Positions 1-64,000 of a stretch of 64,000 nucleotides of DNA are shown piece after piece. Source of the DNA: Candidatus Poribacteria bacterium (GTDB lineage Bacteria; Poribacteria; WGA-4E; UBA9662). The stretch covers positions 116,980 through 180,979 of the forward strand of contig PAQF01000078.1 of NCBI GenBank assembly GCA_002709695.1. Reading direction: 5' to 3'. Below the pieces are notes generated by a model that ran no database searches, was not told the origin of the DNA, and saw only the letters and a list, made by a program, of their open reading frames with translations. The translations under genes were made by a program, and so were the position numbers. Within the stretch, counting starts at the first letter, position 1; each line of letters opens with the position of its first letter.

Positions 1-708
1 TAAATGTTTTACGGTCATGTCATCCCTTGGTCTTAGCCATCGATAGCTATAACCGTAGAAAAGAACTTTTCGAGTAATATTTGAATAGTTTGGGCTTGCA
101 GAATGCCATAGACGACGATCAAAAAAGACCGCTGTTCCGGATGGTACACAGACAGTCAGGGCATTTTCTGGATCTAACGTCTTCTCTTGTGGCATTTTCA
201 ATTTGTTAGATTGGTGACTTCCCGGTACAACAGAAAAATTCCCGCACCCTGGTTGTGAGGTATCCGTCAAGAAGAAAGCCACTTTTAAAGATACCCGAGG
301 GCGGGGGTCACCTTGTAACTCTATGTTCAGGCGCCCACTATCTTGATGCCATCCAAGGCGCTTTTTTGGGAGTTCCTCATTTGCAGATTGAGGTGGTGTA
401 ATGACCATGTGTGAATGATAAAGTTGAATATTCCATCCAAGGATTCCCCACACTTTAGGAAAAGTTTTAGGCCAATCAAGCAATTCAAGAAAAAGTTCAT
501 CTTTACCAATAAAATCGAGCATATTTACTGTTCCATGTTTGGCAATACCATTTTTCTTACGGTACTGTGGAAGAAGTCGGTCAGCTGCGGAAATTAAGTT
601 TTCAACCAACTCCGGAGGTAACGCGTTTTTAATGATAAAAAAACCATCTTGTTCAAATTGCTGGTTTTCTTTTTTTGTTAAACAATAATTTAAACATTCA
701 GCATCCAT
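1..708 (-). CDS. Phytanoyl-CoA dioxygenase (PhyH) family protein, partial (C-terminus beyond window start)
   Basis: My own minus-strand translation from ATG at 708-706 (RBS GGAGAA upstream) gives 236 aa without a stop: MDAECLNYCLTKKENQQFEQDGFFIIKNALPPELVENL...WHQDSG...VVPGSHQSN...RRLWHSASPN. The HxD ... GSH ... distal His pattern is typical of PhyH-type Fe(II)/2OG dioxygenases. It is absent from the ORF track because it has no stop in the window. Confidence 0.75.
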   Translation of the reverse strand, partial: MDAECLNYCLTKKENQQFEQDGFFIIKNALPPELVENLISAADRLLPQYRKKNGIAKHGTVNMLDFIGKDELFLELLDWPKTFPKVWGILGWNIQLYHSHMVITPPQSANEELPKKRLGWHQDSGRLNIELQGDPRPRVSLKVAFFLTDTSQPGCGNFSVVPGSHQSNKLKMPQEKTLDPENALTVCVPSGTAVFFDRRLWHSASPNYSNITRKVLFYGYSYRWLRPRDDMTVKHL

Positions 709-726
709 GATTTTCTCCTTCTTGAA

Positions 727-1188
727 CTAGCAGCATAAAACCACAAAGGTCTCATGTTTAGTTGAGATTTTAAAATCAGAACGTAATTCTAGATTAATTG
801 TTTGGAGTTCATAGAAAAGCTCTGCGATAAATTCCATCTTGCGCCCCTCTGTGAATGCCATGACTGCGTATATAATACCTCGGTAGTGCCAATCTTCATT
901 TCCTGCTAGCACCAAACTTTTATCAACATTTTGAATAGTAAACCCTTCTTCATTTATCTGAGGAGTGATTCCCTATGGTATCTCAAATCCAAAGGATTCG
1001 ATATTATTGCTTTGACCAACATAAATATGTGTATCGGATATTCTTTGGTTGTCTGTTGTGATCGGGAGTTCCGTACCAGATATACTTTTAATTGTTTTTT
1101 TGAAGTATTTTTGAAGTTTCAATTGCTTGGTCCAAATCCTCCACACCACAATTTTTGCTTTAGAGTGTCCCGACTCTACGATTATCAT
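727..1188 (-). pseudogene. Hypothetical ~154-codon reading frame interrupted by a single in-frame TAG (at 973-975); unknown family
   Basis: Track ORFs 973..1188(-) and 727..915(-) are in the same frame (both low coordinates are 1 mod 3, and the 57 nt between them equal 19 sense codons). Translation across: ...NIESFGFEIP*GITPQINEEGFTIQNVDKSLVLAGNEDWHY... I recognise no family. Confidence 0.3.
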
Positions 1189-1459
1189 CGTTTTGATCGC
1201 TTAACTTAGTTTTCTTTGTCTTGCCTTTTAAGAATGTTGGATATGATTCCATACTATAGTAGTCTAAGATCTTCTGTCAAGTGGTCTGGGTTGAAAATAC
1301 AAAGTAAGTGAGGGGTGGTATACCTTTTTGGGTTTGGCTTGACAAACTAAAGTTTGGTGCTATAACATATCGGTTCACAAACAAATTCGATTGATTTACA
1401 GCCTTTACTGATAATTCAATACTTTTTAAGTTTATCTATGAATAATTAAAGTAAGGAAA

Positions 1460-1945
1460 ATGGAGCCGAAAGATATTTTTGCTGAACGTATAAGTGTAGA
1501 AGAAGTGGAAGAGGGAGACCAACTTGCGCCCAAATTCGACTCGGAAGGTTTGATTCCAGTTGTAACAACTGATTATAAAACTGGCGAGTTGCTGATGCAT
1601 GCTTACATGAATCAAGACGCGCTAGCCAAAACAATTGAAATTGGTGAAGCAGTTTACTGGAGCCGGAGCCGTCAATGCTTATGGCATAAAGGTGCTACAA
1701 GCGGATTGGTTCAGAAAATCCACGAGATTCGAGTTGATGATGATCAAGACTGCATCTGGTTGCGGGTGGATGTTATGGGAGGTGCAAGTTGCCATGTTGG
1801 CTATCGATCCTGCTTCTACCGAAGCATTCCCTTCAGTGAAGAAGCGGAAGGGAAATCGCCAATCACGTTAAACTTTGAGGATATGGAAAAAGTTTTTGAC
1901 CCCAAGAAAGTTTACGGTGATGCCCCGAATCCAACCAGATTATAA
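1460..1945 (+). CDS. hisI: Phosphoribosyl-AMP cyclohydrolase (HisI), monofunctional
   Basis: 161 aa. [53 protein letters not shown] matches the PRA-CH core. C-terminal Cys pair ([13 protein letters not shown]) is consistent with the Zn-binding type. AGGAAAATGG RBS context. Confidence 0.9.
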
Positions 1946-1968
1946 CAACAACATGCAAGGGGGAGCTA

Positions 1969-2196
1969 ATGCCCAGATATGATTTTGAGTGTTCTGATTG
2001 TGATGTTGTATTCGAAGAGAAAGTTTCGTTGGCAGACTTAGAAAAAGCTGTTGAGTGTCCACTATGTGAAAGTCTAAACACCAAAAGAACTATTGGGATG
2101 CCAATGATCTTTAAAAAACAAAATAGTCAATCAAGCAACGTAGCCAGCCAAAACACAACTCGTGGGCGTCACCGCTCTAGCTGTCCTTGTTGTTAA
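1969..2196 (+). CDS. FmdB-family zinc-ribbon putative regulatory protein
   Basis: 75 aa. N-terminal MPRYDFECSDCDVVFEE...CPLCES (CxxC ... CxxC) is the FmdB/zinc-ribbon signature. C-terminal CPCC. Confidence 0.6.
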   Translation: MPRYDFECSDCDVVFEEKVSLADLEKAVECPLCESLNTKRTIGMPMIFKKQNSQSSNVASQNTTRGRHRSSCPCC

Positions 2197-2228
2197 TACT
2201 TAATTTTTAAGTTAGGATAAAATAGAAG

Positions 2229-3263
2229 ATGTTTGAAGTCTCAGACCCAAATTCCCCTATACCGATTACTATTCTAAGTGGATTTCTCGGTGCAGGAAAA
2301 ACTTCACTGCTCAACCATATATTACACGGAGATCATGGCCTCCGTGTTGGAGTCTTAGTTAATGATTTTGGTGAAATTAATATTGATGCGGAATTAGTTG
2401 CTGGTGTTTCTGGGGACTCAGTTAGTCTTTCAAACGGCTGTGTTTGCTGTTCGATTCGGGACGATCTAGTTGAATCAACTTTACAACTAGTCCAAGGGCC
2501 TAATAGACCTGAATATCTTATACTTGAAACAAGTGGGGTGGCAGATCCGGTCTCTGTTTCACTTACTTTTGTTGAAAGCGAATTGAAATCGCTAGTTGAA
2601 GTAGATAGTATATTAACTGTTGTGGATGCCGAGAATATACGAAGTTTGGATGGTGATTATGAGGAACTTGCTGAGGATCAAATTAGCTTGGCAGATATCG
2701 TAATTCTCAACAAAGTTGATCTCGCAAATCAACTTACTCTAAGTGAATTAAAATCATGGATTCATGGAATGGTTCCGAATGCTCGGATTATGGAAACAAC
2801 TCATGGGAAAGTTCCGCTTGAATTGATATTGGGTATAGGTCAATTTGAACCTGAGCGTGTTCTTGGGAAAACGCGCTCCGACATACACGTACATGCCGAA
2901 TCTGGTCATGATCATCACCAACATGACCACGAAGATAATGGCCATGATCATGATCATGATCATACATTGGTTTTTAGCACATGGAGTTATAGTTCTAGTG
3001 AACCGCATTCTTATAAGGCACTGCGTCAGGCTGTTGAGTCCTTACCTTCTACTATTTACCGAGTAAAGGGGATTGTATTTCTCAATGAATCTCCAGATCG
3101 GTGTGGTGTTATTCAGCTGGTAGGTAAGCGAACCCGTGTATCTGTTACCCAATCATGGGGTGACAAAACACCTTACACCCGAATTGTAGTGATCGGCACT
3201 CATGGGGGGGTCGATGCCAGCGAGCTCTCAGAACGTTTTGAATCTTGTCAAGTTAACGACTGA
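2229..3263 (+). CDS. COG0523 / CobW-family G3E GTPase (putative metal chaperone), His-rich linker
   Basis: Walker [19 protein letters not shown], CxCC motif (GCVCCS), His-rich [24 protein letters not shown], and CobW C-terminal domain ([10 protein letters not shown]...RIVVIGT). Confidence 0.85.
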
Positions 3264-3265
3264 AT

Positions 3266-4645
3266 TTGAAGCACAAAGCACAAATGGATATTGAGATGAA
3301 AAATCGAGTTCCAGTTACAGTGTTAACCGGTTTTTTGGGGGCTGGGAAGACGACCCTACTTAACCGTATTCTCAGTGAACATCATGGTAAACGTATTGCA
3401 GTTATCGAGAATGAATTTGGTGAAATAGGGGTTGATCACGAACTTGTGATTGGTACAGACGAAGAGATCTTCGAAATGAACAATGGTTGTATCTGTTGTA
3501 CTGTTCGTGGCGACCTAATCCGAATCCTAGGGAACCTAATGAAACGCCGGGATAAATTTGATTACATCTTGGTTGAAACAACAGGTTTAGCTGATCCTGG
3601 ACCAGTAGCACAAACTTTCTTTATGGATGCTGAGATGCAAAGCCAACTTGAATTAGATGGCATTGTTACTGTTGTTGATGCTAAACATATATGGCAACAT
3701 ATTGACGAAAGCAATGAGGCTAAGGAACAAATTGCCTTTGGTGACGTGATTTTGCTGAATAAAACAGATCTCGTAAGTCCAGAAGAACTCGGCAAACTCG
3801 AAAAACGCGTTCGTTCAATTAATGCTATGGCAAAGATTTACCAAACACAAAGCACATCTATTGAGATTAACAGGATTCTGAACATTGGAGGTTTCGATCT
3901 TGAACATGCTTTAGACATTGACCCTCACTTTTTAGAACCTGAGTACCCATTTAAATGGGTTGGGGTGTATCAACTTGAACCCGGAATGTATGAATTAACT
4001 AACCGTGAGAATCAGCAAATAATAACAAATGTTTGTATTCTAGATGCTACTGCTAAGTTTGATAAAAAAGAAATAGCGAACGAAACACTAGAAGAAGCTG
4101 TATTAGTATTTTCAGATGAAGAAAAAACAATTGATGGCCAATCAACTGTAACAATAGGGAAGGTCTTGAATCAATTGTCGTTTTCTGACGATATTACGTC
4201 CCAATGTTACTACGTGGAGATAAAAGAGACAGGATGTTACATGCTTTTTACTGAGCATCATCCACATGATTTTGACTTGGGATTGTATGATGGTAAGGGG
4301 AAAATCGATCCTGTTTATGATTATGAATATGGACACCACCATGAACATGATGATGATGTTACATCTGTTGGTGTAAGAATCGAAGGCGACCTAGATCCAA
4401 ATCGATTCAATGAATGGATTGGACATCTCCTTCAAACAAGAGGTCCCGATATCTTCCGTATGAAAGGAATTCTTAGTTTCATTGGCGTTCCAAACCGACA
4501 CGTTTTTCAAGGTATTCATATGCTCTTTGATAGCGAACCGGATAAGCTTTGGGAAGGCGAGATACGCCAAAATGAAATGATTTTTATTGGGCGCCATTTG
4601 GATCAAAAAGAGTTAGTTGAAGGGTTCAAATCGTGCCTCGTGTAA
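3266..4645 (+). CDS. COG0523 / CobW-family G3E GTPase paralog with ~150-aa insertion and His/Asp-rich segment
   Basis: [25 protein letters not shown], insertion between GTPase and CobW_C domains, [13 protein letters not shown]-terminal FRMKGILSF...MIFIGRHLD. Starts 3 nt after the previous paralog. Confidence 0.85.
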
Positions 4646-5685
4646 GTAGAAAAAAAAGGACTATAAGTCTGTGCGAGAACTGGCGAAGTATGATTAGTGA
4701 CCATGTAATTGATCTCTGTTGGTCTCCTCGAAAGGAGAAAATTGCAGCGGCCGCAGTCAGTGGACCTATTACTATTTTTAACGCTGAAACTGGTGATGTT
4801 GATCACGCGTTGGAAGGACATGGTTTTGGAACTATGTCTATAGCATGGCATCCGGAGGAGGACATGCTCGCAACTGCAGGCCAAGATGGGAAAGCGAAGT
4901 TGTGGTCTACAGAATCAGGAAATTTGCTCATGGAACTAGAATGTGGTGCGTCTTGGGTTGAGCATGTTTCTTGGAGCACTGATTCTACAAAAGACCGGAT
5001 TCTGGCGACTAGCGCCGGGAAAAAAATAAAATTCTGGTCTGCAAACGGTAACCTAATAGGGGAGGCCTCGGATCAGCAAAACACAATTTCTGATATCCAA
5101 TGGAATCCGGAAGAAAACATACTCGCCTCAATTTCCTATGGTGGGATAAAGCTATGGTCTCCTGATATTTCAAACGAACTCCGCATTTTTGATTGGCAAG
5201 GATCCGCATTGAAGATTCACTGGAGCCCTGATACCCGTTTCATAGCTACTGGAGACCAAGACTCAACGGTACATTTCTGGTTTGTGGAAACTGGACAGGA
5301 TCTCCAAATGTCTGGTTATCCAACTAAGATTCGTGAACTCTCTTGGGATAAGAGTAGCCGATATTTGGCTACGGGGGGTGGTTCACAAATAGTCATTTGG
5401 GATTGTTCCGGAAAAGGGCCGGAAGGGCGGAGACCAATTATGTTGGATGAGCATAAGGATTTTCTCGTAGATATAGCTTTTCAGCATCACGGAGATCTTT
5501 TAGCTTCAGCAGGTCTTGATGGCTTACTGGTAATTTGGGAACCCTTCACCGGCCGCAAACGGAAGCAACCGAAAGCTAGGATTGGTTTTGATCAAAGTCT
5601 TACAAAAGTAGCATGGTCCCTTGATGATACCAAGGTTTTAGTCGGTGATGATTCGGGGATTATCGCAGTTTTTACGCTTGGCTGA
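4633..5685 (+). CDS. WD40-repeat (beta-propeller) protein
   Basis: Repeated ...GH...V..WS...LA(T/S)...DG...W modules ([39 protein letters not shown]). The annotated start overlaps the COG0523 stop by 13 nt. An alternative Met at ~4690 is possible. Confidence 0.7.
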
Positions 5686-5807
5686 AAAACTGAGGCAGGA
5701 TCTTAGGTAGTTAAGATGCGTCGTTCGGCGACTCTCCTTAATTACCTTGAAAAATTAATGTCAATAAGATTCAATTATCAATCTGGTAGTATATCCTGAT
5801 TAAAACT

Positions 5808-6695
5808 TTAATCTACTGGTCGAAGCTCGGATGATAATTTCTGAAAACTGTTGATTAGGTCAGTAAGTTTACGTTGTTGGGCATTCACTTTTTGCTGGAT
5901 ACTTTTAACAAGATTGGCGATTGGGTCACTGTCTTTACTGCCTTTCTCTCGGGCCTTATGAATTTCTTGTTTAAGTTTGTAGATTTCACCTGATTTGATA
6001 CGATTGATTTCCACGTGCAAGTCTGAAAATGAGCCCTTTGCGCATTCAAGTTGTTGTGCTAGGTGCTTTTTCTTCTCCGCGAAAGTTTGGTCATGCAACT
6101 CGATTTCGTCGGCTGTTTCCACACTTATACGTTTAAGTGTATCGATATCTTGATCTTCATAGGCTCGGTTGATGACTACCATCATCTGTTTTTGCCGTTC
6201 ATAGCCCTCTTTACCTTCAGCTGATTTATCTGGATGATAAGCTTTAGCAAGTTCGAGATATAGTTTTCGTACGTGCTTCGTTTGCGAGGTTGAAAGTTTA
6301 TTTTTGTTGTTATTCTCTTCGATTTCTTTTTCCTGCTTTGTTGCGTCTTTTTCGTGATTTTCTAAGCGTTGCCGTTGCGACTTAAAACAGGATGCAACAC
6401 GTTCCTCGATTTTTGCTTGGGATACACCTTCTCGAACCAACAGTAGACGTAGCTTATACTCTCTCATTGATAAATTTACCTTATCAAGCTCGATATATGT
6501 CCCTGCCACGCGGAGATCATATGCTTTTTGGAAGTGGCGAACTTCAAGTTTTAAATCTTCAAGATCAAGCGTCATTTCTGCAACTTGGTGACGTGTCAAT
6601 TGAAGCTCAAGTTGTAGCTCTTCAATTTCAATCTGGTCGCGGTTTTTGGTGGGAACGATAGCAGCGCTAGGCATTTCCGATCCTGAACCAGTCAC
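5808..6695 (-). CDS. J-domain (DnaJ-like) protein with flanking coiled coils
   Basis: Central J-domain KLYLELAKAYHPDKSAEGKEGYERQKQMMVVINRAYE with the HPD motif; heptad-rich flanks. The GTG at 6695 overlaps the infA stop (TAGTG). An alternative ATG at 6674 has an AGGA RBS. Confidence 0.6.
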   Translation of the reverse strand: MTGSGSEMPSAAIVPTKNRDQIEIEELQLELQLTRHQVAEMTLDLEDLKLEVRHFQKAYDLRVAGTYIELDKVNLSMREYKLRLLLVREGVSQAKIEERVASCFKSQRQRLENHEKDATKQEKEIEENNNKNKLSTSQTKHVRKLYLELAKAYHPDKSAEGKEGYERQKQMMVVINRAYEDQDIDTLKRISVETADEIELHDQTFAEKKKHLAQQLECAKGSFSDLHVEINRIKSGEIYKLKQEIHKAREKGSKDSDPIANLVKSIQQKVNAQQRKLTDLINSFQKLSSELRPVD

Positions 6696-7063
6696 TATTT
6701 TCTTCGATAAATAATGCGTCCACGAGTCAAATCGTAAGGTGATAGTTCAACTGTAACGCTATCACCCGGTAAAATGCGGATAAAATGCTTACGCATGCGG
6801 CCACAGATATGTGCTAATACTTCATGCTTGTTCTCAAGTTCGACCCGAAAAGTAGCATTCGGTAAGGGTTCTGTAACTGTTCCCTCTACCTCTATTTTAT
6901 TCTGTTTTGATTTTTGGCTTTGTTCGTTTTCACTTGTGACCTGCTCCGGTGTATTGGTTGCAGCTACTGTAGTTTTGGGCTTTTTCTTTTTTCTTCTGCG
7001 GTTGTTATTATGTGGTTGAAAACCACCTGTTTTCTTTTTGAATGGTCTTTTTTTCCTGCTCAA
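6695..7063 (-). CDS. infA: Translation initiation factor IF-1 with ~55-aa Lys/Arg-rich N-terminal extension
   Basis: C-terminal 70 aa [66 protein letters not shown] is canonical IF-1. The only in-frame start upstream of the core is TTG at 7063 (AAGGAG RBS 7 nt upstream). There is no ATG, GTG or TTG between it and the core. Confidence 0.85.
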
Positions 7064-7917
7064 TTTTTTCTCCTTGTGCCTGTTACATTTGATTGATTTT
7101 TTTGTTTTGTGTCAATGCGAAATGAGTTTCCTTGCGCGGTGACAATTTCTCGGAAATAATTTACAGATTCTTGCAGTAGTAGCTCCACGTCATCTTGGCT
7201 TGAACTCGTTGTTATGATATCAATAGGCATTCCTCTATCTGTTTCACGTAGTGCTACATATGCTTTGACATAAACATTAGGGAATTTCTCCATTACCTGC
7301 TGCATCAATGGAGATACGCCTGATTCATGTAAGTCAACATATATGCGGATAGATGATCCTGCAGCACTAAACCTCTTTGATATTATTGGGGCAATATGGT
7401 TTTCAAAAACTGCCTGCATTTCACGTGGTGGGCCTGGCATCATTACAAGAGTAGATTGTTTCACTTCAACAGAGATACAAGGAGCCCATCCAACGGGGTT
7501 TTGGAATACCACAGCTGTTTCTGGCACCGTAGCCATTTTGACCAGTGCTTCACCAACTTCGGAGCGATCGCGAAGTTGGCGCCTCTCCATGTAGTTCTGT
7601 ACAGTGTTTTGGTCAACCACTAGATCTTTTCCAATAATTTCAGCAATCATTTCTACTGTCATATCGTCTGGTGTTGGTCCAAGACCTCCAGTGGTGATAA
7701 CTAATCCTGTTTGACGGTGTTCGATTGAATCTTGGATAGCCTCCTTCATTTCATCAAAATCATCACGAATCATAGAAATCCTGCGTATCGTCCCACCAAG
7801 TTGAAAAGTTTGTTGGGCAATCCAGTGTGCATTTGTATCTTGAATTTGTCCCAGAGTTAACTCAGTACCGATTGAGAACAACTCTATTACTGGTTCAGAT
7901 TCCAAATTGGATTCCAT
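7060..7917 (-). CDS. CinA-family protein (N-terminal MoCF-binding domain; no C-terminal PncC/CinA deamidase domain)
   Basis: [27 protein letters not shown]...[30 protein letters not shown] matches the CinA N-terminal molybdopterin-binding fold. At 285 aa it is shorter than full-length CinA. Confidence 0.75.
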
Positions 7918-9242
7918 TACGCTTTTGTGTCGGTAATAATCTGGCTATTCAACAAATTGAAAGTTATTCCTGTAGCCAATTTCGGATAAAAAAAGGTTGA
8001 CTTTTGCGGCATTGTTTTACCGTCCAAAGCAACTTCGTTGACATGATTAACGGACGTTGGATTCATTAAAAACGCGATTTGATAATCACCTGATCTAACC
8101 ATTTCGATTGTTTGGTCAGTGTTAGCTTTGTAGCTAATTTTTTCCTGATCTTTGGGGATTGTAACATCCACACCGAAAAATTTATTGATGATTTGGTCAT
8201 GTAGTATTTTAACATCAAGCTGATCAAGACGGGGGGCATTTGGATTTGATGGTGGTGCGATAACCAAGTGATAGTTTTGATTACCTGTGTAAACACCGAA
8301 AGCCGGTTGCTTATCAGAGAATTTTTCTAACTCTTCTCTTAGTTGGCTAAGGTTGTTATACTTAGTAATTTCAAAATGATCAGTTAATCTTCTGAGGGCT
8401 TCCGACACAAAATCCGGATCAAGTTGATATAGAAGTCGATTAATTGGTAATACTGCTAAACCTTTTGATTCCATACGTACCAAATTCATCATAACATAGT
8501 TATGGCCTTCAGAACCGTTCCATGTCTTCGATTTTTTTTCGATTTGTGCTTGATTTTCATTACGAAAAGCCAGCGACGTTTCGTACCGATGATGCCCATC
8601 AGCAATCAACAACGTTTTGGAAGCAAAAGCTGCCTTGATCCGCCCATTAATTTCGTCATTTTGGATCCTCCACATACGATGTGTTGATCCGAATTTTTCA
8701 GTGGTATCAATTAGAGGAAGGTTTAAAGCTGTATAATTTTGCATTTCATCTTCAATAATTCCTTCTAGATCAGAATATAAAAGAAAAATCGGGCTTAAAT
8801 TTGCATGGGTTCGGCGCATCAAATTGAGTCGGTCTAATTTGGGGGCAGCGAGCGTTTTTTCATGTGGGAGAATCACTCGCTTGTTAAATTCTTCCAACTT
8901 TCCAATAGCAATTAATGCTCTTCTTGTATAAGCTTTGCCTTCTGGGGTGTCGAAAGACTGGTCATAAACGTAGTAGCAAGGGGATGGATCTTTTATGAGG
9001 ATACCGTTACTAATCCAAGATTGCATCTGTTCTGCAGCACGCGTATATTGATTTTCTGTTTCTGTGTCTTGATCAGTAGGTTGGTTTAGGATGAGACGAA
9101 CGATGTTATGCTGATTCTGTTCTTGGAGTTGGATCCTATCTTCAACATTAATTACATCATAGGGAGGGGCAATAACTTCTGAAATATCATTGATTTTCTC
9201 TGGATTGTATCGTAATCCGCAAAATGGTACAACTTCTGCCAT
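7917..9242 (-). CDS. DUF1015-family protein
   Basis: N-terminus MAEVVPFCGLRYNPEK...VIAPPYDVI resembles the conserved DUF1015 N-terminal signature. 441 aa. Overlaps the CinA start by 1 nt. Confidence 0.6.
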   Translation of the reverse strand: MAEVVPFCGLRYNPEKINDISEVIAPPYDVINVEDRIQLQEQNQHNIVRLILNQPTDQDTETENQYTRAAEQMQSWISNGILIKDPSPCYYVYDQSFDTPEGKAYTRRALIAIGKLEEFNKRVILPHEKTLAAPKLDRLNLMRRTHANLSPIFLLYSDLEGIIEDEMQNYTALNLPLIDTTEKFGSTHRMWRIQNDEINGRIKAAFASKTLLIADGHHRYETSLAFRNENQAQIEKKSKTWNGSEGHNYVMMNLVRMESKGLAVLPINRLLYQLDPDFVSEALRRLTDHFEITKYNNLSQLREELEKFSDKQPAFGVYTGNQNYHLVIAPPSNPNAPRLDQLDVKILHDQIINKFFGVDVTIPKDQEKISYKANTDQTIEMVRSGDYQIAFLMNPTSVNHVNEVALDGKTMPQKSTFFYPKLATGITFNLLNSQIITDTKA

Positions 9243-9270
9243 AAAGTACTTTCTCTTAATTTAACTATGT

Positions 9271-10200
9271 TTAATCCCAAAGACGCGTACTGAAATACCG
9301 TTCCCCTATATCACAAAAAACGGTGACGATTTTCCCTTTCTTTATGTGTTTAGCAACCTCATATGCAGCTTGCATATATGCACCAGAAGATTGGCCAACG
9401 AACCATCCATACTTAGCCAAGGTGTTGCACATATCGTAAGCTTGATCAATAGAGATTGGGATTTTCTGGTCAACGATGCTATCATCGTATATCTTAGGAA
9501 CAATGTATTCAGGACTTCCAAGGGGTTTTAATCCTTCAATACCCGGAAATTCATCAGGAGCCACACAGCATATTTGGATATTCTTGCTGAATTCTTTCAA
9601 ACGACGACCCACACCAGTGATTGTGCCACCCGTTCCAACACCTGCCACGAAATGCGTCAATTCCCCTTGGGTTTGGTCTAAAATCTCAACTGCTGTGGTG
9701 TGATAGTGAGCAAGCCAATTGTCATTATTCTCATATTGATCAATCATAAAATACTTGTCTGGCAAGGCAATGTAGCGCCTATGAGCCTCCCGCATGGCTT
9801 CATCATAACCTTGAATAGCATCGGTAAAAACAATGTTTGCACCATGCGTTGAGATTCGCTTTTTACGTTCTTCGCTGGCATTATCTGGCATAACTAACTC
9901 AACTCGGTAACCTAAGACGGCCCCTATCATTGCATACGCAATCCCCGCATTGCCAGAAGTAGAGTCGAGGATAGCCGTGCCTAGTGTCAATTCGCCACTT
10001 TGAATTGCTTTGGTAATCATCCTCAGTGCTGGTCGGTCCTTGATCGAACCACCTGGATTGAACGTTTCCATTTTGGCAAAAAACTCCACATCTGGAAACT
10101 GATCATCAAAAAGGCGTAATTTGACCAAAGGTGTGTTGCCAATTTGCTCCAGGATAGGGTACTTTGAAAGGTCGAATCCTTCCGATTCGCAAGTTTTCAT
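9271..10200 (-). CDS. Cysteine synthase family PLP enzyme (CysK/CysM-like)
   Basis: IGNTPLVKL, GGSIKDRPALRMI (PLP lysine), SGNAGIAYAMI, GVGTGGTITG glycine loop. Confidence 0.8.
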   Translation of the reverse strand: MKTCESEGFDLSKYPILEQIGNTPLVKLRLFDDQFPDVEFFAKMETFNPGGSIKDRPALRMITKAIQSGELTLGTAILDSTSGNAGIAYAMIGAVLGYRVELVMPDNASEERKKRISTHGANIVFTDAIQGYDEAMREAHRRYIALPDKYFMIDQYENNDNWLAHYHTTAVEILDQTQGELTHFVAGVGTGGTITGVGRRLKEFSKNIQICCVAPDEFPGIEGLKPLGSPEYIVPKIYDDSIVDQKIPISIDQAYDMCNTLAKYGWFVGQSSGAYMQAAYEVAKHIKKGKIVTVFCDIGERYFSTRLWD

Positions 10201-10223
10201 CTAAAGTTCAATGTCCGATTAAG

Positions 10224-11000
10224 TTATGACGCCTCAATTGTATCGATTAAACTAGCAAGATAATCGCGGTCACGTTGTAGAGCTTCAAGCTTGTCGTCAC
10301 CATGCAAAAACTCTATTTCAATATAGTTATTATATCCAATATCTGCTAGTTTCTGAACAATTTTTTCATAGTCAACAACCCCATCAGCAATTGCGCAACC
10401 TTGGCCATCAGCATTAGCATTTTGCGCATGTACATTAACAATGTGCGAACCCAGCTTTTCAACTGTTTCATATGGGTCGTCTGCATCCGACCGAAATGAA
10501 GGTTGGAAGTAAGTCTTAATTGCTGGCACTCTAACATACTCAAGAAGTTCGAGTATGCTGTCTATACTATCAGTGAAATTATTGTTATGCATTTCCAATC
10601 CAAGTGTGAGGTCCCGGAACTGCGCCCAATGTGCTAAACTGGCAAAACGAAAAAAGATTGTTTGTTTGGTGTCAGTTGTTATTGTTTTTGAGCTTCCTCC
10701 TTTTGACCACACTCGGACAAGATTTGTACCCAAGCCCTCTGCAATTTTGTATGCTTCTTCAAAATGCTGTTGGTGTCTATCTAGGAGAGGATTGACGTAC
10801 GATCCATATGCTGAAACTTCTAGGTCTTTACCTTCAATAAGCTTTCTAACATGTGCTATATATTCTGAATCGTATGTCTCTGGCATATGTGGTTCTTGCC
10901 CCCAAATCTCAATTCCGTCGAAACCATAATCAGCAGCAATCGAGATCACTTCTTCTAACGGTCGATCTCTAAAAGCAATCGTGCACAAACCCAGTTTCAT
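10224..11000 (-). CDS. Sugar phosphate isomerase/epimerase (xylose isomerase-like TIM barrel)
   Basis: MKLGLCTIAFRDRPLEEVISIAADYGFDGIEIWG. I place the start at ATG 11000-10998 with GAGGAG RBS 6 nt upstream. The track ORF extends to 11084 but the extra 28 aa look non-genic. Confidence 0.75.
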   Translation of the reverse strand: MKLGLCTIAFRDRPLEEVISIAADYGFDGIEIWGQEPHMPETYDSEYIAHVRKLIEGKDLEVSAYGSYVNPLLDRHQQHFEEAYKIAEGLGTNLVRVWSKGGSSKTITTDTKQTIFFRFASLAHWAQFRDLTLGLEMHNNNFTDSIDSILELLEYVRVPAIKTYFQPSFRSDADDPYETVEKLGSHIVNVHAQNANADGQGCAIADGVVDYEKIVQKLADIGYNNYIEIEFLHGDDKLEALQRDRDYLASLIDTIEAS

Positions 11001-11103
11001 ATATAACTCCTCTATATAATTTATATAGAAAAACAGACACATTTGCACTGAAGACATCATAACATAAATAAGAGTCTCTTTCAACTCTATTTATTCAGCA
11101 ATA

Positions 11104-11964
11104 TCACAAATATTTGCCTATAATCAAACCTAATTTTTCCTTGATTTCGTCGGGAATAACCTGAGGATTAGTAGCAATAGACTTTTCAAGGGCTTTATGA
11201 GCTGGACTATCCTCATTCCCTTCTGGAATAGAGGGAATCAAGAATTTAACAATTTGTTTTGCTTTTTCAACATTAGCCACTAGATTCTCGATAATCATCT
11301 CAGTGGTGACAGTGTCGTGATTTGGATGCCAGCAATCATAGTCTGTTGAACAGGCTAAAAGCGCATAGCTGATTTCGGCTTCGCGTGCTAGCTTTGCCTC
11401 AGGTCCTGCGGTCATGCCAATCACATCGAATCCAAGTTGTCGATAAAGCCTCGATTCTGCTAATGTAGAAAAAGCGGGTCCTTCCATGCAAATGTATGTT
11501 CCTCCTAAATGAGTCTTCGCCTCAACTTTTACAGTACTTTCATAAAGTAAATTGCTGAGAATTGGACAAAATGGCTGAGCGAAGCTAACATGAGCAACTA
11601 TCCCATTTCCAAAGAAGGTCGAAATTCTATTTTTTGTGTGGTCATAAAGCTGATCTGGTATTACGAAATGCCGAGGCTCAATTTCTTCTTTCAAACTTCC
11701 AACTGCACTAACAGAGAGTAACCATTTAACACCAATACTTTTAAGTGCATAGATATTTGCTCTAACATTTATCTCAGATGGTAACAATAGGTGTCCAACT
11801 CCATGCCTTGGTAGAAAAGCTACACGTTGGTCTTCAATTGTGCCAATAGTCAAACTACTGCTTGGTTTTCCAAATGGCGTATCGATCTCAACGTTCTCAA
11901 CTTGGCTTAAGCCTTCCATCTGGTAAAATCCAGAACCACCGATTATTCCGATTCCTGCGGTCAT
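11104..11964 (-). CDS. mtnP: S-methyl-5'-thioadenosine phosphorylase (PNP/MTAP family)
   Basis: MTAGIGIIGGSGFY ... HLLLPSEINVRANIYALKSIGVKWLLSVSAVGSL is typical of MTAP. AAGGGG RBS. Confidence 0.8.
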   Translation of the reverse strand: MTAGIGIIGGSGFYQMEGLSQVENVEIDTPFGKPSSSLTIGTIEDQRVAFLPRHGVGHLLLPSEINVRANIYALKSIGVKWLLSVSAVGSLKEEIEPRHFVIPDQLYDHTKNRISTFFGNGIVAHVSFAQPFCPILSNLLYESTVKVEAKTHLGGTYICMEGPAFSTLAESRLYRQLGFDVIGMTAGPEAKLAREAEISYALLACSTDYDCWHPNHDTVTTEMIIENLVANVEKAKQIVKFLIPSIPEGNEDSPAHKALEKSIATNPQVIPDEIKEKLGLIIGKYL

Positions 11965-12044
11965 ATGTCCCCTTTATGTTACAATCTTATTAGTGTGATT
12001 TTTCTTATGGTAGCCTAAGAATATAGAAAAAGACTGGATGTTGA

Positions 12045-12053
12045 ATTATACCA
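12045..12053 (-). promoter_or_regulatory. Putative extended -10 promoter (TGGTATAAT) for the mtnP operon
   Basis: Minus-strand TGGTATAAT lies ~80 nt upstream of the mtnP ATG, in the divergent intergenic region. Confidence 0.3.
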
Positions 12054-12072
12054 TCTTCAATTTTTACTTAAA

Positions 12073-12903
12073 GTGCAAATGACTTTACTGAACTGTGGTA
12101 CCTTAACTATTGAGGGGAAATCAGTTGGTGGGTTAGCAACATATATGCGTGTCAAAGAGCTCGATCTGATCTTTGATCTGGGACGGTGTCCAATAAGTTT
12201 TATTGGGACGAATCATGTTTTTATCACTCATTTTCATCTTGATCATTACTTTGGATTACCAATCTACGTTAGCCAGCGCTGGATTTCTAACATGCCTCCC
12301 GGTGAAGTTTTTGTTCCTGCAGAAGGGATAGAACAACTTCAAAACATCCTTGATAGCATTGCCAAACTTGATAGCCAGCGGACGTGGAATCATCGTCTCG
12401 TACCAGTCAAAGTTGGCGACCGAATTCCGTTTCGAAGGAATTTGGTCGCCTATGCTATAGCAGTAAACCATACTATACCTGCTGTTGGGTACTTAGTTTG
12501 TGAGGTTCGAGATAAACTTAAACCAGAACATCTAGGACGACCAGGGGCTGAGATCGCTGAATTGCGCAGAAAAGGAGTTCCAGTCACAAACCGCCTCGAG
12601 TTGCCTATCATTGCCTATTTAGGCGATACTCAAACAGTTTCAATGGAAACTCACCCACTCTTGGCTCGTTGTCAAATTTTAGTATGCGAGTGTACCTTTT
12701 TATTGCCTGAAGATCGACAAAGAGCCGAAAAGACAAAGCATTTCCATCTTGATTCTTTGATTAGTTTAGTCAAAAACTTTAATGGTGATAAAATTGTTCT
12801 TACACATTTTTCCCAACGCTACTCTACTCACCTCATTCAAAAACAAATTGAGCAAGCGATTCCAGATCCTGCTCAACGAGCAAAGATTGGTTTATTTATT
12901 TAA
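12073..12903 (+). CDS. MBL-fold metallo-hydrolase
   Basis: HFHLDHYFGL (HxHxDH) motif plus downstream His/Asp ligands. Confidence 0.7.
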   Translation: MQMTLLNCGTLTIEGKSVGGLATYMRVKELDLIFDLGRCPISFIGTNHVFITHFHLDHYFGLPIYVSQRWISNMPPGEVFVPAEGIEQLQNILDSIAKLDSQRTWNHRLVPVKVGDRIPFRRNLVAYAIAVNHTIPAVGYLVCEVRDKLKPEHLGRPGAEIAELRRKGVPVTNRLELPIIAYLGDTQTVSMETHPLLARCQILVCECTFLLPEDRQRAEKTKHFHLDSLISLVKNFNGDKIVLTHFSQRYSTHLIQKQIEQAIPDPAQRAKIGLFI

Positions 12904-13091
12904 ATAGGAATATTATTTCAACGAATTAAGAATCAAGTAACTAAATTCTATAAGTTGAGCCTAATTTTATCCTTTGTAACCTGTTCTATCCAATAATTGA
13001 ATAGGGCTTATCTTAGCTATGGTTGGATGAAACTACAGTGTTAAACAGCACGTTTTTTAAGTTTAAAACAGTACTGAAACGGTAAAATATA

Positions 13092-13829
13092 ATGAAGTTT
13101 GTTGCGCAAACGGACATTGGTAAACGCCGTCGTTACAATGAGGACTGTTACTTGATTGATGATAGAGTTGGTCTATTTGTTGTTGCAGATGGCATGGGTG
13201 GGCACAACGCTGGTGATATTGCCAGTCAATTGGCTATTGATGTATTCCGTGAATGGGCTGAATCGTTTCCTAAAATTGCTCCGTCCATTCACGGAAAAGC
13301 AACAATAGTTAACATAATAGATCAGTTAGTTGTAGATGCAAACACACGAATACACACTGAATCAAAGATACATCCAACTCGTCATGGGATGGGTACTACG
13401 TTAATCGCTGGCATCTGCCAAGATAATTTGATTTCCTATGCGCATGTTGGCGATAGTCGAATTTACCTGATTCGTCAAGGTTGTATCACCCAAATTACCA
13501 TTGATCATTCACAGGTTCAAGAGATGGTTGACAGTGGTATTATTACAGCTGAAGAGGCGAGAGTTCATCAAAATCGCCATATTATCAATCGAGCTGTTGG
13601 ATTACACCAAACGGTTATAGTAGATACAAATCAATTCGAGATTCTAACTGATGATATTCTTCTCGTATGTACAGATGGGTTACATGATATGATTGCTTCA
13701 GATCAAGAAATTGCTGAGCTTATTATTTCTGCGTCAGATCTCGAATCTGCGGGGAAAACCCTTACTGAAACAGCACTTGCCTATGGTGGTTCTGATAATA
13801 TCACGCTTATCCTAATTCACATTGCGTGA
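13092..13829 (+). CDS. PP2C-family Ser/Thr protein phosphatase
   Basis: TDIGKRRRYNEDCY, VADGMGGHNAGDIAS, VGDSRIY, CTDGL, GGSDNIT motifs. Confidence 0.85.
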   Translation: MKFVAQTDIGKRRRYNEDCYLIDDRVGLFVVADGMGGHNAGDIASQLAIDVFREWAESFPKIAPSIHGKATIVNIIDQLVVDANTRIHTESKIHPTRHGMGTTLIAGICQDNLISYAHVGDSRIYLIRQGCITQITIDHSQVQEMVDSGIITAEEARVHQNRHIINRAVGLHQTVIVDTNQFEILTDDILLVCTDGLHDMIASDQEIAELIISASDLESAGKTLTETALAYGGSDNITLILIHIA

Positions 13830-13917
13830 GTCTTCCCCCATCCATCATGTTTGAGTTGACTTTATAGTTCCTCAAATGAGTTTGGGATTAGAGACCAGAA
13901 TTTTTTTTTGAAAAAAT

Positions 13918-16287
13918 GTGCTGTGCTGTATTCAATCATCACCGTGGGAATTAGGAGTAAATATATTGAAGAACATAGATAAAAGTGACCTCAAATTGTG
14001 GTATTGCCAACCTGCAAATGAATGGGTTGAAGCATTACCTATTGGTAACGGCAGACTCGGCGCAATGGTTTTCGGCCGTGTTGAAGACGAACGAATTCAA
14101 CTTAATGAAGATACTTTGTGGGATGGGCATAAATTCAATCGTAATAACCCAGAAGCATTTAATGCTTTACCAACAGTTCGACAGTTGCTTTTTGAGGGCA
14201 GAAATCAGGAGGCAACCGATTTAGCTGCGGAAAAGATGATGGGGGTTCCTCCACGAATAAAGTCATATCAAACGGTTGGTGATTTGAGACTAAAGTTTGA
14301 TCATACTCTGGATCAATGCCGGCAGTACCATAGAGAACTCGATCTCAATGTCGGTGTTGTTCGCACATGTTACAAACATAATTCTGTTTCCTATGTACGC
14401 GAAATCTTTTCCTCGGCACCAGATAACGCTATTGTTATGCAGCTATCTTGTGACATTCCAAAACAAATAAGTTTTGTGGCAACATTTTCACGGGAACAAG
14501 ATGCCCACTGCCAATTAATGAGCAAAGATCATATTGCGCTCGTGGGAGCAATAGGTAAAGATGGGTTAAAGTTTGAAGCCCACATGGCAGTCATCGTAGA
14601 CAATGGTAGGATATGGACAGAAGATGAAAACTTAGTTGTCGAAAATGCAGACAAGGTTACATTAATCATCGTAGCTTTCACCAGTTATATAAATCAAAAC
14701 GATACATCGGCTAATCCTCGGACGTTATGCGAAAACACATTAAATTTAGCTAAAGCCAAGTCTTATCAAATATTACGCACGGACCATATATTAGATTATC
14801 AAAGTTTGTTTCACCGCGTTGAAATTAATCTTGGAAAAACAATTGAGATGCCAACAGACCAGCGTCTTGAAAGGCTAAAAAATGGCGATCAAGACCCTGA
14901 ACTGTTGGCACTTTACTTTCAATATGGACGATATTTATTGATGGGAAGTTCGCGACCAGGGTCACTTCCAGCCAATCTACAGGGAATTTGGAATGAACAC
15001 ATGGATGCACCTTGGAATAGTGACTTTCATACCAATATTAATATTCAGATGAATTACTGGCCAGCTGAGGTCTGTAATCTTGCAGAATGCCACCTCCCTT
15101 TATTTGATTTGATGGCTGGTCTTGTTGAACCCGGGAGTGAAACAGCAGAAACGCATTATGGATCAAATGGTTGGACAATCCACCATCTCTCTGATATATG
15201 GGGTTTTACAGTTCCTGCAGATGGTGTTTGGGGAATCTGGCCCGTTGGTGCAGCATGGTTGTGTCAGCATTTATGGGAGCATTTTCTGTATGGTCAGGAT
15301 CTCTCATTCCTTAAAGAGGTTGCCTATCCTTTGATGAAGGGAGCTGCTAGATTTATGCTTGATTTCTTGGTGGAGGCACCAGAATGTACACCTGTAGCAG
15401 GTAAACTTGTAACGAATCCTTCTCATTCACCGGAAAACAGTTTTATTAAACTGGACGGAACGCAATCGATGTTCACTTATGCAGCAACTATGGATTTGCA
15501 AATCACATGGGATCTGTTTACTAATTGCATTGATGCAATCAATACGATTGATGATGATGTCGAGCATAACTTTCGTCAGGAAATTGAGGCTGCGCTGGCT
15601 AACTTAGCACCGCTACAGATCAGTAGAAAGACGGGGCGTTTGCAAGAATGGATTGAAGATTATGATGAACCAGAGCCTGGGCATCGTCATATGTCTCATC
15701 TTTATGGGTTGCATCCTGGTTGTCAAATCACATTACGTGGGACTCCTGAACTTGCAGCTGCAACACGAAAATCCCTTGAACATCGATTGGCCCATGGAGG
15801 AGGGCATACTGGTTGGAGTAAGGCTTGGTTGATTAGTTTTTGGGCCCGATTGGAAGAAAGTGAGCAAGCATATAATAACTTGACCGACTTGTTAACCAAA
15901 TGTACGCTTAACAATCTTTTTGATACGCATCCACCCTTTCAAATTGATGGGAATTTTGGAGGAACATCAGGTATAGCAGAGATGTTACTACAAAGCCATA
16001 ATGGAGAACTTCACTTACTTCCTGCTTTGCCTAGTGCGTGGTTAGTAGGCAATATCAAGGGGTTACGTGCTAGAGGTGGGTTCGAAGTAGACATCTCATG
16101 GCAAGACGGAAAACTTTTGGAAGCTGAAATTAGCACAACTGTTGGTGGCCCCTGCCGAGTGCGAACTTCTCTGCCAGTTAGGATTTATTTGGATGATCAG
16201 GTTGTTGAAGGTCAAAACCTTGATGAGAACTTAATCCTTTTCAATACAGAAGAAAGAAAAAAATACCAGGTAAAGCAAGGTTTTTAG
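13918..16287 (+). CDS. Glycoside hydrolase family 95 (alpha-L-fucosidase-like)
   Basis: N-terminal [42 protein letters not shown] is the GH95 N-terminal signature; ~790 aa. The start is uncertain: GTG at 13918, or TTG at 13966 with a GGAG RBS. No signal peptide is evident. Confidence 0.75.
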
Positions 16288-16867
16288 GATATTTACTGGC
16301 CTATCTAGGTTTTAAGATATTATAAATTACAATTTTTGTGGTTCATTTTTTGTATAGAGATGTTATCTCTCAGTCCAACTTCCCCGTAACGATACATCGG
16401 TTTTTGCTGAAGTAGGAAAGTTAGATTATGTTATGATGAAACGAAGGTGATGCATGACCAGAACAGTTCTTAGCTAGTTTTTAGGGTCAACTATTCCAGT
16501 CATGCTGAAGAGACTGAAATCAAATTTCTAGCAGGTTACTAGTTAGAGAAGATACGATCAAAATAGTGGATGTTTGGAACATCTGTATCAAGGATTAAGT
16601 ACCTGTACTTTAGAACAGGTAGAAAGTAATCAAGAAAATGGCATGATCGATACAATAATCAATTTTTATAGTTTAGCAAACGACTAAATTTTCTTCCCAC
16701 TCATGAGTTACGTTAATCAATTCATGAGTGTTATGTTAGGCTAATCTTTAAGTACATATAATACCTTACCATTGAAAGATAGAATCAAACAAACTCATGA
16801 AAAAAGCTTTTCTCTTTGTCTTTTCTAAAGGGGAAACAATAATTTTTGGAGAGAATCAAATTAATTT

Positions 16868-17677
16868 ATGGAAATAACTAAATCACAGTTAAATCAGTTT
16901 GACCAAGTTGGTTTTTTCAAAATGGATCGAGTGATCTCACGAAAAGGGTTCCAAGAAATTCGTGAGAGGATGGAGGATATTACTCAAGGCCGAATACAGT
17001 ATCCAGGAATGTCATTTCAATTAGATGGCAGTAGTAAAGCATACGATTCTGTTCCAAGGGGTGGAGGGTTTCAGGGGCCGTCTGATAACTATCGAAAGAT
17101 TCAAGGGTGGGAAAAAGACCCTGTGTTTCTTAAGTACATGCAACACAAAATTTTCAGAGACCTGACACAGAAATTAATAGGAGATAAGGTTTCTATCTAT
17201 CGTGCTATGTTTATGAATAAGCCCCCACAAAGTGGTACTAATCTTCCTTACCACCAAGATGGGGGCGCAGGCTGGGGATTATCAAGCTATCTTGCTAATC
17301 AATTTGTCACAGTTTGGACAGCAATTGATAATGCCTATGTAGAAAGCGGTTGTATCCAAGTGGTTCCGGGTAGCCACAAGCTTGGATTATTATCTGATCA
17401 AGGTCACACAATTACAGAGGAGCAAGTTAAAGAGTATGCTTCGGAGGAGAAATCAGCTTATCTAGAAGCCCAAATGGGAGAGATCTTTGTTCTCCATAAC
17501 TTTTTACTACATAAATCAGGAATTAATCAAACGAATAAACCGCGTCGTGGATTCAGTGTTTGCTACATGGATGGTACTATCACACGGGTCAACACTTCAG
17601 AGGACACAGGAGTAATTAATCCGAACTATGAATTTCCTATTATGTTCGGAGAAAATGCGATGAAAGCAGCAGTCTGA
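16868..17677 (+). CDS. Phytanoyl-CoA dioxygenase (PhyH) family protein
   Basis: YHQDGGAGW (HxD), VVPGSHKLG, FLLHKSG distal His. Confidence 0.75.
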   Translation: MEITKSQLNQFDQVGFFKMDRVISRKGFQEIRERMEDITQGRIQYPGMSFQLDGSSKAYDSVPRGGGFQGPSDNYRKIQGWEKDPVFLKYMQHKIFRDLTQKLIGDKVSIYRAMFMNKPPQSGTNLPYHQDGGAGWGLSSYLANQFVTVWTAIDNAYVESGCIQVVPGSHKLGLLSDQGHTITEEQVKEYASEEKSAYLEAQMGEIFVLHNFLLHKSGINQTNKPRRGFSVCYMDGTITRVNTSEDTGVINPNYEFPIMFGENAMKAAV

Positions 17678-17792
17678 CCTAGGCCAAGTCAGACTGCTTT
17701 AATAGGTTACCTATGTTTTCTTTACTTTTAGCTTATATGCCCTTTTCGAAGTTATATTTTTGGTACACTAATGTTATTTTTATGGTGATTTT

Positions 17793-18752
17793 ATGTCCAA
17801 AATACTAGTTACAGAGAATATCGTTGGCAAACAAATGGAGATATTGAAAAGGAGTTTCGATGTTAGGTTCGACCCAGAATTGTGGGAGTCCCCAGATAGA
17901 TTGAAAGAAATCATTCCTGATTTCGAAGCGCTGATTATTCGAAATCAAACTATCATTACTTCTGAACTTATCACTATCGCTAGTAATTTGAAGGTTATCG
18001 GGCGGCACGGGGTAGGAATTGATAATGTAGATCTTAATGCGGCTACCAAGGCTGGAGTTCTCGTGACCTACGCACCGGAGCAGAATGCTATCTCTGTAGC
18101 GGAATTGGTGATGGGATTGGTCCTCTGTTTGGCTAGGAAAATCCCGGCTGCAGATCGGAGTACTAGACAAGGGAACTGGGAACGGCAAAACTTTACAGGA
18201 ACTGAGATTTTTAATAAAACTATTGGAATTATTGGTCTAGGTCGGATCGGTTATCGCGTTGGTATAAGAGCACAAGCCTTCGGTATGGATATAGTCGCGC
18301 ACGATCCCTACATTAATCAAGACAGTTTAAATGTTTCTGAACTACGTGCATCTTTATTGAGTTTAGAGGATTTGTGCTGCCAATCTGATTATGTTACTTG
18401 CCACTTGCCTCTAACTGAAGAAACGAAAAAAAAATTTAATTACGAGATCTTTTGTTCTATGAAACCGACAGCTTTTTTTATCAATCTGTCTCGTGGAGGA
18501 GTTGTGGATGAAGAAGGATTGCTTCGTGCTTTGCAAAACAAACGGATTGCTGGTGCTGCACTTGATGTTCGGCAGGATGAACCACCAGGAGAAGATCTGT
18601 TTTCTGAAATGGAGAATGTTATTTTAACGCCTCACGTTGCTGGAATCACTGAAGAATCAAGAGAAAGAGTTGTTTCTTGCGTTTGTAAGGATGTGGCTGC
18701 TGTATTAAGAGGTGAAAGTCCTGTTCACGCGGTTAATTCAATAAGATTTTGA
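17793..18752 (+). CDS. D-isomer-specific 2-hydroxyacid dehydrogenase (PGDH/GHPR-like)
   Basis: GIIGLGRIGYRVG NAD-binding motif, catalytic region LTPHVAGITEES, 319 aa. Confidence 0.85.
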   Translation: MSKILVTENIVGKQMEILKRSFDVRFDPELWESPDRLKEIIPDFEALIIRNQTIITSELITIASNLKVIGRHGVGIDNVDLNAATKAGVLVTYAPEQNAISVAELVMGLVLCLARKIPAADRSTRQGNWERQNFTGTEIFNKTIGIIGLGRIGYRVGIRAQAFGMDIVAHDPYINQDSLNVSELRASLLSLEDLCCQSDYVTCHLPLTEETKKKFNYEIFCSMKPTAFFINLSRGGVVDEEGLLRALQNKRIAGAALDVRQDEPPGEDLFSEMENVILTPHVAGITEESRERVVSCVCKDVAAVLRGESPVHAVNSIRF

Positions 18753-18771
18753 GATCCAAAACTAAGGGCGA

Positions 18772-20013
18772 TTGCAGATGGATAAGAAATTGAAACAAAC
18801 ATTTACGTATGTTACTCACCTTGAATGTAGTATGGTTGGGGATAATTATGCAACCTACCAACAGCACAATTTATCCAAAGCAGGTAAACCACTACTGGTA
18901 AAGTATGATTTAAAGTCTTTGTCTAATAGTTTATCCAGAGAAGAATTGTCATATCGGCCAGAAACTTTGTGGCGTTATCGCGAATTTTTACCTATTAAGA
19001 ATCCTGAGAATATTGTCACTCTTGGTGAGAATATGACACCATTGATTCACACACCGCGCCTACAATCAGGAAAGGGTAATATCTACATCAAAGATGAAGG
19101 TCGTTTGCCAACGGGTTCATTTAAGGCACGAGGACTATGTATGGCAGTTTCAATGGCTAAGGAACTAGGCGTTACCCGGATTGCCATGCCAACAAATGGA
19201 AATGCAGGTGCTGCACTGGCTGCTTATGCGTCACGTGCAGGTATTGAAGCTTACATTTTTTGCCCTGAAGATACCCCACAGGTGAACGTTCGCGAAATCG
19301 CCGCTCAAGGAGGGAAAGTTTGGTTAGTTAATGGTCTTATTAATGATTGTGGTCGAATTGTGACCGAAGGTAAAGAAAAGATGGCTTGGTTTGATTTTTC
19401 AACACTCAAGGAACCTTATCGTATTGAAGGTAAGAAAACTATGGGATTGGAATTAGCTGACCAACTTGAATGGGTATTACCAGATACTATTTTTTACCCA
19501 ACTGGTGGTGGGACTGGGTTGATTGGTATGTGGAAGGCTTTTAATGAGATGAAAGATATCGGTTGGGTTAATGGTAAACTACCACGCATGATTGCTGTAC
19601 AAGCCACGGGGTGCGCACCGATTGTACAAGCTTATGAAGACGGGGCTGAACACGCCGAATTATGGGAGGGAGCTCATACTGTTGCTGCTGGGATTCGTGT
19701 GCCAGTCGCGATAGGAGATTTCTTGGTTTTACGTGCTATACGCGAAAGTAATGGATTTGCAACTGCTGTGGATGATGAAAAAATCTTGGAGGCGCGTAAT
19801 GAAGTTGCTCAACAGGAGGGTATTCTTCTATGTCCAGAAGGTGCTGCAACTTACGCTGCCTACAAAAAAGAGCTTAGTAGTGGTCGTATTAACCCATCGG
19901 AATCAGCCATTTTGTTTAATTGTGCAAGTGGCCTAAAATATGAGCTCCCGAAAATGTCGCGATTTCTAGATTGCACTCAGCCAGTAATAGATTATTCGAA
20001 ATTGTCAGACTAG
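18772..20013 (+). CDS. Threonine synthase-like PLP-dependent enzyme (fold type II)
   Basis: TPLIHTPRL...IYIKDEGRLPTGSFKARG (PLP Lys), GNAGAALAAYA, 413 aa. Exact reaction not assignable. Confidence 0.65.
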   Translation: MQMDKKLKQTFTYVTHLECSMVGDNYATYQQHNLSKAGKPLLVKYDLKSLSNSLSREELSYRPETLWRYREFLPIKNPENIVTLGENMTPLIHTPRLQSGKGNIYIKDEGRLPTGSFKARGLCMAVSMAKELGVTRIAMPTNGNAGAALAAYASRAGIEAYIFCPEDTPQVNVREIAAQGGKVWLVNGLINDCGRIVTEGKEKMAWFDFSTLKEPYRIEGKKTMGLELADQLEWVLPDTIFYPTGGGTGLIGMWKAFNEMKDIGWVNGKLPRMIAVQATGCAPIVQAYEDGAEHAELWEGAHTVAAGIRVPVAIGDFLVLRAIRESNGFATAVDDEKILEARNEVAQQEGILLCPEGAATYAAYKKELSSGRINPSESAILFNCASGLKYELPKMSRFLDCTQPVIDYSKLSD

Positions 20014-20328
20014 TTTGGCGTAATCTAGAGCATATTTCCGAACTCTGGTAATGACTTCCATATTTTCATTTCTAGTAGGATATCTGCTGGAGTTGCTCTA
20101 AGCGACTACATGGAGAAAAGGGTTCTCCAGATCAAAAGGTTTATATATCAAAAAGTGATCTTTTCTAAGTTAAGATCAAAAATCTAGCTTTCGGGAATGG
20201 TGGGAAACGAATTTTTTGGCAACCATTTCTACCCACATATCTTCTTCTGGTGGATATTTGGAATAAATTGAGGTCCGCAAGTATGACTCGATCCGAAAAT
20301 CGTAATTAATCTAATTGGTTTTAAGGTT

Positions 20329-21750
20329 ATGTCTAGCCAAGAAATATGTTTTATGACAGCAGTAGAAATGGTGAATTGTCTTCGTTTTGGTGATCTGTCT
20401 GCCCGCCAGATAATGGTAGCCCATTTGGACCAGATTAAACGGATTAATCCAAAGGTTAATGCTATTGTTACCTTGTGTGCGGAGGAGGCTATGAAACAAG
20501 CTGCTGTTGCTGATGAAGCGCTTGTGCATAATAGGAAGGAGGTGGGACCTCTTCATGGTTTACCAATAGCACACAAAGATTTAACATTAACTAAGGGTAT
20601 TCAAACCACGTTTGGTTCACCTGTTTTTCAGGATTTTATTCCTGATCAAGATGGGTTGATTATAGAAAGATTGAAACAAGCAGGTGCGATTACTGTTGGG
20701 AAAACTAATACCCCTGAATTTGGCGCAGGATCTCAAACTTATAATGAGGTTTTCGGAGAGACCTTAAATCCTTATGATATAAGTAAAACTTGTGGTGGTA
20801 GTAGTGGTGGTGCAGCGGTAGCTCTTGCCTGTGGAATGCAACCTATCGCTGATGGGAGTGATATGGGGGGGTCACTCCGCAATCCGGCGAGCTTCTGTAA
20901 TGTTGTAGGGTTTCGACCTTCACCAGGCAGAGTGCCGGTTTGGCCGTCTCTCACGGGATGGTTCCCGATATCTGTACAAGGTCCTATGGCACGTACAGTT
21001 GCAGATGTGAGCTTAGTGCTGAGTGCTATTGCTGGGCCTGATCCTCGTTCACCAATTTCCATCTCAGAATCCGGTGATGTTTTTAAGCAATCTTTGGATA
21101 GAGATTTTTCCGGTGTACACATTGCATGGAGTCAGGACTTAGGCGAATTTCCAGTTGATAAGAGGATTACTAAAGCGATTGAAGGACAAAAATCCGTATT
21201 TGAGTCGATAGGTTGTGTCATAATTGATGACCAACCGGACTTTACAGATGCCGACGAAATTTTTAAAATATGGCGTGCGTGGCACTTCGAACTGGCTTAT
21301 GCTGAACTATTAGAAACGCATCGAGATCAGATCAAAGACACAGTCATCTGGAATATCGAAGAGGGGCAAAAACTTAGCGGGGTAGAGATCGGTCGCGCTG
21401 AAATTAAACGAACTCAGTTATACCAGCGAATTCGTGAGTTTATGGAAAAGAGCGAATTTCTGGTTCTGCCTGTTAGTCAAGTTCCTCCTTTTGATATAAG
21501 ACAACGTTATGTTACTGAAATTAATGGTGTTGATATGGAAACCTATATTGATTGGATGAAATCCTGTTATTACATTAGTATTACTGGTCTTCCTTCTATC
21601 TCAGTGCCCTGTGGATTTACTTCTGAAGGTTTACCTGTTGGTATTCAAATCGTCGGTCGTCATCAGGACGACTTTGGTGTCCTACAGCTTGCCTATGCCT
21701 TTGAGCAATCAACAGGTTTTTGGAAACAGAAGCCTACAATTGTGGCATAA
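20329..21750 (+). CDS. Amidase (amidase-signature family)
   Basis: GGSSGGAAVALACG with upstream Lys and Ser-cis-Ser context; 473 aa. Confidence 0.85.
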   Translation: MSSQEICFMTAVEMVNCLRFGDLSARQIMVAHLDQIKRINPKVNAIVTLCAEEAMKQAAVADEALVHNRKEVGPLHGLPIAHKDLTLTKGIQTTFGSPVFQDFIPDQDGLIIERLKQAGAITVGKTNTPEFGAGSQTYNEVFGETLNPYDISKTCGGSSGGAAVALACGMQPIADGSDMGGSLRNPASFCNVVGFRPSPGRVPVWPSLTGWFPISVQGPMARTVADVSLVLSAIAGPDPRSPISISESGDVFKQSLDRDFSGVHIAWSQDLGEFPVDKRITKAIEGQKSVFESIGCVIIDDQPDFTDADEIFKIWRAWHFELAYAELLETHRDQIKDTVIWNIEEGQKLSGVEIGRAEIKRTQLYQRIREFMEKSEFLVLPVSQVPPFDIRQRYVTEINGVDMETYIDWMKSCYYISITGLPSISVPCGFTSEGLPVGIQIVGRHQDDFGVLQLAYAFEQSTGFWKQKPTIVA

Positions 21751-23120
21751 TGCTGTTGAATGCACCCAACGAGAGTTTGTGTATGCATAATGATCGCCAG
21801 GTCACTCAATCTCTGAAGACCTATGAGCTCGCAGGTAAACTAATCCCTGGTTGGACACAACTTATAAGCCGACGTGCTAGTCAGTTTGCAAACGGTGTCA
21901 GTCCGATTTATGCACAGTGTGCTAAGGGGGCACGTTTTACTGATATTGATGGGAATAGTTATATTGATTGGGTTAGTGCTGTTGGTGCAATTATTTTAGG
22001 TCATGCTGATAAAGTCGTTGATCAAGCTGTAAAGGAGCAGATCAATCGCGGAAGTTTGTATTCTTTAAATAGTCCATTGGAAGTTGAATTGGCTGAGGAA
22101 TTGGTAGATACAATCCCCAGCGCAGAAATGGTTCGATATACTAAAGGAGGTGGAGAAGCATGTGCTGTTGCTGTTCGAATCGCTCGGGGAACTTCAGGTA
22201 GAGAAAAAATCCTATTCTGTGGTTATCATGGCTGGCACGATTGGTATCAAGCAGCCAATTACTTGGTAAACCCAGAAGATGGTGAGTTTCCATTTTCGGG
22301 AATTGAACCAATTGGTGTACCTCAAGTTTTGGCGAATACGGTCATCCCTTTTGCTTACGGAAATCTGACGATGTTAGAAGATCTCCTTAAAAACAACCAG
22401 AACCAAGTTGCAGCCATTATGATGGAACCAATTAGATCTGTACTGCCAGATCCCGGATATTTAGAAGGAGTAAAAGCATTAGCACAAGAACACGATGTTA
22501 TACTGATTTTTGATGAAGTGTCTTGTGGATGGAGACTGTCAATTGGTGGTGTTCAGAAATACCTTAATGTTGTTCCTGATATGACGGTTGTTGCTAAGGC
22601 TATGTCTAATGGGTATCCTATGGGAGCCGTAGTTGGTTTACGAAATGTAATGGAGCCAGCCGATCGAATGTTTATTTCTAGTTCTTACTGGAGTGATAAT
22701 ATTGGTTTGGTTGCAGCATTAACGACAATCCGAGAGCTGAAACAGCGTGATTCTGAAACTCGATTTAAAGAAATTGGAGATAAGCTAATCAAAGGTATTA
22801 ATGAAGCGATTACTGATCTTGGCCTCTCTGGTATGTGTTCGGGGCTTTATACTAATCCCACCATTAATTTAGATTTACCTGATGATACGCTAGGATCGAA
22901 AGTTAACACGCTGTTTATTCAAGAAATGTCATCCAGAGGAGTCCTTTGCTACACGTCATTGACACCAACCTTAGCCCATACTGAGGAAGATATTAATCTT
23001 ACGATCCAAGCGATTACTGATACTCTAGTAGTGATTCAGTCTGGTTTGGAATCTGGCGATATAGATAGTCTGCTGACATGCAATATTAAGAAAGATCCTT
23101 TCCGTCGATTGGTCAGATAA
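21750..23120 (+). CDS. Class III (omega) aminotransferase
   Basis: GARFTDIDGNSYIDW, FDEVSCGWRLSIGG, AKAMSNGYP (PLP Lys). Start chosen at ATG 21750 overlapping the amidase stop (TAATG). The track start at 21720 lies inside the amidase. Confidence 0.8.
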   Translation: MLLNAPNESLCMHNDRQVTQSLKTYELAGKLIPGWTQLISRRASQFANGVSPIYAQCAKGARFTDIDGNSYIDWVSAVGAIILGHADKVVDQAVKEQINRGSLYSLNSPLEVELAEELVDTIPSAEMVRYTKGGGEACAVAVRIARGTSGREKILFCGYHGWHDWYQAANYLVNPEDGEFPFSGIEPIGVPQVLANTVIPFAYGNLTMLEDLLKNNQNQVAAIMMEPIRSVLPDPGYLEGVKALAQEHDVILIFDEVSCGWRLSIGGVQKYLNVVPDMTVVAKAMSNGYPMGAVVGLRNVMEPADRMFISSSYWSDNIGLVAALTTIRELKQRDSETRFKEIGDKLIKGINEAITDLGLSGMCSGLYTNPTINLDLPDDTLGSKVNTLFIQEMSSRGVLCYTSLTPTLAHTEEDINLTIQAITDTLVVIQSGLESGDIDSLLTCNIKKDPFRRLVR

Positions 23121-23286
23121 ATCTGTACTTTGTTTCTCTGGATATGTACTTGAAAGTCGACTTTTATTTGTTACAGGGACCTTATTGTGATACAATAAAA
23201 TGCGTTAGTTAGGTGTTTTTTTTATTAAAACATCTGGCTGGTAGCAAAAGCTAAGTTATTATGAAAAGGCAGGAGGTTGTAAACTC

Positions 23287-23679
23287 GTGGGAAAAAGTGC
23301 CAAGGAGCTTGTTGAAGAAGCTAATTCGATGCTTAACGTAATTTCGGTTGAAGAGGCTCAATCGTTGGTTGGAAATTCAGATGTCGTTTTTGTCGATGTG
23401 CGAGATCCCGATTCGGTATCAGAAACTGGTATTATTCCAGGAGGAGTTAGTGCGCCGCGCGGACTACTTGAATTTCATGCGGATCCGGAATTTGAGGCTT
23501 TCCATAAACCAGAACTTGACCCAAATAAGCATATTGTGGTAACTTGTGGATTAGGTGGTCAAGCAGCATTATCTGGCAAAGTTCTGAAGGAAATGGGTTT
23601 TGAAAACGTTTCAAATATTGATGGTGGAATGGCTGCTTGGACGGAAGCAAATGCTCCAACCGAAGATTTCGAAGAATAA
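23287..23679 (+). CDS. Rhodanese-domain sulfurtransferase
   Basis: VFVDVRDPDS...VVTCGLGGQAALSGKVLKEMGFENVSNIDGGMAAW with active-site Cys in CGLGG; GTG start. Confidence 0.8.
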   Translation: MGKSAKELVEEANSMLNVISVEEAQSLVGNSDVVFVDVRDPDSVSETGIIPGGVSAPRGLLEFHADPEFEAFHKPELDPNKHIVVTCGLGGQAALSGKVLKEMGFENVSNIDGGMAAWTEANAPTEDFEE

Positions 23680-23703
23680 AAAAATAAGTTAGTACTGACT
23701 TTC

Positions 23704-23740
23704 AGCGTTGAAGTTTTTCATCTTCAACGCTATTTTTTTA
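23704..23740 (+). terminator. Rho-independent terminator after the rhodanese gene
   Basis: Perfect 10-bp stem AGCGTTGAAG / CTTCAACGCT with an 8-nt loop, followed by ATTTTTTTT. Confidence 0.7.
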
Positions 23741-23768
23741 ATTAAAATCTCTTTTACTGGGAGGAATT

Positions 23769-24359
23769 ATGGGCGGATTAGGTGAAAAAACGCTGTCGGT
23801 TGCAGACGTAATTCAGTCACGACGGACAATATTCAATTTCAAGTTGGAAAAACCTGAAAGAGAGGAAATCGAAGAGGTTTTGGCTTTTGGAATTTGGGCA
23901 CCCAATCACCGACTTACTGAACCATGGCGGTTTACCATAATTGGTGAAGGAAAGAAGCGAGTCTTAGCTGAACGATATCGTGAAATTCAAGTCGAAAAAG
24001 TTGTTGAGTATGCCGATGAACAGCAACAAATAAACGTTGGTCAAAAAGGGTATGACAAATTTATGTCAAAACCTGTTATTGTCGCGGTTTCCTATGTCAA
24101 ATCAGGTAACGATTTTGAGCAGCGGGAAGATTATGCTGCTACTTGTTGTGCTATTCAGAACATTCAATTGGTTGCATGGAGTCGCGGTATTGGTATGCAA
24201 TGGAGCACGGGACCAATTACTCGTGAGGTAGAAACAAATACTCTGTTAGGAATTAGTCACGAGGAAGAAATAATCGGTTTTTTGTACACAGGCTATCCCG
24301 CAGAAATACCAAAAGCTAGGCGGAAATTGTTCAGCGAACTATTCCGCGTTACGGATTGA
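23769..24359 (+). CDS. Nitroreductase-family NAD(P)H oxidoreductase
   Basis: RRTIFNFKLEKPEREEIEEVLAFGIWAPNHRLTEPWRFTII; 196 aa. Confidence 0.8.
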   Translation: MGGLGEKTLSVADVIQSRRTIFNFKLEKPEREEIEEVLAFGIWAPNHRLTEPWRFTIIGEGKKRVLAERYREIQVEKVVEYADEQQQINVGQKGYDKFMSKPVIVAVSYVKSGNDFEQREDYAATCCAIQNIQLVAWSRGIGMQWSTGPITREVETNTLLGISHEEEIIGFLYTGYPAEIPKARRKLFSELFRVTD

Positions 24360-24531
24360 AGCTAAGAAAGCTCGAAAGTAAAAATTCCCTAAAAAATATT
24401 GTATGATTATCATTTAACGAGCTGTACGGCTCCAATTTATTTGATATTCTTTATTATAAATGTTATCATCCGCAGTTTAGCATAGGATTATGATTTTAAA
24501 TTAGTTTGATTTAGATGGAGAAAAGTGACTT

Positions 24532-25146
24532 ATGAGCCGGTATACTGGACCGAAAGTTAAAAAGCTTCGTGCCTTTGGCGTTGATTTGCCTGGACTCTCT
24601 CGCAAATCGCAAAGAGATCGACCGTATGTTCCTGGCGAACACGGTCAAAGTTTTCGTCGAAAACCATCTCCTTATGGTGAGAGATTAATTGAAAAACAAA
24701 AGGTCCGATTTAACTATGGGCTGAGTGAGAAGCAGATGCGGCGACTCATGTCGGAAGCTCGTCGAAGTCAAATGGCTGCAGGCGATAAATTAATGGAATT
24801 ACTTGAACGCCGTTTGGATAATGTTGTCTTTCGTTCGGGGTTCGCACCGACAATTCCAGCTGCACGTCAATTAGTAAATCATGGGCATTTCACTGTTAAT
24901 GGTAAAAAGGTAAATATTCCGTCTTATCGCGTTGATACTGGCGATATAATTGCTCCTCGTCAGAAAAGCATGAACTTGGAATGCATTGAGGTATCGCTTG
25001 AAAACCCGCCACTCTCAAGCACCGATTGGATTGGATTAGATGCAGACAAAAAAACCGCTTCCGTCAATTCGTTACCGACAATCGAGGCTGTCCCTTTTCC
25101 ACTGGATATCCAATTAGTTGTTGAATATTACTCGAGACTGCTATAA
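24532..25146 (+). CDS. rpsD: 30S ribosomal protein S4
   Basis: MSRYTGPKVKKLRAFGVDLPGLSRKS...RPYVPGEHGQ; the S4 domain VVFRSGFAPTIPAARQLVNHGHFTVNGKKVNIPSYRV. Confidence 0.95.
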   Translation: MSRYTGPKVKKLRAFGVDLPGLSRKSQRDRPYVPGEHGQSFRRKPSPYGERLIEKQKVRFNYGLSEKQMRRLMSEARRSQMAAGDKLMELLERRLDNVVFRSGFAPTIPAARQLVNHGHFTVNGKKVNIPSYRVDTGDIIAPRQKSMNLECIEVSLENPPLSSTDWIGLDADKKTASVNSLPTIEAVPFPLDIQLVVEYYSRLL

Positions 25147-25168
25147 ATGGAGAGAACTAGATCTCCAT
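25147..25168. terminator. Possible bidirectional terminator hairpin between convergent rpsD and the TPR gene
   Basis: ATGGAGA / TCTCCAT 7-bp stem with an 8-nt loop, followed by a T-rich run. Confidence 0.35.
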
Positions 25169-25175
25169 TACTGCT

Positions 25176-26261
25176 TTATTGATTTTCTAACTCCATATTT
25201 TTGATTTCATCTTCGAGGGTTTTAATTTCTGCTAATATTCCCACGTCGGATTCTAGTTCATAAGCCTTCTGATAAGCCGCTAGAGCAGCTTCAGGATCAT
25301 CTAAGAACGATCTCTGGATTTGACCAATCCACTGCCAAGCATCGACTTCGCTAGGATCCAATTCTACAATCTTCTGGTAGATATTAAGTGCTTGGTCATA
25401 GGATCGGGTGCCTCTCGCTCGTCCCGCAATTGAGGCTTGTCGATATAATAGCCCTATCAGTTCTTGACGTGCTTCTACAAAGTGTTCGTTAATATGGACA
25501 GCATCTTCGAGGATCGCAATGGCTTGTTTTTCCATTTTTTCTATCTCAGTTGCGTCAGGTATGTTTTCCTGACCTAAATTTTGATAACCTTGAAGTATTT
25601 GTCGATAAGTCCGCGATAATTGCATCCTTGCGAGTTGTCCTACTGCTGCTAGCTCAAACGGTTGGTGGATCATTTGTAGGTCGTACTGAATTGCTTGCTG
25701 ATAGTGATCAATTGCTTGTTCGAATTGGCGAGCTCCTTGGTATAAAACTCCAAGTAGATAATGAGCCTCAAAATTTTTAGGGTCCTTTTTAATTACTGCT
25801 AAGAATTCCTGTGTTGCTAAGGCCCTTTGCCCATTATCCTTATATAGTTCACCTTGAAGCAATCGTAGTTCTGTATTGTTTCGGTCTATTTCTGCTGCGC
25901 GAGCCAAATGGTCTAGCGCATCCTTGTTCCAATTGCTTCTAAAGTAAATTTCAGAGATACGTAATCTTGCATGAAGTAATTTTTGGGGTTCTTTTTGACT
26001 TTCCATGTGGGTAATGGTTTCCCAATACTTTACTAGTGCTCTAGGCAAGTCCTGTGTCTTGTATAATTGATCTGCTTTCTCTATTAGTTGATCTAAGTCT
26101 GGATTTTCTCCATAGTTTTGATTTGTGTAGGAATTCGTTATATTAACAAAAATGATTACAAAGAAAATGAACACAGCGAATATCTCGAAATAAATGAGCC
26201 ATTTTCTCGTGTTTGTCATTTCGTCAATCATCCTAGTTTCTGAATCAATTTTTCCAAACAA
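25176..26261 (-). CDS. TPR-repeat protein with N-terminal membrane anchor
   Basis: Hydrophobic segment LIYFEIFAVFIFFVIIFV followed by multiple 34-residue TPR-like repeats (AxxxYxxAI motifs). Confidence 0.7.
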   Translation of the reverse strand: MFGKIDSETRMIDEMTNTRKWLIYFEIFAVFIFFVIIFVNITNSYTNQNYGENPDLDQLIEKADQLYKTQDLPRALVKYWETITHMESQKEPQKLLHARLRISEIYFRSNWNKDALDHLARAAEIDRNNTELRLLQGELYKDNGQRALATQEFLAVIKKDPKNFEAHYLLGVLYQGARQFEQAIDHYQQAIQYDLQMIHQPFELAAVGQLARMQLSRTYRQILQGYQNLGQENIPDATEIEKMEKQAIAILEDAVHINEHFVEARQELIGLLYRQASIAGRARGTRSYDQALNIYQKIVELDPSEVDAWQWIGQIQRSFLDDPEAALAAYQKAYELESDVGILAEIKTLEDEIKNMELENQ

Positions 26262-28155
26262 GTCCTTGGTCTAAAAATTCGATGAATCGTTTTTTATTAC
26301 GTGTTAAGCCTGGGAACCTGGTAATCTCACGATCTTCGGGAGATAGCACAACGTAAAATGGCAAAGCTGTTGTTCCAAATCGATCTATTTCCATCTGTTG
26401 ATTTTTATCTTTGTCTGCTCCGCCATCTGTAAACAACTCTATAAGTACAAACTGTTTTAAACGAGATGAAATTTTGGGATCCTTAAACATGTTAGATTCC
26501 ATCCAGCGACAGTTAGTACATGTATAACCAGTAAAATTCACAAACATTGGTTTGCCCGTTTTTTTCGATTGCTTGAGACCTTCCTCGAATTTCATAACCC
26601 AATCCAAACTATTATCTGATGTCTCAGTATTAGGTTTATGAGAGCGGCTTTGTAAATCTAGTGGCAGATAAGCATCAATAAGGCTATGTAGAGGATGTCC
26701 TGTTAAGCCTTTTGACATATAGATGGCAAATGTAAACAGGACTATGCTGAGGATCAAACGAGGCGCACTAATAGTTTCTAGTTCCGAATCATGTGGTAAA
26801 CGAAGTTTGCCAATCAAATATAGACCGGTTAGGAACGCGATCACTATCCATATAGAAAGTACGCTAGATCGAGTGAAAATTCCCCAATTCCATACTAAAT
26901 CTACATTGCTAAGAAATTTGCATGATGCGGCAAGTTCAAGGAATCCCATTACTACTTTTATTGAGTTGAGCCAGCCTCCACTCTTAGGCATTTTTGCCAA
27001 ATATTGAGGGAAGAGTGCCAGCAAGAAAAACGGAACAGCAAATGCTGTTGAAAAAAACAACATTCCAATCAGTGGCCACAGCCAATTTCCTTGAACTGCT
27101 GCAACTAAGAGTAAACCGACAAATTGTACAGTACAAGTGAAAGAGGTCAAGGTAAAAGTCAGCGCCATAAAGAGAGTGCCTACATATCCACCTCTTCCTT
27201 CTTGTGTGGATGAAAATTGCCTAAGAGCTGTGGGGAGTTGGATTTCATACATACCGAAAAGCGAAAATGCAAAGTATACAAAGAGAAAGCCGATAAAAAG
27301 ATTGACCCAAGGACTGGCAGCTAGCTGATTAGCCCCTGAAGCTCCCAGTGTTATGGCTAATATCAATCCTAATATAGTATAAGTAATAATAATACCTGCA
27401 GAATAAATGAAAGCTTGAGCGAGTGTTTTCCCTTCTTCATGTTCACCTCGTTTAATAAAATAGGATACAGTAATAGGAACCATAGGAAACACACACGGAG
27501 TTAGTAATGAGAGAAAACCCATGGATAGGGAAAGAAGAATAAAAGATTTTATTCCCTTGGCTATGATATTATCCAGGTCAATTTTATCGTCGCCAACAGT
27601 AACATCTGTTTCCATCAACTTGTTCTTCTCATTTCTGGGGTTGCCTTCTTCCACTAACAAAGCAACAATCATTTTTGTGGTCTTTGGAGGGTAACAGATG
27701 TGTGGGTCACAAGCTTGATATAAAAGTTCTACGATAAGCGAATATTTACCGGGATTTAAGGTGGGAATAAGCTTAATAGGTGTTTCGAATACAACAGTTC
27801 CTTCATGAAAATAAACATCAATTTGAAACCCTTCATCATATTTGGTTGCAGGTATCGGTTCTAAAGTTTTGCCAAGAGAACTGACTAAGTTCTCGGGCTT
27901 AATAGTCACCTTTGAGGCGACAGGTCCTACACTTTGTTTATTAGCGGCATAAATGTAGAATCCTGATTTAATTAGAGCCTTAGTTTTTACTGTAACTATC
28001 TCTCCTGCTCGAGCAACAGATGGGTTGATTTCTGCCTCAGCAGTTACAACGGAGTCGACTGTGGTAAAGGGGGTAAATTGCCCAATAGCCAATGGTGCTG
28101 TGGTCACCAAAATCAATAATGCTAGTTGAGGGTACTTTTTTTTATGGATATTCAA
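26245..28155 (-). CDS. dsbD: Thiol:disulfide interchange protein DsbD (protein-disulfide reductase)
   Basis: Signal peptide, periplasmic N-terminal domain, multi-helix core with conserved Cys (LLTPCVFPMVPI), and C-terminal thioredoxin fold with CTNCRWME (CxxC). Confidence 0.85.
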   Translation of the reverse strand: MNIHKKKYPQLALLILVTTAPLAIGQFTPFTTVDSVVTAEAEINPSVARAGEIVTVKTKALIKSGFYIYAANKQSVGPVASKVTIKPENLVSSLGKTLEPIPATKYDEGFQIDVYFHEGTVVFETPIKLIPTLNPGKYSLIVELLYQACDPHICYPPKTTKMIVALLVEEGNPRNEKNKLMETDVTVGDDKIDLDNIIAKGIKSFILLSLSMGFLSLLTPCVFPMVPITVSYFIKRGEHEEGKTLAQAFIYSAGIIITYTILGLILAITLGASGANQLAASPWVNLFIGFLFVYFAFSLFGMYEIQLPTALRQFSSTQEGRGGYVGTLFMALTFTLTSFTCTVQFVGLLLVAAVQGNWLWPLIGMLFFSTAFAVPFFLLALFPQYLAKMPKSGGWLNSIKVVMGFLELAASCKFLSNVDLVWNWGIFTRSSVLSIWIVIAFLTGLYLIGKLRLPHDSELETISAPRLILSIVLFTFAIYMSKGLTGHPLHSLIDAYLPLDLQSRSHKPNTETSDNSLDWVMKFEEGLKQSKKTGKPMFVNFTGYTCTNCRWMESNMFKDPKISSRLKQFVLIELFTDGGADKDKNQQMEIDRFGTTALPFYVVLSPEDREITRFPGLTRNKKRFIEFLDQGLVWKN

Positions 28156-28750
28156 TTGTACTCTGAACCGATTTCTTTTTTCTTATAGTTGTTGTGTTGA
28201 TAATTTCTAGGGTTGCACTCTGAATCTCTGCTCGGTATCGTAATCCAGCGGAGGTCGATTGTCGAAGGCTAGATAAAAGTGTAGTTTCAAGTTCTTCTAT
28301 TGTTGCCCACCGTGCGTCAGAAATTTCCTGTTGATCTATCGGGTTAATATCGTTAGTTGTGGCTTTAGCAGTAAATACGTGGGTTATCCAGTTGACAACT
28401 TGATCCTCAAAATAGAAATCGACATATGTCTTAAGGACGTATTTTTCTATTTTGATATGTAGTCCTGTTTCTTCGTAGATCTCGCGTTTGATACCGCTTT
28501 CAAAATCTTCTCCAGGTTCAATTCCACCACTGGGGGGGCGATAGATTTCTTCCGGATAACTGGGTTTCCGAATTACAGCCACATTAGAATTGTGGAAGAC
28601 AAATGGTGTAATATCGTGTGCTCGTCCTTTTCTCATACTCCATTTGAGCAAATCGAATTCGATTTTGTTCATTGCACACGTAGTATGATATGTTTGAGGC
28701 TGACCATATTTCTGTTCAATTTTATCTAGGATTTGCTGTGTAATATACAT
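28142..28750 (-). CDS. NUDIX hydrolase
   Basis: Nudix box GGIEPGEDFESGIKREIYEETG. Confidence 0.8.
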   Translation of the reverse strand: MYITQQILDKIEQKYGQPQTYHTTCAMNKIEFDLLKWSMRKGRAHDITPFVFHNSNVAVIRKPSYPEEIYRPPSGGIEPGEDFESGIKREIYEETGLHIKIEKYVLKTYVDFYFEDQVVNWITHVFTAKATTNDINPIDQQEISDARWATIEELETTLLSSLRQSTSAGLRYRAEIQSATLEIINTTTIRKKKSVQSTIEYP

Positions 28751-30004
28751 TCAGATACCCGCAACAAAACGACCAGGGTTTAATACATTAGCCGGATCAA
28801 GCTCAGACTTGATTTGTGTCATCAGTTGTGATTTCTGTCCAACTTCACCCCAAACATCCATAAGATTTTTTAACCCAAGTGGTGCAATTTCGAGGATGAG
28901 GTTACCTTGTATATTAACAGCTTGTTTTCTTAGTACAGTGAGGGTGTTTGCGAGCAAACCAATCTGTTCTTCAGTGAAATCGGACAAAATAAGATAAACT
29001 ATACCGTTACCAATGTGAGACATGACATATGTGGAAAATGGACTGGTTAGATCTAAAACACTTGAAATAAAATTACCGACATTAGATGGCTTGATATTTA
29101 TGCGAGAAACGACCGCCGAGTTTGACCCGTTCCCTTCTGGGAAAGCACACAAACTAGATCTTAATTGTGATTGTTTGTGATCTTGGTAGACTTCTTTTTG
29201 AACGACGCCATTTAGATTTGCTATTGAATTGATCTGATCAATTTGCCAGGCAACTGTTTTTGGATGCCCGTCAATTCCAATCAGAAGACATGGTTCGAGA
29301 ACCTCAGTGTCAGGAATGCCTGCAGAAAAAAAACTGACAAATACTGGTAACAACTGCGACTTTACGATCTCCGTGGATGTCCGAAGAGCATGTCCATGTT
29401 GATTGAAATTTAGTAGCATGGTTCGTTCAACCGCAGGTTTAGGGAAAAGTTTAAATGATACTTCCGTAATAATGCCCAGAGTGCCGTAGGATGCGATATA
29501 CAATTTGTTTATATCATAACCAGCAACATTTTTAACGACTTTTCCCCCTGCCTTAATTATTGTGCCATTAGTTTGAACAACACGCAGGCCCAGAATTAAA
29601 TCTCTTGTCGCGCCATAACGCAATCTATGGGGGCCACTAGAGTTTGTGGCAACAATTCCTCCGACTGTTGCTTCATTATTATAGGGTGGATTTGTTGGTA
29701 GCAATTGGTTATTATCAGCTAGAATTTTCTGCACATCCTTCAACAACATACCAGAACCCACAGTAATTGTTAAATCATCTGGTATGTATTCAACAACTTT
29801 GTTGAATTTTTTCATTGTTAGCAGGAAATCTATTTGGGGTGGAGGGTTACCAATTGAAAGTTTTGAGCCACTTCCCGCAGGAATAACCGACAATTTTTCT
29901 TTGGTTACGTGTCTTAAAAAACTTTGTATTTCGCTGACTGATGAAGGTATGGTAACCTCCTTTGGTATTACACCATCGATCTTGCTAAAGTTTGTGTTTT
30001 GCAT
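28751..30004 (-). CDS. FAD-binding PCMH-type oxidase (GlcE-like subunit)
   Basis: FAD-binding 4 domain (VIPAGSGSKLSIG..., GGIVATNSSGPHRLRYGATRD), 417 aa. Confidence 0.75.
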   Translation of the reverse strand: MQNTNFSKIDGVIPKEVTIPSSVSEIQSFLRHVTKEKLSVIPAGSGSKLSIGNPPPQIDFLLTMKKFNKVVEYIPDDLTITVGSGMLLKDVQKILADNNQLLPTNPPYNNEATVGGIVATNSSGPHRLRYGATRDLILGLRVVQTNGTIIKAGGKVVKNVAGYDINKLYIASYGTLGIITEVSFKLFPKPAVERTMLLNFNQHGHALRTSTEIVKSQLLPVFVSFFSAGIPDTEVLEPCLLIGIDGHPKTVAWQIDQINSIANLNGVVQKEVYQDHKQSQLRSSLCAFPEGNGSNSAVVSRINIKPSNVGNFISSVLDLTSPFSTYVMSHIGNGIVYLILSDFTEEQIGLLANTLTVLRKQAVNIQGNLILEIAPLGLKNLMDVWGEVGQKSQLMTQIKSELDPANVLNPGRFVAGI

Positions 30005-31093
30005 CTACACCATCTCCTTGTGCCTGCTACATGCTTCACAAAATGGTAGTAAGGAATGGCGAATATGTTGGCATTCTTCACATTTTTCATATAGGTTTTG
30101 ACCACACGATGGACATGTGTAAGGGGCTTCGGATGTGTCATCTTCTTTTTGCCAAATGGGGATTGCTCCTCGGAACTTACTTGAACTCCAATCAACTTCT
30201 TTGCGAAGACCACGGCGAATTGGAAAGTTACAGATGGGACAGAGCCATTTTCGGTATGCTTCCTTATATTGCTTTAATAACCAATCTTTTTGTGGGGAGG
30301 ATGCTAGCTGAATTAAGTGTCTTAAAATAATAATAACAACAAGAATTGCAACACCAATTAAAATATAATGAAAGAATTCAGCTGGAAAGTATTGCTGCAT
30401 AATCATACCTGTTTGCACGAAAGTGGCAACGAAAGCTGCGAAGACAAGTGGGGCGAAATCACTTTTTCTTTTGTAAACAAGGAGCCAAGTGACACCGAAC
30501 AAGAGCGGAATTATTAGTAACAGTTTCAAACCAGCTGTTTTCCATCGATGCGTACGCATTAAGGTATCAAATTTTTCCTGTCCAAGTTCGCGCCGAGTGT
30601 CAATTTTTTGCGTTATTGTATCTATTTCTTGTTGTAATTGACGTAGTTTCTCAGTCAGAACAACAATCTCATTATTGGCCTGTTGAAATTGTTGTTGGCT
30701 GGACAGATAAAGTGTCTGGCTTTCAGCCAAGGCGTTTTGCTGATCCACAGTAGGTTTCACGCTTTTTTCCAACGCCAGTCGATGCAAGCTTAGTAATTGT
30801 TCCATCGTTTCTTTGGAACTGCTCATGCTATTTTTCAGGATTTTCTGGTTTTCCTGTTGGTTCTTAATTTGGGCGACAATAGTGTTTTTTTCTTCGTTTA
30901 GCTTTTGTTCTTGATCTTGCAGTGAGTTGCCAATTGCTTCCGTTTGGATGGTTTGCCAGTTAGGCCCCTCAATATTGCCAATGTCAGACAGGATGTGTCC
31001 AATGGCCCATATTAAAAGCACAGTTAGGATGGCAGAAAAAGCATAAATCATAATCCGATGCGAGATAGGCCCTATTTGTTTGCCCACATTCAT
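30005..31093 (-). CDS. Hypothetical membrane protein: N-terminal TM, long coiled coil, 3 TM helices, C-terminal double zinc ribbon (4 CxxC)
   Basis: Hydrophobic IMIYAFSAILTVLLIWAIG; Q/E/L-rich heptads; LKLLLIIPLLFGVTWLLVY and others; CPICNF...CPSCGQ...CEECQH...CEAC. Abuts both FAD-oxidase genes. Confidence 0.5.
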   Translation of the reverse strand: MNVGKQIGPISHRIMIYAFSAILTVLLIWAIGHILSDIGNIEGPNWQTIQTEAIGNSLQDQEQKLNEEKNTIVAQIKNQQENQKILKNSMSSSKETMEQLLSLHRLALEKSVKPTVDQQNALAESQTLYLSSQQQFQQANNEIVVLTEKLRQLQQEIDTITQKIDTRRELGQEKFDTLMRTHRWKTAGLKLLLIIPLLFGVTWLLVYKRKSDFAPLVFAAFVATFVQTGMIMQQYFPAEFFHYILIGVAILVVIIILRHLIQLASSPQKDWLLKQYKEAYRKWLCPICNFPIRRGLRKEVDWSSSKFRGAIPIWQKEDDTSEAPYTCPSCGQNLYEKCEECQHIRHSLLPFCEACSRHKEMV

Positions 31094-32499
31094 GGTGTGA
31101 CTCCTATGGTTTCATCAATTGGAAAGATCTTTTTTGGGTTACATAGTTGCTTAGGGTTGAAAATATTTCGAATTGTAACCATGAAGTCCATATCTTCCTC
31201 TGAAAAAATTAGTGGCATAAACTCCTGTTTTTCGACTCCAATTCCGTGTTCACCTGAAATTGTTCCGCCAACATCAACACACGCTTGAAGAATTTCTTTA
31301 TTAACCATATGAACGCGTTCTACTTGATCTGAATCTCTTTTGTCAAAAAGCACAATAGGGTGAAGATTTCCGTCGCCAGCATGAAAAACATTGGCAATCG
31401 GAATATCATATTTCTTTGAAACTTCACCAACAAACTGAAGCATTTTAGGTAGTTGGGATCTTGGTACTGTACCATCTTGTGTAATATAATTGGGTGCAAG
31501 TAATCCGAGAGCACCAAAAGCATGTTTGCGAGCCGTCCAAAGTTTTTTCCTGTCCTCATCATCTTTTGCTGTTCGCACTTCTCGAGTATGATGGTCTTCC
31601 AATATTCGAATTATCTGATCGGCTTCATCCGACATTCCAACTTCGACACCGTCAAGCTCAACAATCAGTACTGCACCTGCGTCGGTTGGCAGCCCCCAAC
31701 TGAAAGCCGCTTCAACAGCACGGATAACGAAATTGTCCATCATCTCAAGAGCGGCAGGTACAATTCCATCGGCAATGATATTTGATACTGCATTAGTGGC
31801 ATTATCAATTGTTTCAAAGACACCAAGCATAGTGTAGTATGCTTGTGGATTTCGTGTTAAACGGACAATGGCCTTGGTGACAATACCGAGTGTACCTTCA
31901 GATCCTATCATTAGACCTCGTAAATCATAACCTAGGTCTTCTTCAATTGGTCCACCAAACTCAATAATTTCCCCATTAGGCAGTACAACTTCCATTCCTA
32001 AAATATGGTTGGTAGTAACACCATACTTTAGTGTGTGCGGTCCACCTGAATTTTCGGCGATGTTTCCTCCAATACTACAAGCCTGTTGACTAGATGGATC
32101 TGGTGCATAATGATAACCTTTATCTTGCACCGCTTGTGTCAACATCAAATTAACGACTCCAGGTTCGATTACTGCCTGTCGGTTTTCAAGATCAACCTCA
32201 AGAATCCGGTCCATTTTGTTCATAGCAATCATAATTCCTGCGTTTATGGGTAGCGTTCCACCGCTAAGGCCTGTTCCAGCACCACGTGCAATATAAGGTT
32301 TATTGTATGTATTCGCAAGTTTTACGATTTTCGAAATTTCTTCTGCTGAATCTGGAAACACGACAACATCCGGGAGAGCCTTGAAGAATTCTGCCCCATC
32401 ACATTCGTATACTTTGAGTGAAATGTCGTCAATGATTACGTTTTCATAACCTAGTAAATCTATCAATTCTAGGACAAGCGGCTCATCTTTTGACATCAA
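31090..32499 (-). CDS. FAD-linked oxidase (GlcD / D-lactate dehydrogenase-like)
   Basis: FAD_binding_4 motifs (ARGAGTGLSGG, GGNIAENSGGPHTLKYGVT) and a C-terminal FAD-oxidase domain; 469 aa. Confidence 0.85.
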   Translation of the reverse strand: MMSKDEPLVLELIDLLGYENVIIDDISLKVYECDGAEFFKALPDVVVFPDSAEEISKIVKLANTYNKPYIARGAGTGLSGGTLPINAGIMIAMNKMDRILEVDLENRQAVIEPGVVNLMLTQAVQDKGYHYAPDPSSQQACSIGGNIAENSGGPHTLKYGVTTNHILGMEVVLPNGEIIEFGGPIEEDLGYDLRGLMIGSEGTLGIVTKAIVRLTRNPQAYYTMLGVFETIDNATNAVSNIIADGIVPAALEMMDNFVIRAVEAAFSWGLPTDAGAVLIVELDGVEVGMSDEADQIIRILEDHHTREVRTAKDDEDRKKLWTARKHAFGALGLLAPNYITQDGTVPRSQLPKMLQFVGEVSKKYDIPIANVFHAGDGNLHPIVLFDKRDSDQVERVHMVNKEILQACVDVGGTISGEHGIGVEKQEFMPLIFSEEDMDFMVTIRNIFNPKQLCNPKKIFPIDETIGVTP

Positions 32500-32597
32500 T
32501 ACTCCTGATCCCAGTTGGTAAAAAACCGAGATACATTCAACCGGTATTATTGAATGTATCTCGGCTTCTATATGTTTATAAAATTAGTGCTGAAAAA

Positions 32598-33548
32598 TCA
32601 AGTGATCGTTAAATCATCCTGTTCAATTTCTTTCACTTGTTCAATTAGTTGCTGTGCTGCATGACGAAAAGCTTCAGATTGGGGGGATTCCGGATAAGCC
32701 ACTGTGATTGGTACACCAAGATCCCCACACTCACAGATTTTCGGATCTATTGGGATTTGACCAAGTAATGGTATGCCAAGATCTTCACTCATTTTCTTTC
32801 CACCACCAGATCCAAATATAGCTACTCGTTTCTGATTTTCGGGACTGATAAAATAACTCATGTTCTCAATTATACCAAGCATGGGAACATTCATTCGATT
32901 GCACATGCCAATTGAGCGTCGAACATCAGCAAGTGCAACATCCTGTGGTGTTGTAACAATTATTGCTCCCGTTAAGGGTAACGTTTGGCTTAACGATAAT
33001 TGGGCATCACCAGTTCCTGGTGGCATATCAATTACTAGGTAATCAAGATCATCCCATATAACGTCCCCTAGCATTTGGCGAATTGCGCTGTGAATCATTG
33101 GGCCACGCCAAATTAAAGCTTGTTCTTCGCTAACCATGAATCCAATTGACATCAGTGAAATATTATGGCTCTTTAGCGGAATCAGCTTTTTGTTTTCATT
33201 TGTCTTAGGTTGTTCCCTGATTCCCATCATAGTTGGAATACTAGGACCATAGACATCTGAATCCAACAAACCAACTTTATCACAAATCTCTGACAAAGCA
33301 ATTGCAATGTTTACAGCAACGGTAGATTTTCCAACTCCTCCCTTTCCACTCGCAACAATGATTACGTTGTCTACGTGTGGAATCAACTCATCCTGTTCTG
33401 GTTCAGCAGGAGGTTGTGTGGGTGTTGGAGTAGATTTGGAAACTGAGGACCCACTAATAACCTTCAGTTCAGGATGTGCTACGGTTTTTGGCTTTGCTTT
33501 GTCCTGATCCAATTTGTTCTCATCCTTTTTCTTTCCAAAAAACTTCAT
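32598..33548 (-). CDS. Mrp/NBP35 (ApbC-like) iron-sulfur cluster carrier ATPase
   Basis: Deviant Walker A VASGKGGVGKSTVAVNIA, and a CxxC in the C-terminal half (DPKICECGD). Confidence 0.85.
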   Translation of the reverse strand: MKFFGKKKDENKLDQDKAKPKTVAHPELKVISGSSVSKSTPTPTQPPAEPEQDELIPHVDNVIIVASGKGGVGKSTVAVNIAIALSEICDKVGLLDSDVYGPSIPTMMGIREQPKTNENKKLIPLKSHNISLMSIGFMVSEEQALIWRGPMIHSAIRQMLGDVIWDDLDYLVIDMPPGTGDAQLSLSQTLPLTGAIIVTTPQDVALADVRRSIGMCNRMNVPMLGIIENMSYFISPENQKRVAIFGSGGGKKMSEDLGIPLLGQIPIDPKICECGDLGVPITVAYPESPQSEAFRHAAQQLIEQVKEIEQDDLTIT

Positions 33549-33612
33549 ATTCTTCCTTTCAAGTAAAACAACGATGCTGACTTAAATTCTAAATTAAACG
33601 GTTGCTGACTTT

Positions 33613-34992
33613 TTAATTGGTATAATACAGACCAAAGAGAATCATCATCTCGTCCGTACTGAGGAATCCAAAGTTAACTTCTCTATTTCGTGTATTATTG
33701 TATGTTGCTATAAGTTTAACTCCTTGTCCGGCATCTAGAACAAGTGGAGGGTCCAATTCCAATATAGGTGGGTGTTCCCAATCGTTGGAGAAATAAATTT
33801 CTTCACCGTTTCTTTTTCCTCCGTTGATTTCGACTCGAAACTCGGTATTCAGTTCATGGGCATGTGAAAAGAGTTGGAAAATGTGAACCTTTTCTCGGAA
33901 ATTAAAGGTTTTATGCAAAGTAGTAATTCGATTTGGGGGCAGTCGAATGTCCAGATTTGTGAAAGTGATCACTTCTGCCATATGCTCAACCTGCTTTGGG
34001 TCTGCATAGTATAAATTGGCGTATACTTCACCTAATATCTTCGATTTTGTACGATTGACGTAATGTGAGTTTAGGTCAAACCCAGAATTTGCTGGAATTC
34101 TTAAAGCGATTCCAGCAGGAAATTTATAGTTCATCTTTGGCCACTGAGTACCTGCAACAAAAGTATGAAATCGCATTGATTGGATAGTGGTCAATATGTA
34201 ACTTCCATTTTTGTCTCTTAACTCACGGTAAACTTGAGGTTGTGGAATTGGTACGTTTGCTTGAAAACCATAGATAAGGAAATGATGACTCCCAGGTCTC
34301 ATAGAAATTTCTACCTGATTAATATAGATTGGTTCTGGGTTCTCCAGTGGTTGGTAATAAAAAAATTCACGTTCAGAATCAGGCTGAATTTCAAATTGCT
34401 TTACATGTAATTGTTTGCCATCTTTAGGAGGTGGGGGAGGAATAAATGCAGGTTGAGATTGGTATCGTTCTGTGTTCTCCAGCAATTTCAGATCCGCAAC
34501 CACAGTTGTTTTTGGCGCACCTTCTATAATCCATTTTCTAATGAATTCCAATTCCCCATATGTGAGTGGTGTTAATGGCCGGGGTGGCATAATACTTCCG
34601 TAACTTGGGTGGTCTTGGTAGAAATGATCCTCATTCGGTGCATTAATCTTTTCCCATAGAAAACTTTTAGCTAGGCTTTTTGGCCCGTTTGTTCCAACAA
34701 GTATCAGGCTATCTGAGCGAGCTGTAGCATTTTTTGGTATACGGTTGATCAATTGACTATAAGCAACATCAGGAGTGAGTATCAGCCCTGATTGAGTGGC
34801 TTCAGACGCTCCGTTTTGGTGACATGATACGCATTTTGGAGATAGAATTTGATCTTGGATAACCAGCCAAGTTGCGGCTGATGGAGCTTCAGCTAGAGAC
34901 TCTTCCATCGTTTCCTCTTCATCACTACTACAGCTAATAAATATCGTAAGGTATACAACAAGCAAGATAACTGAAACTAGTTTTATTTTCAT
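33613..34992 (-). CDS. Secreted lipoprotein with CxxCH haem-binding motif and PHM/DBH-like copper-monooxygenase histidine pattern (hypothesis)
   Basis: Signal peptide plus lipobox (LTIFISC), CVSCHQNG, PPPPPKDG linker, then SHHFLIYGF ... FSHAHELN ... DEMMILFG, resembling CuH (HH..H) and CuM (HxH..M) sites. Overlaps the IscS stop by 4 nt. Confidence 0.45.
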   Translation of the reverse strand: MKIKLVSVILLVVYLTIFISCSSDEEETMEESLAEAPSAATWLVIQDQILSPKCVSCHQNGASEATQSGLILTPDVAYSQLINRIPKNATARSDSLILVGTNGPKSLAKSFLWEKINAPNEDHFYQDHPSYGSIMPPRPLTPLTYGELEFIRKWIIEGAPKTTVVADLKLLENTERYQSQPAFIPPPPPKDGKQLHVKQFEIQPDSEREFFYYQPLENPEPIYINQVEISMRPGSHHFLIYGFQANVPIPQPQVYRELRDKNGSYILTTIQSMRFHTFVAGTQWPKMNYKFPAGIALRIPANSGFDLNSHYVNRTKSKILGEVYANLYYADPKQVEHMAEVITFTNLDIRLPPNRITTLHKTFNFREKVHIFQLFSHAHELNTEFRVEINGGKRNGEEIYFSNDWEHPPILELDPPLVLDAGQGVKLIATYNNTRNREVNFGFLSTDEMMILFGLYYTN

Positions 34993-36194
34993 GCTTGTTG
35001 CTGACTGCCTTTTCTAACTATCTTGTACATTGAGGACAAATTTCGTAATTTCGTTACTTGCTTTGATAGTTGGTCTGCAACAAAGTTAACTTGATTTAAC
35101 GTATTGCTGCGTCCTAATCCAAAACGAATTGGGGACCTAGCCAGTTCTTCTTCAACTCCCATAGCCATCAACACACGTGAAGTTTCGATTGATGATGAAG
35201 AACAGGCAGAACCTGTCGATAGTGCTATGTTGCTGAGATTTTCAAGTAGGGACAAACTCTCAACAAATTCAAAACTGATGTTTAGGTTGCCTGGCAATCG
35301 CTTTTCTGGATGGCCGTGTACATGCATGAAGTCAATATTTTCAGATATCTTTTGATGTAGATGATTGCGTAAATTTGTAAGATGCTTTGCTTCAGCTTCC
35401 ATCTCAGATTGGGCAATTTCACATGCTGCGCCAAAACCAACGATACTAGGAACATTCAGTGTTCCTGAACGGATGTTAGCTTCCTGACCTCCACCATGAT
35501 TTTGTGGTTTTATTCGGATTTTAGGTCGTTTACTGCGAATATGGAGCGCGCCAATACCTTTAGGACCGTACATTTTGTGTGCTGTCAGCGACATCAAGTC
35601 CACTTTCAAGGTATCAACGCTCGACTCGACTTTTCCAATTCCTTGCACAGCATCTGAGTGAAATAGCACACCATGATCCTGTGAGATTTCTCCGATTTCA
35701 CTCAATGGATTAATTGTGCCCACTTCATTGCTAGCATAAATGATACTTATCAATATTGTCTGGTCAGTGATAGCCTCTTTTACATCTTGAGGATCAACCA
35801 TACCATACTGATCAACTGGTAGATATGTAACTTCAAACCCGTCTTTTTCGAGTGTCTTACAGGATTCAAGAATTGCGCTATGTTCGATCTGAGAGGTAAT
35901 GAGATGGTTGCCTTTTCGACGGTATTGCTGGGCGACACCTTTAATTGCTAGATTGTCAGATTCTGTTGCACCATTGGTGAAAATAATCTCTTCCGGGTTA
36001 CATCCGATGAGCTTGGCTATCTGTTGTCGTGCCAGCTCGACCGCTTCTTTGGCACGCCACCCGAAAGCATGAGTATTACTTGAAGCATTACCAAACTCAC
36101 TAGTGAGATAAGGCATCATCGTTTCTAAAACGCGTGGATCTAGGGGGGTTGTGGCATGGTGATCCATGTAAATTCTTTGAAACGTTTTTTCCAT
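34989..36194 (-). CDS. iscS: Cysteine desulfurase, class I (IscS/NifS type)
   Basis: IYMDHHATTPLDPRVLETMMPYL, GATESDNLAIKGVA, PLP Lys region SLTAHKMYGPKGIGAL, and active-site STGSACSS. Confidence 0.85.
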   Translation of the reverse strand: MEKTFQRIYMDHHATTPLDPRVLETMMPYLTSEFGNASSNTHAFGWRAKEAVELARQQIAKLIGCNPEEIIFTNGATESDNLAIKGVAQQYRRKGNHLITSQIEHSAILESCKTLEKDGFEVTYLPVDQYGMVDPQDVKEAITDQTILISIIYASNEVGTINPLSEIGEISQDHGVLFHSDAVQGIGKVESSVDTLKVDLMSLTAHKMYGPKGIGALHIRSKRPKIRIKPQNHGGGQEANIRSGTLNVPSIVGFGAACEIAQSEMEAEAKHLTNLRNHLHQKISENIDFMHVHGHPEKRLPGNLNISFEFVESLSLLENLSNIALSTGSACSSSSIETSRVLMAMGVEEELARSPIRFGLGRSNTLNQVNFVADQLSKQVTKLRNLSSMYKIVRKGSQQQA

Positions 36195-36640
36195 TAGCTT
36201 CCTCTGTTCATAATGATAATTTTACTGAACCAATATAGTGAAGTCAAGTTCTTAACCCTACCCATCTATCAATTGTGAAAACAGGTATATCATAGAAATT
36301 AACTCAAGATCTTATGCGTGTAAAAAACGGTAAAAAGGTCATGTATTACGAAACCTTACCTTTTGAGTACACACAAATGGAATCCATTCACTATGAGACA
36401 TCAATCAGATTGCAATATCCTCAAAGTTGCCGTTATATTGACCGGCAGCATCAAATGATGTTGAGGTTCCCAACGGCGATTTGCGTGTTCTAGTGATTAT
36501 TTCATCTTTACTAAGTACTTTTAGGCTTTAATCTCATTAACCTTAGCATCATTTCCTTTCTCCTTTTTCAGCAGATAGTCCTAAGGCTAAATCAGGCTCC
36601 AATTTCAGATTTCGCATTGCTCTAGGTCACAATGATATTA

Positions 36641-37272
36641 AGGATTTTAAAGGCAAACATTTATGGTTCCAAACTCTGACTTCATCTACAGTTCTCGTGT
36701 ACACTTGGTACACTTTACCTAAACTTTTGTTTATACAGTTCCACCCTCCGATAATAGTTTCACCTTTGGTACCCATGTACCCTCCATTGCTTACGCTTTC
36801 TGCTACTTTTTCTCCATCAACATAAATTCTTCTGGCTTTTTTTGAATTATCAACCCAGAAGGTAAGGTTATATAAAGGCGCAAATGTAAACTCAAGTTTT
36901 TGCTATTCTTCTCATATTGAGAAAAGATAACTTCTTGTCCTTCAACTAATTTAGATTTTGGCCAAAATTGGACGGTAAAATCTGAATTATTGAAGGAAAT
37001 GTAATGTGTGGAATAATAACCTACGTCTTACCGTCAAGTTGAGACCCTCTGCCAATCTTTACTTCGATCCATCCGATCTTCCCGTTAATTTTCCCATTGT
37101 TCCCTTGGCCAGATCGATCTGTAACTATTTGACCTGCTCCTTCATCAAAAGTTAGAGCTAGAACTAAGTCTTTCGAAATATCTTGTGCTTGTAGTGATAA
37201 AACAGATAAAAGTGCCATTAAATAAATAAAAGAATGTCTTAAGCTATTTAAGTTATAATCTCTTCTCTTCAC
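36641..37272 (-). pseudogene. LamG/concanavalin A-like lectin domain protein, frameshifted pseudogene
   Basis: Intact signal peptide and start of LamG domain (ORF 37021..37272: ...LALTFDEGAGQIVTDRSGQGNNGKINGK...). The domain continues in two other frames (THYISFNNSDFTVQFWPKSKLVEGQEVIFSQ... and VYQVYTRTVDEVRVWNHKCL) over 36641-37020. Confidence 0.55.
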
Positions 37273-37486
37273 TTTTTCCCTTGTTGAGTTCTTATGGTAT
37301 AATTAACTTATAAATGATGTTATCATGGACTTGTATTAGTTTCTGTAGTAAACGCATACATTTTTGTTAAAAAACGTTACAAAAATAATAGTTGCTGAAA
37401 ACTCCGTATTTCTTGTTTTTTCTATTGCCATTTATGCTCCAATTGAATATCCAAATAATTATTTTGTTATTTAAGGTAAATTAATT

Positions 37487-38542
37487 ATGAATCGAACGGG
37501 AAGAGCCGTTGTCGCAAGCGGACAAAATTTCGAAATCCGCGAATATCCGGTTCCAGAGCCGGCTCCTGGGACGATTCTGCTGCGTCAGGAACTGGCAGGT
37601 ATCTGTGGAACGGACTTGCATAACTGGCAAAAAGGGATTGAAGGTGAAATGCTTCTTGGCCATGAGAATGTTGGTATCATTGATGCTATTGGTAAAGGTG
37701 TTGGAACCGATTATATCGGAAACTCTATCCAAGAAGGAGATCGGGTTATCCTTGCTCCTAGGGCAGATGAACGTGTCTATGGGTTTCACCCCGACCCCGA
37801 CGAGGCACCGCATTTCGGGGGAGGGTTTGCTGACTATATATACCTAACCTATTCTGGGACATGTTTCATTAAAACTGGAGCGCCTATCGACGTGGCTGTT
37901 TTGACAGAGCCTTTTGCTATTGCTGTACATGCCGTTATGAGGGCTAAAGTAAAGATTGGTGATACAGTTGTGGTTCAAGGTTCAGGAGCGATTGGATTGT
38001 TGACACTAGTTTGTGCCAAAATTAGTGGCGCAGCAAAATTGATTATGGTCGGGGGCCCCAGTGGTAGATTAGATTTAGCAAAGCAGTTAGGAGCAGATGT
38101 AACCATCAATATTGAGGAATTTTCGTCTGTTGAAGAAAGGACGCAATTAGTTAGAGATCAAACACTGCACAGTGAAGGTGCCGATGTTGTATTTGAATGT
38201 GCAGGATTCTTGCCAGCTATTACAGAAGGCCTCGGGTATGTTAAATATAGTGGAGTTTTCTGTGAGGTTGGACATTTTGTTGACGTTGGTTCTTTTGAAC
38301 TTAATCCAAACCAAATGTTGATGCGGAAAAATCTACGGTTGGAAGCAGTATGGAGTAGCCAGCATGAACATTTTGTTCGTGGGTTGCCAATTTTGGAGCA
38401 GGATGAATTTCCCTTTGCTGACATGGTAAGTCATGTACTACCATTATCCCGTATTCGGGAAGGATTTGAGGCTCTTGACGGTGGCTATCGTTTGGGTAAT
38501 GAGACGGTAATCAAGATTGCTGTCAATGCTCAAGCAGAGTAG
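37487..38542 (+). CDS. Zn-dependent alcohol dehydrogenase (MDR family; threonine/sorbitol DH-like)
   Basis: GICGTDLH with downstream GHE, NAD Rossmann VVQGSGAIG. Confidence 0.85.
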   Translation: MNRTGRAVVASGQNFEIREYPVPEPAPGTILLRQELAGICGTDLHNWQKGIEGEMLLGHENVGIIDAIGKGVGTDYIGNSIQEGDRVILAPRADERVYGFHPDPDEAPHFGGGFADYIYLTYSGTCFIKTGAPIDVAVLTEPFAIAVHAVMRAKVKIGDTVVVQGSGAIGLLTLVCAKISGAAKLIMVGGPSGRLDLAKQLGADVTINIEEFSSVEERTQLVRDQTLHSEGADVVFECAGFLPAITEGLGYVKYSGVFCEVGHFVDVGSFELNPNQMLMRKNLRLEAVWSSQHEHFVRGLPILEQDEFPFADMVSHVLPLSRIREGFEALDGGYRLGNETVIKIAVNAQAE

Positions 38543-38579
38543 ACAAGTACAAAAATACGACTATCTTTAGGATACTTCC

Positions 38580-40202
38580 ATGGATCTACAACTGGTTAAC
38601 GGAGAAAATGCTATTGCTTGGGGAGCGATAGAAGCGGGAGTTAGTGTTGTCACTGGATATCCCGGATCCCCAGGAACTGGAACGTTTAACGCCTTAGCAG
38701 AAACTGCTGAAGTATATGGGCATCACACTGAATGGTGTATCAACGAGCGTATTGCCTTGGATATAGTAGCAGGTGTGTCCCAAGGAGGGAAGCGGGCGTT
38801 TGTCTGTTTGAAAAGTGTTGGTATGAATGTCGCTTTGGACACACTCATGGTGTTGAATATGACAGGTGTACACGCCGGGCTGGTTATTCTGTTAGGTGAT
38901 GACCCAGGTGCTTGGGGATCCCAAAATGAACAGGATACCCGTTTTATAGCTCCCATGGCAGAGATACCAATGCTCGAACCATCTACACCTAAAGAAGGAC
39001 GTGAGATGATCAAGTGGGCTTTCGAATTCTCAGAACTGCTCCGTACCGTTGTCATTATTCGGATTACGCGAAGTTTCAGTCTAGCGGAAAGTCTTCTCCC
39101 TCCGATTTCTGAACCAGAAGTGAAGTTGTCTTTGTCACCTGACAGGGAAACAATGCGATGGATTTCTGGTCCCAGCAATGCTATGGACAACCACCGCGAA
39201 GTTCACCATAAGATGCAGCAGGCAACTGAACAATTCAGCCATTTGCCTTTCAACAAAATTGAAGGCTCAGGTTCCAAAGGAATTCTTGCTGGTGGTTTTA
39301 CCTACAGCAAGCTAATGGAAGCAATGTCCGGTACAGATACCTCGGACTTATCGATTTTCAAACTGAGTACTCTCTATCCACTTCCTAGGGATTTGTTAAT
39401 TCAATTTTTAGGTCAATGTGAAGAAGTCCTCGTTTTGGAAGAAGTAGACCCCTACTTAGAAGACGCAATCAAAACTGTGGGATATGATGCTGGTCACACA
39501 CCTAAAATACTGGGGAAACGAACGACAGATGTTAATTGGGAAGGGGAGCTTTTCCGGTGGCATATACAGCAGTCACTCGGCACTTACTTGCCTAGTTTCT
39601 TACCAAGTCAATATTATACCCAAGATGGATGGGAAAAGGAGAAACCCGCGCGAAAACCTTATTGTGCGGGGTGTCCTTACGTTGAAATTTTAACTACTCT
39701 TCGCCAAGTAGCTAAAGATTTGGGACAGAATCCATTTCTTTCTGCAGATCCTGGTTGTGCTATCACTGCGGCACATTTATTGGATACAAAGCTTTGCATG
39801 GGGTCCGCAATCGGAGCGGCTGCAGGTCTGCAGAAAGCTGGGATTGACGAACCTGCTATCGCTATTTTTGGTGATTCTGCCTTTTATCATGGTGGTCTCA
39901 ATGCGCTGGTCCACGCTCGCGCGACCAAGTTGAATCTACTAACGATCGTTCTGGACAACGGTGGTGCTGTCACCACCGGTGGTCAAAGCACACCTAACAA
40001 CACACCACCATCTTCTGACGATTCGGAAACAACCATTGGTATTGTTGATCTTGCTTCCTCTTGTGGGGTGAAATTTATCTGGATTATCGAAGACGACGAT
40101 GATACTGAGAAAATGAGTAACGTTTTTCGAGAAGCTTTAACAGTCGAAACCGGACTTAATATGGTTGTTGTTCGAAAATTCTGTAAACCTATTGACGAAT
40201 AG
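38580..40202 (+). CDS. IorA-like thiamine-pyrophosphate enzyme lacking the 2x[4Fe-4S] ferredoxin domain
   Basis: N-terminus ENAIAWGAIEAGVSVVTGYPGSPGTG (PFOR domain I). C-terminal TPP motif GDSAFYHGGLNALVHARATKLNLLTIVLDNGG (GDG-x26-N type) and CAGCPY. No CxxCxxCxxxCP motifs. Confidence 0.6.
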   Translation: MDLQLVNGENAIAWGAIEAGVSVVTGYPGSPGTGTFNALAETAEVYGHHTEWCINERIALDIVAGVSQGGKRAFVCLKSVGMNVALDTLMVLNMTGVHAGLVILLGDDPGAWGSQNEQDTRFIAPMAEIPMLEPSTPKEGREMIKWAFEFSELLRTVVIIRITRSFSLAESLLPPISEPEVKLSLSPDRETMRWISGPSNAMDNHREVHHKMQQATEQFSHLPFNKIEGSGSKGILAGGFTYSKLMEAMSGTDTSDLSIFKLSTLYPLPRDLLIQFLGQCEEVLVLEEVDPYLEDAIKTVGYDAGHTPKILGKRTTDVNWEGELFRWHIQQSLGTYLPSFLPSQYYTQDGWEKEKPARKPYCAGCPYVEILTTLRQVAKDLGQNPFLSADPGCAITAAHLLDTKLCMGSAIGAAAGLQKAGIDEPAIAIFGDSAFYHGGLNALVHARATKLNLLTIVLDNGGAVTTGGQSTPNNTPPSSDDSETTIGIVDLASSCGVKFIWIIEDDDDTEKMSNVFREALTVETGLNMVVVRKFCKPIDE

Positions 40203-40489
40203 TAGTATTTCTGTGAAGTTTAATTGTTTCCTCTGGCAAACTTAAGGTTTCCATTGGACTGGTTATCCATTTACCTAATAATTAATTGAGCGTAATAGTT
40301 GTTGTTTGTGCTTTTTACTTTGCTTGTTTCAATGAGACTCTATGTCTTATCTGGGTGATCGTAAACTTGTAAGAGCTAAATATTCAAAAGGCATGAGTGG
40401 CAATCAGTTTCTATAGAAAGCAACTTCAACGTACAGTCAAAATGTAGGTTCATATCGGAATTAAAAGCGATCGACAGTAATTTTGTCGC

Positions 40490-41638
40490 TTATTCAATCT
40501 GGTTCCAACCAATTCCTTGCCGAATGGCTTCGATTGCCACTTGATAACGCCAACCATCTTGAAAAGTCAAATAACTTTGATGGGGTTGATTGCAAATATC
40601 TGCGATGAAATCAATGACTAGTGCTACCCACATGTTTTGGATAATGTCACCAACTTGAGGCAGATTATTAGTTAATGCTTCTGGTATTGCTAAAGAACTC
40701 GTCTGAGAATTCTCAGTTTTTGAAAGTGAGAATGATAACATTCCCCCTCGCACTATTAAGGTTCCTTCATCACCATAGAAATACCAACCGTTAGTTTCAA
40801 CCGATTCGGCAATCCCACTTGTGACTCGCATCATAACAGGAACAACATTTTCTTTTTCTCTTTGAGAGTTAGGTAAGCTTAGTTTCATCAAGGCTGAAAA
40901 GGAACTTTCCCCATCACAAATCCGCCATTCCATATTGGTTGCGTCTTGAGGACTGATTTTGGTGTCTCGGAATTGCCGAAAGTCGTGTACATTAGTTAGA
41001 ACGGGGGCTCGTTCGTGCCTTTGTTCTGCTTGACCAACAACTGAACTTAGCTTCTTATTCGTTATTCTTTCTAGTATTCCTAACCAGTGTGGGAATCCAT
41101 TGTTAAGCATTCCTCCACCGTGAGATAGGGAGTTCATCCAACTCCAAGATTTTAGCTCTTTAGATTTTGGGTGGGAAGAAATTACATCAATCTGCTGCAA
41201 ATTACCAACTGATTGGTTACTCAACAGTTGATTGACCCAGGTTACACTGGGATGATAACAGTGAGTAGCTGCATAAGCATGTTTAACATTTGCCTCGTTG
41301 ACCAGATGATAAAAGTACTCGGCTTCTTTGGCTGTATTAGCCAATGGCTTGTCGCATAAAATGTGTGCGCCTAGCTCGACAGCCAATTCAATCACTGGAG
41401 CCCTCAAAATAGCAGGTGTGGCCAAAGCGACAATATCAGGTTTTACCTTTTCAAGGGTCTGTTGCCAATTGGTCGAAGCTATTTCTATGTCTAAATTAGA
41501 AGCAATTTTATCAACAACTTCTTGTTTACGAGCGCAGATGGCTGCGACCTTTACTCCACAGTATTGTAAGGCTTTGGTATGGCCTTCACCTGCCCATCCT
41601 GCTCCCACAATAATGGCCTTCAAATTCTGGGGTTTCAT
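40490..41638 (-). CDS. Gfo/Idh/MocA-family oxidoreductase
   Basis: N-terminal Rossmann LKAIIVGAGWAGEGHTKAL and C-terminal alpha/beta domain; 382 aa. Confidence 0.85.
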   Translation of the reverse strand: MKPQNLKAIIVGAGWAGEGHTKALQYCGVKVAAICARKQEVVDKIASNLDIEIASTNWQQTLEKVKPDIVALATPAILRAPVIELAVELGAHILCDKPLANTAKEAEYFYHLVNEANVKHAYAATHCYHPSVTWVNQLLSNQSVGNLQQIDVISSHPKSKELKSWSWMNSLSHGGGMLNNGFPHWLGILERITNKKLSSVVGQAEQRHERAPVLTNVHDFRQFRDTKISPQDATNMEWRICDGESSFSALMKLSLPNSQREKENVVPVMMRVTSGIAESVETNGWYFYGDEGTLIVRGGMLSFSLSKTENSQTSSLAIPEALTNNLPQVGDIIQNMWVALVIDFIADICNQPHQSYLTFQDGWRYQVAIEAIRQGIGWNQIE

Positions 41639-42240
41639 ATTAGTAACCTCTATTGTTTTTTTACAATACCTAGAGTCGATTTGACAAACCAGAAATCCAG
41701 TGGACTTTCGTACAATTCGATGATATCAGAGGATCATATTATATTAACGATGAGAAGGAGTGTCAATTATTAGAAATTGGACAATGGCTGTCTACTTGTG
41801 AGTAGAGCAAATTTGGATTTTACACTTTGAGTTTCAAACATAATCTAATCAACTCTAAACTTAGGAACCCATTGCAAAAAAATGGATTAGAATTCGTTGG
41901 AGTAGGGGATTGAGAATTTATGCTATTATGTCATATTTCTTGCTGGAAATTGGGGGCTCTGGTTAGTGTTTCAAGATTAACCAGAGTACAAGCACAGTAC
42001 ATACATTTCCATTATGGATTCGTTTAGGTAGCCATTTTATTCTTAGAGGCGTCCATATTTAATTATGTTTTATTGAATAATCCTTGGATTTCTTTGCTTG
42101 AATGAGTGATTTCAAATATTGTCTCTAAGAAGCGGGTGCAATTAAAAGAATCACTACTGAGTGTATGGATGAATACCTTTAGTGAAACCATAATTCGATT
42201 GATGCATAATGAATCTTATTTCTTTTAATAGGTCCTAAAT

Positions 42241-42256
42241 TATGTTAGAATACGCT
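42241..42256 (+). promoter_or_regulatory. Shared motif TATGTTAGAATACGCT (extended -10-like TGnTAGAAT) upstream of the PhyH gene
   Basis: 15 of 16 nt identical to the motif at 44731-44746. Confidence 0.4.
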
Positions 42257-42395
42257 TTCTTATTCCAATTAGCTATCTCCTAAATAATCCAACCCCCAGA
42301 ATGGTCTGTAATTCAGAATTTATTGGGCAGGTAACAAGTATAGGGGGCCGATTGTAGCCTCTTAAACACGATATTTATATGGAACTGGATTTAGA

Positions 42396-43211
42396 ATGAC
42401 CAAAGTATATGATTGCCAACCGACCCTTACTGATTCGCAGGTATTTTCTTTTTGTCGCGACGGATACTTAATGTTGGAGGGGGTTGTACCAAACGAAATC
42501 AATCAAAAAACGAATGAGTTTATTGAGCAAAATGGGCATAGGCCACTATTGGAAGAAGATTGGTTCATTGAACAAATCTTTCTGAATTCTGAGGTAGTTG
42601 GTGTCATAAGGTCTCTTTTAGGAGCCAATTTTGCATTGCCCATTAAATTGCCTAATCATCGAGCCAAATGTCCTCTGCCTTCCCAAAGTTGGCATCGAGA
42701 TGGTGGTTCTCGTTACGGCTGTGAATTGAATCACCTGCAAGTCTTCTATTATCCACAAGATACACCGGCAGAATTGGGGCCAACAGAAGTCTTACCAGGT
42801 TCACATTTCCTCTTTTCCTTGGGAAGTTGGATGGGCCACTATGAGGCCATACGTGGTTCTGTTTTGACTAGTGCACCAGCAGGTTCAATTTATATTACTG
42901 CATATTCGATCTGGCATCGGCGTGGGGTTTCTACAGCCACAGGCATACGTAATATGTTGAAGTATATATATTGGAGAACCACTCCTCCTGAGCATGATTG
43001 GATTAAGGAACCTGATTTCAACCATCGCCCACCTGCTAATTTTACCATGCCATCTGTTCAGCAACAACATCGCAATTGGTATGATGCTGCTGAAATGTAT
43101 TATTGGTTATGCGGTAGTAAGGAAAAACTTGAAGCTATGGTTGGAGACAAAGAATGGCCACCGGGTTATCCTGTTCCCCATTGGACCCCAGAGAACTATC
43201 ACAATTTCTAA
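42396..43211 (+). CDS. Phytanoyl-CoA dioxygenase (PhyH) family protein
   Basis: WHRDGGSRYG (HxD), LPGSHFLFS, YSIWHRRG. Confidence 0.75.
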   Translation: MTKVYDCQPTLTDSQVFSFCRDGYLMLEGVVPNEINQKTNEFIEQNGHRPLLEEDWFIEQIFLNSEVVGVIRSLLGANFALPIKLPNHRAKCPLPSQSWHRDGGSRYGCELNHLQVFYYPQDTPAELGPTEVLPGSHFLFSLGSWMGHYEAIRGSVLTSAPAGSIYITAYSIWHRRGVSTATGIRNMLKYIYWRTTPPEHDWIKEPDFNHRPPANFTMPSVQQQHRNWYDAAEMYYWLCGSKEKLEAMVGDKEWPPGYPVPHWTPENYHNF

Positions 43212-43304
43212 TAGAACTGAAAAAACGTTCCGTCCTGAATCACATGGCTTGAAGATCCTTACCATAGTTCCACTAGATTTTCCTCCCATATCTATGCATA
43301 GTGA

Positions 43305-44618
43305 ATGACTGATCAAAATCAAACCGACGAAAAAGCGTTTCTTATTGGAGTAATTAATGGCGCTCTGTGGAACGTTGTTACTGCTGTTATCCAACCCGAG
43401 CTTGTGTTATCAGCTTTTATTCTTAGGTTAAGAAACTCCGTAGTTTTAACAACTCTGCCTTTTGTTATCATGCGTCTTACGCACATGATTTCAAGCCTAC
43501 TTATCTCAAATATTGCTGAGACATGGCCACGGAAAAAAATATTCTATGTTGCAGGAGGGAGTTTCCGTGTCATCATGTTATGTCTAATTTCCCTCGCAAC
43601 TTATACCTTGGGGAAAAACTGGCCGAATCTCTTGCTATGGGTGTTTTTAGTTCTTTTGGGGTTCTATGCAGCTGGAATTGGGTCTAGTAGTATAGGTTTT
43701 AACGAAATTATTGCAAAAACCATTTCCTTCCGGAGACGGGGGCAATTGATGGGGCTACGTGGCTTTTTCGGTGGCTTGGTTGGTATTGTGAGTGGTTTCT
43801 ATGTTAGATTCATGTTGGGTGACGCAGGTCCCTCTTTCCCGCAAAATTACGCCTGCTTATATGCTACAGCGGCGTTTTTTCTTGGTTGTTGTGTCTTTAG
43901 TTTCGCGTTGGTTAATGAGCCTGCTGGGTATGTCAACACCAAGCGGGCTTCTGTATATCAGCATATTATTCAAGGCATCAGTATTTTAAAAACGGATCAG
44001 AACTTTAAGTTCCAGTATCTGAATAATTTAATGCAAGCGATGGCCATCATTGGGCCAGCCGTTTACTACCCTTATGCTATAAAGTTGCTTGGGGTACCTG
44101 AATCATTCGTTGGTAGTTTGCTCATACTTTCCGCTGCCCTTACTCTTCCAACAAACTTTCTTTGGAGCTATATAGGAGACAAACATGGAAATCGCCTTCT
44201 TTTGTTGATAAATACTTGTGTTTTTGTACTTTCACCAATCTTGATCCTTCTATCCGGATATTTGATGCGAACACCGCTGGCTGCTGTGAGTTGGAATACG
44301 GGACTGGGTTTTATCACCCCAGTTCGTATTTGTCTGATTTTGGCCTACGCTATTTTTACCATGACGAATATTGGAGGAATGATTGGCAGAATGAATTACC
44401 TTTTGGAAATTGCTCCCGATGGACGTCGTCCATCCTATATTGCTTTTATGAATATTATGCTTACACCAGCGGCTGCTTTTCCCTTGATTGGTGGAATGGT
44501 CTCGGAAAATTTATCGTTCCAAGCGAATTTTTTACTATCGTTTACCCTGAGCTTGGTTGCCTTGTATTATGCATACCGATTAGGAGAACCTCGCAATCAG
44601 CAAATAAATGGAAGATGA
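43305..44618 (+). CDS. MFS-like multi-pass membrane transporter
   Basis: ~12 predicted hydrophobic helices, a basic loop ETWPRKKIFYVAGG after TM2, and a basic central loop. Confidence 0.55.
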   Translation: MTDQNQTDEKAFLIGVINGALWNVVTAVIQPELVLSAFILRLRNSVVLTTLPFVIMRLTHMISSLLISNIAETWPRKKIFYVAGGSFRVIMLCLISLATYTLGKNWPNLLLWVFLVLLGFYAAGIGSSSIGFNEIIAKTISFRRRGQLMGLRGFFGGLVGIVSGFYVRFMLGDAGPSFPQNYACLYATAAFFLGCCVFSFALVNEPAGYVNTKRASVYQHIIQGISILKTDQNFKFQYLNNLMQAMAIIGPAVYYPYAIKLLGVPESFVGSLLILSAALTLPTNFLWSYIGDKHGNRLLLLINTCVFVLSPILILLSGYLMRTPLAAVSWNTGLGFITPVRICLILAYAIFTMTNIGGMIGRMNYLLEIAPDGRRPSYIAFMNIMLTPAAAFPLIGGMVSENLSFQANFLLSFTLSLVALYYAYRLGEPRNQQINGR

Positions 44619-44730
44619 ATGCTAAGCAGTAGCCAATCTCTGATAATAGTTTATATGGGTTGTTAACTCTGTGAAAAAGTAAGATTTAGCTAGTAAGGTT
44701 CTCCTGTCCCTTTGCTCCGAGATGATTAGT

Positions 44731-44746
44731 TATGCTAGAATACGCT
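44731..44746 (+). promoter_or_regulatory. Shared motif TATGCTAGAATACGCT (extended -10-like) upstream of the Gfo/Idh/MocA gene
   Basis: 15 of 16 nt identical to the motif at 42241-42256; ~45 nt upstream of the start codon. Confidence 0.4.
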
Positions 44747-44791
44747 AACAATGAACAGATTCTATTTTCAAATCTATAAAGGAGTATTTGT

Positions 44792-45865
44792 GTGAATCAA
44801 AAAACCTATCGAGTTGGTGCTATTGGGCATAGTGGGGCAGGTAATTTCGGTCACCAAATCCATTTGGCCTACAGAGGTCTGGATAATGTTCAGTTTGTCA
44901 GTGTTGCAGATCCAAATCCAGATGGTCGTGAAAAAGCTGCCCAAGAGGCTGGGGCAACATCAAGTTATGCTGATTATAATGAAATGTTGATTGAGGAAGA
45001 TCTAGATATTGTTAGTGTGTGTCCGCGTTGGGGCACCGAGCGTTTAGATATGGTATTAGCCTGCTTAAATAATGGTTGTCATGTATATTGTGAAAAACCT
45101 ATGACAATGACCTTGGCTGATGGCGATCAAATTGTACAAACTGCAAAAGCAAATAACCTCAAAGTTGCCGTTGCTCATCAAGCCGTTTATTTGCCTCGTC
45201 TACATCAACTCAGACAGCTAATCGAAAATGGGAAAATTGGAGAGGTCGAAGTTGTGAGTGCAACAGGGAAACAGGATCACAGAGGCGGTGGTGAAGATAT
45301 GATTGTACTTGGTACTCATTTGTTTAATATGATGAGATTTTTTGTTGGAGACGTTAATTGGATGTCATCTCACGTAATTGAAGATGGGGATGAAATTGTT
45401 GCGTCCTCTGGGAGAGAGGCCAATGAACCAGTTGGCAAAATTGCCGGCGATTGTATTCGTAGTTACTTTGCTTTCAAAAGTGGTGTTTCTGGTTACTTTC
45501 AGTCTAAGAAAGATCGGGCACAGGGAGAACAGACTTACGGCATGAACATCGTTGGAACTGAAGGTGTTATTTCCTTGCTAGGTGGTGCTGCTGAGAACTT
45601 ATCCCTTTATCCTTATCGATATTTTAATCCGACGAACCAAGACCAAAGTTGGGAAATTATCCAACTGGAAAGCAACCAGTTAATGGAAGGGAATCGTCTG
45701 GCAGCACTTGACTTGATTCGAGCAATTGAAAATGACAACGAGCCTATTTCCAGCGCCGCAGATGCAGTAGCAGCCTTGGAGATGATTCATGGCGCTTACG
45801 TATCCCAAATTTCCGAGTCAAGGGTCTACTTTCCTGTTTCCGACCGGTTACATCCTTTAAATTGA
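44792..45865 (+). CDS. Gfo/Idh/MocA-family oxidoreductase
   Basis: YRVGAIGHSGAGNFGHQIH Rossmann, EKPMTMTLADGDQIV; 357 aa; GTG start. Confidence 0.85.
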   Translation: MNQKTYRVGAIGHSGAGNFGHQIHLAYRGLDNVQFVSVADPNPDGREKAAQEAGATSSYADYNEMLIEEDLDIVSVCPRWGTERLDMVLACLNNGCHVYCEKPMTMTLADGDQIVQTAKANNLKVAVAHQAVYLPRLHQLRQLIENGKIGEVEVVSATGKQDHRGGGEDMIVLGTHLFNMMRFFVGDVNWMSSHVIEDGDEIVASSGREANEPVGKIAGDCIRSYFAFKSGVSGYFQSKKDRAQGEQTYGMNIVGTEGVISLLGGAAENLSLYPYRYFNPTNQDQSWEIIQLESNQLMEGNRLAALDLIRAIENDNEPISSAADAVAALEMIHGAYVSQISESRVYFPVSDRLHPLN

Positions 45866-46030
45866 TCTGTAATTTTCCTTGTTAGGATTGAATAACATAT
45901 CTTGTGATGGTACCTGTTGACTTGTTATTTTTAAATGCCACCGCATATCATAAAATCAAGATTAATATATTTTTGTAATACTGTAACAGAGTTATTAAAT
46001 GGGAAAAGAAACAGTCTGTACTAATAGTTT

Positions 46031-47521
46031 TTAGGGGTTGTCAAGCTGAGCTATTGCATTTAAATAATTTGAAATTTGTTGTTGGTAACGAACAGGGATA
46101 CGATCTCTTTCTATTGCTTCAGCATAATTTTGTTTGGCATTCAAATATGCTCTTTGAAATGTGATGTATTTGGGCTCAATACTGCTATCAGAGTTTTGAG
46201 ACACAAAAACCCGCGAAAGTCCTTGGCGATCAGATGAAATAGTATTTAATTTGAGATCAACATTGTTAGTATCCTTAGGAAAGATAAAATCTCTATCTAA
46301 CTGTGTTGGTATTGACGTCGGTGTATCCTGGGTAGCATCGAAATTTTGCTTATTGGGTTTCCAACGATTATTGTCCGATTGGGTTACTATTCCTTGTGTA
46401 TCACCTGTTACAGATTTCTGACTAGGATGGCCACTGCCATCGGCAACGCTGCTACCACTTTGATTCATTTCAATTCCAGCTAGTGCTATACGCCTTCGGC
46501 CTTCCCGAATTCGGTTTAGCGTTTCCTCTATTGCCATTAAATGCTGAAGTTTCTGGTCTAGATCAAGTAGTGCGTCTGCCATACGTTTTAACTTCTCAGC
46601 GCTGACTACTTCTGGTTGTAAATTTGAGAGTTCGTCTTTGATTTCACTGGGTATATGTTTTTGTTCTAAAGCTTTCGCAATCTTTTGTAATTTTTGTTTG
46701 AGTTCATTTCTTTGTTCATCATTCAGTGCATCAAATTGGTTAGCTAATTTATCGAGATTTGAGGCTAAATTCCCCATGGTCGTTTGGGTTACTTCATAAG
46801 TAGCTTTTCGGGTTTCTTTGAGTTGTTTGGTTTTAAATTCCCGTTTTTGTCGCTGCGCTTGATCTTGGAGTTGACTCAAGCGAGCTTGTGCTTGTAGGCT
46901 CGTTATGTGTTTATCTTTTAATTTATTGATTGTTTCCTGAATTTCTGCGTCCAATTGGTTTTTGTCGTCAAAACCTATGAGATTTTCAAATTGGCTGACG
47001 GTTTGATCAATGGCTTGTCTTTCGGCTGTAGTTGGTAGTTTCGGTTGATTTTGCTCCTCATTGATAAAGAAAGAGAGACAAATTAAGGTAATTGGAATTG
47101 GAATCAATTTCCATGAAGCCGGCACTTTAAATGGGAAATCGGAGGATAATACAATTTTCTCAGCTTCATTTGCTGCATCATGTAGTTGAGCCTCATCAAA
47201 GTCGAGGTGGTCTTTCCTACGTAAAATGCAAACTGATGTACTTAGACGATCTTTCAGTTTCAAACGATCATCAGTAATCCTAGCGACTTGCAGAAGCTCA
47301 AGTTTTCGTGAAACAATAACAATTAAGATTCCAGTCAATAGAACAATTAAAGCAATTGGCAAATTAATGGGCAAACGGACAAACCTATTTACTGTCAATA
47401 GAATCCAAACCAGTGTTAGCCCACAGATTCCATAACGGGTACAATTATAGATAAGTTGATTATGGTAAAACCGTCGCTGAATTAGAACCAATTTGTTTAG
47501 TACAGATGATCTATTGTCCAT
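46031..47521 (-). CDS. Hypothetical membrane-anchored coiled-coil protein
   Basis: Two N-terminal hydrophobic helices, a third helix (LIPIPITLICLSFFI), then ~250 aa of Q/K/E-rich heptads and a Ser/Thr/Asn-rich tail. No recognisable catalytic motif. Confidence 0.45.
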   Translation of the reverse strand: MDNRSSVLNKLVLIQRRFYHNQLIYNCTRYGICGLTLVWILLTVNRFVRLPINLPIALIVLLTGILIVIVSRKLELLQVARITDDRLKLKDRLSTSVCILRRKDHLDFDEAQLHDAANEAEKIVLSSDFPFKVPASWKLIPIPITLICLSFFINEEQNQPKLPTTAERQAIDQTVSQFENLIGFDDKNQLDAEIQETINKLKDKHITSLQAQARLSQLQDQAQRQKREFKTKQLKETRKATYEVTQTTMGNLASNLDKLANQFDALNDEQRNELKQKLQKIAKALEQKHIPSEIKDELSNLQPEVVSAEKLKRMADALLDLDQKLQHLMAIEETLNRIREGRRRIALAGIEMNQSGSSVADGSGHPSQKSVTGDTQGIVTQSDNNRWKPNKQNFDATQDTPTSIPTQLDRDFIFPKDTNNVDLKLNTISSDRQGLSRVFVSQNSDSSIEPKYITFQRAYLNAKQNYAEAIERDRIPVRYQQQISNYLNAIAQLDNP

Positions 47522-47795
47522 TAATTTGTTTCTTCTCGTTTAAATTAGTTTTGCCTTTTCTCTAAAAATTTTTGACTATCATTATTTTATCTGGTCTGAA
47601 GTTTTTATGTTTATATTTCTCTATATGTTTTTGTTGGGGAATGCTTGTTTAAGTGTTTGTTTTGCAGTCTTCACCGATGTATTCATTCAATACAACTAAT
47701 ACTAGTACCTGTAACTTCCTGTTTAAAAAACCAAGTTTCCTCGATTGTTAAACGCACTTTTTGAACTGCCGAATCTAGATTTATTCTCTTGCCAG

Positions 47796-49034
47796 CTAAA
47801 TATTGATGATTTCTATAGGGGTAGTATAACCACCTGCAATATGGGTTTCCAACCATTCTGGATCATCATTTCGAGGTAATGATAATACTGGTTTCCCTTT
47901 GCAACTCAAACGGTACAGTAACCGAGCATCATCAACCGAGTTAATATTTACTTTAGCTGGCGGAGAATTATGCAGCGTCATGTAATTGTCCCATAGAGTT
48001 ATGTCACCTGGCCGATGTAGGTGATCATAACGGAATTGTTCTTGGAGCACATGATCTTCAAGTCGGTCTAAAAAAGCACGGGACTTGCTTTGTGACATGC
48101 CATCGACTTCCACGGGAGGCCTTACACGAGGACGCGAAGCCCAGATTGGGCTATGGAACGACTTAATGCCAGAGCGAGGATTGGTGCGAACTAATGGTGC
48201 TAACCATCCTTCATCTGATTGATTTAATCGTCTTCGTAGTTGTATTTGTTCTAAGGCGAGTTGTTCTGAAGAAGGTAGGGCAGCAAAAGCAGATGCGGTG
48301 TCGACAAATGCCGTTTCACCATTTAAGGGAAGGCGCATTCGTTTCTGCATAAGTTCGTTGCAAGATCCCTCTAAATAAGGGGTAGTTGCGTTAGGTGCCT
48401 CCACCCAGTTTTTCCCCAGAGCGTTCCGAGATACAGGTGACTGATGGACCAAGAACATAGAAACATAAATAGGTAATGGTTCATACTCAATGTCTGTATG
48501 CCACGAACCTCCAGAACTGACTCGGATAGGGTTTTTATCATCTTGTACTCCGGTAATTTTTCCGCTGAAGTTGGAGACAAGCAATACGGCTGGTGATTGA
48601 TGAGGTAGGCACTGCAATTGGTTAGGGAATGTTAGATTGACTGCCGATACTCGTCGTTTTTCAAATGGAATCAACTCGAATGCTCCATTACTGTCTCCAT
48701 CAGACTGTGCTGGTTTCCCTCCGCGTAGGAAATTATTAGGGTGTGGCACGGGGGCTCCCCAGTAATTAGCAAATCGTTCAAAGTGAGCTAGTGAAAAGGT
48801 CGTTAGGTCTTGACCTGCTATGCAGATAATGCGGAATTGACTTAAGGCATCTAGCAAAAAAGTAATCTGCTCCGGATTCAATCGACCACACATATTTAGA
48901 CCAAAAAAGCGTAGTCCAGCACCACTGGCGGCCAATGGTCCTTCGCTATACGTGTCTTCACCAAATAGTCTACGTAATTGTTCATCCCAATGTTGCAGTT
49001 TCGCTTTTGGTTGCAGTTTCGCTTTTGGATTCAT
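47796..49034 (-). CDS. TauD/TfdA-family Fe(II)/2-oxoglutarate dioxygenase
   Basis: WHTDIEYEPLP (HxD), GETAFVD, WDNYMTLH distal His. The N-terminus contains the tandem repeat PKAKLQPKAKLQ. Confidence 0.7.
   Translation of the reverse strand: MNPKAKLQPKAKLQHWDEQLRRLFGEDTYSEGPLAASGAGLRFFGLNMCGRLNPEQITFLLDALSQFRIICIAGQDLTTFSLAHFERFANYWGAPVPHPNNFLRGGKPAQSDGDSNGAFELIPFEKRRVSAVNLTFPNQLQCLPHQSPAVLLVSNFSGKITGVQDDKNPIRVSSGGSWHTDIEYEPLPIYVSMFLVHQSPVSRNALGKNWVEAPNATTPYLEGSCNELMQKRMRLPLNGETAFVDTASAFAALPSSEQLALEQIQLRRRLNQSDEGWLAPLVRTNPRSGIKSFHSPIWASRPRVRPPVEVDGMSQSKSRAFLDRLEDHVLQEQFRYDHLHRPGDITLWDNYMTLHNSPPAKVNINSVDDARLLYRLSCKGKPVLSLPRNDDPEWLETHIAGGYTTPIEIINI
48998..49033. repeat. Perfect 18-bp tandem duplication (TTGCAGTTTCGCTTTTGG x2) within the first codons of the TauD-family gene
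   Basis: Plus-strand TTGCAGTTTCGCTTTTGGTTGCAGTTTCGCTTTTGG immediately precedes ATTCAT (start codon on the minus strand). Confidence 0.8.
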
Positions 49035-49868
49035 AATTTCATCTCCATCAGATCGTTCTGTAGTTTTGCTGTTGGTGATTTCAAGCTATATGCTGATGCC
49101 AACCAATTCACCTGTAACAGAGCTTTACCTAGTTCCTAAAATCTTCCAATTAGCTTCTAATCCCACTCCGCAGAAAAATCGATTTTAGGCTAAACACTAG
49201 GTAATTAACCACTAAGTTCCAAAACAAGAAGACTACTTTAAACTATTTGAGTTTGGGTGAAACTGGAAAAACGGCTATCAAGGTAATTAAGGCGAAAATA
49301 GATACATCATTTGGGCTGAGGCGTTCGCATTCAGTTCTGTTTTAACTGTTTATTTAGAGAACGAGCTTGCGATTAAAAAGTTGACTGAATTCTGTGTTTT
49401 TAGCCATGGTTTAAGTATTATTCATCAGTTGATTACCTACATCCTGTTTATATTATTAGAGAGTAGGATCTATGATTAATTCGTGAATAATCTGCTGTAG
49501 GTATGACTCTTACTTAGTGGGTACTTCATTAGTTCATGTGAACCTTGGTTAATGCCATTTGTTGTTTTAAGTGCCAGAATTGGTTCAATAATAGCTCAAG
49601 AAAAACAATAACTGACATTTAAACAGGCGAAAATGATAAGTTTTTCTAATCTTTCAGACGTTCGTTGCTAACAGGAGTTTTTTTATTTATAATATATGTG
49701 CTAGTGGTAAAGTAAGAGTGAAACATAATAGCGTTGCTAGCACAAAAGTTATTATAAAACAAAACGGGAATTTATCTTGATTTTCTCAGATGGCAATTCA
49801 GAGTTTTAGTAACGCAGGATATATTCCGTAAATACATAATTTCATGGTAATTCATAAAGGGAGGCATT

Positions 49869-50777
49869 GTGATGGACGGGACGGTTGGGTCAATTTCAAG
49901 GAGGAAACTAACGGACGAGAGTGTATTTGCTGAGTTGAGCAACCAAGGATTTTGCGTTTTACCAAGCTATCTGCCAAGCGAACAAGTTAAAACTTTGACA
50001 GCGGCAGCACGCCGACTCCATCCGTCTTGGGCTGATCTCCCTTCCGAAGAGTTGCCGTCTACAGGCGACCTTCCAAGTCCAAATGCCTTTCCGTCTAAAA
50101 GTGCTGGTTTCCCGTATGAAGAGCCATGCCTTAATCAGATTATTGTGGCTCCAGATACAATAGCTCTTGCGAAACGTTGGTTGGAAACAGAGCAAATCTG
50201 CATGCGTGGAAGCGGTTGTTCTGTTCGTTACCCGGGGTTTGTCGATGGCACGGGCCGACACGTGGACGGATTCTCGCTACTTCCAACGAATAGGGCAAGC
50301 CGTCGACACAATCAACTCAAGTTTTGGTATTATCTTTCCGATGTTGAATCTGAGATGGCACCGACTTCGTTCTGGCCCACCCAATGGGATGAAGACGGTC
50401 CACATGTGGTAGGTGACGAGCAAAAAATTACGGGGCCGGCAGGTTCGTTGGTTGTTTTCTCAATCTTCACCTACCATTCGCGAAACGATTTTATTCAGAC
50501 GAATGGAGAGCGATATGTTTTCACCGTACGGTGGGGGCGTCGTGACCATCCGTGGGAAGGGATGTCAGAGTACGTGATGTCTGGGAGTAATCCGGCCTTT
50601 TCGGCTTTCGTCGGGAACTTAGCTCCTAGTACCCGAGAACTTTTCCATTTCCCGCCTGTTGGTCATCCGTACTATACAGAGGAAACACTGAGCGATTTAG
50701 AAAATCGGTATCCCGGATGGGATGCTCATGGTGAATACCATGCCGCCATTGGCACAAACGGCCGTACACAATTGTAG
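49869..50777 (+). CDS. PhyH-like Fe(II)/2OG dioxygenase (divergent)
   Basis: GTGRHVDGFS (HxD), GPAGSLVVFS, TYHSRN. The gene looks GC-richer than its surroundings. GTG start with GGGAGG RBS. Confidence 0.55.
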   Translation: MMDGTVGSISRRKLTDESVFAELSNQGFCVLPSYLPSEQVKTLTAAARRLHPSWADLPSEELPSTGDLPSPNAFPSKSAGFPYEEPCLNQIIVAPDTIALAKRWLETEQICMRGSGCSVRYPGFVDGTGRHVDGFSLLPTNRASRRHNQLKFWYYLSDVESEMAPTSFWPTQWDEDGPHVVGDEQKITGPAGSLVVFSIFTYHSRNDFIQTNGERYVFTVRWGRRDHPWEGMSEYVMSGSNPAFSAFVGNLAPSTRELFHFPPVGHPYYTEETLSDLENRYPGWDAHGEYHAAIGTNGRTQL

Positions 50778-51135
50778 TAACTCATTATGTTTGTAGAAGG
50801 GGTATTATATATTTCAGATGTCAGTTTTTCTAATAATACTTTTCGTGATGGCGTAGAGCGTGTGTTTTTTTAGCCAACTAATTTTCTTGAGGGTATGTTT
50901 GTTTAGCAGCAGAAGGACTAGGAACACCTCAGTTTGAGATTCAAATGCTAAATGTTGTACCCACATGCATTGATTCCCGATAACCATTGTAGTGCTAGGC
51001 TATATGAAACGGCGGGTCGTGTTTTGTCACTACTTGGAATTTATGTTGCAAAGATATCAAGTTTAGAAGGTTTCGTATATCCTGCTTGCTCCGTAGGAGC
51101 ATCGCACGGCGGTCACGATCGAATCCCTACTTTGA

Positions 51136-51612
51136 TTACAAATCAATTTCCGGATCGGGGTGGATCGGATCTACCCAAAAAACGTTCTCAGGCTCTTCTG
51201 CTACAGGTATGTCTAAGTTTACAATTACAGGTTCTTGGTCACTGCGCACGAGAACGCATTCCAAAGATTCATCTTCATTTGCATTGATTTCTTGATGAGG
51301 GACATAAGGAGGAACGTAAATAAAGTCGCCAGGGCCTGCTTCGGCAGTAAATTCTAGTTGATTCCCCCACCGCATGCGCGCCTTTCCTTTGACCACATAA
51401 ATCACGCTTTCTAGGGGGCCATGGTGGTGTGCACCTGTCTTTGCGTTAGGATAAATTTTAACTGTTCCCGCCCACAATTTCTCGGCTCCTGCACTCGCCC
51501 GATTAATTGCTGTTGCTCTTGTCATTCCTGGAGTCTGCGCTGTGTCTAAATCGAGTTGGTTACTAGTTACTACTCGAACACCTTGTTCACGCCAATCTGT
51601 TTTCTGAGCCAT
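51136..51612 (-). CDS. Cupin-domain protein
   Basis: GAHHHGPLESVIYVVKGKARMRWG ... GDFIYVPPYVPHQE, two cupin motifs with His ligands. Confidence 0.75.
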   Translation of the reverse strand: MAQKTDWREQGVRVVTSNQLDLDTAQTPGMTRATAINRASAGAEKLWAGTVKIYPNAKTGAHHHGPLESVIYVVKGKARMRWGNQLEFTAEAGPGDFIYVPPYVPHQEINANEDESLECVLVRSDQEPVIVNLDIPVAEEPENVFWVDPIHPDPEIDL

Positions 51613-51613
51613 T

Positions 51614-53074
51614 TTACAAAATCCTCTCTCTCCACTGATACATGCGCAGAGCTGGATCGTCTGTTTCTTGCATCCATTTCTTCAATTTAGTTTTCAATAT
51701 TTTCAACTTATCTAAATACTTGGGGTTATCGATCAAGTTATCCATCTCGTATGGATCTGTTTCTAAATCATATAGTTCATCTTGGCTTGTTAGATTACAT
51801 CCGTATTTCAAATTCCCCATTCGGAGTGTTTTCATTGATGTTGCTACATTACCAAGTCCAAGAAATTCAGTAACCACAAAATCACGCCAATGTAATACTT
51901 CTCCCTTAATTAGAGGCAAAAGTGATGTGCCGTGGATTTTGCCTTGATCGTAGTCTCCATCTGCAAAATCCAAAATCGTTGGATACATGTCAGCGAGTGA
52001 TGAGAATTCCGAAATTCGCTTTCCTGCGTGCGATCTGCTTGGAAATCTAATAATTAAGGGAATGTGATGGGTTTCTTCAAAATGATGCCATCCTTTATCC
52101 AATAAACCACCATGGCTACCCAATGTTTCTCCGTGGTCAGCGGTAAAAATCAAGACTGTATTTTCCAATTCACCATTTTCTTTTAACCAATCATAGAGTC
52201 GACCAATTTGACTGTCAATCATTGATACTCGTGCATAATAATATTTTATTGCCACTGCCCAATCTTTCCAAGTTAATGATTCGTGGTTCCAATGAATTTT
52301 CAAGTGATGTGGACCTGAAATATCTCGCGAAGGCCATTCATAATTTGGCCAAGGCGGGATGTCAACATCTTCGTACCAATCCAAAAATTCGCTGGTGGCA
52401 AAATATGGTGCGTGTGGCCCCCAAAAATTCAGACTGATAAAGTATGGCAGATTCCGTCTTTTAAACGAACAGGCCATCTCAATGACGTTATCCACAAGAT
52501 ATGCTGGTACTGTTGCGTTTGTTGGTATTGCTAGTTCTCCAATACCGTTTCTAATCATAGTGGTGGGTTCATCCCAAGGTTGTACACTAAGTGTGTGTCC
52601 CTTGGAACGTAACCATTCCAAATAACTTGGATACTCCTGTCCAGCTCCACCATGTCCTGCAAAATCCTGTCCTTCGTATCCAATACATGATGGCAAAGAA
52701 GGTTTATTCGAGCCTTGAAAAGTTCTGTTTTGGTCTGACCCTAGGTGCCATTTCCCTGTAAAGCCTACGCCATAACCTGCTGCCTGTAATCGTCGAGGCA
52801 AAAGTTCAGGGCGGTCTTCCAATTCATGAACACTACACCCGACTTCATGTGTGTTTGATGTAATTCCATGGGTGTGTGGATATACTCCTGTTTGGATTGT
52901 TCCTCTCGCTGGGCTACAAACGGGATACACTGTATACGTGTTTTCAAACAGTACACCTTCGTTTGCCAACCGATCAATCTTAGGTGTGCGGCATGGTGTC
53001 TCACCATATGCGCCTACACCTGATAAACGGTGTTGATCTGTTAAGATGAATATGATGTTCGGTTGTTTTTTCAT
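51614..53074 (-). CDS. Sulfatase (Cys-type formylglycine sulfatase), no signal peptide
   Basis: PNIIFILTDQHR, CSPARGTIQTG (C-x-P-x-R), GKWHLG, downstream metal ligands. N-terminus MKKQPNIIFIL lacks a signal peptide. Confidence 0.9.
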   Translation of the reverse strand: MKKQPNIIFILTDQHRLSGVGAYGETPCRTPKIDRLANEGVLFENTYTVYPVCSPARGTIQTGVYPHTHGITSNTHEVGCSVHELEDRPELLPRRLQAAGYGVGFTGKWHLGSDQNRTFQGSNKPSLPSCIGYEGQDFAGHGGAGQEYPSYLEWLRSKGHTLSVQPWDEPTTMIRNGIGELAIPTNATVPAYLVDNVIEMACSFKRRNLPYFISLNFWGPHAPYFATSEFLDWYEDVDIPPWPNYEWPSRDISGPHHLKIHWNHESLTWKDWAVAIKYYYARVSMIDSQIGRLYDWLKENGELENTVLIFTADHGETLGSHGGLLDKGWHHFEETHHIPLIIRFPSRSHAGKRISEFSSLADMYPTILDFADGDYDQGKIHGTSLLPLIKGEVLHWRDFVVTEFLGLGNVATSMKTLRMGNLKYGCNLTSQDELYDLETDPYEMDNLIDNPKYLDKLKILKTKLKKWMQETDDPALRMYQWRERIL

Positions 53075-53717
53075 TATAAAATATATTCTAATTTTAGTTT
53101 AATAATTTTCTCTTTCCAGTCAAGAAGTCCATCAGGCACCAACACATATTTAGGTGATGTATCCACGTTACAATCTCGTATTGATTATCTTATTTTTTAA
53201 AACGAGCTTATAGCTCGAAAGCTGACCCAACTTCATAGGTTTATTTTAGAAAAAATATTTGCTAATTTGTGCAATCGGAAATCGAAAAATACCATTTAAT
53301 ATTACTTAGCATTTACATTGAAAGAAGTCATAATTTCTACAGCCGAGATAAAAATTATGGAATGAAGACATATATTGCGTTTCAAATGAGTTTTGGTTGT
53401 GTTGTTTTGTAACGAGTTAGAGGTTCAGGGTAGCATGCTGTATAACTGAGATCTTGACACATTATATCATTATTAATTTAATGTTTAAGTTGGAAATATT
53501 TGGCGAACTTTGATTGAGTCTACTACAAAATATTTGGCCTCTTCGTACCAGTAAATTAATTTGAATTCGCCATTTGATTTAGATAGACTTTAATCAATTG
53601 GTGACACGAATTTCTCTAGTCGATTAAAACTTTGGTTAATCTTAAATGATTTTGGTCAGGAGGAAAAGGTTAGTAAGATCTCATTTGTAGGAAATCTCCA
53701 TGTAGGTCAAAAAAATA

Positions 53718-54566
53718 ATGGTTGGTAAAATGGTAACAGGGAAGCAGTTTCGGTTAACTTCAGATGAATTGGGTCGATGGGATCGCGACGGTTATTTGGT
53801 TCGTCTTAACGTCTTCAGTATGGAAGAGAATGATGTGCTCCGTCAAGTAGCGGAAGATATTGTTGATGGTAAGCGCCCATTTCCCATTGTACACATTGAC
53901 CATAATGCATTGATTGGGGTAGGTAATGCAGAGCGAACTGGCATCTACGCTATGCACAAAATTCACCATCCAAGTAGTTACTCCACCGAATTTCTGTTTC
54001 GTACACGTGATCCTCGATTAACAGATCCATTAGTTGATCTCTTGGGGCCAGATCTTTTGGGGATTAATAACCTTTTTATCTGGAAATCGCCAGAGATAGG
54101 GTTAGGATTCCCTTGGCATCAGGATAAGTTCTACTTTCGCAGCCGGTTTCGAACGGAAACAACCGTTGGTACTTGGATGTCGATCGATGCAGCCGATCAG
54201 GAAAACGGCTGTCTCTATGTAATTCCAGGTAGCCACAAAAAGAACATTTTTCAGCATGATGATCTAGAAGGACCTCAACAGAGGGAGTTCAAATTAGCAC
54301 GCGATGTTCGCAACGAAGATGGCGTACCTGTGGAAGTTCCTTCAGGTGCTGTTATCTGGTTCCATAGTCATCTGTTACATAAGAGCATGGACAACCATAG
54401 CCAACGTTTTCGTCGTAGCTATGTAGCTCATTACCTCAGTGCACAAGCTGAATGGTCTAGTCCTGAAAATGTAGGATGTGGTCAAGCGATAATGTGGATT
54501 CGGGGGCGAACTTACCCCAATAAAGTCCATCAGGTAGAAACCGACGTTTTGCCGATTCCTAAATAA
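53718..54566 (+). CDS. Phytanoyl-CoA dioxygenase (PhyH) family protein
   Basis: PWHQDKFYF (HxD), YVIPGSHKK, HSHLLHKS. Confidence 0.75.
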   Translation: MVGKMVTGKQFRLTSDELGRWDRDGYLVRLNVFSMEENDVLRQVAEDIVDGKRPFPIVHIDHNALIGVGNAERTGIYAMHKIHHPSSYSTEFLFRTRDPRLTDPLVDLLGPDLLGINNLFIWKSPEIGLGFPWHQDKFYFRSRFRTETTVGTWMSIDAADQENGCLYVIPGSHKKNIFQHDDLEGPQQREFKLARDVRNEDGVPVEVPSGAVIWFHSHLLHKSMDNHSQRFRRSYVAHYLSAQAEWSSPENVGCGQAIMWIRGRTYPNKVHQVETDVLPIPK

Positions 54567-54661
54567 ATTGATGTCTCCTCTGTACTTGTGACTGTGCTGG
54601 TTGACCGTTCGGTTTAACCTTTTTTATTACTTAGCCTGTGTTGTTTTTTCATTTTAACCCT

Positions 54662-55456
54662 TTAAGAATCTACAAAGGGAAATGTCCCATTATAGCCTAG
54701 CGCGGTAATCGCCGGTAGTGACGAGCTGACGAACGAAATGCCTGGAAACATTGGTGTTTGCTGATAATGTAGTACCACGTTACTACGTAACGGAGTGTTG
54801 TCATCCTCTTGTGTCAGTTTGGCACCTTGGTGCGGAATATGGCTGAAGAAGACTACCGCGTCGCCAGTTAGTGGGTAAAGGTGGGTTTGTTGTTGTTTTT
54901 CGCACCACTGGTAGAATGGATTATCTGAGTTGTATCCACCGAGATGACGGATCTCTTCGGGCAAGGCGTTGTGGCAGAAGTTATCTATAAAGGTAAGTCT
55001 ACCTGTTTCAGGTGTGTTGTCTGTTAGGTAGAAGGTGGTATTGATGCAAAGCGGTCGCAATGCGTGGCGAGCTTCATCGGGAGCGTCCCAGTAATACCCG
55101 AAATCCTTGTGCCATTCTTGAGTATAGGCTCCAGGGTTAATATGCGCCCGAAAGCTGCGCAACTGGCATTGTCGGCCTAGCATGGCCTTGAGATACGGAG
55201 ATACCGAATCATGACCAATCAGTACTCGTGCCAACTCAGGTTCCTGTTCTAGTAGACGGTCGAAGGCCACATTGCCGACCTCGTTGCTAATATCCCATTC
55301 TTTGTGTTTGTATTTTCGTGTTAGGCATTCACGCCAAGCTTCAACTGTTTCTAAGTCGAGTGCGTCGCGCACAAGTAGATAGCCATGTTGATCTAGCGCA
55401 TCAAGCTGTGGTTCTAGGCCCTTAATTTCTGCCGTATCGGCGATTAGTTCTCCCAT
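54662..55456 (-). CDS. Phytanoyl-CoA dioxygenase (PhyH) family protein
   Basis: EWHKDFGYY (HxD), TGRLTFI, FFSHIPHQG. Confidence 0.65.
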   Translation of the reverse strand: MGELIADTAEIKGLEPQLDALDQHGYLLVRDALDLETVEAWRECLTRKYKHKEWDISNEVGNVAFDRLLEQEPELARVLIGHDSVSPYLKAMLGRQCQLRSFRAHINPGAYTQEWHKDFGYYWDAPDEARHALRPLCINTTFYLTDNTPETGRLTFIDNFCHNALPEEIRHLGGYNSDNPFYQWCEKQQQTHLYPLTGDAVVFFSHIPHQGAKLTQEDDNTPLRSNVVLHYQQTPMFPGISFVSSSLPAITALGYNGTFPFVDS

Positions 55457-56267
55457 ATTTTTCTCCTTTGCCTCATTTGTTTATCAATTGATCTATAAAA
55501 ACATTCTGTACACTGTGTCGTGGATATATCAACTGAATTTCGATGGTATAACATAGTTTATTTCTGTGTGCCAACCTGAGTTTATAAGAATTCATCCATT
55601 TTGCCGTCCTCTACTGAGATCTCGGTTTTCTCGTGTGGCTTGAGCTTTTTACTGTGTTAATTCCAAAAGTGGTCTTTGGCTGTGTGGAGACCGGGATCTG
55701 TCAACTTTAGTTTTGGACTAGATTTTACCAGTGCCAACAACTCAAAAATGGGCCGATTTCTCACCTCAAACCCAATCAAGAAAAGAATTTGAGGTAAATC
55801 TGACATAGAAGGCAGATTTGGAAACTTTTGCAGGCTGATGGTTCTTTCATTTTACCACAATTCCTGCTCCCTTCCAAGACTTTTGGCTATTTTACAATAG
55901 CGTGGTCTACGGTAAACGGGGCTAATGTGTTTCATGACAGAGAATGCTATCAAATTGTATTCTAATCTACTTGATAGCTATGATGCTGCAGTTTGGCTTA
56001 GCCGAATAAGGTTCAGACAAGTGTCTAGAGATTGTTTTATAGTTATTACATACTACACCAAAATGTTTTGTTACCTCTCTGAGGCATCTTCGACACTTAA
56101 TGTCTAATATTGCTGAAACATGTAATCTATTCAAATGTTTAGGTTGGAACTGATGGTTTCCTGGCTTTTTCAGTTTAGGCAAGAGGGCAAATCAATATAA
56201 CAGAGACCTTTAGTTTATGAGAGGATTTTAGATTTTATTTGTAGTTGTTAGTAGTTGAGTTTAACAT

Positions 56268-57446
56268 CTAACTGCCTAAGCGTTTGTTTTCTTCCTCAAG
56301 CCAGTCTGCATCAGCCATTGGCATTGGTGTCAGTTCCTCTAGTCCAGCTTCATTACGCCAGCGTATTAGTGGATGTTCGCGATTGAGCTGTGGGAGGTCA
56401 ACGCGTGTACCATAAGCTGAGGATTCAAAAATCCCCATTATAATTTCGATGACATGAAGGCCTTCCGCTCCGCTACATTCGTGTTCTCTTCCTTCATCTA
56501 AAGCTCGGACATATTCGTCTACAAACCAATAATCACCTTCAACCATACTGCTATTACCAGAAATGGTTTTGGCTGCTTGCTCAAAGCTTTCTGGGTATAT
56601 GGGTTTTAGAGCTTGCCATTGATCTAGGTTGTTGTTTACAGGCAGAGCGTGAGGGTTTGGTAACTTCCATGCACCTCGTGGGTGCCACATCAATCGCCCT
56701 TCTGTACCATAGAGTTCGACCACATGTGCATCCAAGTTCAACTTGTCAAAGCGATGTTGTAGCAGAGTACCCGTTACCCCATTGTCAAATTGTAATGATG
56801 CGGTGACGTGGTCACCTGCAATGATGCCGTTTCCACGTGGTGCAGGCAAAACATCTTGTGGAGTAATAGGACGTCCACGAGTAGTAGCATGTGCGGTAAC
56901 GCTCTGGCAATGGCCTCCAAATTTTATCATAGAGGTTAGTAAATGAGTGCCAATCTCCATTAGCCCAAAACCGCCATAATACCCTTTTCCACTAGCGTAT
57001 ATATAACGTAATTCGCCGATCTCACCCGCCTGATAGGCTCGATTAATAGCTTGTGTCCAAGCACTCAACCTCCACTGATGGTGAACCGCAACTTGGACTG
57101 ATTTTTTTGATGCTTTACTCATTACTGCATCAGTTTCGATAAGATTCAAACCCATCGGTTTTTCTACTTCAATGTTAACTCCATGTTCCAACACTCGTAA
57201 TGCTAGTGGTGCATGCAAGGCAGGGGCAGTTGGGATAGCTACAATGTCAGGTTCTGTTTGGCGGATCATTTCGTCCAAATCCGTAAATCGAGCTTCTACG
57301 TTAATCTCATTTCCTAAGGTATTTAGCCTATCCTCAAGCAAATCACACAAACCGACTACCTCCGCCCGTGGATGGGCGTGATAAACTCTAGCTGCTGAAG
57401 AACCACGGGATCGACAGCCTAAAATGGCAACTCGGTACTGTTTCAT
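56268..57446 (-). CDS. Gfo/Idh/MocA-family oxidoreductase
   Basis: YRVAILGCRSRGSSAARVY Rossmann, EKPMGLNLIETD; 392 aa. Confidence 0.85.
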   Translation of the reverse strand: MKQYRVAILGCRSRGSSAARVYHAHPRAEVVGLCDLLEDRLNTLGNEINVEARFTDLDEMIRQTEPDIVAIPTAPALHAPLALRVLEHGVNIEVEKPMGLNLIETDAVMSKASKKSVQVAVHHQWRLSAWTQAINRAYQAGEIGELRYIYASGKGYYGGFGLMEIGTHLLTSMIKFGGHCQSVTAHATTRGRPITPQDVLPAPRGNGIIAGDHVTASLQFDNGVTGTLLQHRFDKLNLDAHVVELYGTEGRLMWHPRGAWKLPNPHALPVNNNLDQWQALKPIYPESFEQAAKTISGNSSMVEGDYWFVDEYVRALDEGREHECSGAEGLHVIEIIMGIFESSAYGTRVDLPQLNREHPLIRWRNEAGLEELTPMPMADADWLEEENKRLGS

Positions 57447-58253
57447 TTTTTTCCCTTTGTCTAAGGATTATCGTAGAAAAAACGCGATTTGGAAATCGTT
57501 CTGCAATAGTCCAATTTAAAATGTAATCTGGTTGGAAGTTTTTTCCATTCTAGCAAATACAAACCTAATCCCGCAAGCTTTAAGTAGGATCTTGGAAATG
57601 GCTAACTATTAGTCCGATTCTAGTTCGGCTGAAACTATTCTTAAACAATCTATTTAGATTGGTTTGGGTTAGCAAAAAGCCACGTAAATCAATATTAATC
57701 TACACTATTGAGGTTCAGTCCTCTTTACCTTATATTCACTATGTTAAAATGCTTCTACATTGATCTTGGAGAAATGAAAATTATTTCCAATCACTGCGCG
57801 TGTTGAAATTGGTTTTGCTAAATTTCAAACTCTCGACGTTCGCCGGTTTTATAAGACTTACATCATCAATATATCAGCGGGTAAAGAAATGTTGTCACAG
57901 TAGTCTAAATTATCGACTAGATGCACATAAATTTACAGTATAGTCTGAAAATAAACAAATTCAAAGTGTCAAAGTACTGTATGAATATTATTTATCAGAA
58001 CAGCTGGATTCTAGATGGATTTAGGTTAACGCTAGAGCTGGCAGCTGATAAAGTTAACGAGTTATATTCAAAATTTTAATTCAAGATCTGTTTTCTACTT
58101 ATGTTGCATAACGCCCATGCTTGGTTTAGAATAGTTGATTGGAGATAGCCGTTATCAGGAATCGACGGTCTCAAGGGATTTCTATCGTGTTATGTGGTAT
58201 GTGACGATTCGAACGTAGAGCATCAAACTAATTGCTTAATTTGGAGGATTACA

Positions 58254-59267
58254 ATGAAAATCGCTGCTATGTTTACTGACGGTTCCGGTGGAATCGTTGA
58301 CCGGCCCGACCCTCAACCTGTCGAGGACTTTGTGTTGGTTAAAATCCGATCGGTGCCAATGTGTACCGAATATAAAGGTTTTAAAAGGGAACGTGAGCAA
58401 GATGCCGTGGGCTTTGGGCACGAAGCTGCAGGTGAAGTAGTTGCAGTCGCTCAATCGGGGCGGGTGAAGGTAGGTGATCGTGTTGTTGTTCAGCCTCAAC
58501 TTGGTTGCGGGGCTTGCTGGTTATGTCTAGATGGTGAACACATCCATTGCCAAAATGGGAGGCGACTGCCAGAAGGCCAGACAGCTGGGCACACTTATGC
58601 TCAATATATTCTCAAGCCCGATTGGTTGCTGTCACCTTTTCCCGAAGACATTAGCTATAAACACGCTGGAATGGCTTGTTGCGGTTTAGGACCAACATTT
58701 GGAGCTATGCAAAAGATGAATGTTAATGCCTTGGACACTGTTATGATTACGGGAATGGGGCCAGTTGGGCTTGGAGGCGTGATCAACGGTCATCATCGCG
58801 GTGCTAAAGTAATTGCAGTTGAGAGTCAACCTTTTAGGGCCAACCTGGCTCAAGAACTAGGGGCCACGGCTGTTTTTGATCCTAATGATGAGAATGTTCT
58901 AGATAAGATTATGGATTTAACTGATGGTTTAGGTGTTGATAAAGCTATGGATTGTTCAGGAGCGTCTCCTGCTCATCGATTGATGGTCGATGCACTTCGT
59001 CGAAAAGGGCAAGCTTGCTTTATCGGCCAGGGAGGGGATTTCCCTTTGGGTGCAAGTCGTGATATGATTAGCAAGGGAATAGGGCTACATGGGATTTGGC
59101 ACTATAATTTATCCTTCTTCCCTGCTTTGGTCAAAATGATCAATCAAGTTGGAGATCAGTTGGATAAATTCATCACCCACCAGTATGGAATGAGTCAAGT
59201 GCAGGAGGCTTGGGAACAACAATGTACAGGTAATGCAGGTAAAGTTGTTCTTGATCCATGGGCTTAG
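58254..59267 (+). CDS. Zn-dependent alcohol dehydrogenase (MDR family)
   Basis: Start at ATG 58254 with GGAGG RBS (the track ORF starts upstream at 58194). GHEAAGEV, CGACWLC structural-Zn Cys cluster, GMGPVGLG Rossmann. Confidence 0.8.
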   Translation: MKIAAMFTDGSGGIVDRPDPQPVEDFVLVKIRSVPMCTEYKGFKREREQDAVGFGHEAAGEVVAVAQSGRVKVGDRVVVQPQLGCGACWLCLDGEHIHCQNGRRLPEGQTAGHTYAQYILKPDWLLSPFPEDISYKHAGMACCGLGPTFGAMQKMNVNALDTVMITGMGPVGLGGVINGHHRGAKVIAVESQPFRANLAQELGATAVFDPNDENVLDKIMDLTDGLGVDKAMDCSGASPAHRLMVDALRRKGQACFIGQGGDFPLGASRDMISKGIGLHGIWHYNLSFFPALVKMINQVGDQLDKFITHQYGMSQVQEAWEQQCTGNAGKVVLDPWA

Positions 59268-59496
59268 GATTTCACAAGCAATACTAATAACGTAAAGAGG
59301 GCGAAGAATTAAAAGAATTTTTTTAGTGTGTGCTTGGTTGTATTAATAATTTAGTACTATGTTGATTAAAGGCTTTTTTAACGGGTTCTATTTGTGGCAC
59401 AAGTTTAAGTCGACTCTCTTGTTGATTTGTGTTTCGGCTAGTTTTAGCAACGATTTAAGCTAGTCAATACCTTGGAGTAGAAAAGGGAAAAAGCAC

Positions 59497-60435
59497 ATGA
59501 AAGATGCTGGTAATTACATTGTTCCTAAGCTTGCTAAAATCCCAAATTGTACTGAAGTCACGATGGCGGGTAAGAAACTGGTTTTCGGGAAAACCATCTG
59601 GCAGCTTGAAGATAGTAACCACTTATTAGGAGATATTTCCGCTCTTCGGCGGCAGATGGACTCGGCTGGTTATTTGTTACTGCGAGGGTTTTTCGATCCC
59701 GTTCTAGTGGGCAAAGCTAGATCAGAAATCTTGGATTACATGTCATCACAAAATGTCCTCAACAGAGGTCAAGAGGCTGTTACTATTACGCAGGCAACAG
59801 CCTCACCTAACCATCATAGGTTAAGATTTACACATTCAGTGATTCAACAATTATCAGGATTTCTAGAAGTAGTCAATTCGCGCCAAATTCTGTCCTTTTT
59901 TGACAGTTTTCTGGGTGGGCCATCAATGTCGTTAGATCATAAATGGTTACGGGCTACTCCGCCAGGGAAAAATACGGGTGCCCACTGCGACGTGGTCTAT
60001 ATGGGAGCAGGTACTAAAGAACTATACACGGTCTGGACTGCTTTAAATAATATATCGTTGAATATGGGGCCATTGGCTGTTTGCCTTGATTCTCACCGAC
60101 ACCAGAAGCTAAGAGAAACCTATGGTGCTAGCGATGCACATGAAGACCTATTGGAAGGATATTTCAGTCGTGATCCTTATGAGATAATAGAAAAACTCGG
60201 TTTTCGTTGGGCGTCGACACCTTTTCAGGCAGGTGATATCGTGATTTTCGGTGTGTATTTAATGCATGGTTCCCTGGACAATTTGTCGGATAAATTTCGA
60301 CTGAGTTGCGATACCCGCTATCAGTTGGTGGATGCTGATGTGGATTGGCGCCACATGGGGGAACACCCTGACCAAATCCCAAAAGCAAAAAAACGTATAA
60401 GCATCCAAGATGCTAGAGCTAATTGGGGAATATAA
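59497..60435 (+). CDS. Phytanoyl-CoA dioxygenase (PhyH) family protein
   Basis: GAHCDVVYMG (HxD), CLDSHRH, YLMHGS. An alternative start MAGKKL at ~59563 is possible. Confidence 0.7.
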   Translation: MKDAGNYIVPKLAKIPNCTEVTMAGKKLVFGKTIWQLEDSNHLLGDISALRRQMDSAGYLLLRGFFDPVLVGKARSEILDYMSSQNVLNRGQEAVTITQATASPNHHRLRFTHSVIQQLSGFLEVVNSRQILSFFDSFLGGPSMSLDHKWLRATPPGKNTGAHCDVVYMGAGTKELYTVWTALNNISLNMGPLAVCLDSHRHQKLRETYGASDAHEDLLEGYFSRDPYEIIEKLGFRWASTPFQAGDIVIFGVYLMHGSLDNLSDKFRLSCDTRYQLVDADVDWRHMGEHPDQIPKAKKRISIQDARANWGI

Positions 60436-60563
60436 CTTAGTCTAGACAACGAACTACCGATAGTTTTCGGTATGTGCCGGAACAGTATTGGAATTTGCAG
60501 ATGAAAACAAACTAGGAATTAAGCCGCCGAAGCATAGTTATACCGAGTTTCAAGGAGGGTTCC

Positions 60564-61601
60564 ATGATTGATGCAGATAATGAAAAAAGCAGGCTGGTTG
60601 ATGGATTGCTTCGTGATAAACGGGGCTTTTGGCAGCCGGAAAGAGGGACGGCTCCACCAAGTCCTCTATTCGCATGGCCACCAAGACCAACTGAGGCCTT
60701 CAAATGGCTATTTGGCTTTCCGGGGTATCTATTTCCATGGAACGTCATCTATATGGTAATTGCGATGCTGACGTGGAATTACCTTCAGCCTCCTCTGTCC
60801 CAGTGTGTCGATTTTCAAGCCAGCTGGATATTTGCGATATATGTCCGAAACCAGGTTATGCTTGTGATTATCGTCAGCGCATGGCATCTAAGACTCTGGT
60901 CATTCAAATCTCAGGGGTTCAAGTTTAAATACACTTCAGATTGGATGGCAACCGGAAAACGAAAGTTCCTTTGGAATAACCAGCTTTACGACAATGTTTT
61001 CTGGAGTTGTGTGAGCGGCGGCACAATTTGGACGGCTTACGAAGTTCTGATGCTATGGGCCTATGCTAATAAGATTATTCCTTATATTGACTGGCGTCAG
61101 AAACCTGTTTACTTTCTTGTAATGCTTTGTAGCATTCAGATGTGGAGACTCTTTCATTTTTATTGGGTTCATCGTCTTTTGCATTGGCGGTTACTCTACA
61201 AAGCTGGACACTATCTTCATCACAAAAATATCAACATCGGACCGTGGTCTGGATTAGCCATGCACCCGATTGAACACATCCTCTACTTCAGCTGCATTTT
61301 GATTCATTGGGTCGTACCTTCACACCCAATTCACATGTTGATGAATGCACATCATGCTGCATTTACCCCTGCACAGGGGCACGTTGGGTTCGAGAAACTT
61401 ACCATCAGTGGAAACTATAGTGTTCCCGCGGCTTCATATTTTCATCAATTGCACCACCGCTACTTTGAGTGCAATTATGGGGAAAACGATTTACCTTTCG
61501 ACATGTGGTTTGGTACCTACCATGATGGGTCTACTGAGGCACACACGCAGATGCGAGAAAAGCGAAGATCTAAACATAATATTCTAACTGAAGCCGATTA
61601 A
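60564..61601 (+). CDS. Fatty acid hydroxylase / sterol desaturase superfamily membrane protein
   Basis: Histidine boxes HFYWVHRLLH, HYLHHK, HMLMNAHH, HQLHHRYF, with hydrophobic helices. Confidence 0.8.
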   Translation: MIDADNEKSRLVDGLLRDKRGFWQPERGTAPPSPLFAWPPRPTEAFKWLFGFPGYLFPWNVIYMVIAMLTWNYLQPPLSQCVDFQASWIFAIYVRNQVMLVIIVSAWHLRLWSFKSQGFKFKYTSDWMATGKRKFLWNNQLYDNVFWSCVSGGTIWTAYEVLMLWAYANKIIPYIDWRQKPVYFLVMLCSIQMWRLFHFYWVHRLLHWRLLYKAGHYLHHKNINIGPWSGLAMHPIEHILYFSCILIHWVVPSHPIHMLMNAHHAAFTPAQGHVGFEKLTISGNYSVPAASYFHQLHHRYFECNYGENDLPFDMWFGTYHDGSTEAHTQMREKRRSKHNILTEAD

Positions 61602-61902
61602 CCTTTTTAAATAATGGCAGGAGAATTGGTTGTATCAATAGTTTTAGATGGAGAATCAGCTTCGCAAACTCTGCCCAACAACAGGAATCTGAGTATGTTA
61701 GCGTTGGGTCTAGGGGATGTTGATATCAAATTCGGGCATTCTATTCTGCACGCTGTGTAGTAGGTGAAACTGTCGAAGAAAGTTTCTCTAGCAACCAGCT
61801 ATATCTTTTGTGAGACAGGGCTTAGTTGCACATTTATTCAATATCAGCGCCAAGTGCACCCAATTGTAGTCTAAGGACAATCGAAATAGCCATTCAACTG
61901 CT

Positions 61903-62940
61903 TTACGGCCTTGCCGTTGCTGCTCCCATTGGATAAGGGCCATTGGTCAGAGGGTTCAAGCGAGCATGATCATAGACGGCATCTTGGATTTCCAAGACAC
62001 GGACGGCATCGAGGATATTTGTCTCGGGTACTTTACCTTCTTGAATAGCGCATAATCCTTCGTTAATTACGTTTCGCATGCGTTCACCATGTCCTAAGTC
62101 TTCTTCAAATTCTGTTCCTGTAGAGGTGTTAATTTCAATAAGAGGTTCACCTTTCTTACCATAGAAAGCGAACACTGAAGCCTTACTTCCGATGAAGCGG
62201 AAAAAGTGGTCACCACTGCGTCCTCCCTCAGAAGGGAAAGTGTAGCCAGATTCGATGATACCAGTAACACCATCATCACTACGTAACATTCCCACAGCAC
62301 TATCCTCTATTTTTCGTCCATACATAGAATTGGACATAATAGCTCCCACCACAGTTATCTGGTTTTCACCAACAAATTGCAGGTAAGTATCAATGCCATG
62401 GGCCCCCTCGGTTGCCCAACTCCCTCCACCAGATATTGCTGGGATGTTGTGCCAAGCGGATGGTGTGGGGTCGTAGCGCGTCGGCGATCCGTTGTTTAGC
62501 CGGCTGTTGTAGAGGACTAATTTACCTAAACTGCCGTCAGCAAACATCTTCTTAATTATCGCTACAATCTTGCTAGCACGGTTAGGCAAGGTCAAGGTGC
62601 TGAAAACACCATGCTTTTCGGAAGCCTCGGCTACTGGTCTGAGGCGAGCGGCGCAATCTGCGAATGGTTTATCGACCAAGTAAGGAATACGCCGGTCTAC
62701 ACAGGCCTGAATATGAGATGGTATCTTTATATGTTTTCCTGTGATGAGAGCTGCGTCCGGGCTAACGGTATCTAAGCATGTCCCTACTGTATCAAAACCG
62801 GGGCAACCGAATTCCTTCTCCAATTGAGTGCGCGCATCTTCATCTGTATCCATGACACCGATTATCTCATGACCGAGACTATACCCAATTCGACCTATAC
62901 TTCGTCCATGGTGGCTATAAGAAATGACTACTAGCTTCAT
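61903..62940 (-). CDS. Gfo/Idh/MocA-family oxidoreductase
   Basis: MKLVVISYSHHGRSIGRIG N-terminal Rossmann, DKPFADCAARL; 345 aa. Confidence 0.8.
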   Translation of the reverse strand: MKLVVISYSHHGRSIGRIGYSLGHEIIGVMDTDEDARTQLEKEFGCPGFDTVGTCLDTVSPDAALITGKHIKIPSHIQACVDRRIPYLVDKPFADCAARLRPVAEASEKHGVFSTLTLPNRASKIVAIIKKMFADGSLGKLVLYNSRLNNGSPTRYDPTPSAWHNIPAISGGGSWATEGAHGIDTYLQFVGENQITVVGAIMSNSMYGRKIEDSAVGMLRSDDGVTGIIESGYTFPSEGGRSGDHFFRFIGSKASVFAFYGKKGEPLIEINTSTGTEFEEDLGHGERMRNVINEGLCAIQEGKVPETNILDAVRVLEIQDAVYDHARLNPLTNGPYPMGAATARP

Positions 62941-63163
62941 TAATATACCTCACTATAATATTTGTGATATGCAGGGCCAAAGGATTTTCAGATAGAACAT
63001 AATTCACAACTATCTGAAAATTCGGTGAGTGGAGCATATCATCCAACGAATGCCCCGATCTTGTATTCTCGAATGTCAAATTCTCGTTGTTCTTGAAAGG
63101 GGAAATCTTACTGCAACAAGCACAAGTGATTACGAATCTGTTACCATACGATCATCTATTTAA

Positions 63164-64000
63164 TTATGTTATGCCTTCTTCTCGGCGCCAGCGTTCGAGT
63201 GGGTGCTCTCGGATTTCCAGTGGAGCGTAGACCCTTTCCTTACGTCGGTGTGATTCCCAAGTTAGGTTGATCATTTCCATACTGGCGACTCCTCCTCGCC
63301 CACTTGCAATTGGATCACGATCCTCTTCAATTGCATTTATTAGATCCCTGATCATTAAACGTTGGAGGTACAATCTTCCTCTGTTTTTACGGGGTTGTCC
63401 CTTTTCGTCATTGTCCTCTTCTTCTATGTAAACTTGCTCCCAGTTTTGTTGGGGGAGGTGACGTTGTCCTCGGTGGATGAACATTGTTGTGCCAACACTT
63501 TCTCGAATAGCGATGCGACCTTCAGTACCAATGAGGTCAATGCCGTATCCTTTATCGTCTCCTTGTGTTTCAGCGAGGAAAGCTGCCTCAGCATGGATAC
63601 CACTCTTGAATCGGAAGGAAGCGAAGCAACGCTCACCTAACACTAGGCCATCGCTATAGTCCTTCGGGTTCATTTCTTGTGCATCCTTTATATCATAAAC
63701 AGTAGATTCTTGGCCGTTAAGCTGGAGTAAGTGGGCGTGCACCCACTCGACGTCGCCAGCAAAGAGTCGCATCCAATCATAAAGATGGGTTCCCATTCCT
63801 ATTAAAGCATTACCTGACTTCCGTCCTCCCTTGTCGATGGCTTTGAGGTGTATGAGTTGGCCAATTTCCCCTTTTGTTATTAGGTCAAGAACAAGGTTAT
63901 TATAGAGACTGACACGCTTTATGTGGTTAATGGCTAGTTTGACCTTGTATGTGTCGCAAACTTGAACCATCTCATCAGCTTGAACTAAGTTGCGAGCCAG
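63164..64000 (-). CDS. Gfo/Idh/MocA-family oxidoreductase, partial (N-terminus probably beyond window end)
   Basis: The C-terminal alpha/beta domain is typical of the family. The reading frame stays open to position 64000 upstream of the listed Met, so the Rossmann domain is probably outside the window. Confidence 0.65.
   Translation of the reverse strand: MARNLVQADEMVQVCDTYKVKLAINHIKRVSLYNNLVLDLITKGEIGQLIHLKAIDKGGRKSGNALIGMGTHLYDWMRLFAGDVEWVHAHLLQLNGQESTVYDIKDAQEMNPKDYSDGLVLGERCFASFRFKSGIHAEAAFLAETQGDDKGYGIDLIGTEGRIAIRESVGTTMFIHRGQRHLPQQNWEQVYIEEEDNDEKGQPRKNRGRLYLQRLMIRDLINAIEEDRDPIASGRGGVASMEMINLTWESHRRKERVYAPLEIREHPLERWRREEGIT

Follow-up and report, generated by a model that had tools for sequence, protein, structure and literature searches.

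Known COG0523 systems

For the role of zinc chaperone inside the cell, COG0523 proteins are the leading candidates, and few of their clients are known. The zinc metallochaperones characterised in this family are ZigA and MigC in Acinetobacter, ZagA in Bacillus (with FolE as client), YeiR and YjiA in E. coli and ZNG1 in eukaryotes (with METAP1 as client).

The gene associations closest to those considered here were described by Haas et al. 2009 (BMC Genomics 10:470). In that study prokaryotic COG0523 genes of subfamily 5, which also includes eukaryotic ZNG1/CBWD, cluster with WD40-repeat genes, and its supplement reports operons of the type znuCBA-COG0523-5-WD40(-sapB), preceded by a Zur box, in Bradyrhizobium (B. 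japonicum bll7771-7768), Nitrobacter and Rhodopseudomonas (R. palustris). The same work describes Zur-regulated hisI2-yciC and zur2-hisI2-pyrC2-folE2-dksA2 clusters in Klebsiella pneumoniae pLVPK, Hahella chejuensis and Pseudomonas fluorescens. Therefore both the COG0523-WD40 and the hisI-COG0523 pairings were already described in 2009: the original prediction was right that HisI paralogues cluster with COG0523 genes, but its statement that a WD40 partner of COG0523 is not a described arrangement was mistaken. A full-text literature search for COG0523 together with WD40 found no study later than 2009.

A beta-propeller that acts as a zinc chaperone is also known, namely AztD of Paracoccus denitrificans (PMC6689063), which is periplasmic and hands zinc to the solute-binding protein AztC. 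It resembles the WD40 protein discussed below in that its gene belongs to zinc-uptake loci and frequently has CobW-family genes nearby, but it lacks WD40 repeats and resides in the periplasm, whereas the protein discussed below is coupled to a cytoplasmic GTPase.

Organization and conservation of the five-gene cluster

The window, i.e. the whole 64-kb stretch of Poribacteria-like DNA that was analysed, contains five co-directional genes on the plus strand with tight spacing or overlaps throughout: hisI (1460..1945), a gene for an FmdB-family zinc-ribbon protein of 75 aa (1969..2196), two genes for G3E GTPases, COG0523-A (344 aa, 2229..3263) and the long-type COG0523-B (3284..4645), and a WD40 gene (4633..5685). 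The coordinates and domain assignments of these five open reading frames, proposed from the sequence, were borne out by profile searches. The gaps from hisI through FmdB to COG0523-A measure 23-32 nt and the gene order is kept; no conserved promoter-like block and no terminator were found between hisI and the GTPases. Concerning the junction of the two GTPase genes, a distance of 3 nt between stop and start codons had been claimed, and this holds only if the TTG at 3266, from which the maximal ORF runs, is the start codon; the start conserved in relatives is the ATG at 3284 (MDIE...), which lies 20 nt past the TGA of COG0523-A. The claimed overlap of the WD40 gene with the stop of COG0523-B is present, with the GTG at 4633 overlapping it by 13 nt.

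Gene-neighbourhood comparison, which had been proposed as a check, found the genes co-localised in related genomes: the same five-gene order occurs in the Poribacteria loci L003-L006, L010/L011, L018, L020 and L021, whose flanking genes are of two different sets, and the cluster stays together in three or more related Poribacteria lineages among which the flanks vary. The five-gene cluster is thus a real, conserved operon. Only 1.4 kb upstream of hisI fall inside the window, and in relatives the region upstream of hisI carries PhyH and DUF4838 genes. Neither the 49 scanned ORFs of the window nor tblastn revealed any zur, znu or his operon gene, in agreement with the description of this hisI as lying away from any his operon, and tblastn detected no second hisI in the 64 kb.

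The second gene encodes an FmdB-type protein according to both PF09723 (42.6 bits, cut-off 34.4) and TIGR02605 (48.8 bits, cut-off 31.3), with the ribbon cysteine pairs C8/C11 and C30/C33 (CxxC...CxxC) and a C-terminal CPCC tail. It is kept at the same position in Poribacteria relatives with 76-80% identity. Its role might be that of a regulator or of a small adaptor that binds zinc.

The two COG0523 GTPases

Both GTPases score above the cut-offs of PF02492 (20.7 bits) and PF07683 (22 bits), COG0523-A with 174.2 and 60.4 bits and COG0523-B with 210.3 and 79.1 bits respectively. Both possess the features that define COG0523, i.e. the P-loop GxxxxGK[ST], CxCC, the Walker B/switch II motif ET[ST]G and NKxD; in COG0523-A the latter three read GCVCC, ETSG and NKVD. 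The RxKG motif, which is the invariant arginine-finger motif of the COG0523 C-terminal domain (PMC13001444), is found as RVKG at residue 278 of COG0523-A and as RMKG at residue 392 of COG0523-B. At the level of the named families, the equivalog cut-offs for ZigA (NF038288, 600 bits; COG0523-A 172.8, COG0523-B 197.1), CobW (TIGR02475, 332.1 bits; 192.8 and 196.9) and the YjiA type (NF008578, 361 bits; 135.4 and 243.3) are not reached by either protein, CobW being the best NCBIfam match of COG0523-A.

The architecture of COG0523-A is short and similar to YciC/ZigA, with a linker that carries 11 His within 35 residues, while COG0523-B has a smaller His/Asp patch. COG0523-B is about 450 aa long and shares about 60% identity with homologues of 446-456 aa in Chloroflexota, Acidobacteriota, Planctomycetaceae and Poribacteria. 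Between its G-domain and C-terminal domain it contains an insert of 149 aa (3914..4360; EPEYPF.W.G ... LFTEHHP.EF ... HEHDD) that has invariant residues, is present in all WD40-linked copies surveyed and is missing from proteins of the COG0523-A type. In the AF2 model the insert is folded with confidence (blocks at pLDDT 65-93, mostly 80-93), while the remainder of the model is poor, and on this basis the insert is predicted to be a compact beta-rich domain. It has no Pfam match and Foldseek returned no significant fold match for it in the PDB; the only PDB relative recovered with COG0523-B, and the sole one of the GTPases, is YjiA, through the G-domain and the C-terminal domain.

Like the characterised chaperones, therefore, these proteins are P-loop G3E GTPases with CxCC and the RxKG finger, and COG0523-A also has the His-rich linker. 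COG0523-B differs from them in possessing a folded 149-aa domain in place of the flexible linker, which in ZigA gates GTPase activity (PMC13001444), and in having a dedicated WD40 partner, which the characterised chaperones do not have.

The COG0523-B/WD40 pair and its zinc context in other lineages

The WD40 protein (PF00400, 109.2 bits) was modelled by AF2 with a pLDDT of 91.7 and 32 strands, corresponding to a beta-propeller of eight blades. Its fold search is uninformative on function because only generic eight-bladed WD40 proteins were matched (TM-score 0.85 to Rsa4 and ODA16). The orthologous family measures 340-360 aa and shows a conserved patch in blades 5-6; by inspection the N-terminus has no obvious signal sequence, and an exact-sequence look-up returned no record of the window protein.

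The COG0523-B/WD40 pair was found in nine lineages belonging to at least five phyla, and the 13-nt ATG-N10-stop overlap is kept in all nine, so that from the sequence the WD40 gene is translationally coupled to COG0523-B. Fur-family and/or ZnuA/ZnuABC genes adjoin the pair in 7 of the 9 lineages, and an eighth has ZnuA at a distance of about 6 kb; the neighbour seen most often is ZnuABC. The pair lies beside znuABC and/or Fur-family genes in a Spirochaetaceae locus (L002), with Fur, ZnuABC, CDF and ArsR in Chloroflexota (L008), and divergent from znuACB in a Planctomycetaceae locus (L098); znuABC, Fur or NicO genes adjoin it in L034/L038, and a planctomycete-like lineage is also among those with znuABC and/or Fur-family neighbours. 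In the cultured acidobacterium Acidicapsa ligni (L097) a Fur-like palindrome precedes the pair and fur follows it. A further Poribacteria locus (L012) has Fur divergent from ZnuA-COG0523A-...-COG0523B-WD40, and there the COG0523-A orthologue directly follows znuA behind a canonical Zur box, ATGTTATAATATAACAT, which is the Zur consensus listed by Haas et al. 2009. These adjacencies across lineages support the zinc-limitation reading that had been put forward for the locus. Small ORFs that precede COG0523-B in other lineages (86-102 aa with C-x-EEGCPP, 137-163 aa with CxxCCC, and 78 aa) were considered and set aside, as they belong to no Pfam family and are unrelated to FmdB or HisI.

Our survey therefore matches the pair of Haas et al. 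2009, adding the 13-nt overlap and the finding that znuABC and/or fur lie next to the pair across five or more phyla, and the operon of the window shares with theirs the COG0523-to-WD40 order and a zinc context. By the neighbourhood criterion, i.e. WD40 with ZnuA(BC), Fur or NicO nearby, COG0523-B belongs to subfamily 5, an assignment by synteny and not by tree placement. Unlike the published subfamily-5 operons, the pair in the window is detached from znuABC and zur, is preceded by hisI, the FmdB ribbon and a second COG0523 gene, and has no Zur box of the proteobacterial type.

HisI and its metal site

HisI was recognized by PF01502 (105.7 bits) and by NF000768 (155.1 bits, cut-off 126), and its likeliest function is that of a monofunctional phosphoribosyl-AMP cyclohydrolase (PRA-CH). 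Alignment to 1ZPS and 7BGM places the Mg site at D93/D95/D97 and the catalytic histidine at H112. The catalytic Zn of PRA-CH is held by three "universally conserved" cysteines, Cys126/142/149 in MtHISN2 (PMC8102479). The statement that this HisI keeps the Zn-binding Cys pair is correct for C111 and C118, but where MtHISN2 has Cys126, the third canonical ligand, this HisI has Asp94; the Cys of D-C-D-x-D, which comes first among the three ligand cysteines, is thus replaced to give D-D-D.

This replacement was found in 118 of 118 motif-matched close homologues and in 84 of 84 motif matches in the loci, and the D-D-D type makes up about half of the closest HisI representative clusters; at the sequence level, Asp in place of the ligand Cys is a trait of a large HisI subfamily. 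Of 75 other loci, 9 have a hisI gene of this type adjoining COG0523, ZnuA or Fur, as does L015, while in about 66 of the 75 non-Poribacteria loci no such gene lies within 6 kb. Independent hisI-COG0523 adjacencies were found in Rhodospirillaceae and in planctomycete-like loci. D-D-D HisI genes were also observed near other zinc enzymes, in CysRS-ThrRS-HemB-HisI-RibA clusters. Two other neighbours were discounted: the L33 genes adjoining hisI in Hydrogenedentes and Omnitrophota, which are C-minus and could be the sole L33 copy, and a 92-aa ORF in L034, which is an irrelevant ABC-ATPase fragment.

As in the published hisI2-yciC clusters, a stand-alone hisI lies directly upstream of COG0523 in one zinc-linked transcription unit. 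The HisI paralogues of Haas et al. 2009 differ, however, in that their Zn ligands are conserved, and in that hisI2 is demonstrably a second copy in those genomes, whereas the hisI studied here is known from the 64-kb window alone.

A conserved promoter and palindrome upstream of hisI

A promoter-like site was called at 1339, upstream of hisI, with the -35 box TTGACA (1339-1344), a 16-nt spacer and an extended -10 box TGcTATAAC (1358-1366). It is part of a block (1328..1412, plus strand) that is conserved in alignments of 4-5 Poribacteria loci and runs about 50 nt into the leader; the 71-nt promoter core has only 3-4 differing positions (about 95% identity), against 72-74% at the third codon positions of hisI. 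Inside the spacer lies a perfect palindrome, CAAAC-TAAA-GTTTG (1343-1356), whose pattern CAAAC-N4-GTTTG occurs twice in the 64 kb with 0.09 occurrences expected. No regulon could be built on it, because it recurred only at hisI promoters of Poribacteria relatives and in chance matches. Concerning the metal-responsive operator that had been anticipated, no Zur box of the ATGTTATAATATAACAT type was found near the operon at up to 3 mismatches, with a consensus that may not be that of this lineage, and the sole similarity is to its right half, which coincides with the -10 hexamer; the upstream region carries instead the different, conserved palindrome.

Alternative explanations

The operon most likely helps the Poribacteria-like bacterium to cope with zinc scarcity, as its sequence and that of its relatives suggest. 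In the more specific form that we favour, and consider fairly probable, the five genes would be one operon, driven by a single repressor-controlled promoter upstream of hisI, that keeps zinc enzymes working when zinc is scarce. However, hisI and the FmdB gene might instead be housekeeping genes, placed by chance upstream of a COG0523/WD40 cluster in one Poribacteria clade and with no functional link to it. We consider such a coincidence unlikely, but several observations agree with it: the cluster of L012, which belongs to another Poribacteria lineage, contains the two GTPase genes and that of the WD40 protein but lacks hisI; the D-D-D type is so frequent among the closest clusters that numerous phyla may have it as their regular enzyme; and, since most D-D-D hisI genes elsewhere (the 66 or so loci mentioned above) are not beside zinc genes, the hisI of the window, where no second one was seen, could be the housekeeping copy. 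Against it speak the 23-32 nt gaps kept from hisI to COG0523-A behind a single conserved promoter with nothing promoter-like conserved in between, the retention of the unit where the flanks differ, and the independent hisI-COG0523 adjacencies in Rhodospirillaceae, planctomycete-like loci and published Zur regulons.

The metal itself could be another one. Pfam ZnuA and Fur are not zinc-specific and NicO-family transporters flank the pair in two loci (Acidicapsa and one Planctomycetaceae MAG), so nickel or cobalt are possible, and the module and the WD40 pair might serve cobalt, nickel or iron, in the manner of CobW for B12 and Nha3 for nitrile hydratase. The CobW match of COG0523-A, the HoxN-type transporter also reported in subgroup-5 neighbourhoods by Haas et al. 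2009 and the Cys-to-Asp change in HisI, which could favour a harder metal, point in the same direction. Nevertheless we regard this as improbable: the CobW score is far under its cut-off and the ZigA scores are nearly equal to it, the scanned ORFs of the window include no cob genes and none for cobalamin, hydrogenase, urease or nitrile hydratase, and both the Zur box of L012 and the prevalence of ZnuABC beside the pair indicate zinc. Still less probable, in our opinion, is a histidine- or amino-acid-responsive control by the upstream block, acting as leader, attenuator or regulator site. The first gene is hisI, the block extends into the leader, no Zur box was found, and the palindrome is not known to match a Zur consensus, so that its regulator could sense another signal, e.g. 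histidine; but four of the five genes are unrelated to histidine, no Rfam family (T-box, His leader or any other) matched upstream of hisI at gathering thresholds or at E<=1, and the predicted fold of the leader does not surpass that of shuffled sequence (z = 0.65), results on which a riboswitch or leader there was rejected, and visual reading of 1370-1459 noticed no leader peptide rich in His codons.

Proposed mechanism and significance

If the operon serves zinc scarcity, COG0523-A would be a zinc metallochaperone of the usual His-rich sort, like YciC, ZigA and ZagA, while COG0523-B and the WD40 propeller would form a 1:1 complex, which we infer because the 13-nt coupling is kept and because the 149-aa insert stands where ZigA has the linker gating its GTP hydrolysis. 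Such a propeller might recruit clients or control the open/closed GTPase cycle; in the original prediction it was a possible scaffold or client, and the module a candidate for metallating HisI under zinc limitation. HisI, with a metal site of the Cys2-Asp and not the Cys3 type, could be the client that the operon itself encodes, or a zinc-frugal isozyme co-expressed with the chaperones. A bolder version, which we judge rather doubtful, is that COG0523-B and WD40 together make up an obligate two-subunit metallochaperone shared by five or more bacterial phyla, and D-D-D HisI a zinc-frugal or alternative-metal isozyme. The insert would then dock the propeller, which would select clients or act as an exchange or gating factor for the GTPase. 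If this were true, it would supply a bacterial mechanism for the subfamily to which the eukaryotic ZNG1 belongs, and a zinc-frugal HisI would explain the recurrence of the D-D-D type beside COG0523, Zur, ZnuA and other zinc enzymes.

As a genome feature, this is an expected kind of Zur-regulon-like cluster. In it hisI, the gene of a zinc enzyme, shares one promoter with a classical His-rich COG0523 and with the COG0523-B/WD40 pair, and this sharing nominates HisI as a testable client. The cluster also draws attention to a conserved folded insert that WD40-linked GTPases carry where other family members have the regulatory linker, and to a large HisI subfamily without one canonical zinc ligand. 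Experiments on the pair are feasible in its cultured carrier Acidicapsa ligni and in Bradyrhizobium and Rhodopseudomonas, which are amenable to genetics.

Gene content and boundaries of the cluster

The coordinates of the five open reading frames in the original prediction proved exact on re-reading, and profile searches agreed with the domains assigned to them. All are on the forward strand. The first is hisI (1460-1945), which scores 105.7 bits with PF01502 and 155 bits with the NCBIfam phosphoribosyl-AMP cyclohydrolase model, whose cut-off is 126. It is followed by the gene for an FmdB-type zinc ribbon of 75 aa (1969-2196), which passes the cut-offs of PF09723 and TIGR02605, and by those for the short His-rich G3E GTPase COG0523-A (2229-3263), the long G3E GTPase COG0523-B (3266-4645 as the maximal ORF, with a TTG start) and the WD40 protein (4633-5685). 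Both GTPases possess cobW and CobW_C domains and the P-loop, CxCC, ET[ST]G, NKxD and RxKG motifs, the last being the sole invariant motif of COG0523 C-terminal domains (2026 preprint, PMC13001444), and the COG0523-A linker carries 11 His within 35 residues. The 3-nt junction proposed between the two GTPase genes holds for the TTG start at 3266, but relatives keep an ATG at 3284, 20 nt past the COG0523-A stop. The first four genes are separated by gaps of 23, 32 and 20 nt, and COG0523-B and the WD40 gene overlap by 13 nt. Within the window, hisI lies apart from any his operon, as no other his gene, and no zur or znu gene, was found by profile search among the 49 other ORFs of the window or by tblastn.

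The window otherwise encodes a GH95 protein, a sulfatase and many PhyH and GFO/IDH/MocA proteins; this gene content, together with the closest homologues (85-99% identity), indicates Candidatus Poribacteria. Convergent with the WD40 gene is a gene for a 295-aa coiled-coil protein (5808-6695, reverse strand) whose similarity to the DnaJ J-domain falls below threshold (23.2 bits, cut-off 27.8); the gene overlaps by one base the stop codon of an IF-1 gene (6695-7063, reverse strand) whose product has a strongly basic N-terminal extension of about 55 residues (RRRKKKKPK).

Conservation of the cluster as a unit

The order hisI, zinc ribbon, COG0523 of ~342-346 aa, COG0523 of ~448-453 aa and WD40 protein of 350 aa recurs in contigs from hydrothermal vents and other marine contigs whose proteins are 83-90% identical to those of the window, so that the co-localization of hisI, the COG0523 pair and the WD40 gene extends to related Poribacteria. 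Some of these loci, such as L010, share the downstream flank of the window (IF-1, MoCF, DUF1015), while six others (L003-L006, L020 and L021) have wholly different flanks, with PhyH and DUF4838 genes upstream and BNR proteins downstream. Since gene order is constant while the flanks differ, the five genes move as one unit; the cluster is genuine and very unlikely to be a chance arrangement.

The window also retains part of a DUF4838 gene (797-1194, reverse strand, and 1251-1280). What can be recognized corresponds to residues 3-117 and 729-753 of the L003 orthologue, which has 753 aa, implying an internal deletion of ~610 aa, and the remnant keeps a conserved divergent promoter, TTGACA-16-TATAGT (11/12 matches).

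Zinc loci of other lineages

The WD40 proteins form a close-knit family of 340-360 residues, and in all lineages examined the gene lies directly 3' of a COG0523 gene of ~450 codons, with the same ATG-N10-stop overlap. The order is znuA-znuC-znuB-COG0523-WD40 in Spirochaetaceae; in Chloroflexota, fur is followed at some distance by znuA, an ABC gene, a permease gene, a 102-aa ORF, COG0523 and WD40, then by two CDF genes and an ArsR-family gene. A planctomycete-like lineage has znuA ... COG0523-WD40-fur ... hisI, a Planctomycetaceae MAG has COG0523-WD40 divergent from znuA-C-B, and one further lineage has ZnuA near the pair. In the cultured Acidicapsa ligni (L097) the order is 102 aa-COG0523-WD40-fur, immediately downstream of a 26-nt Fur-type palindrome. 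In a second Poribacteria lineage (L012), fur is divergent from znuA, an orthologue of COG0523-A, three small ORFs, COG0523 and WD40, and the fur-znuA intergenic region contains ATGTTATAATATAACAT, the sequence that Haas et al. (2009, BMC Genomics 10:470) tabulate as the Zur consensus. From these znu and fur neighbourhoods and the L012 Zur box it follows that both GTPases and the WD40 protein belong to zinc-homeostasis loci in other lineages.

The Acidicapsa palindrome (L097 6676-6712) is imperfect, AACGAcAATGA-TAAC-TCATTaTCGTT, and is a candidate autoregulated Fur-family operator. Two small proteins recur in these loci, neither matching Pfam. One, of 86-102 aa, carries a C-x-EEGCPP motif and is encoded immediately 5' of COG0523-B in four lineages (L007 6381-6641, L012 6381-6641, L008 6306-6614, L097 6712-7020); it is absent from the window operon, where COG0523-A holds that position. 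The other, 137-163 aa long and marked by the cysteine motifs CKGCCCG ... EGCLGPC, lies within the Zur/ZnuA/COG0523 clusters of two lineages (L012 5315-5806, L007 5222-5635).

The promoter region of hisI

Upstream of hisI, alignment revealed a 71-nt core (~1332-1402) with only 3-4 differing positions among Poribacteria relatives, in which hisI third codon positions are 72-74% identical. On the forward strand the core contains a -35 element TTGACA (1339-1344), a 16-nt spacer, an extended -10 element TGcTATAAC (1358-1366) and, in the spacer, the perfect palindrome CAAAC-TAAA-GTTTG (1343-1356). The pattern CAAAC-N4-GTTTG occurs twice in the 64 kb against 0.09 expected; the second occurrence (26541-26554), inside a DsbD-like gene (26245-28155), is probably due to chance. 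Because the hisI leader matches no Rfam family and its fold is no more stable than that of shuffled sequence, the block is most readily interpreted as a promoter that includes a putative repressor operator. There is no recognizable Zur box in the window; the conserved palindrome in the promoter spacer is a different one.

The COG0523-B insert and the WD40 propeller

In all WD40-linked GTPases the G-domain is separated from the C-terminal domain by a conserved insert, ~130-150 residues long, that alignment shows to be missing from COG0523-A-type proteins. In COG0523-B it comprises 149 aa (residues 217-365; nt 3914-4360, forward strand), with the signature EPEYPF.W.G ... LFTEHHP.EF ... HEHDD. 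The long form keeps ~60% identity across Poribacteria, Chloroflexota, Acidobacteriota and Planctomycetaceae. AlphaFold confidently predicts the insert as a compact beta-rich domain, the remainder of the model being poor; it belongs to no Pfam family and has no significant PDB neighbour. The WD40 protein is modelled as an eight-bladed propeller (pLDDT 91.7) with generic fold matches only, and its most conserved surface is on blades 5-6, including DLQM.GYPTKVRELSW. Zn-stimulated hydrolysis of GTP by the CTD arginine finger of ZigA is gated by its linker (PMC13001444), from which we infer that the insert could be the docking platform of the propeller. The propeller could then bring in client proteins or regulate the open/closed cycle of the GTPase.

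HisI and its metal ligands

In plant HISN2 structures the catalytic zinc is held by three cysteines, described as universally conserved: one is the Cys of D-C-D-x-D, donated by the partner subunit, and the other two lie downstream, beside the catalytic His (PMC8102479). The Zn-binding Cys pair proposed for the window HisI is present, as C111 and C118 are retained together with H112, but these are only two of the three canonical ligand cysteines: D93-D94-D95-Q96-D97 aligns to D-C-D-x-D, with Asp94 in place of the first. Residue 98, Cys in the window, is variable among homologues and so is not a conserved substitute ligand. This D-D-D type was found in all 118 motif-matched close homologues and in 84/84 motif matches among the compared loci. 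The closest 50%-identity representatives divide into 46 D-D-D and 53 D-C-D clusters, the former always with (A/S)SCHVGY (motif D-D-D-Q-D) and the latter with ACHTG.

D-D-D hisI is divergent from a COG0523 gene in a Rhodospirillaceae MAG, and 9 of 75 other metagenomic loci have it close to COG0523, ZnuA, Fur or WD40. It also occurs in recurrent co-directional clusters with classically zinc-dependent enzymes, namely CysRS>ThrRS>HemB>HisI>RibA>cupin, HisI>QueD-like>HemB and HemB<..>HisI>YidD>CysRS (e.g. L031, L057, L073; L053, L078, L090; L027, L080, L088, within L017-L096). Their HemB is Mg-type (DVALDPY..GHDG) in 15/15 cases; CysRS, ThrRS and RibA retain zinc motifs. The D-D-D enzyme may be an isozyme that needs little zinc or depends on a chaperone; alternatively, it may simply be the ordinary HisI in many phyla. 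The gene after D-D-D hisI in Hydrogenedentes and Omnitrophota encodes a Cys-poor (C-minus) ribosomal protein L33 (L013 6629-6802; L016 6520-6669), and in L016 a Trm112-like ribbon and an amidohydrolase follow too.

Precedents and interpretation

The clustering of HisI paralogues with COG0523, cited in the original prediction, agrees with the hisI2 operons in the supplement of Haas et al., namely hisI2-yciC in Klebsiella pLVPK and zur2-hisI2-pyrC2-folE2-dksA2 in Hahella. A WD40 partner, called undescribed in the original prediction, is already there: Haas et al. place WD40-repeat genes in the neighbourhood of prokaryotic COG0523 genes of subfamily 5, and Zur-box-preceded znuCBA-COG0523-5-WD40(-sapB) operons are reported in Bradyrhizobium, Nitrobacter and Rhodopseudomonas. 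No more recent study of the partner turned up in a full-text literature search combining COG0523 and WD40. The locus is of the expected type of Zur-regulon-like COG0523 cluster; unlike those operons, the Poribacteria unit is detached from zur and znuABC. Specific to the clade of the window is the joining of the hisI-COG0523 and COG0523-WD40 themes and the FmdB ribbon in one unit.

A role of the five-gene module in zinc limitation is, with moderate confidence, the best-supported explanation. Its support comes from the znu, fur and Zur-box loci elsewhere and is comparative, since the window itself has no zur, znuABC or recognizable Zur box. It is plausible that the module metallates HisI as a putative client. 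The remaining interest lies in the uncharacterized COG0523-B insert and its WD40 partner, in the putative non-canonical operator upstream of hisI and in the D-D-D HisI subfamily.

Follow-up and report, generated by a model that had tools for sequence, protein, structure and literature searches.

The infA gene of a marine Candidatus Poribacteria metagenome-assembled genome (MAG), located on the minus strand of a 64-kb window (the whole stretch of DNA that was analysed; locus 5808-9242), encodes what its sequence identifies as a canonical bacterial IF-1 with an N-terminal extension. The extension is a conserved two-part tail, and the gene has left its usual place in the genome. The reading that we favour, at roughly even confidence, is that the tail of this relocated IF-1 tethers it electrostatically to RNA of the 30S subunit or to mRNA.

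In the window, the DUF1015, CinA-N-like, infA and J-like genes are the last four (3'-most) of a cluster of seven genes on the same strand, in the order MTAP, TIM-barrel, CysM-like, DUF1015, CinA-N-like, infA and J-like (Table 1). That the last four overlap by 1-4 nt had been pointed out in an earlier note on this DNA, and the junctions can be read directly from the sequence: TAATG between DUF1015 and CinA-N (1 nt), TTGA between CinA-N and infA (4 nt, the CinA-N stop TGA being shared with the infA TTG), and TAGTG between infA and the J-like gene (1 nt, if the J-like GTG start is used). The last overlap hinges on a GTG start that has no Shine-Dalgarno (SD) sequence; an alternative ATG at 6674, 7 codons downstream of the GTG and with AGGA 6 nt upstream of it, corresponds to the start called in the 285-aa J-like relatives. 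A consensus scan found no minus-strand terminator-like sites in the seven-gene cluster. Terminator and promoter scans of positions 5500-12200 returned fewer matches than shuffled controls and were uninformative for the minus strand. No Rfam matches and no tRNAs were found in the window. A conserved leader or regulatory RNA 5' of infA was considered and rejected, as nine aligned upstream regions keep the SD and the first codons only.

Table 1. Coordinates of the infA locus and of the same-strand genes preceding it, numbered from the first letter of the window
Feature	Position	Strand	Details
MTAP	11104-11964	-	First gene of same-strand cluster
Sugar-phosphate isomerase/epimerase TIM barrel	10224-11084, probable start 11000	-	Upstream of CysM-like gene
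CysM/CysK-type PLP enzyme	9271-10200	-	Upstream of DUF1015
DUF1015 family protein	7917-9242	-	441 aa ORF; PF06245
CinA-N-like protein (MoCF_biosynth / COG1058-type domain)	7060-7917	-	285 aa ORF
Shine-Dalgarno AAGGAG	7070-7075	-	6 nt before infA TTG, within CinA-N-like 3' end
infA (IF-1), TTG start	6695-7063	-	122 aa ORF; TIGR00008, PF01176
IF-1 tail part 1, codons 1-30	6974-7063	-	Net charge +15
IF-1 tail part 2, codons 31-56	6896-6973	-	Neutral to acidic spacer
IF-1 OB-fold core, codons 57-122 and stop	6695-6895	-	AF2, alignment, dN/dS
Coiled-coil protein with embedded J-domain-like segment	5808-6695	-	295 aa ORF
J-domain-like helices II and III, aa 136-180	6156-6290	-	Pfam DnaJ, AF2
HPD motif, aa 154-156	6228-6236	-	J-like gene

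The assignment to IF-1 comes from the core of the protein. The product matches TIGR00008 at 123 bits (cutoff 61.15) over model positions 1-68 of 69 and PF01176 at 97.6 bits (cutoff 30.2) over aa 57-120, and its residues 52-122 match every solved IF-1 end to end (E down to 1e-29). The AF2 model of the OB fold, which has pLDDT of about 90, shows strands at 57-67, 71-76, 81-86, 102-107 and 114-118 and one short helix (88-92), and only 4 residues follow the last strand. In an alignment of 38 sequences, 50 of the 51 invariant columns lie in the 66-residue core, for which dN/dS is 0.016-0.036, so that the OB core is under housekeeping-level constraint. The likeness to IF-1 of E. coli, T. thermophilus and M. 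tuberculosis thus covers residues 52-122 with the five-strand OB fold, to which the Poribacteria protein adds 51 charge-segregated N-terminal residues that are predicted to be disordered. Its length of 122 aa, compared with the ~70-75 residues of single-domain IF-1, is a variant feature that leaves family membership unaffected. As all 12 PDB IF-1 sequences are 71-87 aa long and cover residues 50-122 of the query only, the tail is, by sequence, new relative to the solved IF-1 structures.

The earlier note had described the tail as a Lys/Arg-rich stretch of ~55 aa. A basic tail is indeed there, but gauged against solved IF-1 chains only about 51 aa are truly additional, the last ~5 residues of the second part corresponding to the N-terminus of canonical IF-1, and the Lys/Arg-rich stretch is limited to residues 1-30, residues 31-56 being neutral to acidic. 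The note's view that the tail is disordered agrees with the AF2 model, in which residues 1-56 have no secondary structure and pLDDT of 38-65; intrinsic disorder is therefore the prediction. Searched on its own, the tail gave no match in PDB at E<=10 and no meaningful match in Pfam, and on these searches kinship to known peptides was rejected, including ribosomal protein L34, which its KRTF/FQP-like strings might bring to mind.

The extension proves to be lineage-wide, which the note had proposed checking by alignment. Across the phylum the tail is 51-62 aa long, except for one of 118 aa, where a 24-nt tandem repeat (8.2 copies, in frame) has lengthened it. In the 37 relatives with a standard-length tail, the first part has 24-36 aa and a net charge of +10 to +15 (92 aa and +23 in P0114, owing to the repeat), and the second part has 23-30 aa and a net charge of 0 to -8 in the relatives. 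Tail dN/dS is 0.24-0.44, pN between lineages is 0.18-0.51 and well below pS, and all indels are in frame, while the sequence changes 10-20 times faster than that of the core. These comparisons indicate a tail that is phylum-wide in Poribacteria and under purifying selection on length and charge rather than on sequence. Because the sequence diverges so fast, any specific contact that the tail makes must be compositional.

Fast divergence is also what one would expect of a by-product, a harmless and roleless peptide that was tolerated when infA moved behind CinA-N and gained a new start and an A-rich or repeat-prone 5' sequence. The in-frame growth of the tandem repeat in one lineage, and the co-occurrence of tail and relocation in every Poribacteria locus seen, fit such an origin. 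Against it, length and charge are narrowly held in the 37 standard-length relatives despite sequence turnover, pN is well below pS, and a tail of the same layout arose separately in Armatimonadota without relocation of the gene. We therefore regard a tolerated by-product as unlikely.

How the tail could act as a tether is suggested by its layout. The infA gene of Poribacteria left the ribosomal-protein cluster and now follows a CinA-N-like gene, and its product begins with a polycationic segment (~30 residues, net about +14) followed by a neutral to acidic spacer of ~25 residues. We propose that, like every IF-1, this one docks its OB domain in the 30S A site, and that the spacer would let the polycation reach 16S rRNA, mRNA or initiator tRNA near the decoding centre and the mRNA channel. 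Through such contacts an otherwise shallowly anchored factor would gain avidity and bind with a faster on-rate, and the tail may also influence how mRNA is recruited or start codons are selected, in the manner of eIF1A with its basic N-terminal and acidic C-terminal tails. That the tail might bind rRNA or mRNA, as the note suggested, is plausible. The C-terminal domain of IF3, however, lies near the P site in bacterial pre-initiation complexes and could exclude the tail. Two further counterpoints to the tether are that low-complexity basic tails can be tolerated passengers, and that the gene could be a specialised paralogue if a plain 72-aa infA sits in the ribosomal cluster.

The same features could be taken to point away from initiation. 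A cold-shock-like OB fold joined to a polycation/polyanion tail might work as an RNA chaperone or associate with the nucleoid or with condensates, the tail driving phase separation or the coating of DNA or RNA; a block-polyampholyte layout (a +14 block, then acidic residues) is typical of self-associating or non-specific nucleic-acid binders, and the Armatimonadota tail is RGG-like. Nothing specific speaks for such a non-ribosomal role, though: IF-1 is known to act at the 30S A site only, and its core shows no change here; we consider it improbable.

A functional parallel to a tether is found in eIF1A. Its OB domain occupies the A site like IF1, and its ~25-aa basic N-terminal tail threads to the P site and the mRNA channel, stabilises 40S binding and makes start-codon choice less stringent (PMC2731904, PMC5756025). 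Poribacteria IF-1 shares with eIF1A and aIF1A an OB domain, probably the same ribosomal site and the possession of a disordered charged tail, but the tails show no sequence homology, and it has neither the helical subdomain nor the C-terminal tail. Both of its charged segments, basic and acidic, precede the OB fold, the acidic one being the closer to it. Whereas the basic residues of eIF1A adjoin the OB fold, a spacer of ~25 residues intervenes in Poribacteria, so the geometry differs. The window protein scores 25.9 bits against the eIF-1A model TIGR00523 (cutoff 102.9), and the likeness would be a functional analogy at most.

A second bacterial example comes from MAGs of the Armatimonadota (Chthonomonadales, Armatimonadaceae), whose IF-1 is 107-137 aa long with a Gly/Arg/Pro/Ser-rich N-terminal tail (median 49 aa; basic part net +6 to +12, the rest -1 to -4). 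The layout is that of Poribacteria, with the OB fold preceded by a short acidic patch and this in turn by a basic disordered segment, but the composition is unrelated (G/R/P/S compared with K/R/N/Q/T), and the gene has an ATG start and sits in the canonical SecY-Adk-Map-infA-L36-S13 cluster. Unrelated composition and canonical position point to an independent origin; IF-1 tails thus arose at least twice, and the IF-1 gene of the ribosomal cluster can itself carry one. The IF-1 of Acidobacteriota (MARRPEPEKKKxxEGSGK-) also has an N-terminal charged add-on, but one of only about 16 aa and of mixed charge. Among the best 150 cluster representatives, most "long IF-1" were set aside as over-extended gene calls with random-looking upstream sequence, and those that look real are the Poribacteria type, P0149, the RG-rich P0238 and P0191, and the short Acidobacteriota type.

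Extensions of this type are well known in a different factor: in bacterial IF2, lineage-variable flexible N-terminal extensions aid 30S recruitment (PMC13345285; 10.64898/2026.02.08.704698). In the parts of these two sources consulted, no IF-1 counterpart is described; there, PMC13345285 uses "N-terminal extension" only for IF2, and the preprint 10.64898/2026.02.08.704698 names IF1 only in its reference list. We found no description of a tailed bacterial IF-1 in the literature searched. Papers on an "infA N-terminal extension" deal with plastid infA that was transferred to the nucleus, where the extension is a transit peptide. It is conceivable, by analogy and as a doubtful extension of the tether, that some bacteria independently gave IF-1 eIF1A-like tails. 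Extending out of the A site towards the P site and along the mRNA channel, these would adjust start-site acceptance, perhaps favouring SD-poor or non-AUG starts, with the J-domain protein of Poribacteria additionally linking initiation complexes to Hsp70.

The position of the gene is as consistent as its tail. Map and/or L36 adjoin infA in 65 of the 77 non-Poribacteria infA loci listed (by a crude motif test), and a DUF1015, CinA or J-like gene occurs within 6 kb in none of those 77, which bears out the earlier observation that infA of Poribacteria lies outside its usual ribosomal cluster and its map-infA-rpmJ context. The order DUF1015-CinA-N-infA is instead kept in 12 of 12 related loci examined (about 8 lineages), so that the arrangement is no peculiarity of the window. 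CysM-like and TIM-barrel genes precede DUF1015 in every related locus that extends that far (L014 extends only to the CysM-like gene), and MTAP is seen only in the window's clade (L081/L082). A translationally coupled operon, as the note had it, is not supported as a general property: the overlaps are limited to the window's clade, plus the infA/J overlap in L087, while other lineages have intergenic gaps of 54-230 nt (9-230 nt over all junctions without overlap), and L001 and L083 have a hydrolase gene inserted between DUF1015 and CinA-N.

Of the neighbours, the DUF1015 protein matches PF06245 nearly end to end (E=1.8e-90, 303.6 bits, profile positions 2-324 of 325). A preprint (10.1101/2024.10.14.618325) proposes for this family the role of a serine kinase, SerBK, that replaces SerB. 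As its gene always follows a CysM/CysK-type enzyme gene at these loci, it more plausibly forms a metabolic pair with that adjacent gene. The stress- or dormancy-linked translation-control module that had been the earlier suggestion for the locus finds no support. The next protein is termed CinA-N-like, and not CinA, because only the N-terminal domain matches: MoCF_biosynth (PF00994; E=7.5e-34, aa 14-180) is the sole domain found, all CinA equivalog models fall below cutoff and cover only the N-terminal ~250 positions (NF002291, 180 bits against a cutoff of 293), and a profile search finds no C-terminal PncC/CinA deamidase domain. Most likely, then, DUF1015 and CinA-N do not belong to a translation module but are metabolic genes carried along in a gene order specific to the phylum.

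Against Pfam DnaJ (PF00226) the J-like protein reaches 23.2 bits, short of the 27.8 cutoff, in an alignment over aa 136-180 that is confined to helices II and III; helices I and IV are not recognised. AF2 predicts helices 136-153 and 162-180 flanking the HPD, 18 homologues keep H154, P155 and D156 without exception, and J domains in PDB match at E=0.03-0.1. Many relatives carry a precomputed PF00226 match and the NCBI name "J domain-containing protein", and every organism name given among 86 matches is Poribacteria. A fold match for the whole protein was sought with Foldseek against PDB, which gave none at E<=0.001 and generic coiled coils only. The J-like gene directly follows infA in all related loci but L088, and its product may be a partner of IF-1.

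Might infA and the J-like gene, perhaps with CinA-N and DUF1015, then be a condition-specific translation/chaperone module around a specialised second IF-1, with a plain infA doing the housekeeping? A paralogue would fit the location of infA outside the ribosomal cluster, and also its immediate 3' neighbour, in every lineage but one a Poribacteria-specific J-like gene, which overlaps infA in the window and in L087. Against this, the core is constrained at housekeeping level (50 of 66 positions invariant, the low dN/dS) and scores as a TIGR00008 equivalog, L088, the most divergent lineage, keeps the tail and the DUF1015-CinA-N-infA order with no J-like gene, the metabolic role of DUF1015 is better supported, and the tailed gene of Armatimonadota is the ribosomal-cluster one. 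The three Poribacteria genomes among the 80 infA loci listed have one locus each among the matches listed, which argues weakly the same way. We hold a specialised paralogue to be quite unlikely.

That the tail is translated follows from the start codons. In agreement with the note, the TTG at 7061-7063, with its AAGGAG, is the only ATG, GTG or TTG in the stretch of open frame that runs from the preceding stop (codon -17) to Met90, a residue inside the OB fold; the check for other starts that it had proposed yields one near-cognate codon ahead of the core, an ATA at codon 57, without SD. Since infA has no other usable start codon, the tail must, on the sequence, be translated. All 9 loci compared carry AAGGAG / AAAGGAGA / AAGGGAGA 6-9 nt ahead of the extended start, and the start itself is TTG or GTG in 8 of 9 Poribacteria loci. 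The infA SD ranks among the 5 strongest SD matches of the 49 window genes, only 9-16 of which have an SD of at least 5 nt. SD-poor or non-AUG starts appear common in the window. The reading that the tail is an annotation artefact, the true IF-1 beginning close to the OB fold with some non-canonical codon, in the way of the NCBI PGAP records of close relatives (P0012-P0017), where an ATT inside the tail starts an 89-aa protein, is very improbable and close to refuted by sequence: the window has GTA at that position, the ATA lacks an SD, the SD before the long start is conserved in all loci compared, and the upstream frame is open, with indels in frame and pN below pS.

By choosing this ATT, homology-guided start calling by PGAP cuts the tail from Poribacteria records and makes it partly invisible in public protein sets. 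The literature presents bacterial IF-1 as an OB domain and nothing more, and treats charged tails as a speciality of eIF1A and aIF1A (PMC2731904, PMC6122471). A conserved charged tail of 50 residues with at least two origins, in Poribacteria and Armatimonadota, shows that bacterial IF-1 is not architecturally frozen, and tailed IF-1 offers a natural system for asking what charged tails do at the decoding centre.

The IF-1 encoded in the window reaches 123 bits with the IF-1 equivalog model (cutoff 61). The PDB has 12 distinct IF-1 sequences, all of which are 71–87 aa long and align to residues 50–122 of the window protein, so that ∼51 of its residues are additional; the extension is real, but slightly shorter than the ∼55 aa claimed in the earlier note. 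In an AlphaFold2 model built with a 38-sequence alignment, residues 57–118 form the OB barrel with pLDDT of about 90, and residues 1–56 have no secondary structure and pLDDT of 38–65. The tail had been described as basic and disordered. Disorder is indeed predicted, but the charge is uneven: residues 1–30 have a net charge of +15, while residues 31–56 are neutral to acidic. The tail alone has no relative in the PDB or Pfam. In the literature searched, papers describe bacterial IF1 as an OB domain alone, and no description of an N-terminally tailed bacterial IF-1 was found.

Coordinates of the features discussed (window positions unless a locus is named)
Feature	Location	Strand	Details
DUF1015 protein	7917-9242	minus	441 aa; PF06245, E=1.8e-90
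CinA-N-like MoCF_biosynth protein	7060-7917	minus	285 aa
IF-1 (infA)	6695-7063	minus	122 aa
J-like protein	5808-6695	minus	295 aa; weak DnaJ match
DUF1015 with CysM/CysK-type enzyme	7917-10200		
TIM-barrel gene	10224-11084		longest ORF
CobW/COG0523-type GTPase paralogues and WD40 gene	2229-5685		
rpsD (ribosomal protein S4)	24532-25146		
IF-1 of a Poribacteria relative	L081 7917-8270		annotated from ATT
Tandem repeat in infA tail	L085 7023-7220		
Alpha/beta-hydrolase gene	L001 3950-5029; L083 5992-7032		∼350 aa
Armatimonadota tailed IF-1	L094 4001-4336; L089 249-599		also P0369-P0487
Acidobacteriota loci with short extension	L015, L033, L040, L042, L043, L047, L048, L056, L064, L068		

Start-site analysis shows that the tail must be translated. 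The infA TTG at 7063, with AAGGAG 6 nt upstream, had been noted before as the only start available; it is the sole ATG, GTG or TTG between the upstream in-frame stop (codon −17) and Met90, which lies deep within the OB fold. Ahead of the core there is a single near-cognate codon, ATA (codon 57), and it has no Shine-Dalgarno (SD) site. Since no other usable start precedes the OB fold, a functional IF-1 needs the tail to be translated. In close Poribacteria relatives, NCBI/PGAP calls IF-1 as an 89-aa protein (P0012–P0017) from an ATT codon inside the tail, and a TTG start with AAGGAG is found 84 nt upstream of this ATT in the same frame. As a result of such calls, the public protein lacks the basic tail, which is partly hidden in public protein sets.

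The extension is also lineage-wide. It is present in all 38 aligned sequences and at the Poribacteria loci examined, and the database search gave well over 100 clusters of tailed IF-1 proteins of 117–128 aa, many on multi-megabase contigs. Among the 80 genome loci listed, the three labelled Candidatus Poribacteria all have the tail, and a long tail was found in none of the remaining 77. The alignment shows that the core is near-invariant, while the tail diverges in sequence with its design kept: a basic part of 24–36 aa (net +10 to +15) is followed by a second part of 23–30 aa (net 0 to −8), with a total length of 51–62 aa. The exception is one lineage (L085) with a 118-aa tail, which comes from a tandem repeat with a 24-nt unit that keeps the frame (8.2 copies, 94% matches) and encodes GGRGRANA units; its IF-1 reaches 184 aa.

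At the DNA level, AAGGAG, AAAGGAGA or AAGGGAGA is located 6–9 nt upstream of the extended infA start in 9/9 loci compared; an SD of at least 5 nt is found in just 9–16 of 49 window genes. The start codons at nine Poribacteria loci (window 7061–7063, L001, L009, L014, L081, L083, L085, L087 and L088) are TTG in four, GTG in four and ATG in one, so that eight of nine are non-ATG, always with a strong SD upstream; in Armatimonadota, L089 and L094 were checked, and infA starts with ATG at both. Indels are all in frame, and dN/dS is 0.24–0.44 in the tail versus 0.016–0.036 in the core; synonymous sites are close to saturation. Taken together, the conserved SD, the in-frame indels and the dN/dS pattern are the signature of a translated disordered region under compositional constraint, and that the tail is an annotation artefact is nearly excluded. 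We regard the descriptive part as secure.

The earlier note placed infA in a four-gene operon with overlapping junctions. Reading the window sequence confirmed the junctions TAATG (DUF1015/CinA-N), TTGA (CinA-N/infA) and TAGTG (infA/J-like); the CinA-N label also holds, and the four genes abut on the same strand. They are, however, only the last four of the seven genes in a same-strand cluster, with genes for MTAP, a TIM-barrel isomerase/epimerase and a CysM/CysK-type enzyme upstream; a terminator scan found no minus-strand terminator-like site within this cluster. The longest ORF of the TIM-barrel gene begins at a TTG without SD. AGGAG precedes by 6 nt an ATG located 28 codons further downstream, and a start there fits the 258-aa length called in relatives, so the true start is probably 11000. 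Similarly, the J-like gene may start at ATG 6674, with AGGA 6 nt upstream, instead of at the GTG overlapping the infA stop; its relatives are annotated from either start. The overlaps are not a phylum trait, with gaps of 9–230 nt in other lineages.

The gene order is kept. At every Poribacteria-type locus examined (L001, L009, L014 and L081–L088; about eight lineages, IF-1 identity down to 56%), the order is TIM barrel, (small ORF), CysM-like, DUF1015, at times a hydrolase, CinA-N-like and infA, which bears out the proposed DUF1015–CinA-N-like–infA arrangement. Contigs from marine metagenomes, Tara Oceans among them, carry the same locus. DUF1015, CinA or the J-like gene was found within 6 kb of infA at none of the 77 other-phylum loci listed, where Map and/or L36 adjoin infA in 65 by a crude motif test. 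Since the order is kept in Poribacteria and absent from these 77 loci, the relocation of infA and its neighbourhood are phylum traits. The window rpsD likewise does not sit in an S13-S11-S4-RpoA array like that of Armatimonadota (L094) but stands alone between genes for a nitroreductase and a TPR protein. Elsewhere in the window are two adjacent CobW/COG0523-type GTPase paralogues, the second with a His/Asp-rich stretch, and then an overlapping gene that encodes a WD40 beta-propeller. With a sulfatase, GH95, several PhyH and GFO/IDH/MocA enzymes and the WD40 propeller, the remaining gene content in our assessment fits a marine Poribacteria bacterium.

Tailed IF-1 is also found outside Poribacteria. 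The cluster-representative search turned up IF-1 with Gly/Arg-rich tails, and P0238 led to more than 100 clusters of 107–137 aa, whose members belong to Chthonomonadales and Armatimonadaceae (Armatimonadota) according to NCBI. Their tails, starting with 'MPPKRTYRGGGG...' or 'MAGRPGG...', are 49 aa long in the median and 68% G/R/P/S, and consist of a basic part (net +6 to +12) and then an acidic patch. The layout is common to both phyla, but the tails are unrelated in sequence and composition, and Armatimonadota infA keeps its Map-infA-L36 position. The layout of basic segment, acidic patch and OB fold therefore evolved at least twice. A rival reading of the Poribacteria tail is that it would be a tolerated by-product of the infA relocation. 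On a Chthonomonadales contig, the tailed gene is within the canonical S5-L30-L15-SecY-Adk-Map-infA-L36-S13-S11-S4-RpoA-L17 array, which indicates that the IF-1 gene of the ribosomal cluster can carry such a tail; on a short contig, a GGAGG SD precedes the infA ATG, which comes right after the map stop. At about ten Acidobacteriota loci, a charged N-terminal extension of ∼16 aa lies before the usual start region, e.g. MARRPEPEKKKPGEGSGK-. A single cluster representative, the 343-aa candidate protein P0135, has two tandem IF-1 domains with low-complexity sequence between them and a Lys-rich C-terminus.

The further suggestion of a stress- or dormancy-linked translation-control module is unsupported. 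In some lineages an alpha/beta-hydrolase gene is inserted between DUF1015 and CinA-N, so the two are not an obligate unit. At every Poribacteria locus seen, DUF1015 is directly downstream of the CysM/CysK-type PLP enzyme. DUF1015 has been proposed to be a serine kinase able to replace SerB (SerBK) (preprint 10.1101/2024.10.14.618325). The proposed kinase and its constant neighbour suggest an O-phosphoserine route to cysteine, and such a serine/phosphoserine-to-cysteine pairing would be more economical than a tie to translation. The sole hint of a functional tie is the J-like gene, which directly follows infA at all the Poribacteria-type loci bar L088, the most divergent; a specialised IF-1 paralogue acting with the J-protein would be a rival reading. 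The J-like protein is Poribacteria-specific (86 matches) and all-helical, with a long coiled coil and J-domain helices II and III around an invariant HPD. No relative of its whole fold was found in the PDB, and the window copy shows 100% identity to a protein that NCBI lists for a Candidatus Poribacteria bacterium.

How could the tail play a role in initiation? [quoted passage not shown] In eukaryotes, eIF1A has the same site and fold, and its N-terminal tail, basic and ∼25 aa long, runs towards the P site/mRNA channel, makes binding more stable and relaxes start-codon stringency (PMC2731904; PMC5756025). The likeness is one of analogy, not homology, and the geometry differs because the acidic segment adjoins the OB fold in Poribacteria; IF3 may also occupy part of the tail's space in bacteria. 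A non-ribosomal nucleic-acid or condensate role is another way to read such a tail. By analogy with eIF1A, we argue that a polycation of +14 on a flexible spacer of ∼25 residues could extend to rRNA, mRNA or initiator tRNA anywhere round the decoding centre/mRNA channel. Our reasoned guess is that the tail of Poribacteria IF-1 would most likely act as an electrostatic tether, with higher 30S occupancy or a faster on-rate as the effect, and it could possibly also affect mRNA recruitment or start selection.

Follow-up and report, generated by a model that had tools for sequence, protein, structure and literature searches.

In the 64,000-nucleotide stretch of a Candidatus Poribacteria genome (G000) analysed here, hereafter the window, five enzyme genes follow one another on the plus strand and raise the question of whether they act together. 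A sequence-only reading of this DNA had proposed that they do, as a single pathway for the synthesis or breakdown of a modified amino acid or osmolyte by hydroxylation, 2-hydroxy/2-oxo redox conversion, PLP-dependent beta-replacement or elimination, amide hydrolysis and transamination. Our analysis indicates that they do not form one pathway: three independent units have recently come to lie side by side, within a single Poribacteria genus. The features of the locus are as follows.

16868-17677, plus strand: unit 1, PhyH-family Fe(II)/2-oxoglutarate dioxygenase, 269 aa, with HxD at residues 129-131
17668-17698, plus strand: stable 11-bp hairpin across the PhyH stop codon, terminator-like with a weak U-tract
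17793-18752, plus strand: unit 2a, short (319 aa) PGDH-like D-2-hydroxyacid dehydrogenase (2HADH) without ACT/ASB domains
18772-20013, plus strand: unit 2b, ORF of a ThrC-family PLP enzyme, 411 aa from ATG 18778
20014-20328: ThrC-amidase spacer of 315 bp, the synteny breakpoint between units 2 and 3
20329-21750, plus strand: unit 3a, amidase-signature amidase, 473 aa, with GGSSGG at residues 156-161
21720-23120, plus strand: unit 3b, ORF of a GSA-aminomutase-like class III aminotransferase (AT3), 445 aa from ATG 21783
23287-23679, plus strand: single-domain rhodanese (PF00581, 67 bits)
23704-23731, plus strand: canonical intrinsic terminator, 10 pairs followed by a T-run (terminator scan)

The five co-directional ORFs lie where the sequence-only reading had placed them, its domain labels were borne out by Pfam and NCBIfam, and the junctions are as it described (2HADH stop codon at 18750-18752, TAATG at 21748-21752, and the 315-bp spacer). 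All five proteins retain their core catalytic motifs. The ThrC-like ORF begins with TTG 18772, but the start that agrees with the 411-aa homolog P0121 is ATG 18778, which an AAGGG site precedes by 9 nt. For AT3, the in-frame ATG 21783 gives the length of most homologs; ATG 21750 and TTG 21720 are alternative starts. The hairpin at the PhyH stop codon folded at -17.8 kcal/mol (z = -3.61), none of 200 shuffles folded equally well, and the consensus terminator scan made no call there. The terminator 3' of the rhodanese gene folded at -14.9 kcal/mol (z = -5.23) and is the probable end of an amidase-aminotransferase-rhodanese transcription unit. RNA folding revealed no convincing terminator in the ThrC-amidase spacer, and transcription may continue from unit 2 into unit 3; the spacer also contains a promoter-like site at 20216-20243.

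The complete five-gene order was found only in one congener (G001) and in two metagenome contigs (L140 and L142), at 84-97% amino acid identity. In a second congener, G002, the break in the cluster falls precisely in the 315-bp spacer. There, GH95, a PhyH remnant, 2HADH and the ThrC-like gene are together on one contig, and the genes for ADH, amidase, AT3, rhodanese and nitroreductase are on another with rpsD. The five genes are also distributed discordantly among 41 relatives, with orthologs of 2HADH in 6, of the amidase in 29 and of AT3 in 22, and with close PhyH orthologs only within the genus. Conservation beyond the genus is seen for exactly the two gene pairs at the tight junctions singled out earlier (18752/18772 and 21750), but not for the five-gene whole. 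The genes are real and physically clustered, as had been claimed, and it is their supposed unity that the comparison does not bear out. Co-directionality, short gaps, the order kept in G001, L140 and L142, the spacer without a clear terminator, and the chemical use that a transaminase would have between the 2HADH and ThrC-like steps all speak for a single pathway. Against it stand the split in G002, the discordant distributions, and histories and partners elsewhere that differ from unit to unit. This lack of conservation largely refutes the one-pathway reading, which we consider very improbable. With modest confidence, we favour as the best explanation of the whole the three units, together with a sulfonate mechanism for unit 2 and the derivation of unit 3 from a larger gene array.

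Unit 1 is the PhyH gene. Its product matches PF05721 with 86.8 bits, and this family has at least 153 matches in G000 compared to none in 14 control genomes; with so many copies, the adjacency of one of them to the other genes is unsurprising, which also weighs against a single pathway. Because the G002 copy is a pseudogene of which residues 196-268 alone remain, the gene is dispensable. No PhyH gene lay beside the 2HADH and ThrC-like pair in the contexts examined in other phyla. The suggested link to ectoine or another osmolyte found no support; for the ectoine hydroxylase model TIGR02408, the protein scored 20 bits against a cutoff of 336.5. Expansion of the PhyH family in Poribacteria has been published (Kamke et al. 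2014, PMC3909097), and the window gene is one member of this expansion, most of whose members are without an assigned function. It differs from the PhnY-like members of that report in having no PhnZ partner, and its best NCBIfam match, methylphosphonate hydroxylase, was far under its cutoff (50 bits; cutoff 500).

Unit 3 is the remnant of a Poribacteria array of M81 peptidase, ADH, amidase, aminotransferase, M19 dipeptidase and SDR genes, which in g8 forms one co-directional run. The amidase (PF01425, 336.6 bits; PRK07486, 528.7 bits) belongs to a family with 66-75% identity across many phyla. In 80 amidase loci, drawn from Poribacteria, Chloroflexota, Verrucomicrobiota, Desulfobacterota, Planctomycetota, Actinomycetota and Binatia, no conserved neighbour was seen outside Poribacteria. 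AT3 matches PF00202 (150.6 bits) and, as its best match, the GSA-aminomutase-like model PRK06209 (274.7 bits, under cutoff); most of its homologs, even in Chloroflexi, are about 70% identical. It adjoins the amidase in g1 (3 of 3) and g8 (7 of 7) and lies far from it in g7, while the rhodanese is syntenic with the two only within the genus (G001, G002 and metagenome contigs). Where G000 has the 315-bp spacer, other lineages have an MDR Zn-ADH-like gene ahead of the amidase. Such ADH-amidase neighbours were seen at 22 loci of Poribacteria and at none outside the phylum, and in G002 the ADH gene lies directly upstream of the amidase. G000 has no ADH ortholog, its spacer holds no significant ADH remnant (E = 0.037), and its orthologs of the M19 and SDR genes are on contig C87. 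In this view, the ADH gene was lost from the G000/G001 lineage when unit 2 came to lie upstream of the amidase. The array probably serves the catabolism of an amino compound with an amide or peptide linkage.

In unit 2, the 2HADH and ThrC-like genes are an orthologous two-gene module of Planctomycetota and Verrucomicrobiota, and both protein trees support this orthology; the trees are quick searches with branch support by SH-aLRT only. The 2HADH carries the Pfam domains 2-Hacid_dh and 2-Hacid_dh_C and is 49-53% identical to the partner 2HADHs of other phyla, compared to at most 41% to its 21 paralogs in G000. In its tree, g1 and g3 form a clade that is sister to the partner clade (SH-aLRT 98), with the long SerA-type PGDH outside. 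The ThrC-like protein (PALP domain) shares 70-76% identity with proteins from Planctomycetota and Verrucomicrobiota, compared to 52-58% with those of other Poribacteria, and it nests among the former with SH-aLRT values of 96-97, which suggests that its gene was acquired horizontally.

Under one interpretation, the pair is biosynthetic: its products would be isozymes, an additional short PGDH and an additional threonine synthase, combined for making amino acids. The ThrC-like protein passes the cutoffs of two equivalog models named 'threonine synthase', PRK08197 (639 bits; cutoff 303) and TIGR00260 (173.6 bits; cutoff 167.1), and the best NCBIfam match of the 2HADH is PGDH (TIGR01327, 339 bits, under its cutoff of 454). 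In other Poribacteria, moreover, PRK08197-type genes adjoin a single-copy argF-like gene. Compared to threonine synthase ThrC (EC 4.2.3.1; PDB 2ZSJ, 6CGQ, 1UIM and 2D1F), the protein shares the fold, the PLP lysine in its PTGSFK motif and the R160 equivalent, with best PDB matches of 143-158 bits. It differs in its FKARG, NGNA and GGGTG motifs (FKDRG, TGNT and GNAGN in ThrC), in an additional N-terminal domain, about 65 aa long, that has lost its zinc-ribbon cysteines, and in a C-terminal extension specific to its subclade. At T88, N154/S155 and N188, the substrate-phosphate-binding positions of Thermus ThrC, it has A at the first, changes at the second and G at the third. Nor is the gene the housekeeping one: as the 'ThrC-like' label of the sequence-only reading implied, a separate thrC lies at positions 35756-36997 of contig C78 in G000, and each of the 41 relatives has such a gene (69-73% identity). 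A long PGDH is likewise present separately. The close ThrC-like subclade has a sparse, patchy occurrence (7 of the 201 Planctomycetota and 1 of the 201 Verrucomicrobiota sampled), and in other phyla it sits in catabolic loci with sugar, sulfite and transporter genes. We therefore regard biosynthetic isozymes as quite unlikely.

These contexts suggest a possible chemistry for unit 2. In 7 of 9 of them (L137, L220, L238, L138, L139, L239 and L242), the 2HADH gene is directly downstream of the ThrC-like gene, at spacings from a 4-bp overlap to a gap of about 55 bp; it is absent from the other two close contexts (L237 and L240) and from the entire 66-70% identity class. In these marine phyla the pair lies within transaldolase-type sulfoquinovose clusters. 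Its neighbours include aldehyde dehydrogenase with TAL_FSA, an SftI-like isomerase, a SorA/SorT-like molybdoenzyme, YeiH (a model named 'putative sulfate export'), TauE and RidA. The SftI-like, SorA-like and YeiH matches are all under curated cutoffs, and the sole substantial NCBIfam match of the isomerase is sulfoquinovose isomerase SftI (E = 7.5e-44). In L139, L239 and L242, whose proteins are near-identical and which may represent one lineage, the pair lies between the SftI-like isomerase and the YeiH exporter and adjoins the SorA-like enzyme. In two further loci the pair directly follows aldehyde dehydrogenase and TAL_FSA, and in a third the ThrC-like gene follows them alone. No other candidate C-S-cleaving enzyme was visible in the loci with SftI-, YeiH- or SorA-like or TAL_FSA neighbours, and no aminotransferase was linked to the pair in other phyla.

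From this gene context in other phyla, we infer as the best reading that unit 2 converts sulfolactate through sulfopyruvate and cysteate to pyruvate and sulfite, and so mimics the phosphorylated serine pathway with sulfonates. In this scheme, 3-sulfolactate, the counterpart of 3-phosphoglycerate, would be oxidised by the 2HADH to 3-sulfopyruvate; transamination by a general aminotransferase would yield cysteate, the counterpart of O-phosphoserine; and beta-elimination of sulfite from cysteate by the ThrC-like enzyme would give pyruvate and ammonia. Since the Poribacteria genus carries only the pair, its substrate is proposed to be imported C3 sulfonates. In the window, no transporter flanks the pair. 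G000 has no transaldolase, SftI-like isomerase, YeiH or TauE and none of the sulfoglycolysis genes. Neither Xsc above cutoff nor a CuyA-type enzyme (TIGR01275) was found in G000, G041 or G042; UxaA/SuyB-family dehydratase domains are present in all three, so that a SuyAB-like lyase is possible there.

A catabolic pair might also act on a non-sulfonated substrate of sugar-acid metabolism, such as glycerate, hydroxypyruvate and serine or a phosphorylated hydroxy-amino acid, with sulfite-related neighbours by coincidence. The missing sulfosugar genes of G000 would fit, RidA is compatible with any PLP-dependent elimination, and three contexts, L137 (TauE apart), L237 and L238, lack sulfite genes and show only MFS or sugar transporters, DHDPS-family aldolases, KduI-like genes or RidA. 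Coincidence accounts poorly for the placement of the pair in the SftI-YeiH-SorA loci and after aldehyde dehydrogenase and TAL_FSA, or for the lack of an alternative C-S-cleaving candidate in them, and we consider a non-sulfonated substrate unlikely. The sulfonate reading of unit 2 is preferred, and its sulfite release may be a route not yet described.

In chemistry and order of steps, the route proposed for unit 2 is that of Roseovarius nubinhibens and Silicibacter pomeroyi, in which sulfolactate is converted through sulfopyruvate and cysteate to pyruvate and sulfite by SlcD or ComC dehydrogenase, Coa aminotransferase and CuyA sulfo-lyase (PMC13436972, PMC11193023). In both, the enzyme of the final step has the PLP fold-type II (PF00291), and both routes are associated with sulfite oxidation and export. 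The proteins differ: unit 2 has a PGDH-like D-2-hydroxyacid dehydrogenase in place of SlcD or the Ldh_2-type ComC, and its candidate lyase is of the ThrC family, not the ACC-deaminase/D-cysteine-desulfhydrase family of CuyA. A different 'threonine synthase', that of Bilophila, had no cysteate sulfo-lyase activity (PMC11193023). The ThrC fold is shared with cysteate synthase (TIGR03844) of methanogen coenzyme M biosynthesis; the window protein scored only 63.4 bits with this model (cutoff 324.9), and the direction proposed is elimination rather than synthesis from phosphoserine. The active site of cysteate synthase accommodates cysteate and sulfite, a precedent for sulfonate chemistry in this fold.

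Transaldolase-type sulfoglycolysis (sulfo-TAL) uses SftI isomerase, SftT transaldolase and sulfolactaldehyde dehydrogenase (PMC12890257, PMC9594981). Similarly, the Verrucomicrobiota-type loci with the pair contain an SftI-like isomerase, TAL_FSA and a GabD-like aldehyde dehydrogenase, along with a ROK regulator and a sugar ABC transporter. They differ from sulfo-TAL in adding the pair, the SorA-like enzyme and YeiH, and the window genome differs in having no sulfoglycolysis gene. As reviewed in PMC13436972, desulfonation enzymes are seldom inherited together with sulfoglycolysis genes, and secondary degraders receive the exported C3 sulfonates; the pair, SorA-like enzyme and YeiH within sulfoglycolysis loci of other phyla suggest complete mineralisation within one organism.

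The genome that carries the window (G000) is a Poribacteria MAG of 5.2 Mb, 96% complete, and the window lies on its contig C78. The sequence-only reading had placed five enzyme genes at 16868-23120 and proposed that they form one pathway. The five plus-strand open reading frames were found where that reading had put them, and Pfam and NCBIfam profiles upheld their domain labels:

16868-17677, plus strand: PhyH (PF05721)
17793-18752, plus strand: 2HADH, a short PGDH-like D-2-hydroxyacid dehydrogenase (319 aa) without regulatory domains
18778-20013, plus strand: ThrC-like PLP enzyme (PRK08197, 639 bits)
20329-21750, plus strand: amidase of the amidase-signature family (PRK07486, 529 bits)
21783-23120, plus strand: AT3, a GSA-aminomutase-like class III aminotransferase

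Core catalytic motifs were unbroken in all five proteins, and no housekeeping gene is among the five. As read from the sequence, 115 bp separate PhyH from 2HADH, 19-25 bp separate 2HADH from the ThrC-like gene, and a 315-bp spacer (20014-20328) lies between the ThrC-like gene and the amidase gene. The ThrC-like gene likely starts at ATG 18778, which has an AAGGG site 9 nt upstream. The amidase/AT3 junction contains TAATG at 21748-21752, and an AT3 start at ATG 21783 fits the 445-aa homologs. Sequence features that bear on co-transcription are mixed: a stable hairpin (-17.8 kcal/mol, z = -3.6) spans the PhyH stop codon and a canonical strong terminator lies 3' of the rhodanese gene that follows; no terminator was found in the ThrC-like/amidase spacer. 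An Rfam scan of the whole window returned no element, with neither a riboswitch nor a T-box in either long spacer.

The window proteins were mapped onto the ThrC-like loci of 14 relatives. The full five-gene order was found in the congener G001 (~86% identity) and in two metagenome contigs (L140 and L142), and parts of it in two others (L141 and L144); none of 12 ThrC-like loci, 16 amidase/AT3/2HADH loci or 80 amidase loci had it. In the second congener, G002 (~85% identity), the genes are divided between two contigs: C313 has GH95, a PhyH remnant, 2HADH and the ThrC-like gene, and on C49 an MDR Zn-ADH-like gene (ADH) is followed by amidase, AT3, rhodanese, nitroreductase, rpsD and onward. Because these blocks lie on separate contigs, the break falls exactly in the 315-bp spacer. 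The presence and absence of the five genes were discordant across 41 relatives: amidase occurred in 29, AT3 in 22, and 2HADH orthologs in six (genera g1, to which the window's genome belongs, and g3), and close orthologs of PhyH and the close ThrC-like subclade were confined to g1.

One five-gene pathway, as first proposed, was not borne out by the neighbourhood check: the order is confined to G001 and metagenome contigs, at 84-97% identity, is split in G002, and does not recur at phylogenetic distances where synteny carries information. The two tight junctions picked out at first look are nonetheless two real gene pairs, and the gap noted there is the boundary between them. It is very probable that the five genes are three units recently brought together, namely PhyH, the 2HADH and ThrC-like pair, and amidase with AT3, and not one five-step pathway. 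The five-gene "pathway" as such is ordinary. It illustrates that tight co-directional spacing in a MAG can come from recent rearrangement and not necessarily from shared function.

An expansion of PhyH in Poribacteria has been published: no other Pfam family is as abundant there, it makes up >1.9% of genes, and a function has been assigned to only a minority of the copies (PMC3909097). At least 153 PF05721 matches were counted in the window's genome, a lower bound from the 150 of 280 first-look candidates that were scored, as compared to none in 14 control genomes. The window itself holds four PhyH (PF05721) copies:

67-657, minus strand: PhyH
16868-17677, plus strand: PhyH of the five-gene cluster
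53778-54416, plus strand: PhyH
59659-60300, plus strand: PhyH

The PhyH of the cluster did not match the ectoine hydroxylase (EctD/ThpD) model TIGR02408 (20.1 bits, cutoff 336.5), and no PhyH accompanied the 2HADH-ThrC-like pair in its Planctomycetota and Verrucomicrobiota contexts. Residues 196-268 alone survive in G002; at that locus (L023:11681-12890, minus strand) the 5' two-thirds is replaced by a short transposase-like N-terminal fragment and a LamG-like fragment, a pattern resembling the scar left by a mobile-element rearrangement. G001 has two copies of the window-type PhyH (G001:C112:688-1464 and G001:C182:25125-25901, 85-86% identical to the window's gene), one inside the five-gene cluster and the other on a separate contig. 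Within the window's genome, PhyH lies at most 400 bp from 5 of the 22 2HADH-family genes, as compared to 1.3 expected (permutation P ~0.008). The PhyH partners of those five genes are not close paralogs of one another. This proximity may reflect a recurrent hydroxylase-dehydrogenase theme, and we regard it as a lead only.

The amidase belongs to the amidase-signature family (PF01425, 336.6 bits; PRK07486, 528.7 against a cutoff of 465), with GGSSGG at residues 156-161 and the HKD and GGSLR motifs present. Members of its family (L057-L136) are 66-75% identical over at least seven phyla, among them Poribacteria, Chloroflexota, Verrucomicrobiota, Desulfobacterota, Planctomycetota, Actinomycetota and Binatia, which is an unusually strong constraint for an enzyme without a known substrate. 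The solved structures nearest to it are generic (GatA, aryl acylamidase and NylA), and the 80 amidase loci revealed no universal partner outside Poribacteria that would name its substrate. AT3 did not match HemL (TIGR00713, 250.9 bits, cutoff 527.3); a separate hemL-like gene (G000:C78:21818-23107) is just 31% identical to it. Outside Poribacteria, AT3 is neighboured by Amidohydro_2, MlrC-like, M19 and aldo-keto reductase genes, contexts that indicated no specific substrate. Compared with its homologs (P0045-P0120), AT3 shares ~70% identity with proteins from Caldilineaceae and further Chloroflexi, sponge-associated bins among them, and is equally close to those of other Poribacteria genera. 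This likeness suggests that the protein is under very strong constraint or has been exchanged between co-resident lineages.

Amidase and AT3 are adjacent in g1 (3/3) and in g8 (7/7), another Poribacteria genus. In g7, hundreds of kilobases separate the two, in g5 they are on different contigs, and g3 and g6 have the amidase without AT3. In g8 they form part of a six-gene co-directional array:

L042:6709-14139, plus strand (also L061-L079): M81/MlrC-like peptidase, MDR Zn-ADH-like, amidase, AT3, M19 dipeptidase, SDR

The array is split in g7 into ADH with amidase and MR_MLE with AT3, SDR and Amidohydro_2, and Chloroflexi loci contain MlrC, M19, Amidohydro_2 and AT3. Caldilineaceae and the sponge symbiont 'Chloroflexi bacterium TSY' also have parts of it (MlrC, M19, Amidohydro_2 and aminotransferase). 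The M19 and SDR orthologs of the window's genome are on contig C87. In 22 Poribacteria loci, the gene immediately upstream of the amidase is ADH; the ADH orthologs are mutually 66-78% identical, and no ADH ortholog was found in the window's genome (best match 27-28% identity). Therefore, the arrangement in that genome and G001 is derived, and ADH was lost when the 2HADH-ThrC-like pair came upstream of the amidase. The sole match to an ADH remnant in the 315-bp spacer (E = 0.037) overlapped the 3' end of the ThrC-like gene and was not accepted.

Four ThrC-family genes plus trpB are present in the window's genome. The ThrC-like gene was considered as the universal thrC of the lineage and rejected, because a separate gene (G000:C78:35756-36997) holds that place: all 41 relatives have this housekeeping thrC, which is 69-73% identical outside the genus and nearly always present as one full-length copy. 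Outside Poribacteria, the window's subclade turned up in few genomes (7 of 201 sampled Planctomycetota and 1 of 201 sampled Verrucomicrobiota), and on the tree it is nested among those phyla. Against threonine synthase models, the ThrC-like protein scored 639.1 with PRK08197 (cutoff 303) and, marginally, 173.6 with TIGR00260 (cutoff 167.1). In Thermus ThrC we take K61 to be the PLP lysine and T88, N154, S155, R160 and N188 to bind the substrate phosphate; at these positions the window protein keeps K61 and R160, has A for T88 and G for N188, and is altered at N154/S155. Because the genome's housekeeping ThrC also departs from the Thermus motifs, these changes do not separate phosphate from sulfonate specificity. 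Cysteate synthase has a ThrC fold able to handle cysteate and sulfite, and its model, TIGR03844, was not matched (63.4 bits, cutoff 324.9).

The ThrC-like protein shares 70-76% identity with "threonine synthases" from marine Planctomycetota (Gimesia, Thalassoroseus, Pirellula and Rubripirellula) and Verrucomicrobiota (Akkermansiaceae, Opitutales and Pelagisphaera), as compared to just 52-58% with the PRK08197-type genes of other Poribacteria. In a quick ML search, the g1 proteins were nested within the Planctomycetota/Verrucomicrobiota clade (SH-aLRT 96-97), apart from two clades with the other Poribacteria PRK08197-type genes. The window's subclade has a PTNGNAGAA motif and a C-terminal extension and has lost the N-terminal zinc-ribbon cysteines. 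PRK08197-type genes of 35 of 41 relatives were considered as orthologs of the window gene; the tree and identities instead place them in sister clades with other partners, and the count is therefore uninformative on the window's subclade. Those partners are a translationally coupled single-copy argF-like OTC gene in family f2 and genus g8, and a Gfo/Idh/MocA gene in g2 and g3. In these other Poribacteria families, the argF-like gene precedes the different PRK08197-type gene at L030:9244-11345 (minus strand), L032:8829-10948 (plus strand), L035:8325-10459 (plus strand) and four further loci; the two overlap in g8, and this clade keeps a four-cysteine N-terminal zinc ribbon.

The 22 2HADH-family matches in the window's genome include a long SerA-type PGDH (contig C28), which falls outside the pair's 2HADH clade on the tree. 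The window 2HADH scored 339 with the SerA model TIGR01327 (cutoff 454), matching positions 1-312 of 525 and having no C-terminal regulatory domains. Outside Poribacteria, a 316-325-aa 2HADH lies directly after the ThrC-like gene, and co-directional with it, in 7 of the 9 close contexts, which come from Planctomycetota and Verrucomicrobiota-type genomes. These partner 2HADHs are 49-53% identical to the window's, as compared to 41% at most for its paralogs in the same genome, and are the sister clade of the g1 and g3 2HADHs (SH-aLRT 98). Adjacency, identities and trees therefore identify the pair as an orthologous module, with its gene order in Poribacteria reversed relative to other phyla. The window's genome pairs a ThrC-like gene with a 2-hydroxyacid dehydrogenase a second time, with a different dehydrogenase fold, at G000:C10:27301-29703 (minus strand; L004:298-2700). 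A 442-aa ThrC-family paralog there lies immediately upstream of, and co-directional with, an Ldh_2-family dehydrogenase whose second-best NCBIfam match is L-sulfolactate dehydrogenase (248 bits, under cutoff).

The loci with the pair, or its ThrC-like member, in other phyla contain the following genes:

L239 (Opitutales), L139 and L242: SorA/SorT-like molybdoenzyme, ROK regulator, 429-451-aa isomerase, ThrC-like, 2HADH, YeiH 'putative sulfate export transporter', sugar ABC system
L239, additionally upstream: aldehyde dehydrogenase, TAL_FSA, RidA
L138 (Akkermansiaceae): aldehyde dehydrogenase, TAL_FSA, ThrC-like, 2HADH
L240: aldehyde dehydrogenase, TAL_FSA, ThrC-like, without 2HADH
L137 (Gimesia): MFS, ThrC-like, 2HADH, sugar transporter, TauE
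L238 (Pirellula): sugar transporter, ThrC-like, 2HADH, RidA

Among NCBIfam models, only sulfoquinovose isomerase SftI matched the L239 isomerase substantially (full-length, E = 7.5e-44). The neighbour genes are a set for transaldolase-type sulfoglycolysis plus sulfite oxidation and export, in which the ThrC-like enzyme is the sole visible candidate for C-S cleavage. Neither Xsc above cutoff nor CuyA-type enzymes (TIGR01275) were found in the window's genome or in two further genomes searched for desulfonating enzymes (G041 and G042). UxaA/GD_AH-family domains occur in these three genomes as long ORFs, so that a SuyAB-like lyase could be present in them. The search of the window's genome yielded no transaldolase, SftI-like isomerase, YeiH or TauE.

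The 2HADH-ThrC-like pair is thus a candidate new enzyme pair for sulfolactate/cysteate desulfonation, and the sole part of the cluster of wider interest. Judged from gene context in other phyla, an action of the pair on sulfonates is a tentative proposal with somewhat less than an even chance of being right. In the window's genome the pair's substrates, if sulfonates at all, would be C3 sulfonates taken up from outside. The specific mechanism is rather unlikely to be correct in full: 3-sulfolactate would be converted via sulfopyruvate and cysteate to pyruvate, ammonia and sulfite, by a previously undescribed desulfonation module. A literature search found no paper tying a ThrC-family enzyme to sulfonate degradation, and a different "threonine synthase", from Bilophila, is inactive on cysteate (PMC11193023).

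If the proposal is true, some marine Planctomycetota and Verrucomicrobiota would be complete mineralisers, degrading sulfoquinovose completely within one cell, and a free-living Poribacteria genus, having acquired the pair alone, would use dissolved C3 sulfonates. Systematic 'threonine synthase' misannotation would also be corrected. Sulfoglycolysis and C-S cleavage are usually carried out by different organisms, the latter by SuyAB, Xsc, CuyA or glycyl-radical enzymes (reviews including PMC13436972), and a ThrC-fold sulfite lyase inside sulfoglycolysis clusters would be a new enzyme family on that list.

The proposed chemistry would mirror, with sulfonates, the sequence of SerA, SerC and an O-phosphoserine-using PLP enzyme. 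Unrelated enzymes, namely SlcD or ComC, Coa and CuyA, are known to carry out the same steps (PMC13436972, PMC11193023). At the C-S lyase step, the threonine-synthase-fold enzyme would be a non-homologous replacement for SuyAB or CuyA. No CuyA-type model (ACC-deaminase/D-cysteine desulfhydrase) was among the best 25 of the 38 NCBIfam matches of the ThrC-like protein, and by these matches the protein falls outside CuyA's PF00291 subfamily. The likeness to CuyA is proposed in working only: like CuyA, the ThrC-like enzyme may act on cysteate, with putative release of sulfite, pyruvate and ammonia.

Follow-up and report, generated by a model that had tools for sequence, protein, structure and literature searches.

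The window, a stretch of 64,000 nucleotides from a Candidatus Poribacteria bacterium (contig PAQF01000078.1), contains a gene whose 459-aa product seems likely, at a probability of roughly 0.65, to be a lipoprotein joining a c-type cytochrome domain to a catalytic core of the peptidylglycine alpha-hydroxylating monooxygenase (PHM) and DBH type, and to hydroxylate its substrate with electrons fed through the haem, the gene having been inserted into an iscS-mrp-glcD array without any functional partnership with its neighbours (Table 1). A preliminary description of this DNA had offered a new secreted redox protein as one of two readings, and this is the better of the two, the product being predicted to be exported and to combine haem c with PHM/DBH-like features.

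Table 1. Features of the lipoprotein gene and its surroundings (positions in the window)
Feature	Position	Strand	Basis
Promoter-like site TTGACT-17-TAAAAT	36219..36247	minus	weak candidate; 25 nt ahead of iscS
iscS, IscS/NifS-type cysteine desulfurase gene, 401 aa	34989..36194	minus	upstream neighbour; Pfam Aminotran_5 E 2.3e-80
4-nt overlap ATGA ('gcATGAaaa')	34989..34992	minus	ATG, start of the 459-aa ORF; TGA, iscS stop
Haem-c/PHM-like copper monooxygenase lipoprotein gene, 459 aa	33613..34992	minus	ORF; profile and predicted structure
Signal peptide and lipobox-like FIS-C21, residues 1-21	34930..34992	minus	read from sequence
Cytochrome c-like domain, residues 35-178	34459..34890	minus	residue conservation; profile and VIA matches
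Haem attachment motif CVSCH, residues 54-58, single copy	34819-34833	minus	conserved
Candidate distal ligand Met135	34588-34590	minus	conserved
PHM/DBH-like double jelly-roll core, residues 183-459	33616..34446	minus	profile; fold match
CuH-type ligands H236/H237	34282-34287	minus	align with PHM H107/H108 (family profile)
CuH-type ligand H310	34063-34065	minus	aligns with PHM H172 (family profile)
CuM-type ligands H377/H379 (HAH, 377-379)	33856-33864	minus	align with PHM H242/H244 (family profile)
CuM-type ligand M449	33646-33648	minus	aligns with PHM M314 (family profile)
mrp/apbC, Mrp/ApbC-type Fe-S carrier ATPase gene, 316 aa	32598..33548	minus	downstream neighbour; Pfam ParA/NUBPL E 4.8e-103

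The C-terminal module is, as judged from profiles and a predicted structure, a PHM/DBH-type, non-coupled two-copper monooxygenase core. Using the AF2 model of the lipoprotein (pLDDT 92.9, pTM 0.82), the best 31 Foldseek matches are all PHM or DBH (lowest E 4.1e-14), and VIA-align gives a Z of 23.9 with PHM (6ala_C, rmsd 3.0 Å over 258 residues) and of 23.0 with DBH (4zel_A), the next family, PNGase F, reaching at most 9.3. Searching the PDB with the single sequence by phmmer returns nothing meaningful (best E 0.6), so a family profile is required: one built from 54 relatives matches PHM (1sdw, E 2.1e-7) and DBH (4zel, E 3.3e-7) across the whole catalytic core, with all six copper ligands aligned. 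The ligand set of PHM, given as H107/H108/H172 and H242/H244/M314 in PMC12164859, therefore has its counterparts in the lipoprotein one to one. H236, H237, H310 and H379 are kept in all 54 sequences of the alignment, which reaches down to relatives of 25% identity, and H377 and M449 in 53 of them; conservation across these rows implies that the haem and copper motifs are more than chance. The preliminary description had seen in the HH...H and HxH...M spacing a resemblance to the PHM copper sites, and had made this depend on a PHM fold and on conserved histidines, both of which are found. Enzymes of this kind, the copper type II monooxygenases, are represented in Pfam by PF01082 (Cu2_monooxygen) and PF03712 (Cu2_monoox_C), clan CL0612; the former has no match in the window protein at E ≤ 0.1, and the latter scores 19.1 bits, below its gathering cut-off of 23, and is matched by 37 of the 54 relatives at E ≤ 0.01.

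Compared with the PHM structures 1PHM, 1SDW and 6ALA, representing the catalytic core of PAM, the likeness comprises two jelly-roll domains (Z 21-24, rmsd 3.0-3.6 Å, about 260 residues) and a D-E-M motif common to both, at 14-17% identity. PHM is a disulfide-containing enzyme, whereas the lipoprotein has only three cysteines and so none of the PHM disulfides; it also differs in being lipid-anchored and in having a haem c domain at its N-terminus. Human DBH (PDB 4ZEL) and tyramine beta-hydroxylase have the same catalytic core, and DBH resembles the lipoprotein further in having an extra N-terminal redox-associated domain. In DBH this is a DOMON domain, unlike the CxxCH cytochrome found here, and the lipoprotein has no dimerisation domain.

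The positions corresponding to the carboxylate anchor of PHM are hydrophobic in the lipoprotein. N316 and Y318, which belong to this anchor alongside R240, are represented by I451, a position at which none of the 54 relatives has Asn, and at the third anchor position by F453, where 28 rows have Phe, 11 have Tyr and 15 have some other residue. PMC12164859 describes a salt bridge of PHM R240 to the C-terminal carboxylate of the peptide; this residue is replaced by F375 and is Arg in 0/54 relatives. It follows that a glycine-extended peptide is unlikely to be the substrate, which argues against a true bacterial PHM acting on the C-terminal glycines of extracellular peptides, whether in amidation or in glyoxylate-releasing catabolism. 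This alternative seems quite improbable even though PHM is the best structural match, as DBH fits equally well. Peptide-related neighbours that would favour it do occur in some lineages (S9 prolyl oligopeptidase at six loci, amidase at five, gamma-glutamyl transpeptidase at five and oligopeptide ABC ATPase at eight), but each is limited to a single lineage; the GlcD/GlcE-type oxidase genes downstream in the window could likewise be read in its favour, but glcD follows iscS-mrp even where the lipoprotein gene is missing.

The N-terminal module appears to be a mono-haem c-type cytochrome domain, one that is very divergent and only weakly matched in fold. The single CVSCH, picked out in the preliminary description as a c-type haem attachment consensus, is near-invariant: among the alignment rows that have an N-terminal domain, C54 is kept in 45/45, C57 in 45/46 and H58 in 44/46, with M135 kept in 43/44, and CxxCH is found in 73 of the 79 orthologous ORFs. 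Searching the PDB with the whole-family profile gave matches to FoxE (E 0.0019) and, in hydrazine synthase alpha, to its haem domain (E 6.5e-4); a profile of the N-domain matched only cytochrome c6, at an E of about 0.7. The N-domain model has a pLDDT of 91.1, and its best VIA match is the c-type cytochrome FoxE at a weak Z of 5.8, c-type cytochromes making up seven of the 16 VIA matches listed; Foldseek gave no match for this model at E ≤ 0.001. No Pfam cytochrome match was found in the window protein, and among the 54 relatives PSCyt1 is matched in four and Cytochrome_CBB3 in three. The domain resembles class I c-type cytochromes, FoxE (PDB 5MAB) and PSCyt1 ('Planctomycete cytochrome C') in that an N-terminal helix precedes its CxxCH and a Met-Pro is conserved further downstream, but at about 140 residues it is longer than typical class I domains. 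Ccm-type maturation is represented in the genome by two Cytochrom_C_asm (CcmF/CcmC-like) genes, the open frames of which are 688 and 227 aa long, and a DsbD gene is located at 26245-28155 of the window; ResB, of System II, was not found in the genome. Core-only forms of 285-364 aa, matching only residues ~180-458, account for 17 of the 150 listed representatives, and five of these that are in the alignment carry a lipobox of their own; the haem domain is therefore a module added to a core that can stand alone.

Both the 459-aa protein and its family are, on the evidence of their sequences, extracytoplasmic and exported. The N-terminus, MKIKLVSVILLVVYLTIFIS-C21, shows, on reading of the sequence, a basic n-region followed by a hydrophobic core and by the lipobox-like FISC; this agrees with the lipoprotein signal originally proposed, and a loose pattern finds a lipobox-like motif ahead of the haem motif in 55 of the 79 orthologous ORFs. 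Residues 22-31 of the AF2 model have a pLDDT below 50, as expected for a tether. Modules for T9SS sorting, dockerins, and Ig-like and FG-GAP modules occur on relatives. Those with T9SS or dockerin modules would lie beyond the outer membrane, where a feed of electrons from the respiratory chain is not straightforward.

In the mechanism proposed here, the haem c domain would take single electrons from periplasmic carriers and hand them to the CuH-type site (H236, H237 and H310), and the CuM-type site (H377, H379 and M449) would bind O2 and hydroxylate a C-H bond of the substrate, the protein presumably being loaded with both haem and copper. The built-in cytochrome would thus stand in for the ascorbate of the animal enzymes, ascorbate being an unlikely donor to a protein that is bacterial and periplasmic. 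A possible analogy is provided by cellobiose dehydrogenase, the cytochrome domain of which feeds the copper of LPMO; in both cases an extracellular copper oxygenase would receive its electrons from a haem domain that is built in or dedicated to it, although the folds are unrelated and the haem of cellobiose dehydrogenase is of type b and on a separate enzyme.

It is rather unlikely that the PHM-like core is instead non-hydroxylating, serving as a copper-binding or electron-transfer protein such as a periplasmic reductase of O2 or reactive oxygen, or a cytochrome-wired copper handler. Such a role would be in keeping with the lack of a conserved partner or substrate-related neighbour gene (no neighbour family is present in more than 13 of 80 related loci, considering ORFs of at least 90 aa), with the existence of core-only and many fused forms, and with a paralogue encoded elsewhere in this genome (L082:1342-3288, G000 contig 47), an AhpC/TSA-cytochrome c-PHM-like protein of 648 aa that bears a thiol-peroxidase-like domain. 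This paralogue is like the window protein in having a haem motif (CLSCH) and a PHM-like core, in which HH, H, HxH and DEM motifs are present, but is distinguished by its added thioredoxin-fold domain; it matches the family profile at E 1.8e-18 and belongs to a distant subfamily. However, a full and invariant set of CuH and CuM ligands, including the Met, is the signature of O2-activating monooxygenases, and the cleft-forming two-domain fold has been retained; both favour hydroxylation as the function of the core.

Copper monooxygenases of the PHM/DBH type are generally regarded as enzymes of eukaryotes that run on ascorbate. PMC8812541 describes PHM as widespread in eukaryotes. If a bacterial branch fused to haem c is widespread, there would be a second way to power PHM/DBH chemistry. 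The family is very large, with 1929 representatives, and abundant in marine metagenomes, one 90% cluster containing 354 member sequences; it is common in marine heterotrophs, being found in Poribacteria, Gemmatimonadota, Marinimicrobia/Fidelibacterota, Latescibacterota and Cytophagales. GTDB contributes 409 relatives, and among cultured organisms Ekhidna lutea DSM 19307 and Marinoscillum luteum KCTC 23939 have orthologues of 50-53% identity. Tentatively, and at odds a little short of even, these proteins may constitute a large class of ascorbate-independent bacterial PHM/DBH-type monooxygenases that are wired by haem c to electron carriers and oxidise non-peptide, hydrophobic extracellular substrates, in which case dissolved organic matter may be attacked oxidatively by a route that has gone unrecognised. 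A literature search, with subscription journals outside its coverage, brought up neither a study of a bacterial cytochrome c-PHM-like fusion nor any biochemistry of a member. The class would also offer a disulfide-free bacterial model in which the entry of electrons could be tracked optically via the haem, which bears on the long-debated electron transfer from CuH to CuM, a distance of about 11 Å according to PMC12164859.

The start/stop coupling of iscS to the 459-aa ORF through a 4-nt ATGA, and the presence of an Mrp Fe-S carrier gene after it, were both described correctly at the outset; 64 nt separate the stop of the lipoprotein gene from mrp/apbC. The iscS product scores 534.3 bits against the NCBIfam IscS model NF010611, slightly below the cut-off of 548, and its gene is among nine of the class-V aminotransferase family in the genome, while the mrp/apbC product scores under the cut-offs of both the MrpORP and ApbC models. 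Scanning the region revealed 12 promoter-like sites of the type listed in Table 1, against 13.6 in shuffles and hence no excess; terminator-like sites were likewise about as frequent as in shuffled sequence, and none lies on the minus strand between the three genes iscS, lipoprotein and mrp. In four metatranscriptome runs, contigs cover parts of all three genes at 93-100% identity, including 33594-34338 and 34746-34875 in the lipoprotein gene and 35657-36099 in iscS. None of these contigs spans the iscS/lipoprotein junction and some may stem from carry-over of DNA, so they provide no evidence that the two genes are co-transcribed.

In a single Poribacteria lineage, the lipoprotein gene has been inserted, probably by horizontal transfer, between the iscS and mrp of an ancestral iscS-mrp-glcD array. 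IscS and Mrp flank it in five of the 80 related loci, which were located with 16 of the closer rows of the alignment (the five are L001, L002, L003, L005 and L006), all of them Poribacteria-like, and neither is within reach in the other 75; at least 1.5 kb of upstream sequence is available for 71 of the 80 and at least 1.2 kb of downstream sequence for 74. The 14 loci from other Poribacteria families are all without iscS and mrp inside 5 kb of the gene, and their commonest neighbours (ORFs of at least 70 aa), SDR and GT2 at 10/14 each, look like housekeeping genes. By contrast, in three of five genomes of other Poribacteria families (L105, L106 and L107) an iscS orthologue is followed directly by mrp with no gene between, and in L105 and L107 glcD comes next, which implies that the lipoprotein gene entered an older array. 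Identity to the window protein is 31-34% for members from other Poribacteria families and 48-60% for those from other phyla; in a quick tree the window protein falls within a multi-phylum marine clade, and a long starred branch separates it from the 14 other Poribacteria rows.

The coupling to iscS is a by-product of this insertion, and the adjacency of IscS and Mrp provides no evidence of a functional link. The preliminary description had suggested that the periplasmic haem/copper protein might work with the cytoplasmic IscS and Mrp in a dedicated route of cofactor or sulfur delivery, for which the overlap with iscS, the iscS-gene-mrp order of the five loci (junctions of -4 to +74 nt) and the lack of intervening terminator-like sites could be cited. 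So could the position of IscS itself: the genome, which is 96% complete, has no NifU_N/IscU match, implying that this IscS is not in a canonical isc operon. In place of the partners of iscRSUA-hscBA-fdx, iscS is accompanied only by mrp and the lipoprotein gene. Nevertheless, the distribution across the 80 loci and the greater age of the iscS-mrp pair make such a module highly improbable, as does the separation of the lipoprotein and IscS into different compartments, with neither copper site using sulfide or persulfide. The coupling is hence not to be taken as a pathway. When the longest-ORF starts are used, the junction between iscS and the lipoprotein gene is a 4-nt overlap in L001 and L002, a 3-nt gap in L003 and L005 and a 74-nt gap in L006. 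The tight form is therefore kept in four of the five loci despite the proteins having diverged to 57-59% identity, which suggests that co-expression with iscS may bring some benefit.

The reading of the histidines of the 459-aa protein as PHM/DBH-like, proposed in the preliminary description, is upheld by both structure comparison and conservation. The residues concerned are an HH pair (236-237), H310, HAH (377-379) and M449. The protein's own sequence has a single Pfam match, to Cu2_monoox_C, which at 19.1 bits falls short of the 23-bit cut-off, and no match among the sequences of the PDB. A profile of 54 diverse family members aligns with the entire catalytic cores of rat peptidylglycine monooxygenase (PHM; E 2.1e-7) and human dopamine beta-hydroxylase (DBH; E 3.3e-7), placing H236, H237 and H310 on PHM H107, H108 and H172 (the CuH site), and H377, H379 and M449 on H242, H244 and M314 (the CuM site); the PHM chain numbering was verified by counting along the alignment. 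These are the PHM copper ligands listed in PMC12164859, and the six positions are conserved in 53-54 of the 54 members. In the AF2 model (pLDDT 92.9, pTM 0.82), residues 183-459 match PHM and DBH with Foldseek E values of about 1e-13 and VIA Z scores of 23.9 and 23.0 respectively, the next-best family, PNGase F, reaching at most 9.3. These results support placing the protein in the PHM/DBH superfamily. In PHM, the peptide is bound via a salt bridge to R240, as stated in PMC12164859. Arg occupies the equivalent position, F375 in the 459-aa protein, in none of the 54 members. PHM N316 and Y318, which we take to be additional peptide contacts, correspond to I451 and F453, and Asn is likewise found at the former position in 0/54. 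Identity with peptidylglycine monooxygenase itself is not supported.

The N-terminal domain is read as a divergent mono-haem cytochrome c, for which we infer haem binding. Residues 35-178 are helical, with the one CVSCH motif (54-58) immediately past the first helix and a Met-Pro around 80 residues further on; C54, C57, H58 and M135 are conserved in 43-45 of the 44-46 members bearing the domain. Database support for a cytochrome is modest: the whole-family profile matches the haem domain of hydrazine synthase alpha (E 6.5e-4), FoxE (E 0.0019) and also cytochromes c6, while Pfam detects PSCyt1 in four and Cytochrome_CBB3 in three of the 54 members. Folded separately (pLDDT 91.1), the domain had no Foldseek match, and its top VIA match, the c-type cytochrome FoxE (Z 5.8), is unconvincing alone; c-type cytochromes account for 7 of the 16 VIA matches listed. 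Ccm-type maturation genes are present in the window's own genome, where the domain also occurs alone in eight places, within seven open frames of 529-1161 aa (E 6e-13 to 1.5e-5) similar to PSCyt-type multidomain proteins from Planctomycetes. The same genome encodes a second, distant PHM-like protein of 648 aa, beside an M24 aminopeptidase P gene, in which an AhpC/TSA thioredoxin-fold domain is followed by a CLSCH cytochrome motif and then by a core that contains the motifs HH, H, HxH and DEM.

There is good support for assigning the 459-aa protein to a bacterial branch of the PHM/DBH superfamily, large and uncharacterised, that has a fused haem c domain. The family comprises 1016 matches among 90% clusters, 1929 representatives at the 50% level (E <= 0.001) and, in GTDB genomes taken one per species, 409 stretches located with a single peptide pattern and confirmed. 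Look-alikes in the Atlas are automatically named 'cytochrome c domain-containing protein', and some of their clusters carry Cu2_monoox_C. PHM is described as widespread in eukaryotes in a passage of PMC8812541. Full-text literature searches turned up no work on a bacterial cytochrome c-PHM-like protein; in PMC6529398, the single 'PHM-like' passage leaves bacterial homologues undiscussed and the terms 'bacteria' and 'prokaryot' are absent from the whole paper. The N-terminus of the 459-aa protein reads as a basic, then hydrophobic signal peptide ending FIS-C21, and in 55 of 79 orthologues a sequence fitting a loose lipobox pattern lies ahead of the haem motif. Relatives carry surface modules (T9SS sorting domains, dockerin, Ig-like, FG-GAP and similar), and 17 of 150 listed representatives are proteins of 285-364 aa that match the copper core alone, those aligned having lipoprotein signals of their own. 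The core is therefore an autonomous extracytoplasmic unit to which the cytochrome is an accessory, consistent with the latter being an electron-entry device. Homology and domain logic suggest that electrons would enter at the haem and reach CuM via CuH, and that the core would be catalytic.

The gene is one of three arranged head to tail, its ATG overlapping the iscS TGA in an ATGA at 34989-34992. This overlap, the lipoprotein signal, CVSCH and the HH...H and HxH...M spacings had all been read correctly from the sequence. The desulfurase scores 534 bits with the NCBIfam IscS model, slightly below the 548 cut-off. Four RNA libraries have contigs on portions of iscS, the 459-aa ORF and mrp, none of them spanning the iscS/459-aa ORF junction. 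Upstream of iscS is a likely pseudogene of a secreted LamG-like protein, where GC content falls to 0.33: a signal-peptide piece terminates at a stop codon, and two more pieces in other frames match consecutive parts of the Laminin_G_3 profile (profile positions 6-49, E 0.016; 82-143, E 8.9e-5). Farther along the same-strand string are DsbD, a thiol:disulfide interchange protein from the pathway that supplies reductant for cytochrome c maturation, and a TPR protein that weakly matches CcmH/CycH-TPR.

Coordinates of features in the window, its own genome and related loci
Feature	Location	Strand	Remark
IscS/NifS-type cysteine desulfurase gene	window 34989-36194	-	Aminotran_5 E 2.3e-80
459-aa ORF	window 33613-34992	-	middle gene of three
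Mrp/ApbC-type P-loop Fe-S carrier gene	window 32598-33548	-	third gene of three
Fragmented LamG-like gene	window 36400-37302	-	
DsbD and TPR protein	window 25176-28155	-	
Second PHM-like gene	L082:1342-3288 (own genome, contig 47)	-	
Cytochrome-like domain-alone frames	own genome, contigs 26, 53, 44, 3, 5, 52, 79 (L083-L088)		
Dockerin-bearing version (families f2-f4)	L089:4740-6353 and 13 similar loci	+ (L089)	N-terminal dockerin module
iscS-mrp arrays without insert	L105:1504-4162, L106:442-2673, L107:1-2646		
Lipase-like gene	L021:2070-3302 and 12 other loci		Lip_C E 1e-63

A dedicated cofactor or sulfur-delivery route through IscS and Mrp had also been suggested, and here the evidence points elsewhere. 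Among 80 related loci (flanks of at least 1.5 kb upstream in 71 and at least 1.2 kb downstream in 74), both genes flank the family gene only in L001, L002, L003, L005 and L006, all five Poribacteria-like; iscS and the family gene overlap by 4 nt in the first two and are separated by 3 nt in L003 and L005 and by 74 nt in L006. A family member is present in 62 of 81 sampled genomes of the phylum, and matches scoring as highly as the window's own (E <= 1e-212) are confined to its Poribacteria family, f1. Members in families f2-f4 are only 31-34% identical to the window protein, carry dockerin and neighbour SDR, GT2, homocysteine methyltransferase/MTHFR fusion and DUF6785 genes; neither IscS nor Mrp is encoded within 5 kb at any of their 14 loci. 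In three of five out-family genomes (L105, L106 and L107) mrp comes directly after the iscS orthologue (60-66% identity), and in L105 and L107 glcD is the next gene; in the other two genomes, both f4, the 1.5-kb flank of iscS contains no mrp. A quick, midpoint-rooted tree of 57 rows (the window, 42 of the 80 loci, omitting odd-numbered L007-L079 and L004, and 14 Poribacteria loci) places the window protein, L001 and L002 in a multi-phylum marine clade with Gemmatimonadota and Latescibacterota rows (a starred set of eight, SH-aLRT 99), separated from other Poribacteria rows by a long starred branch. Taken together, these results imply that iscS-mrp-glcD is the older array and that, in f1, the monooxygenase gene became inserted into it, between iscS and mrp, probably following horizontal transfer. 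The pairing is an artefact of an insertion in a single lineage, and no link between IscS and the lipoprotein beyond adjacency was found. The genome (96% completeness) has nine class-V aminotransferase-family genes and no NifU_N/IscU match, which sets the window IscS outside a classical isc operon; Fe-S assembly probably proceeds there without the classical ISC scaffold.

No neighbour family is found in more than 13 of the 80 related loci, and the commoner ones are lineage-specific (lipase-like, glutamine synthetase, PriA, MarR, MutY, amidohydrolase, SDR, S9 peptidase and others). In 13 loci, belonging to Marinimicrobia, Neomarinimicrobiota or Fidelibacterota wherever the organism is named, a lipase-like gene lies directly downstream on the same strand, and a glutamine synthetase-like gene lies upstream in 12, possibly a lineage-specific hint of function.
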